NCBI RefSeq assembly: GCF_001194135.2 | Contig: NC_068987.1 | Location: forward strand, 68,163,024 to 68,197,098 | Length of the DNA stretch: 34,075 bases | Origin: Octopus bimaculoides | Taxonomy: Eukaryota | Direction of reading: 5' to 3' | In this document: piece by piece, positions 1-34,075 of the stretch | Numbering within the stretch: the first letter of the stretch is position 1 | Layout of the letters: every line of letters starts with the position of its first letter | The notes under the pieces: model-generated | What the model saw: the letters and a program-made list of their open reading frames with translations, nothing else | The model's database searches: none | What the model was told of the DNA's origin: nothing | Position numbers and translations under genes: made by a program

Positions 1-30
1 TCAAACTCCATTTTTCATCAAGTGCAACAC

Positions 31-70
31 GGTGGTGCATCAGCATGGCCGCAGCTCTAAGCTGAAACTT

Positions 71-74
<4 letters not shown>
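31..74 (+). mobile_element. 3' end of octopus-type tRNA-derived SINE (family A)
   Basis: GGTGGTGCATCAGCATGGCCGCAGCTCTAAGCTGAAAC resembles the 3' ends of the copies at 11187-11553 and 25105-25491 and my recalled consensus (GGTGCTCCAGCATGGCCGCAGTC...GACTGAAAC); followed by (AT)n. Confidence 0.5.
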
Positions 75-109
<35 letters not shown>

Positions 110-331
110 GCACATGTACATACACGCCCACACGCGCACATTCAAGTATATGGGCGTATACATACAACTAGATACACGCACATACGCACAAGCATGGGCG
201 AATATATACATATATATCCATAGGAACTCATATACGCAGGTACACACGTGTATATATACATCAATATATGTACATAGCATAGATAAATATGTGCATTGAT
301 TCGTACGTAAAAGATACAGACGTCTGTGCAA

Positions 332-387
<56 letters not shown>

Positions 388-466
388 ATAAATGAAATCG
401 CGTATACACATAAGTAAATATATATACGTATACATATATATACATATAAATACATATATATACATA
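74..466. repeat. Compound (AT)n / (CA)n / AT-rich low-complexity tract
   Basis: (AT)n about 74-108, (CA)n about 337-384, degenerate TATACA repeats between. Confidence 0.9.
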
Positions 467-1620
467 TAGTGGTTGGATAAAATAATGGAAACAACTTAAA
501 ATTTCAAACAAATTTATTTTAATATGGGGCCCGAATTCTACGAGGTATGGAATCGTACAAAGTTTGATTTGCTTCCAAAGGAATATTTGTCCTTTCTTCA
601 GCTAAAACAATCTCCAGTTCTTGTAGTGATAATGTTGGAGGATATCGACTCTTTACATATTTTTCTAAAATGCACCATAAATTCTCAATAATATTGATAT
701 CTAGTGGCCAGATAAGCTATTCAACTTCACTAGAATGTTCCTCGTGCCATTCAGTAACAACTTTAGCTGTGTGAATTGGTGCATTATCATTCTGAAAGAT
801 TGCATTTCCCTCCGGAAACAGTTCTACAACCATAGGATGAATTTGAGCAGATAAATGCTTAAATAGACTTGACTATTAATTCTGCCATGAAGGGAAACCA
901 TTGGGCCGGCGGATTTCCAAGATATAGTCCCCTAGATCATCACAGATCCTCATCCATGTTTAATAGCTGGATGAAGACAGCAAGGCTTAAATGCTTCTTT
1001 TCGCTGTCTCCACACGTATACTCGGCGGGCGGTCATAAATAAGGGAACCGATAACTCGTCCGAGAAAATAACATTTTTCCACTGCTCTCGGGGCCAATTC
1101 TGTAGGTTTTTACTCCACACCAAACGCTTTGCAGCATTTGTTCTTGAAATCAGTGGTTTTCTGATTGCAGCCCTCCCGTGAAATCCGGCTTTGTGCAGCT
1201 CCCGGCGAACAGTTTTCGTGGAAACTGGGTTCTCGAGGTGGTCATTAAGCTCGGCAGTAATTTTGGGAGTTGTATTTTGTGATCTTTTCTAACAATTCGC
1301 GGAAGAGTTCGACGGTCCCTATCTGAAAGATTTGGTTTTCTTCCGGAGTTTTGTTCCGACGAGGAGGTTTTTCCTTCTAAAAGGCTGTCATTACTTCCAA
1401 GACAATACTTCTTGATACACCAAACATTTTGGATGTGTTCGTTATGCTAGCACCTGCCATTCGAGCACCAACAAGTTAACCTCTTTCTAACGAATTTTAA
1501 TTACCATTTTTCTTATGATATCTGGAAAGAAACAGCAATTTTGGGAAAACATATTAAGCACCACTAATAATAAAGAACAAAACATAAAAATAAATCAGCT
1601 TTGGACAGTTTTATAGATAT
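467..1620 (-). mobile_element. Degenerate Tc1-type DNA transposon (probable DD36E/Incomer-like)
   Basis: TA followed by TAGTGGTTGGATAAAATAATGGAAACA at 467, a Tc1-like CAGTG terminus with C>T. Transposase remnant inside. The second TIR is not visible before the gap at 1640. Confidence 0.85.
519..1507 (-). pseudogene. Tc1-family transposase pseudogene (HTH + DDE)
   Basis: Manual translation: LVGARMAGASITNTSKMFGVSRS..SGRKPNLSDRDRR..VSTKTVRRELHKAGFHGRAAIRKPLIS..WKNVIFSDE..FQNDNAPIHTAKVVTEWHEEHSSEVE*LIWPLDINIIENLW..LYDSIPRRIRAPY*; contains stops, frameshifts and deletions. Confidence 0.9.
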
Positions 1621-1773
1621 TTCAAAATTATGATGCTAGNNNNNNNNNNNNNNNNNNNNNNNNNNNNNNNNNNNNNNNNNNNNNNNNNNNNNNNNNNNNN
1701 NNNNNNNNNNNNNNNNNNNNNNNNNNNNNNNNNNNNNNNNNNNNNNNNNNNNNNNNNNNNNNNNNNNNNNNNN

Positions 1774-1832
<59 letters not shown>

Positions 1833-3227
1833 CATATGCATATACATACATATATACATATATGCATGTATGCAAATACACACATAAACACACGCCCGCA
1901 TAACTTATACACATATTCACGCTAATATATGCATGCACCTACAAAATCGCAAATCCGCACAGATGAATATGTATACATATACGTATATACATTTACATAT
2001 ATAAATCTAGATTGCAAGATCATATGTCAGTTACAATTTATTCAGCAACAGTTCCTCAAGTTCATGTGTATTAAGAATTGTGGGTGTCATGTATACATCA
2101 AGTTATGTATGGTCGGGATTGTAATATGTGAATGTGTGTTTAATTGGTTGTAGACATTTGGGTAATTGTTCAATGAATTTATTGATAATGATAAAATCGG
2201 CCATTGATGTTACATATTTGTTTAAGGATATATNNNNNNNNNNNNNNNNNNNNNNNNNNNNNNNNNNNNNNNNNNNNNNNNNNNNNNNNNNNNNNNNNNN
2301 NNNNNNNNNNNNNNNNNNNNNNNNNNNNNNNNNNNNNNNNNNNNNNNNNNNNNNNNNNNNNNNNNNNNNNNNNNNNNNNNNNNNNNNNNNNNNNNNNNNN
2401 NNNNNNNNNNNNNNNNNNNNNNNNNNNNNNNNNNNNNNNNNNNNNNNNNNNNNNNNNNNNNNNNNNNNNNNNNNNNNNNNNNNNNNNNNNNNNNNNNNNN
2501 NNNNNNNNNNNNNNNNNNNNNNNNNNNNNNNNNNNNNNNNNNNNNNNNNNNNNNNNNNNNNNNNNNNNNNNNNNNNNNNNNNNNNNNNNNNNNNNNNNNN
2601 NNNNNNNNNNNNNNNNNNNNNNNNNNNNNNNNNNNNNNNNNNNNNNNNNNNNNNNNNNNNNNNNNNNNNNNNNNNNNNNNNNNNNNNNNNNNNNNNNNNN
2701 NNNNNNNNNNNNNNNNNNNNNNNNNNNNNNNNNNNNNNNNNNNNNNNNNNNNNNNNNNNNNNNNNNNNNNNNNNNNNNNNNNNNNNNNNNNNNNNNNNNN
2801 NNNNNNNNNNNNNNNNNNNNNNNNNNNNNNNNNNNNNNNNNNNNNNNNNNNNNNATATATATATATATATATACATACATACACACACAGAGCTATACAT
2901 CAACATATACGAAAACTATTTGATCTCTTTTGAATACTTCTGTGCTTGTTAATGTTACTTAATGTTTCTGAAGAGAATAAAGATGTGGTCCACTTTAAGC
3001 ACAAACTTAAATTTCCTAAATAACTCTGACGGTCTGGGATTTATAATATACCACGAAAAAATATTTTGACACAATTTATATAATCTTTATAAATATAACC
3101 TATATTAAATTATATAGGTTATATTACGAAGAAAATATATGACAACATTACAACGGTACTCATTTGGGTTACGTGAGTGACAATTTAACAATTATGAATA
3201 TAATTTTATCATAGCGAATAGTGACTT

Positions 3228-3330
3228 GGCAGAATTCGCAACGGATGGGACAAAATTCATTAATTACTCGAATTTTTCTCTCCGAGTTTAACCCCGATTC
3301 CTTTCATTTTCCTGAGGCTGAACATATAGG
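3228..3330 (+). mobile_element. Highly diverged SINE (family B) remnant
   Basis: GGCAGAATTCG...ACAAAA...CCTTTCATTTTCCTGAGG weakly resembles the copies at 5441, 5730 and 29480. Confidence 0.3.
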
Positions 3331-5440
3331 AAACTGTAACGAATAGCCTTCTCACTTCTCCACAAATGTGCGTCAATGGTGATGTTTCAGAAATCTGTAG
3401 CATGTTCTAAATGATATCGCACGTGACCGAGGTTACTGTGAGCTTTCCAAATGTATTTGATATTTTCCCTTTCAGTTTCGTGTTCAACATATATTAGGGA
3501 CAGACTTCACCATTATCTCTCTAACATCAATGCAATGCATAACTCTAGTGCGTGTACAGTTTCAACCAATTAACTATACACTTTCTCTTTATAATTCTAG
3601 TTTTGTATCTAGAGGGGAAAAATCATTAATTTGGAATTTTTTAATGTCTAAGTTCAATGGCTGCTGAGAGCGAATTTGCCTTTCAGTGCACAGTGAAATA
3701 TATAAGTACTATTAATATACTGGATTTGAGTCAATTAACTACATCCTTTTCTCACAAAAAATTAACCTTGTGCACATTTATCAAATCAAAATATCGCTAT
3801 AAGGAACAAAATGTCCCAATAGAAAACAGGTCATTTAATGTCAAATAGAGAAGACCGCGGGTTAATTTATAGGAAAGATTATACATCATAATGAAGATCG
3901 TATCATTAATGATATTAAAACAAGTTCGACCGAATAATAAAATTAATAATTATCATTCACAAGGAACAGAGAGAAAATGGAAGTGAGATAGGTGGGAAGA
4001 GAGAGAGAAAGAAGAAAAGAGAGAAAGAAGAAAAGAGAGAAAGAAAGAGGGAGTATACTAAAATGGTCTTGTTCTTTTCAAATTATTGTGAAGCAAAATA
4101 TACAAAATACCAAAGTTTAAGAATAGTAGGAAATGCAACCACAGACCATAGATACTCGCATAAAATTGAATAAAATATTAGATAACAAAATCGAAAGCAA
4201 ATTCAAAAGAATTTTCCTGTTCTACATATCTTTATTCTGACTGTCTGATCAGAGTGTTCTTTTCTTAATGTTTTAAATGTTATCATTAAAATTATTTCTG
4301 CTGCTGGTTTTGCAGCAACGACACTGCTACTGTTCTATGTGGAAAAATTCTGCAGGAATAGTTGTGCATTTGACAGTTGTCTCGTGGCGAGATTTTGAAA
4401 TTCATTGTTAAAAATCTTCTCGCCGTATCAGCAGAAAGTGTCTTAAAACGTTAATTGTATTCAATTTTCCTGCTTTTAATTTTTAAATAAATAAACAAAT
4501 ACCGCGAACGACGAATACTTCAGTTAAACGTGTTAATAGTTATGAGTAATTTTATACAAATTATCTGTTCCAAGAAACGTAGAACAATAACGTCCCATCG
4601 TATCGAGCTGACGAAGCATTTTCAATTTTCGGTTGAGTAGCTACAAGGGTTTTCTTGTCCAGAAATAATTATCAAGCCTAATGATTCCTCTCCTTCCTGA
4701 GCATTTATTTTTTCTCTATACTTAGAATGCATGGTGTCCTTCGATAATTTATTCCAGTGATTCTAATGTTGTTTTGCCATTTAATTTTCATTAAATCAAA
4801 ATATTTCTCTCTCAGTCATCTAGGATCAGACTAGTTCTGGTAGAGTTACACTTCGATAGTGAGGCCTAATTGGGCTGAAGTATGCTTTTAATATATTTGC
4901 CAAGATTATATTCTTTAACCACAACTTATACACCTATTTTTAATTTATTTTGGGTTTTAAAATATTTTACTTGATTTACCTAACATGAAACGACCATTAA
5001 AAATAATAGTTTTTGCAGCACTAAGGTCTAATTAGTTAGGTATCTATATTGTTTGCTATACTAAGGACATTACCCTACACTTAAATATAGGAGTTAATTT
5101 AGTAACAATATCAGTTAAAATATGAACCCACACTTAAACGCATGGAGAAGTATTTCTTTCCTTTCCCTAAAGTGTATCTCCATGCTATGTTTAATCTTTA
5201 TCTTTAATAGCAAGTCCGAGTTGAAGAGAAACATTGCACAGATACTGATGATCATACACAGCAAATAATTATGCTTGAATTTTTCTCCACGGTAACTGCA
5301 ATGAATTTGCCTTTTAGCAGTTGAAATATGGCACAGACATATTTTAACTTACCTAAACTTTACTATATATTGTATTTCCGTTTTTATTCATTTATATTAT
5401 TTAAGGAAAGTATATAATATATTTCTAAATGTAAATCGGT

Positions 5441-5546
5441 CAGCGAACAGAATCGTTGGGACTCCGGGCAAAATGCTTTGCTTCATTTCGTCCGTCTTTA
5501 TTTTCTGAATTCAATTTCCTCCTCAGAGTCAATAAAATAATTATCA
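5441..5546 (+). mobile_element. tRNA-derived SINE (family B), partial
   Basis: ACAGAATCGTT..CCGGGCAAAATGCTT..CATTTCGTCCGTCTTTA..TTCTGAATTCAA..AATAAAATAA; aligns by eye with the reverse complements of 5785-5913 and 29560-29686; B-box-like segment. Confidence 0.7.
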
Positions 5547-5729
5547 TCTAGACATTAGCGTTGATGTAATCAAATTATTAGCCTCCTTCGAAACTGTTGG
5601 CCTTATGCCGAAATTTGAAACCAATACATCTAGGAATTTCTTTTTTATTTAAAAATAAAAACTCTGTTGTATCTGAAAACTACTACCAATTACATGCGAG
5701 TCACAATATAAAAATGTTGATCTCAGATG

Positions 5730-5913
5730 TTGGCACAAGGCCATCAATTTCGGGGAAAGGAACATCCTCACCAGTGTTCCACCGGTATTTGTTTTATGGG
5801 ACCCGAAATAATGAAGACAAATTTTACCGCTGCGGATTTTGAACTCAGAACGTAAAGTAGTACGAAATGACATCAGACGTTTTGACCGGCGTGGGAACGC
5901 TTCTGTCAGCTCG
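5730..5913 (-). mobile_element. tRNA-derived SINE (family B)
   Basis: Reverse complement reads GAGCTGACAGAAGCGTT..CGCCGGTCAAAA..CATTTCGTAC..TTTACGTTCTGAGTTCAAAATCCGC; shares GGCACAAGG with the 29480 copy. Confidence 0.75.
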
Positions 5914-5974
5914 ATTTATCGTAAAATATTTGTCTGAAAATGTTCAGTCTTCGCTTTCTTTTTCTTTACACATA

Positions 5975-6034
5975 CACACACAAACATACATACATACATA
6001 CATACACACACACACACGCACACACGCACACACG

Positions 6035-6086
<52 letters not shown>
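5975..6086. repeat. (CATA)n-(CA)n-(TA)n compound microsatellite abutting a gap
   Basis: Directly visible. Confidence 0.9.
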
Positions 6087-6539
6087 NNNNNNNNNNNNNN
6101 NNNNNNNNNNNNNNNNNNNNNNNNNNNNNNNNNNNNNNNNNNNNNNNNNNNNNNNNNNNNNNNNNNNNNNNNNNNNNNNNNNNNNNNNNNNNNNNNNNNN
6201 NNNNNNNNNNNNTATGTGTATGGTATAAGGTAAATCTACATTAATTCACATATTTGTTTTCTTGTGATTTACCTTGCATTTACCTCACATTGTTTTGGCC
6301 TTACGATCTTTTATACAATATAGTGTATATTAAATCCATCCTGTTATATTTAATTAGTTTATCTGCATAATTGCCTTCATATCTGCTCACCTGGATTCCA
6401 GTTAAAGCTACTCGTTACCCCCAAAGAATTGATCCCACGTAATGACATTGGAGTCCATGTTTGTATCGTTTCAGCGCTATTGTGTTTCCTATACCGAGAA
6501 TCACTGTATCTCATCTAGTCCCTATATATATGTAGATAC

Positions 6540-6576
<37 letters not shown>

Positions 6577-6953
6577 TATATATATATACACTCACAAACA
6601 CATACACACGCGCGCGAGTTGCTTGTTTCAATTATTGCACTGAAGTCCAATTTGACACTTTGTCATGAAGTACCGTGCTATATGGTTTCCTGTCCTTACC
6701 ATGTTCTGAGTACAATCCAGCTGGCTCAGATCTTCTGGTCCCTGGAAATCTCACACTTGAGCTTCATGTTATTGAGTTCATATTCTAAGCAAATTGATTT
6801 TTAACTTTCTTTTCAATGCTGAAGCGCAATATACCAGTGATAATTTAATGGTGTACGATAAAACTTCGCTCTTAAAAAAAAATTCTTTTAAGTTTCTAAC
6901 ATAATCAAAAGATAGAAAGTATACACACATGCGTACACATATACGTGTGTGCA

Positions 6954-7056
<103 letters not shown>

Positions 7057-7400
7057 TGCAAGTAATATATAGATAAACCTGTATAGTTGCTCTACTAGTG
7101 CATGACAGTAAACATTGAATTGTGTAAAGTGTTAAGAAGTTCAAGCGCAGATTTGTAATTTTATTGATGAGTTAATGACGTGACCTGAAAGTCTGATGAA
7201 AGAAAAGAAACTGCTATTAAAAATGAATTAGAATATAATTATCAATGATAATAAAAACTAGTCATTATCATGTATCTTACAAATAAGTTATGTTCATACC
7301 ATGTGTTGTTGATGAAAATACAATATACATCGAGGCCTACTTCGTAAAATTTCCTAACTCTTGGGCATTATATTTGTCGTTACAATGTTGAATTATTATG

Positions 7401-7406
7401 TATATC

Positions 7407-7466
<60 letters not shown>

Positions 7467-7549
7467 AGTCTGTCTGTCTCTTTTTCTCTCTCTTCCTCTC
7501 TTTCTTCCTCACTTTCTTTTTTTCGCTTCTCTCTCTCTCTCTCTCTCTC

Positions 7550-7636
<87 letters not shown>
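7401..7636. repeat. (TCTA)n-(CT)n-(TA)n compound microsatellite
   Basis: Directly visible. Confidence 0.9.
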
Positions 7637-7637
<1 letters not shown>

Positions 7638-7914
7638 TACACATAAATATGTATGTGTAAGACTCACCATAATACGTATATATTATATATGTAGTCCCCT
7701 GTTCTATATTCGTTATATATGACTATAGTCTATTCTATGTGTATGTCCATTGGTTATTTCTCTATATTTATCTACGTTAAATGATTTGTCTTCTGTTTGT
7801 TACGCCTTTGATTTATTCTTCTTTTTCTATTTTTCGCATTATTTATAATTTGGGTACGATATTCAGGCGTCTCTTTTACATGTTTTTTTCTTTCTCTCCC
7901 TTTCTATTTTCTCA

Positions 7915-8073
7915 GTCTCTCTTTCTCTCCCTCTCTCTCTCTCCCTCTCTCTCTCTCCCTCTCTCTCTTAGTCTGTAATTCTGTGTGTCTGTCTGTCGGT
8001 CTGTCTGTCTGTCTGTCTGACTGTCTTTCTGTCTGTCTGTCCGTGTGTGTATCTATCTATCTATCTATCTATA

Positions 8074-8114
<41 letters not shown>

Positions 8115-8171
8115 GTCTGTCTGTCTGTATGTCTGTCTTTCTGTCTGTCTGTCTGTCTGTGTGTGTCTCTG

Positions 8172-8240
<69 letters not shown>
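7915..8240. repeat. (CT)n-(CTGT)n-(CTAT)n compound microsatellite
   Basis: Alternating CTGT and CTAT blocks up to the gap at 8241. Confidence 0.9.
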
Positions 8241-10158
8241 NNNNNNNNNNNNNNNNNNNNNNNNNNNNNNNNNNNNNNNNNNNNNNNNNNNNNNNNNNNN
8301 NNNNNNNNNNNNNNNNNNNNNNNNNNNNNNNNNNNNNNNNNNNNNNNNNNNNNNNNNNNNNNNNNNNNNNNNNNNNNNNNNNNNNNNNNNNNNNNNNNNN
8401 NNNNNNNNNNNNNNNNNNNNNNNNNNNNNNNNNNATATATATGTACATATATATAGACAGAGAGAGAGGAAGACAGATAGGTAAATGAATATATATGTAT
8501 ATACGTATATATGTATATGCGTATATATATGTATACACGTATATATATATAATGTGGACGTGTAAATGTGAAACGGAATTATATTTGTTTTGTTTTTGTG
8601 AGTTTACACATCTGCAGATATATGTGTGTATATATTTTTATCTAATTCCTTAGATTTATATGCTTTACTCTATATGTGTACATCATTTTTGCATAACAAG
8701 CTAAGCAACTGACTATATATTTGTCTGCTAATGAAATCTTTACATTGAATTATTTGAAAAAAAAAAAAAAAAAGTAAAAACAAAAAAAACATAATTTTGG
8801 TATTCAAAATATATTTTAAAAATATAAGCAATGTACGAAAGGAATCAATTTACGAATAAATCTTTATTACTTTCTCGCATTTTGTTGTTGCTGCTGTTAT
8901 TATAATTATTGTTGTTTCTTATTCTGATCACGTATCATATTATTTAGGCGCGACATTGCAACGTCTGCTAGTTTGAGTTGTCAGGTCTAGAAAAGCTACA
9001 AATATGGCGATAAACATTACGTTAGATTGTCTTTCTTCGTCTCGAATTCCCATTTTGGTTGAATGGCCACAATACTGTATTTATTTGGTGTTGCTTCTGC
9101 TGTTGTTGTTCTAAATACTTGTATTTGAAACTTTTATTTTTATAATTATACATAATTTTATCTTTGAAAATAACCACAATTCCATCATCAACATCATCTA
9201 CTACAGAAACACATGACTATATCCACCACTACATTAAAACAGATGGAGACACGAGACAATGATGGAGTCTTCAAACTGTGATTGGACCTGCATGAAATAG
9301 CAATGAAATCTCTTTTAAATCTTACGTTGTCTTTAAAAAATTAGATATTTATCTAAGTAGTAGATATTAGATACTGTAGTAAAGTGTAAGCTAACCTATT
9401 TCAAACTGTAATTAATTAAAATTAAAATCGTAGTGACTAGAAAAAAAGAGAATATCTAATTAATAATCCTGTTCAAAATAGACAGAGATGACAACTTTAA
9501 GTAAGAAGTATTTTATAATTTGGTAAATATAAATTTAATTTGGAAATGAAATATATTATAATGAGAATGTAATTAGTAATATGATCTAAGACAAAACTCG
9601 AACCGCGAATATATGATAGTACGTCAAGTAGGTCAGGGCTACCTGAGGCTTAGGAACAAAGACAACAATTATATAATGTGAAGAGTCCGTCTCTATGCTC
9701 TCAGACGAAGTTACGAAGTGGATCGAGTAAAACCTGAAAAACCTGTTTTGGATAATTTGATCCATGATCAACCTATCTTTCGAATAAGATTGGAGAGTTC
9801 TGACTCCGAAGGCAGTGTTTCCAAAGCTGTGGTTTGGGGATCCAGTTTGGGGTAACATCTGAGTTGTCACAGAAGAAAGAAGAATTTGCGCAACTTTACT
9901 AGTAGCAGTTACTGCCTTCCTCAAAGATGAAACTCGGCCTCCAAATCCGTTATAACTGCGTTTATGTTTCGAAATTATTTTTTCTGTAAGCATGCCGGGG
10001 TTCTTCAACACAACACACTTCCTAACACAACAGAAAACTATTTCCGGAGATACTTTTACAATTTTGTGTGTGTGTTATTTATATATTATATATTCATATA
10101 AATATATCATATTATAATATATGTATGTATAATATTTAAGATATGCATATATGTTATA

Positions 10159-10201
<43 letters not shown>

Positions 10202-10239
10202 AAATTTAAACAAAGAAATATGAATAATAGGGGAAAAGT

Positions 10240-11060
10240 AGGTGTAGTCAGTCATTGGCACACATTAGGACTTTCCACTCATTTCTCGCTTTAGCCGCTA
10301 GAAGTATTTCTCTCTTTAGCCGCAATAAGTCGTTCTTCGCCGTTTCCTTTCCCGCTTTTCACCTTGTAAGGTGTTAAGTAGCAGGCATTGTTGAAAGTCA
10401 TCATTGGGTGGTGTTATATTTGGTGACCAATCCATCTCAGCTGGCTTTCATTTATCCTTGTGATCATTTGCTTTACGTTAGCCATTTGGTACAATGCATC
10501 AGGTCACATGTGTGAAAAGTGTTCACCATGGATCCTTTACCGATTCGTATTTGTACCCATGTCTGGTGTCCATATGTAAAAATCAGAAGACATAGAGTTT
10601 TGTATGTCTTTATCTTCGTTGTTGGGCTAATGTCAGACGACATTGCTCTACATGCCGCTCTCCTGTCGATGATGTCAATGTCTGAGTTGTGAGAAAGATC
10701 AGCTACAATTGATCCAAGGTGAGTGAATTTATCAACCCTACATAGCTGCTTTCTATTTTCCTGAGACACCTGTTGTTTCGTTTATATTTATATTAATGGC
10801 GATGTACTTTGTCGTAGATTCGATTATTTCTAGCCCAGTCTTTGTTTCTTGCATGACACGATGCAATTATCCCTGTGATTCAATGAAGCTAGGAACAAAG
10901 ATAGGTCAACTTATGTGACTCATATGTGAATTTCATCCTCTGCATGAGGTGCAATTTTCATCACATGATCCATGACTACCAAAAATAGATAAGGTGCTAA
11001 GGTATTACCTTGTAGAATTCCACACTGAGGTATGAAGCCAAGGGACTGTTTTCCATTAAA
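10240..11060 (-). mobile_element. RTE-clade LINE, degenerate 3' ORF2 fragment (reverse transcriptase)
   Basis: Minus-strand GILQGNTLAPYLFLVVMDHVM (RT motif), VDKFTHLGS..TKIKTYKTLCLLIFTYGHQTW, RINESQLRWIGH, ..AAKARNEWK; stops and frameshifts. Confidence 0.8.
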
Positions 11061-11186
11061 AAGGGCATATGCTTTTTGACGTCTAACTGCCGATGCTATC
11101 TTCGATGGTATACCTGTCGTTCAAGAAACCGAAACAGCGGTACAGAGAGAGAAAGAGAGGAGAGACAAGGGGTAAGAAATGATGAT

Positions 11187-11553
11187 AAGTGGTAAAAAGT
11201 TCGCTTTCCAGACACATGGTTCCGGATTAAATCCCACTGCGTGGCACCATGTTTAGGTAGATTCTGGAATAACCTCAGGCCGACCAAAGCATTGTGAGTT
11301 GATTTCGAGGACAGAGACTGAAAGAAGCCGTTGTGTAAATATGTATATACACATGCAAATGTCTGTATATGTCTTCGTGCCCATATTTGTTCCCCTCCAA
11401 ATGGTGTTGGTGTGTTCACGGTTCCTGCAACTTCACAGAGACCGACAGAATAAGTGCAAGACTTAAAAAGCACTAAGTACCGGTGTCAGTTCGTTCGATT
11501 AAAGTTCTTCAAAGCAGTGCCCAAGAAAGGTCGCAGTTAAATGACTGAGACAA
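11187..11553 (+). mobile_element. Octopus-type tRNA-derived SINE (family A), near full length
   Basis: tRNA-like head GGTAAAAAGTTCGC..CACATGGTTCCGGATTAAATCCC, body GGCCGACCAAAGCATTGTGAGT..CTGAAAGAAGCC, internal TA/TG-rich tract, 3' GACCGACAGAATAAGT..AATGACTGAGACAA; collinear with 25105-25491. Confidence 0.8.
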
Positions 11554-11707
11554 ATGTATATAAATGTATATATAAAATGTAATTTAGATTCAGTTGAATT
11601 AGGTACTTAAATTGAGGCACATTGTTAGGACGAACTCATTTGCACACTGAAACAATATAAGCTGAGTATGAAACTCTACAGAATCTTTTCCATTCTTTTG
11701 TACCATT

Positions 11708-13135
11708 TCATAAATTTTCTCGTTTTTGCCTCACCGCCAGCTGATCTGGGCGATCGACTCCGCCTATCCCTTCATTGTATGAAACAAAAACACTCGGTTT
11801 CATTATGACATTACCGCCCGCATCTTGTTTCCTAGTGTCCTTCATGCTTTCAGAATGCATTGTGGATAACATACAGACGTTTTTCTTGTCACGCCACGCT
11901 AGAAAGAGAATACCACTATCGGTGCATGGGTAGGGTGTTTCCCACTTTCGAAGTTTCATCTTGTGAAGATCGGGTGGTATGTTTTTTCTATGCGTCTTCA
12001 CAGTCCCAAGGGCATTAGTGCTCCTCACCTACAGCTGCAGGAAGAGGTATGGACTGCAAAACCAGTTCTCCATACAAGTATTGTAGCCTTCGTCAAACAA
12101 GTTTTCATTCAGCGACAACACATCAGTTGATGCTGGAATAGGCATTGGAAGATCCAATCTGTCCTGATCGGTGTAGATTATGTAATTCCACGTGTACCCA
12201 CAGGCTTTACCAATTGACAGGCATACTTTATAAACATTGACTCCAAAGCGGGCGCATTAATCGGGTTGTATTATTTGAATCGGAGCCTCCCCTTGAATTT
12301 CTGCAAATTCTCGTCCGTACAAATGTCCTGTGTAGGAACATACACTGTTTTGAAATTTTCAGCCACTTCGTCAACGATAGTTCTTGCCTGAGTTGAAATG
12401 TAGATTTCGAAGAAGCGCCAAAAATCGATCACGTGGCATCGTTTCCAGAAAGAAAGTTGTCGACGTGGCTGGATCCCGATTCCAATATGACGCCAGGATC
12501 GGTTTCTTCACGATGCCCATCAGCATCAGTAGGGCAATCAGAACCTTGATTTTGTACTCTCTGGTTGGAAACGGATCACCGCCACGCCCAGATCTGACAT
12601 TCTGGGGTGGTTTTCAGCATAGTCATTCGTTTCATCCGTTATATATTGGAACATTTCATCCGTCAAAAACTCGTAGAAGATTCCCAATGGCGAACATCCA
12701 TGTTCAAGGTTTACCTTTACGCCAGACATACCAGTGAATCCGTGCAGTCGGACGAAATTGTCTCTCGCTCGCCACACGACATTCCGTTGTCCAGGGCCAT
12801 TCACCGCTGCTCGCTTGTACTTTTAATTCACCGGAATATCATCTTCGCTATCGGAATCATCTGATTCTGAACTACGAAAATACCCACTCTCCGAGTCACC
12901 GTCCGAACTGGAAGAAACAACTAGCGAGGTAGTGGAACTTGGTGTAGCTTGGCGAGACGACCATAAATTCGATGAAACAGGACACGACGACGAAGTTGAG
13001 GGAGCCGGAGTAGTAGGACGCGGTGATGAAGTTAACGGAGCCGGAGTGGCAGGACGCGACGATCGTAAATTCGATGAAACAAGACGCGACGACGAAGTTG
13101 ACAGGACCGGTGTGGAAGAACCAGACTATTGGGTT
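11708..13135 (-). pseudogene. piggyBac (PGBD/DDE_Tnp_1_7-type) transposase pseudogene
   Basis: SPLGIFYEFLTDEMFQYITDETNDYA; LMGIVKKPILASYW; MPRDRFLALLRNLHFN; PTQDICTDE..KFKGRLRFK*YNP; ENWFCSP; LAWRDKKNVCMLSTMH..KPSVFVSYNEGIGGVDRPDQ; stops and frameshifts. Confidence 0.9.
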
Positions 13136-13240
13136 GTACACAGCATAGCTTTACATCCTCTATTTTAAAAAAGAAATCATAATTGACTATAATTGATAAG
13201 GAACACAAGACTACGGGACTTCGTACCGGAATAAGAAGTG
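11708..13240 (-). mobile_element. Degenerate piggyBac transposon, 3' end truncated
   Basis: Transposase remnant; putative 5' terminus reads TTAA-CACTTCTTATTCCGGTACG on the minus strand (TTAA at 13241-13244). No matching opposite TIR found. Confidence 0.85.
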
Positions 13241-13900
13241 TTAAAAGAAACTGTGAAATGAAAGAAGGGAAGAGTAATGGAATGCGGAGCAGGCTAAATT
13301 GACAGTGAGTTTAAGAGAAAAGATAAGTTGAGAGTGAAGTTGAAGGATAAGAATGGTGAAATCTTTCCAGATTCGTATATGAAACTTTATTCCCTCCGTT
13401 TCCTTGAGAACGTGGATCCATTGTGTCAGGCGATGTCCTGTGCTGAATAAACAAATATTCCATAATTTTTTGTCAAGCTGTGATGCTTAAGGTTAGACGT
13501 AATATACAACTTGGATTTTGTATTGTTTTATTTACATATGATTTCCTCTATATTTTTGCGGACGTAATATAGTGGCGTTTTTTTCCTTTTACGTGATTAT
13601 ATATATNNNNNNNNNNNNNNNNNNNNNNNNNNNNNNNNNNNNNNNNNNNNNNNNNNNNNNNNNNNNNNNNNNNNNNNNNNNNNNNNNNNNNNNNNNNNNN
13701 NNNNNNNNNNNNNNNNNNNNNNNNNNNNNNNNNNNNNNNNNNNNNNNNNNNNNNNNNNNNNNNNNNNNNNNNNNNNNNNNNNNNNNNNNNNNNNNNNNNN
13801 NNNNNNNNNNNNNNNNNNNNNNNNNNNNNNNNNNNNNNNNNNNNNNNNNNNNNNNNNNNNNNNNNNNNNNNNNNNNNNNNNNNNNNNNNNNNNNNNNNNN

Positions 13901-13943
<43 letters not shown>

Positions 13944-14289
13944 AAGATTGATATATACAAAGATTGATATAATAAATCACTGAGAGTGGGCTAATATGTA
14001 TATATTGGTGTGTAAAGTTGAAGTGAGATTGTGAGCAAGTAGGATACGCTGATAAATTACGAGTGTTTCGAGCAGGTGTTTGTCTTCGAAAAGTAGATTG
14101 AGTTGTCGTTGTTGTAGTTATTGCTTTCTTTAATATTTCATCAGTGAATTTTATGGGTTTTATATTAATGTTCTTTTAATATTTCAGCTTTCAGCTTTTC
14201 AAATGATTTTGCTTGTATTCTGTTACATTCTCCTTGTCAAACACGTAAATTCAAGTAATATTTATATATGTATATATAACTATATAAAA

Positions 14290-14397
14290 TACCTATCTAT
14301 CTATATCTGTTTGTCTGTCTGTCTTTCTGTCTGTCTGTCTACTGTCTGTCTGTCTACTGTCTGTCTGTCTACTGTCTGTCTGTCTACTGTCTGTCTA
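14290..14397. repeat. (CTAT)/(CTGT)-derived 15-bp minisatellite (CTGTCTGTCTACTGT-like)
   Basis: About 4 copies of ACTGTCTGTCTGTCT at 14341-14396. Confidence 0.8.
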
Positions 14398-14468
14398 TGG
14401 GTTTTTCTACGATATTATCCAACAATAAATTGCAATATTTAGCTTTGAGTTGATCAGGATATTCCATC

Positions 14469-14905
14469 CCCAAACCAGGACTACACAAGAAAAATGTTAC
14501 TCTATGGTTGTGGAGATATGAAAGGTTTCGCCTATCATAGTATTAAATTAAAGCAAATCAGTAAATGTATCGGAGTATTGACACCAAGTGGAAGTACTTC
14601 AGAAAATCTTGCAGAAAATGGATCTATAATATGTCAAAAGACATGATAGTGCATGGCCATATACTGCCCAAGTCACTACGGAAAAAATGAAGGCACTAAA
14701 TATGGAAGTTTTTGCTCAACCTCCCTCTACTCTTGACGGAGCTCCATCTATCTTCCTGTGAGATCATTGAAGCATTATTTAGACTGAGAATAGTTTATCA
14801 ATTGGCCAGAGTTGAAAAAAATAAGGAGTGATTCTTCGAAGCCTGAACGGCTTGTCAACCGAGTGACCAATAGTTTGCGAAATAGATGATATTATATTAC
14901 TGATA
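14469..14905 (+). mobile_element. Mariner transposase remnant (catalytic domain)
   Basis: PKPGLHKKNVTLWLW (cf. PKPGLHPKKVMLCVWW); HDSAWPYTAQVTTEKMKALNMEVFAQPPSTLDGAPS (cf. HDNARPHTA..HPPYSPDLAPSD); heavily decayed. Confidence 0.7.
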
Positions 14906-15053
14906 ATGAGGGGTAATATTATCGTGATTAAACTGCATGATTTTAGACCAAAGAAGCATTTTTTAATTTCCCATCATGAAATGCAACCGGAATTTCAATA
15001 TGAATATATGAGTACGCATATACACATCTACAAACAAGCGCGAGTGTATGTGT

Positions 15054-15475
15054 GGGAGGTTGTGAAACAGATAGAAGAGACAGGCTATAAGTGCTTGGGG
15101 ATATGGCAAACGGATAAATTGATGGAGAAAGAAATGACAGAAAAATTTAAGATGGAGTACTTGCGCAGACTGAGACTTTCCTGGAGTCGAAATTAAACGG
15201 ACGGAATAAGATTGAAGGTATCAACACCTGAGCGGTTTCACTCCTTAGATATGGAACAGGGGTAATCACATGGACATTAGACGAACTAAACAGCTTAGAC
15301 AGAAAGACAAGGAAATTGCTAACTAGATTTGGATAATTCACCCAAAAAGTGACACAGACAGACGGTATGTACCAAGAAAAAGAGGGGGAAGAGGACTGAT
15401 AGGATGCGAACACAGCATTAGAGCAGAAGAAAACAACACAGCATGGTATGTAAAAAATGCCACCGAACCACAGAA
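15054..15475 (+). mobile_element. Dong/R4-clade non-LTR retrotransposon fragment (post-RT region)
   Basis: EETGYKCLGIWQTD..EYLRRLRL / SKLNGRNKIEGINT*AVSLLRYGTGVITWTLDELNSLDRKTRKLLT / IHPKSDTDRRYVPRKRGGRGL across two frameshifts. Confidence 0.8.
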
Positions 15476-15964
15476 CCACAGATCGGCTAGGTCTATAATA
15501 CAACTCAGTAAACTTAACACCAAGGAATTGATATAATGTACTTTATTTCATAACATTTTGATTTTGAGTACTTCAGCCGCTAAAATATAAGTGCCTTCTT
15601 TTTACGGACAAACACGCATATATTTACATACATAGAAGCATATATACATAGACATGCATAAATACCTACATATATTCATACGTAATGGAGTTGGTAATAT
15701 ATCGGATAACGTACTATAATAATAGATTGGAATTCGCCTCAGAGAGTTGTAGAAAGGAAAAGATTTTAACGGTAATTGTTAGCGATTCTCATTGATTATG
15801 GGAGATAATTTTAAGAAATTAATAAACAATTTAACGCAAAAATTGAATTTTCTACCATAGGTAAATCTAGATTCAGCGTGTTGAATCCAAGCAACATTGG
15901 GAACGAAGTTGTCATTCAGTTACCATCTTATTGTCCATGAAATAGCTAACAGAAATATATGATA

Positions 15965-15999
<35 letters not shown>

Positions 16000-16033
16000 G
16001 TAGTAGCTAAATATCTCTCCTCTTCTCTTTCTA

Positions 16034-16068
<35 letters not shown>

Positions 16069-16142
16069 CTATCTCTCTTTCGCTTTTACATATCACTTTC
16101 CATTAAATAAATGAATAAATAAATAAATAAATAAATAAATAG
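15965..16142. repeat. (TAG)n, (CT)n and (AAAT)n microsatellites
   Basis: Directly visible. Confidence 0.85.
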
Positions 16143-16629
16143 CTAAACTTTGAATCGAAGAAATAAAATCATTATTTATTTAAGCCCTCATAGAGCAAGC
16201 ATTATCACGTAGATGCGTACCGATTTATGCGGTGATAGGATTAAAAAAACCCCTCCAGCTTTACCTGGCGCTAATCGGCTTTACTTCACCCTGCAGATCA
16301 CTAAATGCAGATTCAGAGCTAGAGCCATTGCTTATCACTTAGCAACCGAAAGAAAACTAGCCTAATCGAACTAGTGTTTGGTGTTATCAGGATGGGGAGC
16401 TGTCGTCCTCACCTGATTGGGCTGAGTGTATTATATAGCCTAAGGTCGATCAAGTGTATTGTGTAGCATTCGATTTCGGTGCAAGTATAATAATGATAAA
16501 AAAAAAAGCCAGGAGAGTGGGTTGTTATATGACTCATGATACTGCTTTTACTACTTCTAATTGTTAAATACACATTTTGATTGATTGAAATAGTGAATGC
16601 AGCAACAACAATTACGCTGTCTATCATAT

Positions 16630-16688
16630 TATATACATACATACATATACATACATACATATACATACATATACATACATACATATAC

Positions 16689-16719
<31 letters not shown>

Positions 16720-16802
16720 NNNNNNNNNNCTAGAAATAAGAGCTAAACCGTCTTTTGGCGACACATTGCAAACTGCTGTTTATATTTTTTTCTATGTGTG
16801 TG

Positions 16803-16837
<35 letters not shown>

Positions 16838-16905
16838 ACGTGTGTGTGTGCGTGTGTGTGTGTGCGTGTGTGTGTGCGTGTGTGCGTGCGTGTGTGTGTG
16901 TGCTT
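16630..16905. repeat. (CATA)n-(TA)n-gap-(TG)n microsatellites
   Basis: Directly visible. Confidence 0.85.
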
Positions 16906-17679
16906 GCGTGCTTCAGTACAGCTGTAGGATTGCAGGTCACATTTAGACATTCAGTTGGTAATGTTTCTGTTGTGGCTGCAGTTGTTGGTTTTGGTGCTGA
17001 AACCTACGTTAATATTGAAGAAGCGGACTCTGCCTGACCAGCATTCCAAATGTGGCCATCGCATCTATTTTCATATATAAGACCTCATTATCTGCCGTAC
17101 ATTTTCAATCTAAGACATGTCATAGCTCTTCTTCACTATTACCCTGCGTTTCAAAACGAAAATTAAAATATATGCGCGCATATAAATAGAGGTAGTGTTG
17201 CTCCTACTTTCTATTTACTTTTCTTCCGCATTATATCCTTTCAGGTGGTATTTTACTAACATTTACCATCACTACGACTATGTGTTAAGGCTCTAATTTC
17301 ATGACCACATATTACACATATGTGAGAGGAAAACAAATGCAGTTTTCTTGAAAATTACTTATGCTTGTTCATTCCCCATAATTTTCAAAAATATATTCTG
17401 TTAATTAAATTTTGAAGTAGTAGTCTATATATTTCGACTCGTCAACGGTGCCAATGAAAAAACTGAATTTGAAATGCGAGTAAACTTCGAGCTTACCTCG
17501 CTCCTATTTCATCAGGCCAATCGATTATATAACGCTTTCCTCGCTGGCCGTTCAATAAAAAGTCGTGAGTGATATAAGAGATGTAAAAAACAAATTGAAT
17601 ATTGAATTCAGAAGTGAGTTCTCGATTTGTCATATCCTCACATAGGTTTAAATATAGCTCCGAGGAGGAGGGGCGAATT

Positions 17680-19061
17680 ACTTCCTCGAAAGTTCCAAGG
17701 GAGGGACGGAGGGGAGCAACTACTACGTGGAAAGTTACAAGGAAGGGGAGGAGCGGGAGGGGGCGAATTACTTCCTAGAAAGTTCCAAGGAGGGGAAGGA
17801 GGGGATGAATTACTTCCTGGAAATATCCAAGGAAGGGGGAGGGGAATTATTTCCTGGAAAGGTCCGAGGTTGGAGAGGAAATACTTCCGTGAAAGTTCGA
17901 AGGGACGGGAGGAGAGGGGAATCACTTCCTAGAAGTTCCGAGGAGGGGGGAAGTGATTGTCTTCCTGGAAAGTTCCGAGGACTTGCTTGAAAGTTCCGAA
18001 GAGTGGAATTCCTGGGAAGTTCCGAGGATGAGAAACTTCCTGGATAAATCAGAGAATGGGGATTCCTGGAAACTCCCGTTGTCTTGGAAAATTCCGAGGA
18101 GGACACGTCCGGGAAAGTTCCGATGAAGAGCTACTTCCTGGAAAGTTCCGATGAAGAGCTACTTCCTGGAAAGTTCAGAGTATAAGCAACTTCCTGAAAG
18201 GTATCGAGGACGGATGATGGGACTTCCTGGAAAGCTCCTAGGATAGAACTTCCTGAAAAGTCCCGAAGATGGCATTTCATGGAAAGTTCCGATTTCCTGA
18301 GAAGTCCCGATGACTGTACTTCCTGGAAAGTTCCGAGGTATGGGACTTCCTGGAAAGTTCCTAGACTGTCATATCCTGGAAATTTCTGAGGATGAGCTAC
18401 TTCCTGGAAAGTTTCGAGGATGGGTTTCTTCCTAAGAAGTTCCGATGATGGGACTCATTGGAAAGTTCCGAGGATGGGACTTCCTGGAAAGTTCCGGGCA
18501 ATTACTAGAAAGTTCTGAGGACTTTGTGGAAAGTTCCGAGGCTCAACTATTTTGTGGAATTTTCCCGATGACTTCCTGGGAAGCTCCGAGATTTTTTTGG
18601 AAAGTTCCGGGCACTTCCTGGACAGTTACAGAGATCGGTTACTTCCTAGGAAGTTTCGGGAATAGGCTACTTAGTGGAAAGTTTCGAGGAAGGGGCTTTC
18701 TGAAAAGTTCCGAGGGTGGTACTTCATGGAAAGTTATGAGGACTTCCTGGAAAGTTCCGATCCTTTTCTGGAAGGTTCCAAGGGTGGTACTTCCTTGGAC
18801 GTTCCGAAGATTTCCTGGAATGTTCCGGATATGGGTTACCCACTGGAAAGTTCCGAGGAAGGGGCTTCCAGGAAAGTTCCGGTGATTGGTTACTTCCTGG
18901 AAAGTTCTGATGATGAGCTGCTTCTTGGAAATTTTCGAGGATGGTACTTCTTGGAAAGTTCCTAGGACTTCCTGGGACGTTCCGAGGATGGGACTTCATG
19001 GAAAATCCTGAGGACTTCCTAGAACGTTCCGAGGATGAACTAATGCCTGGAAAGTTACGAG
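17680..19061 (+). repeat. Variable-spacer tandem array, about 51 copies of core ACTTCCTGGAAAGTTCCGAGG
   Basis: Cores counted by hand; near-perfect copies at 17960, 18133, 18318, 18345, 18479, 18742, 18892. Periods are 34-48 bp for the first eight units and 18-33 bp afterwards (21, 26 and 28 common). Confidence 0.92.
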
Positions 19062-19729
19062 AATGATACCATTTTTGCTTCGAGTTAAAAATGAATTATT
19101 TCAAATTCTGTGAAAGAGAAGATATTGTCATGTACATATACTCTTATATACATATATACATATATATATATACATACTTCACACGCGTATACACATACAT
19201 ACATACATACATACATACATACATACACACATAGTGGCTGCTTTCTCGAATACGAGCAAAGTCATTGCTAGAAAGAATCATTGAAACGAGTGAGTGATGA
19301 CTCAGTGTCAGGCCCTTGTATGACTCGTGAGGCTGGTAAAAGACTTTCACATTCTATTGCATGGTGCACAGCACAGCTGGTTGGCTGAAGTAATAGGTGC
19401 TACAGTATGAAGTCTTTTGTCATGCCATTTCAATCCTCCAAATGAATGGCACACCTTTCCACAGGTCGCACATGTTCTGTTGTGAATAATAGCCGTATCA
19501 CAATTTAAATTTGGTTAATTCCTGTGAGTTCTCTCATGGCCAAACAGGTATGCATAACTTAAGTATTTCTTGCCACAAATCCTTCATTTTCTACGAGTTC
19601 ATTCTTTCTAAGCCTTCTCTTGATCTTCTCGTGCTTCATTCTCTCTCTCTCTTTCAAACTTCAAACAACTCTTTTCCTCAGTCCATTTCGGTCTTTTGTC
19701 TCCCTCTCCCAATCAACAACTGAAGCTCC

Positions 19730-20019
19730 GTACAAACATGCGCGCGCACACACGCTCCCCCACACGCGCGCGCACACACACACGCGCGCCCACACACGCA
19801 TGCACACACACAAACACAAACACACACACAAACACAAACACACACACACACACACACACATGTTTCGGGATTGTTTGCTTGTGTACAAAGTCAACAACTA
19901 TTATACATGTGTAGAGGTTCCAAGCGAAATTATGAAAATCTTAAGCTTAAATGGCGTTAAATCATTTTAGATTATGTGACTGTATAGATGTGAATACGTT
20001 TGTACGTGAGTGAAGGTGC

Positions 20020-20071
<52 letters not shown>

Positions 20072-20180
20072 NNNNNNNNNNNNNNNNNNNNNNNNNNNNN
20101 NNNNNNNNNNNNNNNNNNNNNNNNNNNNNTGTATGTGTGTGTGTGTGTGTGCGTGCGTGTATGTGGGGGATGTCTGTGTA
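19730..20180. repeat. (CA)n / (CG-CA) and (TG)n microsatellite tracts
   Basis: Directly visible, with a gap at 20072-20129. Confidence 0.85.
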
Positions 20181-21194
20181 TGTGTGTGTGTATTGTTAAA
20201 CCAAGGCTTCCAATAAAATTCTTTGCTTAGGCCTTTTTTTTTTTTAAATAACGTATCACCGCTCAGCCTTTATAGATTATGTTCTTTATTCTAATTGACT
20301 TAACTTCTGGCCTCTGTCATTTATATTGAAATAAGACGTGAATGCGTTTATTCGGTATTCGGAACTTCTTGTTAAAGTTGGCAAAAATTCGTTGAGCAAT
20401 GGTTACATTCTTTCAAGTTAAAGAATGTTTCGCACTTATCATATGGCTGCTTGCATGCGCATTTATGTAGGTGTCTGTCTTAGAGTAAATATAAACGGCT
20501 TCATTTTGAAAGGTGACAAGGCTGTCCAGGAGTGAAATTTATTTCATTAATGAATTTTAATGTTTCTATTTTAAACCTATATGTCTAGACTACAGCAATA
20601 GCGTTCTTAGTTCCATCACTATGGAAAGATTTTCTGTGTCTGATCATCCAATGAAAACACAGTAGTTTATTGTTGGCGTGTTTTGCAGTACAGCGCTAAG
20701 GATCTCTCTCCTCTCTCTTTCTCTCTCACTCTCTCTCACTCTCACTCTCCCCTCTCTTTGACTGTTTGCTGGTTCTTTTTTTTTTTTTCTTCATTTATGA
20801 CAATTTTCTTTCATCCTATGTCATCTACAACAAATCTCGCAAATAGCAAGCTAATAGCAATATCATTTCATTCCAATGATAGGACCGGAAAAGTGTTGAA
20901 AGAGTTAACGAGATTTCGGAACATTATAGAAATACGTAAAAAGAAAGTCTTTATTAAAATATGTTTAACTTGTAAACAGTTACGTATTTAATACAATACA
21001 TGCACACACACGCACACGCATTTACCAATATATGCATGAACATATATTTCTTGCTCTCATAACACCTTTATTCATCATTTAACTCAGTCCATCGAAATAT
21101 CACAATAAAAAGCTATACTCACTGAACAGAAATATATATACTGACATACACACACACTGTCTATCTCCCTCTCTCTCTTTATCACTCTCTCTCT

Positions 21195-21196
21195 CT

Positions 21197-21242
<46 letters not shown>

Positions 21243-21356
21243 ACACACATTTATATACGTATATATATATGTATGTATATATATATATATTCATATATAT
21301 GTATATTTATACATAAGTATGCACACACACACACACACGCACACACACACACACAG

Positions 21357-21420
<64 letters not shown>

Positions 21421-21534
21421 AGATAGATAGTCAGATATCGGTATATATACATATGCATACAGACACATGCAGCACGCATGCGCGCACGCACACACGCACA
21501 TACACTCACAAACACACACACATATGTATACATG

Positions 21535-21568
<34 letters not shown>

Positions 21569-21570
21569 TG
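21195..21570. repeat. (TA)n/(CA)n/(TATG)n compound microsatellite
   Basis: Directly visible. Confidence 0.85.
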
Positions 21571-22104
21571 TCGATGCTCTCATGCTATCATGGCTGTGTG
21601 CTGAAGAGTCTCGCTTAGCTAAAATGCGTTTGCAGTTGACATCGATCTTTCATAGCGAGTGTCCGAGCGAGCGTGTTATATCATAATCCGGGTCGGCCGG
21701 TGCATTGTTTGCTGTGGGTGAATGAGTGTTCATGTGTATGCGTGCGTATATACGTGCATGTATCTATGCTCGCGTGCCTGCGTGTATGCAGCGTGTGTTC
21801 CGTGAGTCTGTGTTTATGAATAGATTTCAGAATTTCAGCATCACTGCGTTGATCAAGAAAAACATATAGTACTTAGCATTGTACAAGTTATATTTCCTTA
21901 CGACAAGTTTGACTTTGATATTCTCACGTGCGAGATCCTTAAATGAAATACCTAACAAAGCACTAAGATCGATATGCTCAGTTAAGATAACCCTAATATA
22001 AGGTAACCTTGCATTGCCATAATTCAGCAATAGAAATCAATTAAAGATTACAGGTGTATGTAAGATACATGTGCATGTCGTGTACGTGTGTACAATTGCG
22101 CTCG

Positions 22105-22153
<49 letters not shown>

Positions 22154-22974
22154 TCATGTATATTTATGCATATATATGTGCATATATNNNNNNNNNNNNN
22201 NNNNNNNNNNNNNNNNNNNNNNNNNNNNNNNNNNNNNNNTATATATTGACATCGTATTTGCTACTTGCTACATCGACATCGGTTAGTTTTAATGATAAAA
22301 ACCACTTTGAAGAAGTTTGAACTCAAAATGCGTAAAATGCAGAATGAAAGAGTATGCGACGATTTCTCGAATACTGTTTCTACAGTTATGTCTAAAAACT
22401 TGTCAATGTCGCAATGCCAAAGTTTCATTGGTGCAGTAGGTAAGTTAGTAGAATAAACTGACTTGAATATTTTGCTGGTACACCTCATCGACTATATAAT
22501 GGAAAGTTGGTCTCAGCAATATTTGAACTCAAGGCGTTAGGAGCTGTGAAGTAATAGTATAAGACATTTGTCCGAGTCTCTAACGAACATTAGCTATGAA
22601 AGTCTTTCGTCATACATCACCTCCTGGTAACTGATACTCTTTTTCAATCTGTTAAAGTCAATCGTTGATCAGTGATTATTTACCTTCTGCAATATTGGCG
22701 GTGTTTTATGTTTACTGTTTTAGTCGTTTTGCTCGTATCTATTTCTATCATTGGTCTTACTTTCTATCATTCTATTATAATTTCTTTGTTTCTTTTTTTT
22801 TTATACCTCCTTTCTTTCATTTACTTTTGTTGAGGCCTTATTCTGTAACTTATAAAGTAGGATGCACAATTCGATTGCCTTATTCATTTTCTTTGTCAAT
22901 CCGATATTTGCTTTCTTTGTCATTGCTTTCGTTTTTTTTTCTTCTTTTGTGCATGTTTTAACCCTTATCCTCTC

Positions 22975-23172
<198 letters not shown>

Positions 23173-23349
23173 AAGGATGAAACAGGCATTGATTTTTAAG
23201 TTCATTTACACTGAGCAACCAGATTTATATTCTAGTGTTACTGACAAGCAAATCTAGATTAAAGTCAAATTTGGGAAACATTTATTACCTAAATAATTTT
23301 ATTTTCTTCCGTTCAGCCTTCTACAGATTTGTGCATATACGTAGTAATT

Positions 23350-24545
23350 CTTTCATGTTTACATCAGAAAGTACGCTATAGGTGACGCATCGCTGATGGA
23401 TACCCATTCCTTTTCTTCCAAATGGTAAACGAGATTCTATAAATGGCGACATGGACAGTGATGAAAGCATAGTTGCTGGAGATACTGGACACTCTAAAGG
23501 TTATTCCCTTAAAGGTTTGTTACTCAAGAACGTTTGACTAATCTTGTTACAGACTTATCGATGCCTAAAGAGAAAACAGAGCTTCTCGCTTCAAGAGGTA
23601 ACTTGCTTAACTAAATGTGCATGGGAGTTACTATTGAAAATATAACATTAATTTGTAAAATATGATTTACAGCAGATGGTCAGCTCTGCTGTTGTATTAA
23701 CATCAAGGAACTCTTCACAAAGTTTTTCCGACTGGCGTAACATCTGAGTCTTGCTGTTTCATTACATCCTCTTACAAAAGCTGGAAAGCAATAATTCTGC
23801 GTAACGGTAAATTAAAATCATGTATCCCATTCACTACTTTGAACGCCTAGATGCAAAATTCATCATTATAAATTTTGATACAGATTTCATCAATGCAATA
23901 TCTTTGGATCGGACGATTTTTTTGGAGTACGGTAATAGATACGCAAACAATATTTACAAAGTACGTGCCTTTACGATAGTTGTCGTATCACAGATGCTTA
24001 TATTGAACGTGATTGGTCACAAACCCTAGGAAATAGAAGCGTCTTTTTATTTGATCCCAGTAAGATATTTCTCCAAATTTATACCAAATTTAATGACAAA
24101 AATATTTGTTAAAGAAATAGGTAAATGCACCAGTTTTAGTTCTTTATCGAAGCACTCCCAAATGGAGTGCAGCAATGTTAACGAAGACAATTTGTCGTTG
24201 CAGGAAATCAATGAGATTTTACACGATACAAATTTCAGCAAACCTTCAGCACATTACAATTAAAAGTTTGGTAGACTTCTACATGATTATGCGAAATTTC
24301 TAGAAAATGATGTCTTCACTTCATAGAAGATGAGTTGTGAACCTCTATGATGCCAACAGAGAAACGGAATATCGAAATACTTAAAAGATATACTTCATGC
24401 GTTATCATCTAGATTTGTGGCAGAAAATTTAGGTGAAGTAAGTAATAAGTAAGGAAATTGTTTTCATGAAAATATCCATGCAATAAAGAAATAAGACGGA
24501 TTTGGAATAAAAACATAAGGATTTATCTAACTGCATGGGATATCA
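23350..24545 (+). pseudogene. Chapaev3-like (CMC) DNA transposase pseudogene
   Basis: TQERLTNLVTDLSMPKEKTELLASR (cf. TQxELNDLVRDL..KAELLASR); FITSSYKSWKAIILRNG..IP (cf. FIDSSKxSLKAVLLHNG); PNLMTKIFVKEI (cf. LGLMKQFVKAL); LKIYFMRYHLD/FVAENLGEVSNK*GNCFHENI (cf. LKIHFLHSHLDFFPENLGAVSDEQGERFHQDI). Family name from memory of these motifs. Confidence 0.7.
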
Positions 24546-24885
24546 TGGAAACACAAAATAAGTTTATGAAATAAATTTATATCACTACATTTAACACCTT
24601 GTACAAAATACATTCTTCAAATACACTTACAAATAATTGAATGCCTGATATACAAATGAAATTGAGACTGAGTTTGTATGAATTAAACTAGTGTAAACAG
24701 TGTTTTCTTGATTCAGGCAATAACGAAATTTTTCAGAAAATGCTATTAATAAAAGTGAAAAGAAAAATTAAGAAAGCAAGGTTGTCATATTTCGAAAATT
24801 AGATGCGGTAGGGAAAAATTAAAGATAGATTCAGAATCAGGCACTACAACAAATCCAGAAAAAGCTAAAGCATCTCAAATGTTTG

Positions 24886-25069
24886 CGAGAGGTGTTCATT
24901 AACGACTTCCCCTGACCCATTTCCCAAAGACTGGGATAAACGAAACTTGGTATAACTATTAGTTCTTCTCAACATAGCCACCACCAAAGGTGACACACTT
25001 CTCCCATCGCTTTATGCAGCTACAATAACCGAAAGTGGGTCAGGGGAAATCTTTAATGAACACACTTTG
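24886..25069 (-). mobile_element. Mariner-derived MITE / internal deletion derivative
   Basis: 28-bp inverted repeats at 24892-24919 and 25036-25063 (26/28 match), TA at 25070-25071. The interior on the minus strand encodes KRWEKCVTFGGGYVEKN*, a mariner C-terminus (cf. RWEKCVELNGDYVE). Confidence 0.85.
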
Positions 25070-25104
25070 TATTCATATACATATACATACATTACACACA
25101 TACA

Positions 25105-25491
25105 GGTAAAAAGTTTGGTTTCCATCCACATGGCTCCAGGTTCAGTCGCACTGCATGGTACCTTAGTTGCTTATCTTCTACTACAGCCACAGGCTGCCAA
25201 TGTTTTGTGAGTAGATTTGGTAGACGGAAACTAAAAGAACTTCGTCCAGTATATGTGTGTGAGTGTGTGTACGTCTCTTTGTTTCTGTGCTTGTCTCTGT
25301 CACCGCTCGACAACCGTTGTTGGTGTAATTACGAACCCGTAACTTAGTGGTTCGGCAAAAGTTACCGATAGAATAAGTAGCTGGCTTAAAAGAGTAAGTA
25401 CTGGAGTCGATCAGGTCGATTAAGATTCTTCGTGGTGTCACAGTATTGCTACCATCTAGTGTCAGAAACATTTAAAAGATAAAAGATAAAA
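25105..25491 (+). mobile_element. Octopus-type tRNA-derived SINE (family A)
   Basis: GGTAAAAAGTTTGG..CCACATGGCTCCAGGTTCAGTCGCACTGC..TTGTGAGTAGATTTGGTAGACGGAAACT..CCCGTAACTTAGTGGTTCGGCAAAAG..CCGATAGAATAAGT; TAAAAGA-repeat tail; collinear with 11187-11553. Confidence 0.85.
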
Positions 25492-25526
25492 TAATGTACA
25501 TACATACATACATACCTACATACATA

Positions 25527-25923
25527 CCAGCGGATGTTAAGATAAAGCTGAAGATCAGATAACACCTATGCTGAACTATTGAAAAATCTGCAGTTATTCT
25601 ATCCGAATTACAAGTTCAGGTTTATACCTGTAATTATTGGGGTCGTAAGATATCTAAAATACTACCTAAATACCAACCTTTAGAAATTATGCTTCTCAAA
25701 ACCAGAAAGGAGAAAGCTAATTCGAGGACTACAGATCAAATCCATCACTGGAATTGTACAAATCTGTACATACATACATACATACATACATACATACATA
25801 CATACATACATACATAAATACATACATACCCTGTTGTTGATGTCGAAATCTCAATGAAGTGTCAAGGTTAGAAACCGACTCTTTCACTATAGACAAGATA
25901 TCTTGAAATGAGCTGAATAATAA
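25527..25923 (+). mobile_element. 5'-truncated Dong/R4-like LINE 3' end within (CATA)n
   Basis: PADVKIKLKI/NTYAELLKNLQLFYPNYKFRFIPVIIGVV..NTNL*KLCFSKPERRKLIRGLQIKSITGIVQIC resembles the C-terminus of a restriction-like endonuclease. CATA repeats at 25496-25526 and 25768-25828. 25830-25923 is a putative 3' UTR ending CTGAATAATAA-CATACAT (UTR assignment is from recalled octopus repeats). Confidence 0.65.
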
Positions 25924-26056
25924 CATACATATATGCATGACGCATATGTAAGCATTTATGCCTATATCTACGTTCCTTCCTCAGAGGAATAATCCTCAGA
26001 GGAATAATGAGTAATTAAAAGCAGAACATACATGCATATTTATATACATATACATG

Positions 26057-26107
<51 letters not shown>

Positions 26108-26937
26108 NNNNNNNNNNNNNNNNNNNNNNNNNNNNNNNNNNNNNNNNNNNNNNNNNNNNNNNNNNNNNNNNNNNNNNNNNNNNNNNNNNNNNNNNNNNNN
26201 NNNNNNNNNNNNNNNNNNNNNNNNNNNNNNNNNNNNNNNNNNNNNNNNNNNNNNNNNNNNNNNNNNNNNNNNNNNNNNNNNNNNNNNNNNNNNNNNNNNN
26301 NNNNNNNNNNNNNNNNNNNNNNNNNNNNNNNNNNNNNNNNNNNNNNNNNNNNNNNNNNNNNNNNNNNNNNNNNNNNNNNNNNNNNNNNNNNNNNNNNNNN
26401 NNNNNNNNNNNNNNNNNNNNNNNNNNNNNNNNNNNNNNNNNNNNNNNNNNNNNNNNNNNNNNNNNNNNNNNNNNNNNNNNNNNNNNNNNNNNNNNNNNNN
26501 NNNNNNNNNNNNNNNNNNNNNNNNNNNNNNNNNNNNNNNNNNNNNNNNNNNNNNNNNNNNNNNNNNNNNNNNNNNNNNNNNNNNNNNNNNNNNNNNNNNN
26601 NNNNNNNNNNNNNNNNNNNNNNNNNNNNNNNNNNNNNNNNNNNNNNNNNNNNNNNNNNNNNNNNNNNNNNNNNNNNNNNNNNNNNNNNNNNNNNNNNNNN
26701 NNNNNNNNNNNNNNNNNNNNNNNNNNNNNNNNNNNNNNNNNNNNNNNNNNNNNNNNNNNNNNNNNNNNNNNNNNNNNNNNNNNNNNNNNNNNNNNNNNNN
26801 NNNNNNNNNNNNNNNNNNNNNNNNNNNNNNNNNNNNNNNNNNNNNNNNNNNNNNNNNNNNNNNNNNNNNNNNNNNNNNNNNNNNNNNNNNNNNNNNNNNN
26901 NNNNNNNNNNNNNNNNNNNNNNNNNNNNNNNNNNNNN

Positions 26938-27227
26938 AAACCAGACAGTGTTTTTAAAAAACACCTACACAGATTGCACCTCTGATTTGCACTACCAATA
27001 CCTGCAAGTAAGTTCTGCTCATTGTGGATCCTAACATGTCTTTTAAGACCCCCATTGGATTTGCAAACCCTCTGGCACACACCACATTCAAACGTGTGCA
27101 CAGACATATAATCAGAATAGCTGGATGAGGTTTGTTTTCCATGGGCTCGCAGGTGAGATTTGAGGCCAGCCAAGGACAGACATGGTCTGTCACAGACTGT
27201 GCACACAAAAAGGTCCTTGTCATTCAT
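26938..27227 (-). other. Three tandem C2H2-type zinc fingers, truncated by a gap (probably a LINE ORF2 C-terminus)
   Basis: MNDKDLFVCTVCDRPCLSLAGLKSHLRAH..FECGVCQRVCKSNGGLKRHVRIH..QRCNLCRCFLKTLSG[gap]; no TGEKP linkers; upstream is (TATG)n. Confidence 0.7.
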
Positions 27228-27897
27228 ACATACATATGTATCTATATAAATGCATATATAAACATATACATACATACGTAGAATGCAAACATTCATACAC
27301 ACATTCACGCATAAGGACATGCATATATGCACATATGCATACATACATGCATATGTGCATACATGCATACATCCATACATATATACACACATACATACGA
27401 AGTATGAGGACATCTCATACAGCTGAGTATGCAGACAATTTCATGGGATCATGATAGTAAGGTTATGTTGTTGCAATAATAACAGTTCATTACTCACACA
27501 CGGACAAATGAAGACATGCATATATTTGAATTGTCGCTTGCGCATATGAATACGTGCGTTCGTGTGTTTGGGAATGTATTGATATACGAATATTTACAAG
27601 GAAACTAGAACAAGTAAGCTTCTGCCTTTTGATCAGTCATCCTACCCGTTCTCTCTTCTTTTCTTTTTTTTCTCTCTCTCTCTGTTCTCATGTTCTTCAT
27701 TTGTCCCCTATCCCCATCTGTTATACTCTAAACAAAAGTCTGGAACTTAAATTGGTTTTGACATTTGAAATAATATATTTTGATTTGCATTTACATGATA
27801 CCTTTTCATTTTTTTCGTTATTTTTTTTTTTTTCAATCACTGCCTAAGGACAAAAAAAAAACTTTTTTGATATCAGCAGCGTCAGTGATGATGACAA

Positions 27898-27904
27898 TGA
27901 TAAT

Positions 27905-27989
<85 letters not shown>

Positions 27990-27998
27990 CTGATGATG
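27898..27998. repeat. (AAT)n-(GAT)n compound trinucleotide repeat
   Basis: Directly visible. Confidence 0.9.
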
Positions 27999-28250
27999 AT
28001 CGTTGTAATTTCAGGAAGAATACAATAATAAAACCAGTTGGAGCAACAAACTGCTCTATGAATGACATGTGACACCGACAAACATCGATAATAAAATTAA
28101 TTTATTTTTTGAAATGGCATTAACAACGATAACAACAGTAGCAGTATGAAGCAGAACATATATCACGGTATTGACAACAACACAATTTTCAAATGAAATA
28201 CAAACACAGGAACGTTAACTACCAATGCAACTATCATGATAGACATTCTC

Positions 28251-28251
<1 letters not shown>

Positions 28252-28339
<88 letters not shown>

Positions 28340-28378
28340 NNNNNNNNNNNNNNNNNNNNNNNNNNNNNNNNNNNNNNN

Positions 28379-28473
<95 letters not shown>
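28252..28473. repeat. (AAT)n - gap - (ATT)n microsatellite
   Basis: Directly visible; N-gap at 28340-28378. Confidence 0.9.
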
Positions 28474-28474
<1 letters not shown>

Positions 28475-28600
28475 TTTATTCAGTAGTTTTATTTTTATAA
28501 CGTGCTTTCACTTCACTACCGAGCGCAGCTCTGTGTGCCTTGGGTATGTGCTGTGGTTTGCTGTGATGCTCTTCTGGTTACTGTATTGAAAGTGTTTTGC

Positions 28601-28602
<2 letters not shown>
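28474..28602 (-). mobile_element. Extremely 5'-truncated Dong/R4-like LINE 3' end within (TAA)n
   Basis: Minus strand: (AAT)n-A-CGCAAAACACTTTCAATACAGTAA (RKTLSIQ*), a ~100-nt UTR, then AAAACTACTGAATAAAAATAAT(AAT)n; ATT arrays on both sides (28379-28473, 28603-28663). Confidence 0.7.
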
Positions 28603-28663
<61 letters not shown>

Positions 28664-28665
<2 letters not shown>

Positions 28666-28890
28666 GCCGCAGCAGATGAATCTTGGTTACAGCAGAAGAA
28701 TGAGGATATAAGAAAGAAATGGAGGGATTTATGACGACTGGTGAAAGCCAGTTTTTGCGGGCGAATGTCTTCAAGGCAAAAACAGGTAAAATTTTGAAAA
28801 GTGCAGAGTTCAGAGTGTGTAATGAGAAAGACAAATTCTTTATAGACAAAATATGTTCCTGCAATCCATTGCTACAGAAGGAGTGTGGGT
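28664..28890 (+). mobile_element. Dong/R4-like LINE fragment (zinc-knuckle region)
   Basis: DESWLQQK../EMEGFMTTGESQFLRANVFKAKTGKILKSAEFRVCNEKD..DKICSCNPLLQKE resembles TEGFxxAAQDQALRTN..KID..CRxCxxKxET..HI.S.C..LAQ.EY. Confidence 0.55.
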
Positions 28891-28927
28891 AAAAAGTAAA
28901 GTTATCTTCTCGAGTCATATCGATTCA

Positions 28928-29002
28928 TAAGGGCTGGTTTCCCGGTTTCATGGCGTATATATTCCCCCGCCTGGACGGGAGGCCGGTCCGTCGCAGGATT
29001 AC
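28928..29002 (+). mobile_element. SINE-like fragment
   Basis: GGGCTGGTTTCCCGGTTTCATGGCGTA..CCTGGACGGGAGGCCGGTCCGTCGCAGGATTAC resembles a recalled mollusc/fish SINE segment. Confidence 0.4.
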
Positions 29003-29099
29003 GGCAAGATGATTTAAAGTAAGAAAATGATACCGACATCAACCAGAGAGTGTAATAGAGAAAGATTAGTTAACTTCGAGTATGCAGCCAGATATCATC

Positions 29100-29275
29100 A
29101 TTCTAGCTGACCCGATCAACGAAATATCCTTCTCGTGAAAGTAACGTGCAAATGGTTGAGCACTCCACTGACATAGTACCCTTAACGTAATTCTCTCAAA
29201 AAGATTCAGTGTGGCACAATGTGGCAAGACTGGCCCTTTGAAATACAGGTGCTACTTATCTTTGACAACTGATAG
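29100..29275 (-). mobile_element. SINE fragment (family C)
   Basis: GATCAACG..CTCGTGAAAGTAACGTGCAAATGGTTGAGCACTCCAC..TACCCTTAACGTA..GGCCCTTTGAAATACAGGT matches a recalled octopus SINE body. Confidence 0.5.
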
Positions 29276-29479
29276 CGATCAAAGAACAGGAGAAATAGTG
29301 GGGGAAAAATAACAGGATTTGATTAGGGAAATGCTAAGGCAGTAGAGGGTTTCTACAAAAGTATTGGGAAAACAAAGTATTGTATGATAGATCCAAGATA
29401 TCTAAGGAAACAGGTTATGATCCAGTATCAAGGACATTGATTTCAATTGTAACACAAGTTTGCATTCCGCGAGTTATAA

Positions 29480-29686
29480 TGGTTTCAAATTTTTGCACAA
29501 GGCAGACATGTTTTTAAGGGGGTGACGAAGTTGACTGCGTCGACCCAAATACTTGACTGATACTTATTTTATCAACCCGAAAGGATGAAAGGTTACGTCG
29601 ACCTCTGCGGAATTTGAGCTTAGAACATAAAGTACCGGAAGAAATAGCGCTAAACATTTTCCTCGATGCAGTAACGATTCTACAAG
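29480..29686 (-). mobile_element. tRNA-derived SINE (family B)
   Basis: GGTTTCAAATTTTTGCACAAGG..CGACCC..TGATACTTATTTTATCAACCCGAAAGGATGAAAGG..GTCGACCTCTGCGGAATTTGAGCTTAGAAC..AACGATTCT; homologous to 5730-5913. Confidence 0.8.
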
Positions 29687-30639
29687 TTAATCATCATCTT
29701 CAACAGCAATATCCTCATCATCATCACTAAAGTAAATAGCTGAAACACTGGCATTAACCAGCCCCCACTACTATTGCTATAAGAGTCATGTTAAGCACAT
29801 GTAGCATCTTCGCAGTCTTTCGATCAGCTAAAAATGCCATCCACATATGTCTCTAACCACACCCATATCGTCTTATCTAAAGGATACAATGGATATTGCA
29901 ATCTTTGGTGTATTGTTGGATGGTCATAGTGAGAATACTTTTTGATAATAAAGCAATGATGGATCATTTAATGCTCAACAGCAACATCTAATTATGAATT
30001 GCTTCATTTGCCACAAGGACAATGAACGAGAAACCAAAATTATGGCAAAAAATTATAAAAGAAAACATCATAGGAGAGTGAGATCTATGTTGTGTATAAA
30101 TCAAGGAAGGCTACAGAGCTAGAATCTATTACAGGTACACCCTACAGCTGCATTCTCCGGTTTAGAGAGGCACGCTCAAATGGGTTTATTTTTATTTGCT
30201 TAAGACATTCTCATCACTCTCTTTAAAGTTAGCGTAAATTCTCAGGAAGCAGATCATGCCACCTCTTCCTTATATTTGAGCGCACATTCCAATCTCGTTA
30301 CACTAGTCAAGCGATAATAGATTTCGTAGGTGATATAAGCAATCACCACCGCATTTCTACTTTTCTGTGACTGATTTCGCCTAGGCTATTTCTGAGAGAA
30401 ATTTCCAACCTCGAATAAGAGGAGGAGTTTATCAATAAGAATATATTCATATAAATAAATAACCAGAAAAACTAATTAGATCTTAAAAGGCATGCACCAA
30501 ATTCTAAATTTTCATTTCTCTTTTATATAAATATATTTATGCAGATCATCAATATAATAAATATTTATGGAGAGCACCAGTATAATAGATTCCTATCTGG
30601 CACAGGAAATGAAAAAAATACGCCGTGCTCTTCACTCTG

Positions 30640-31090
30640 ATGAACAATAAGAGCAACACGGAGTTCATCAGTTTCTTGAAAGCTGGTGGAGTAGTGAAAG
30701 AATAGGATGTGTTATCCCTGGTTAAGAGAGTGAATCGTTCCCAGAAGGTCAGACAACGTTAAAATGCTAAGTTCAAATCATCGCCCCTGACTCGATAGCG
30801 TCATGCGTGCAGCTGAATATGGTACACACTACATTAGGAAGAGTGGTACACAAGCAGGACCTAGGAGAATCATGTGGCCTCTGTGCTCTCCTGATTTGAA
30901 TTCTTTGGAGAGCTGCCTGTATGGTAGCGGAGGGGAGCACTGCTCTGGCAGTTTTAGCAATGGTTTTGTTTTTACTGGCGATGTCTCAGCTGCTTGGTAG
31001 TGCAAACCTTTGCTGCAGGTGGTATTTGTAATGTCGTTGTAAAGACATTCCAAACATAACCATATGAAATTTATTCCAAAGTGTGTATTT
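30640..31090 (+). mobile_element. Possible very decayed Tc1/mariner-type remnant
   Basis: Only MWPLCSPDLNSLESCL (cf. WPPxSPDLNPLD/IE) is recognisable. Confidence 0.3.
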
Positions 31091-31499
31091 CCCCCCCCCC
31101 TTTTTTAATATGATAGGTTGGAATTTGTATGAGATCTAACTGCTTTTCTAGCACGTGGGGCGACTATAGACATACTATTTTATAGGGCAGTTGTTTCTGG
31201 GGTTACCAATGATTAGTTGGTAGGTTAATTCTGCCTTCTGCTACGTAAATTATTAATCAGGGCACAAATGCTGAGCTGTAATATCACCGTACGTAATAAC
31301 TACATCATGTTTAAATAACGTACCATTTTTTTTCAATTTTCAGAGAAAATTCAAACTCTAAAATCTTGTTTCTCATTTAAAATTGTAATCTTACTGATAT
31401 ATATATATATATATTTTGTTAATTTAAAAGATTAAAATTCTAAAAAAATTGTTTTAGTATTAACAATTTGCTTGGGTCATCTAAGGTAAGTTTTTGTAC

Positions 31500-32225
31500 A
31501 GTGTCCCAGTCAATTCCCATCTACGCAAGGCCACGATCCTGAATCACCGATACTATGTGGCATACGGCTGACCAACACGAGCTGTCACTACAAGCGGATC
31601 CTCAGAAAGAGAGAGTAGATGATACGCGGGACCTAAGTTATAAAATTGAGTAACATTACCAAACAGTCTGATGGAACGCTCCAGAGTCATACATGTAACA
31701 TGACGTATCCCAGTGTAGTCGTTGGTTGAATGCGAACTCGGACTAATGGTAGCCCATTCTCCGGCGAATCTTTCTCGTACCATAGAATTTCTGGAAGGTC
31801 TTCACGGCCCCGAACAGTGTCCGAGACTCGTAACTATAGCGCAAGACAGAACAGAGAAGACCAGAGACCTGAAAACCTGAAAACCCGAAACTTTATCCTC
31901 TTGTTTAGATATCGGCAGCGTGAAATACTCTTACCCAGTGCGTCCATTATCTGCACTAGCACGTTCAAGTCTTTTTAGAATTTCAGATTCGCAGTTAATG
32001 GTGCTAAGGATCATATTGTCTAAATAAGTGAATTAGTCAATAACTTTGATATTCTCACTCGCAACAGAGACAGACAAGATGGAGTCTCGGGAAGTTAACA
32101 AAAGACTGAATCTTTGCTTTGGCGCAAGAAACTCTAAGACCAAGCGCTTCCGCTTTCTCATTGAGCGTGAAAAGAGCACACTTTAAGCGATCCAGAGATC
32201 TAGCAAGGATAACCGCAACGAGAAC
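31500..32225 (-). mobile_element. RTE-clade LINE, degenerate ORF2 3' fragment
   Basis: AVILARSLDRLKCALFTLNEKAEALGLRVSCAKAKIQSF; VASENIKVID*FTYL; CESEILKRLERA; TGIRHVTCMTLERSIRLFGNV..DPAYHLLSLSEDP; stops and frameshifts. Confidence 0.85.
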
Positions 32226-32960
32226 AATAAGAAAAAGGTGAGAAAAGAAATAAGATAGCGTAAGTGAGGAATACAGCTATCGGTCAGTGGCAAACCAAAC
32301 AATAAAGAAACAACGCCACATTAAATAACAAATAAATCAACACCAATGAAAAGAAGAAGAATAATGAAATTTTAAAAAGCAGGAGAAATATAGGCATAAA
32401 AAAAAAACGAAACCGCGAATCACGAACTTTGACAAGAACAACAAATAAAAAGAAGAACAGCATCAATACTAATAAGAACGACCAGAGGCAATAACTGCAA
32501 CACAATCAGTTGCTGCAATGGAACACGGAGAATGAACGCTAGCAACGTCAGCATTAGGGGCAATGACACTAACGTCAACAGCATGAACAACAGCCGCAGC
32601 GCCAACGGTAGCACAATTCCACAATTACAATACCACAAACAGCGAACAATAGCAAGAACAATAATAAAAAACTACAAAAACAACTGTATTAGAATACCTT
32701 CAATGACAGCACCAACAACCACAACGTTACTAACAAAAAGTATATACAAACAAAACAAAAAAAAAGAAACAACAGTAAGAACCACGACGGCTATGACAGC
32801 GGACGTTGGTGGTGTCGACGTCGATGGCAAAACAAGCTGTCAAAAGAACTGAAGAATTATATATGAAAAATAACAAAAAGACATAACAAAAAAAAAACTG
32901 CAACAAAAAAGACAAAAGAATCAAACAAACAAAAGGGAAAAGAAAAATCTCAGACAAATA
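32225..32960. repeat. A-rich / degenerate (AAC, AGC) low-complexity region
   Basis: Strong strand bias toward A with AAC/CAA/GCA triplets; no coherent ORF. Confidence 0.7.
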
Positions 32961-33099
32961 GTAACATGAATGAGGCTGTCAGTCAACAAGCCAGCCATTG
33001 ACATTCTCAGCAAGCAGTCGGATGCACTCAAGCGTGCATAACAAATGTACCATATATGCTAGTGCTCCGCAGCATATACCGTGAGAGAGTACTTATGTC

Positions 33100-33333
33100 C
33101 ATACATATCCACGTATGTATGTATGTAAGTATGTATGTATGTATGTATGTGTGTATGTATGTGTGTGTGTATGTTTGCATGTATGCATGCATGTACACAC
33201 ATCAGTGATACATATGCATGCATATATGTGTGTGCTTCCGACTGTATATTTCACGTGTGGCTCTTTGTAAGCACGTTTACGGACATTTTCTCTGCATCTC
33301 TCTCGAACTACTTTTATCTCTCTTTCTCTTTGA

Positions 33334-33381
<48 letters not shown>

Positions 33382-33756
33382 ATACACATATATACGTACC
33401 TATGTATAGATATATAAGGAAAGAGGAATGCATACACACACACATATATTTACTCTCACCCATAAATACGTATGGATATATATATGTCTGTGTATTTCTC
33501 TGTGTGCGCATGTACTTATATGAATAATACGCTTGTATGTGGACATGTATATGTGTAGTTTATATATATATAATGTAAACATACGCACTTACGCATATAC
33601 ATATGCATACGTTTAAATATATAGATTCATTTATATATTTATGTGTGTGTGTGTGTGTGTGTGTGTATGCGTGTGTGTGTATATATGTATGTATATATAT
33701 ATGCATATATATATAAACACATAATTATGTATATATATATATATTCTGTTTTACTC

Positions 33757-33788
<32 letters not shown>

Positions 33789-33800
33789 ATCATAAATATA
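33100..33800. repeat. (TATG)n/(TG)n/(TA)n low-complexity tract
   Basis: Directly visible. Confidence 0.85.
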
Positions 33801-34075
33801 TAGGGATTGACAGTAACCTGCTTCTCCAACATACTGAGAATTCAGAAATAGCAGTCAAAGAACTACTAATTTCAAAACTACAAATTATTACTCCAGATTG
33901 ATAGCGATATTTTTGATACACACAGAACAAAAAACAGTAGAGAAGAGTTAAAAAACCACCTGCCTTTAGTTAATTTAGTACGATCGTTTCACAGTTAAGA
34001 GTAAAGAATACTCTATTCTGATCTTCAGCTAAATATTCTAATAAATTTGTTAATGTCTAAATAACTCACGTTAAT

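What the first reader, a model, noticed from the sequence alone, without database searches (positions are those of the whole stretch)
17680..19061. About 51-copy constant-core, variable-spacer array; each core overlaps ETS, STAT and NF-kB-like motifs
Seen: a 21-bp core ACTTCCTGGAAAGTTCCGAGG recurs about 51 times in one orientation. It is built from alternating inverted TTCC/GGAA blocks. Spacers fall into classes (none, ATGGG-like, ATGAGCT-like, G-rich), giving periods such as 21, 26 and 28 bp, which do not keep a reading frame. Known: ACTTCCTG is the reverse of the ETS site CAGGAAGT, TTCCTGGAA fits the STAT GAS consensus TTCNNNGAA, and GGAAAGTTCC is kB-like. ATGGG spacers create a second kB-like site, GGGACTTCC (e.g. 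18342, 18476). GAAAGTTC is also an HSF-type GAAnnTTC dyad. Inference: no TE feature here explains the array. It could be a repeat-built immune/stress super-enhancer or factor decoy, or the internal array of an unknown mobile element or satellite. The motif overlap could be a chance property of an amplified palindromic seed.
Basis: partly seen in the sequence, partly recalled or inferred. Interest (0 to 1): 0.78.

Follow-up and report, generated by a model that had tools for sequence, protein, structure and literature searches.

The report
Old decaying minisatellite, not an enhancer
The roughly 51-copy repeat is real, but it behaves like an old, neutrally decaying minisatellite in transposon-rich non-coding DNA, and its resemblance to immune transcription-factor sites follows from the palindromic TTCC/GGAA seed rather than from any detectable selection.

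Summary
There are 50 scored cores, one degenerate copy and one partial leading unit. All are on the + strand at 17656-19062, and there are none elsewhere in the window. Periods are 26 (x15), 28 (x12) and 21 (x10), with 34-48 in a G-rich 5' part.

The enhancer/decoy reading meets its own refutation test. Substitutions are spread evenly over the 21 core positions (p=0.25). Once G/C sites are allowed to mutate 1.9x faster than A/T sites, nothing is left to explain (p=0.94). STAT, kB and ETS contact positions are no better kept than non-contact ones. Every unit is similarly decayed, about 15% from consensus. Pairwise identity is 0.72 at every distance. The mutation spectrum drives the array (48% GC) toward background GC (predicted 0.31, observed 0.35). 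Only about half the units keep any one motif, and the strict kB consensus occurs 0 times. Most spacers diverge like the core, and their length classes recur in duplicated multi-unit blocks.

I found no transposon termini, Helitron end, RNA family or recognisable host gene. The surroundings are transposon debris.

Copy number elsewhere in the source genome could not be tested, so a transposon-borne or dispersed-satellite origin stays open.

Verdict: an ordinary fossil minisatellite, of low interest.

The parts
17656..17679 (+). Partial leading unit: the 3' half of a core (AGCTCCGAGG) plus a G-rich spacer. This is the true left edge of the array.
   Evidence: Read directly from the sequence.
17680..17959 (+). 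5' sub-array: 7 cores separated by long purine/G-rich spacers of 13-27 nt, periods 34-48. Four of the seven cores carry CAAGG in place of CGAGG.
   Evidence: Weight-matrix segmentation; TRF periods 42, 90 and 111; spacer composition 54% G; CAAGG variants.
17960..19062 (+). 3' compact sub-array: 43 scored cores plus 1 degenerate copy. Spacers are 0, 5 or 7 nt, giving periods 21, 26 and 28. It contains old multi-unit block duplications.
   Evidence: Self-BLAST blocks 18323-18521 vs 18843-19035 (78% over 201 nt) and 18399-18760 vs 18613-18985 (73% over 385 nt).
18318..18338 (+). The only perfect copy of the 21-bp consensus ACTTCCTGGAAAGTTCCGAGG.
   Evidence: 0 mismatches.
18542..18570 (+). Degenerate unit with insertions (CTCAACTATTTTGTGGAATTTTCCCGATG). 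It brings the count to about 51.
19070..19093 (+). AT-rich hairpin (7-bp stem, 10-nt loop) 8 nt after the last unit. It lies in the flank and is of uncertain relevance.
   Evidence: Palindrome scan. No sub-terminal inverted repeat or CTRR motif is associated with it (sequence).
16795..16902 (.). (TG)n microsatellite 754 nt upstream of the array. Context only.
   Evidence: TRF.
19133..19233 (.). (ATAC)n-type microsatellite 70 nt downstream of the array. Context only.
   Evidence: TRF.

Best explanation
This is a fossil minisatellite. A 21-bp unit built from inverted TTCC/GGAA blocks, with a short purine-rich junction, was amplified head-to-tail by replication slippage and unequal exchange. The steps included duplications of several units at once. 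The inverted blocks let a single strand pair out of register with neighbouring units, which favours such slippage. A few junction-length variants (0, 5, 7 and long G-rich) were copied along with the cores, and this produces the look of a constant core with variable spacers. Amplification then stopped, and every unit has since drifted independently and neutrally toward the AT-rich background. The ETS, STAT, kB and HSF look-alikes are one coincidence, not four, because all these consensus sites are built on TTCC/GGAA. Shown here: the anatomy, the even decay, the mutation bias, the lack of homogenisation and the excess single-strand folding. Inferred: the slippage mechanism, the neutrality and the absence of present function.
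For: Even decay within the core:
- 145 substitutions in 47 cores (14.7% per site) are uniform over the 21 positions (chi-square p=0.25).
- G/C sites change 1.9x as often as A/T sites (Mann-Whitney p=7e-4). After that adjustment chi-square is 10.4 on 19 df, p=0.94.

No transcription-factor footprint (observed vs expected substitutions):
- STAT contact positions 30 vs 36.6; the NNN positions 22 vs 22.5.
- kB half-sites 42 vs 45; kB centre 19 vs 23.
- ETS core 26 vs 27; ETS flank 29 vs 27.

No sign of maintenance:
- Mismatches per unit have mean 3.3 and variance 2.4, so there is no intact/dead bimodality.
- Pairwise core identity is 0.72 at every lag from 1 to 40. This equals 0.853 squared, the value expected for independent decay from one consensus.
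- The GC-to-AT rate is 0.174 and the AT-to-GC rate 0.077. These predict an equilibrium GC of 0.31. The background is 0.35 and the array 0.48.

Spacers and growth:
- Spacer length patterns recur in duplicated blocks.
- 12 of 15 five-nt spacers diverge 0.20 per site from ATGGG, like the G/C sites of the core.
- Single-stranded DNA from 18100-18999 folds 6.2 sd better than shuffles.

Context:
- The surroundings are transposon debris with no recognisable host gene.
Against: - Pooled spacers of 5 and 7 nt carry 40 substitutions where the core rates predict 23 (Poisson p=0.001). The core is therefore somewhat better kept than the junctions. Most of that excess comes from a few clearly non-homologous spacers.
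- The power to detect weak constraint is limited. For the STAT contact positions the 95% interval of observed/expected is 0.55-1.17.
- A perfect palindromic GAS site, TTCCNGGAA, occurs 15 times in the array and 0 times in the other 32.7 kb. Opportunistic binding is therefore possible.
- There are no data on chromatin, expression, population variation or orthologous loci.
Confidence: 0.72

Rival explanations
1. The array is the internal tandem-repeat module of a non-autonomous mobile element, or one locus of a dispersed satellite family. In that case it was delivered here by transposition rather than grown in place. Its present state would still be neutral decay.
For: Molluscan genomes are known to spread short satellite-like arrays inside Helentron-type non-autonomous elements and repeat-containing MITEs. 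In those elements a microsatellite lies next to the array and a palindrome lies in the right flank (PMC7492417; PMC3879986). Here an (ATAC)n tract lies 70 nt after the array, a (TG)n tract lies 754 nt before it, and a hairpin sits at 19070-19093. The flat, star-like divergence of the units fits an array that arrived ready-made. The window is dense with transposon fragments.
Against: No sub-terminal inverted repeats of 10 nt or more with at most 1 mismatch were found in either orientation at the expected places. The best inverted match between the flanks, 13 of 14 at 17462 and 19097, is at chance level: 5 of 40 shuffles and 13 of 300 shuffles. No CTRR motif follows the hairpin (sequence). Microsatellites are everywhere in this window, with 91 TRF rows, so their nearness means little. 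The flanks and the core have no second copy in the 34 kb.
Confidence: 0.22
2. The array is a repeat-built regulatory element: a homotypic cluster of STAT, Rel, ETS or HSF sites acting as an enhancer or as a sink for those factors.
For: About half the units still hold a consensus site: GAS 26, relaxed kB 23, ACTTCC 23 and GAAnnTTC 29. TTCCNGGAA occurs 15 times in the array and 0 times elsewhere in the window. There is a precedent: a 28-bp human minisatellite next to HRAS1 is reported to bind rel/NF-kB proteins and to activate reporters (titles in the reference list of PMC3464111). The core is somewhat better kept than the pooled spacers.
Against: Contact positions are no better conserved than non-contact positions. 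All units are equally decayed. The composition is drifting to background. The strict kB consensus is absent. Periods of 21, 26 and 28 do not keep sites on one face of the helix. No recognisable host gene lies in the 34 kb. All the motif matches stem from the same TTCC/GGAA blocks.
Confidence: 0.06

Closest known systems
Classical variant-repeat minisatellites (VNTRs), for example the human HRAS1 28-bp minisatellite
   Same: A head-to-tail array of units a few tens of bp long, with interspersed unit variants, one purine/G-rich strand and a non-coding location. The HRAS1 unit is also reported to contain a rel/NF-kB binding sequence (PMC3464111 text and reference list).
   Different: No binding or reporter evidence exists here. 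The units are far more diverged, about 28% pairwise, whereas the HRAS1 unit as described varies at two positions. The unit length itself varies (21, 26, 28). No adjacent gene was found. Length polymorphism among individuals is unknown.
Satellite-like arrays carried by molluscan non-autonomous Helentrons (Cg_HINE) and repeat-containing MITEs (DTC84/pearl)
   Same: A short dispersed-type array in a transposon-rich region, with a microsatellite close to one end of the array. A palindrome within the unit is a likely hotspot for length change, as proposed for DTC84 (PMC3879986 abstract). There is a hairpin in the right flank (PMC7492417).
   Different: The defining sub-terminal inverted repeats and their internal complement were searched for and not found. 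Whether the flanks are shared with other copies could not be tested.
Transposon- or repeat-derived clusters of immune transcription-factor sites (from general knowledge: interferon-responsive STAT1 sites in primate MER41 LTRs; promoter monomers in the mouse L1 5' UTR)
   Same: Repeated DNA that supplies many copies of a consensus site such as a GAS element.
   Different: Those cases rest on occupancy and functional data. Here the sequence shows no site-specific constraint, and no functional data can be reached.
11-12-nt (AAAGTTCCTGG)n arrays in a microvirus-like contig and a metagenome contig (L003, L002, L001)
   Same: They contain the same TTCCTGGAA palindrome repeated in tandem.
   Different: The period is 11-12, not 21-28. 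They lack the CGAGG part of the unit and sit in a prokaryotic-virus context. This is convergence on a short palindrome, not homology.

Membership tests
Minisatellite (VNTR-type tandem repeat) | Head-to-tail array of 10-100-bp units in one orientation | tested here: met
   About 51 units of 21-48 bp, all on the + strand.
Minisatellite (VNTR-type tandem repeat) | Array length of roughly 0.1-20 kb at a discrete locus with unique flanks | tested here: met
   1.4 kb at 17656-19062. The flanks are unique within the window.
Minisatellite (VNTR-type tandem repeat) | Interspersed unit variants and multi-unit duplications | tested here: met
   Spacer classes of 0, 5 and 7 nt plus long ones; higher-order TRF periods 44-111; duplicated blocks.
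Minisatellite (VNTR-type tandem repeat) | Length polymorphism among individuals | not testable with these tools
   No population or long-read data are available.
Transposon-borne array (Helentron HINE / pearl / DTC84 type) | 11-12-bp sub-terminal inverted repeats at both ends, with an internal complement in the left flank | tested here: not met
   No inverted match of 10 nt with at most 1 mismatch at the expected places in either orientation. The best flank match is at chance level.
Transposon-borne array (Helentron HINE / pearl / DTC84 type) | Microsatellite adjoining the array, and a palindrome in the right flank | tested here: inconclusive
   (ATAC)n lies 70 nt downstream and (TG)n 754 nt upstream. 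There is a hairpin at 19070-19093. Microsatellites are ubiquitous in this window, and the hairpin is not preceded by a sub-terminal repeat.
Transposon-borne array (Helentron HINE / pearl / DTC84 type) | Many genomic copies sharing the same flanks | not testable with these tools
   No collection holding the source genome could be searched by DNA. The protein collections do not cover this genome's non-coding ORFs.
Canonical Helitron | A 3' hairpin followed within about 10-12 nt by CTRR | tested here: not met
   The hairpin at 19070-19093 is AT-rich and no CTRR occurs in the next 20 nt.
Functional homotypic transcription-factor site cluster / repeat-built enhancer | Consensus site present in the units | tested here: met
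   GAS 26, TTCCNGGAA 15, relaxed kB 23, ACTTCC 23 and GAAnnTTC 29 matches. The strict kB consensus has 0.
Functional homotypic transcription-factor site cluster / repeat-built enhancer | Contact positions conserved above non-contact positions | tested here: not met
   The profile is uniform (p=0.25, and p=0.94 after base-type adjustment). Observed counts match expected counts for the STAT, kB and ETS contact sets. Power is limited: the 95% interval for the STAT set is 0.55-1.17.
Functional homotypic transcription-factor site cluster / repeat-built enhancer | Factor occupancy, open chromatin and reporter activity | not testable with these tools
   No functional genomics data are available.
Functional homotypic transcription-factor site cluster / repeat-built enhancer | A plausible target gene nearby | tested here: inconclusive
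   Only transposon fragments and two isolated C2H2 finger ORFs are recognisable in the 34 kb. Enhancers can act over longer distances.
CRISPR array | 23-55-bp repeats separated by unique spacers of similar length, in a prokaryote or virus, usually with cas genes | tested here: not met
   Most spacers are 0-7 nt and fall into recurring classes. The context is a eukaryotic draft assembly with Tc1, piggyBac and reverse-transcriptase fragments.
Coding tandem repeat | A period that is a multiple of 3, keeping one reading frame | tested here: not met
   Periods of 26 and 28 dominate. The long ORFs across the array exist only because the core has no stop codon in any of the six frames.

The most novel reading that the evidence does not exclude
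The array was once, or still weakly is, a lineage-specific sink or enhancer for a STAT-, Rel- or ETS-type factor, built by amplifying a single perfect TTCCTGGAA GAS palindrome. The modestly better preservation of cores than junctions would then be a remnant of that use.
Probability: 0.05. Interest if true: 0.55.

Novelty: new member of a known kind. Interest (0 to 1): 0.12.

Why it matters
This finding matters little in itself. Its main use is as a worked caution. A repeat unit seeded by TTCC/GGAA palindromes will automatically match the ETS, STAT, NF-kB, NFAT-like and HSF consensus sites all at once, so stacked motif hits in a tandem array are not independent evidence of regulation. A per-position decay profile, corrected for base-specific mutation bias, is a quick way to separate a constrained site cluster from an amplified seed. 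If the source genome turns out to hold many copies with shared flanks, the unit would be worth adding to that species' repeat library.

Tried and rejected
Searches outside the window:
- Translated array ORF (18445-18882) against 5.8 billion proteins: no hit.
- Exhaustive HMMER search of 1.84 billion representatives with 18436-18882: one marginal hit, P0003. It is a bacterial glycine/aspartate-rich repeat protein and is judged a chance match.
- Exact look-ups of the array ORF and two other window ORFs: none on record. The protein collections therefore do not cover this genome's non-coding DNA, and their silence says nothing about copy number.
- piggyBac ORF search, meant to reach the same genome or orthologous loci: only two metagenomic hits at 70-72% identity, and the better one could not be traced to a contig.
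- Exact 21-mer in metagenome contigs: 0.
- Two-unit pattern: 0 in prokaryotic genomes. It gave two metagenome contigs and one viral contig, which turned out to be unrelated arrays of 11-12-nt period.
- Literature search for the string: 0 papers. Searches on cephalopod tandem repeats and minisatellites returned nothing relevant.

Structural readings that were rejected:
- Rfam: 0 matches. tRNA scan: 0.
- The long inverted repeats around the array are only TG/CA microsatellites.
- Terminal or sub-terminal inverted repeats and target-site duplications: a 13/14 match with a 5/6 flanking direct repeat was considered and rejected as chance-level and post hoc.
- Helitron 3' end: rejected.
- G-quadruplex motifs with loops of 7 nt or less: none.
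- CRISPR-like and coding-repeat readings: rejected (see the membership test).
- CpG hypermutability: not evident. 30 of 47 cores keep the CpG and 11 of 47 have TG or CA, which is similar to other G/C sites.

Full report
**Observation**

The array is real and far beyond chance.
- The 21-mer ACTTCCTGGAAAGTTCCGAGG with up to 3 mismatches occurs 28 times, all on the + strand between 17680 and 19034. It occurs 0 times in 100 shuffles. Only 18318-18338 is a perfect copy.
- An iterated weight-matrix segmentation finds 50 non-overlapping cores from 17680 to 19062.
- One more degenerate unit lies in 18542-18570, and a partial unit (AGCTCCGAGG, 17656-17665) marks the true left edge.
- No copy exists elsewhere in the 34 kb on either strand.
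- TRF sees the same array with periods 21, 26, 28 and 42, and higher-order periods 44, 47, 56, 68, 90 and 111.

**Anatomy**

The array has two parts.
- 17680-17959 holds 7 cores separated by 13-27-nt purine-rich spacers (54% G), with periods of 34-48. Four of these cores read CAAGG where the consensus has CGAGG.
- 17960-19062 holds 44 units with spacers of 0 nt (x10), 5 nt (x15, consensus ATGGG) and 7 nt (x12, consensus ATGAGCT). These give periods of 21, 26 and 28.

The spacer-length series repeats in blocks. For example, the pattern 7-5-5-0-0 starts at both 18399 and 18641. Self-BLAST also finds old multi-unit duplications: 18323-18521 vs 18843-19035 (78% over 201 nt) and 18399-18760 vs 18613-18985 (73% over 385 nt). 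The spacers are therefore inherited parts of a few unit variants. They are not independently variable inserts.

The core has no stop codon in any of the six frames. This explains the spurious ORFs of up to 149 aa across the array. Periods of 26 and 28 rule out a coding repeat.

**Is any position protected?**

No position stands out.
- In the 47 cores with at most 5 mismatches there are 145 substitutions, or 14.7% per site. The Jukes-Cantor distance to the consensus is 0.16.
- The substitutions are uniform over the 21 positions (chi-square p=0.25).
- The only structure is base type. G/C consensus sites carry 8.9 changes each and A/T sites 4.7 (p=7e-4). After that adjustment the chi-square is 10.4 on 19 df, p=0.94.

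| Position set | Observed | Expected |
|---|---|---|
| STAT contact positions | 30 | 36.6 |
| STAT NNN positions | 22 | 22.5 |
| kB half-sites | 42 | 45 |
| kB centre | 19 | 23 |
| ETS GGAA core | 26 | 27 |
| ETS flank | 29 | 27 |

The three linker positions outside the TTCC/GGAA blocks are, if anything, the best kept. Power is limited: the 95% interval for the STAT contact set is 0.55-1.17 of expectation. Strong constraint is therefore excluded, but weak constraint is not.

**History**

- Mismatches per unit have mean 3.3 and variance 2.4. There is no class of preserved units beside dead ones.
- Mean pairwise core identity is 0.72 at every lag from 1 to 40 units. This equals 0.853 squared, which is what independent decay from a single consensus predicts. 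It shows that no homogenisation has occurred since the amplification.
- GC-to-AT changes run at 0.174 per site and AT-to-GC changes at 0.077. These predict an equilibrium GC of 0.31. The rest of the window is 0.35 and the array 0.48. The array is relaxing toward background composition, which is a neutral signature.
- An octopus calibration is quoted in PMC13282606: distance 0.09 corresponds to about 25 My and 0.2 to about 56 My. If it applied, the burst would be roughly 45 My old. This is inference only, because the source organism was not identified.

**Core versus spacer**

Pooled 5- and 7-nt spacers carry 40 substitutions where the core rates predict 23 (p=0.001). Eleven of the 21 changes in the 5-nt class come from four spacers that are plainly not homologous to ATGGG: AGGAC, ACTGT, CTGTC and ATAGA. 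The 12 spacers with at most 2 differences from ATGGG, a set that still includes ATAGA, diverge 0.20 per site, like the G/C sites of the core. The junction is thus where rearrangement happens. It is not a place of relaxed selection beside a constrained core.

**Motifs**

- Intact matches in the array: TTCNNNGAA 26, relaxed kB GGRRNNYYCC 23, ACTTCC 23, GAAnnTTC 29, GGGACTTCC 3, and the strict kB consensus GGGRNWYYCC 0.
- TTCCNGGAA occurs 15 times in the array and 0 times in the rest of the window.
- All these consensus sites are built on TTCC/GGAA, so their co-occurrence in a unit made of TTCC-T-GGAA-AG-TTCC is one coincidence, not several.
- The same palindrome also forms unrelated 11-12-nt tandem arrays in a microvirus-like contig and in a metagenome contig.

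**Mechanism of growth**

Single-stranded DNA from 18100-18999 folds to -149.9 kcal/mol. Shuffles average -111.7 +/- 6.1, giving z = -6.2. The reason is that TTCC and GGAA blocks of different units can pair. This favours slipped intermediates during replication or repair. I infer, but have not shown, that this drove the amplification and the changes in junction length. A palindrome near the unit junction is proposed as the hotspot for length change in the clam element DTC84 (PMC3879986).

**Context**

The window is a gap-containing eukaryotic draft sequence with 91 TRF rows. Its recognisable contents are:
- a Tc1-type transposase fragment at 953-1288 (-);
- a reverse-transcriptase fragment at 10923-11120 (-);
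- a piggyBac transposase at 11711-12822 (-);
- isolated C2H2 finger ORFs at 19350-19514 (-) and about 26957-27223 (-).

No host gene was recognised. Rfam and the tRNA scan found nothing.

The apparent long inverted repeats around the array are TG/CA microsatellites. The features that define molluscan Helentron-type carriers are sub-terminal inverted repeats with an internal complement, and a right-flank sub-terminal repeat followed by a palindrome (PMC7492417). I searched for them in both orientations and did not find them. The best flank-to-flank inverted match, 13 of 14, is at chance level. The hairpin at 19070-19093 is AT-rich and is not followed by CTRR.

**Related sequences elsewhere**

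None could be reached.
- The translated array finds nothing in two protein collections.
- The window's own ORFs are not on record.
- The piggyBac fragment has only two distant metagenomic relatives.

These collections evidently do not cover the source genome's non-coding DNA. Their silence is uninformative, and genome-wide copy number remains untested. Exact-pattern scans of metagenome, prokaryotic and viral contigs gave no homologous array. The string is absent from the searchable literature.

**Verdict**

- Best explanation (0.72): a fossil, neutrally decaying minisatellite whose transcription-factor look-alikes are by-products of its palindromic seed.
- Rival on origin (0.22): the array is the internal repeat of a mobile element or one locus of a dispersed satellite. 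This is untestable here, and no termini were found.
- Rival on function (0.06): a repeat-built STAT/Rel/ETS site cluster. The nearest precedent is the HRAS1 28-bp minisatellite, reported to bind rel/NF-kB (reference list of PMC3464111). The sequence fails the contact-position test and the rest cannot be tested.

This is a new member of a known kind, and of low interest.

Noticed in passing
L003:4-119 and L003:5022-5137 (IMGVR_UViG_3300025804_000113); probably also L002: A 5.1-kb contig that looks like a microvirus by eye, judged only from its size and compact ORF layout; no family search was run. It carries about 10 tandem copies of an 11-12-nt unit (AAAGTTCCTGG / AAAAGTTCCTGG) in an intergenic stretch. 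The array appears at both contig ends, which suggests the terminal redundancy of a circular genome. It holds the same TTCCTGGAA palindrome as the window array but is unrelated to it.
   Followed up: partly
L001:300-375, 1040-1100, 1690-1795 (Ga0206126_10066496): A metagenome contig with three modules of about 650 nt. Each has short (CTGCAATGCAA)n and (GTTCCTGGAAA/TA)n mini-arrays just upstream of a small ORF. This looks like a repeated operator- or iteron-like arrangement of unknown origin.
   Followed up: no
window 19350-19514 (-) and about 26957-27223 (-): Two isolated C2H2 zinc-finger ORF fragments with the motif CxxC...GLKxHxRxH, each lying beside a (TACA/CATA)n microsatellite. The second matches Pfam zf-C2H2. 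The first sits only about 290 nt from the array. They may be remnants of one transposon or gene family.
   Followed up: partly
window 10476-12822 (-), 500-1450 (-), 30791-30997 (+), 31556-32276 (-): Transposon debris: a frameshifted piggyBac transposase, a reverse-transcriptase fragment, a Tc1-type transposase, a mariner-like C-terminus and a LINE-like 3' part. The piggyBac, reverse-transcriptase and Tc1 calls rest on Pfam. The mariner-like C-terminus and the LINE-like 3' part were judged by eye.
   Followed up: partly
window 17628-17638 and 18367-18377: The 11-mer TGTCATATCCT in the left flank is identical to a spacer-plus-core junction inside the array. My rough estimate of the chance probability is about 0.03. 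It may mark one more badly degraded unit to the left of the array.
   Followed up: partly
window 17618-19095, both strands: The core lacks stop codons in all six frames, so ORFs of 56-149 aa cross the array on both strands. Automatic gene callers could mis-annotate them.
   Followed up: yes
window 26108-26937: An 830-N assembly gap lies directly beside the second zinc-finger fragment. Its content is unknown and it could hide another repeat array.
   Followed up: no
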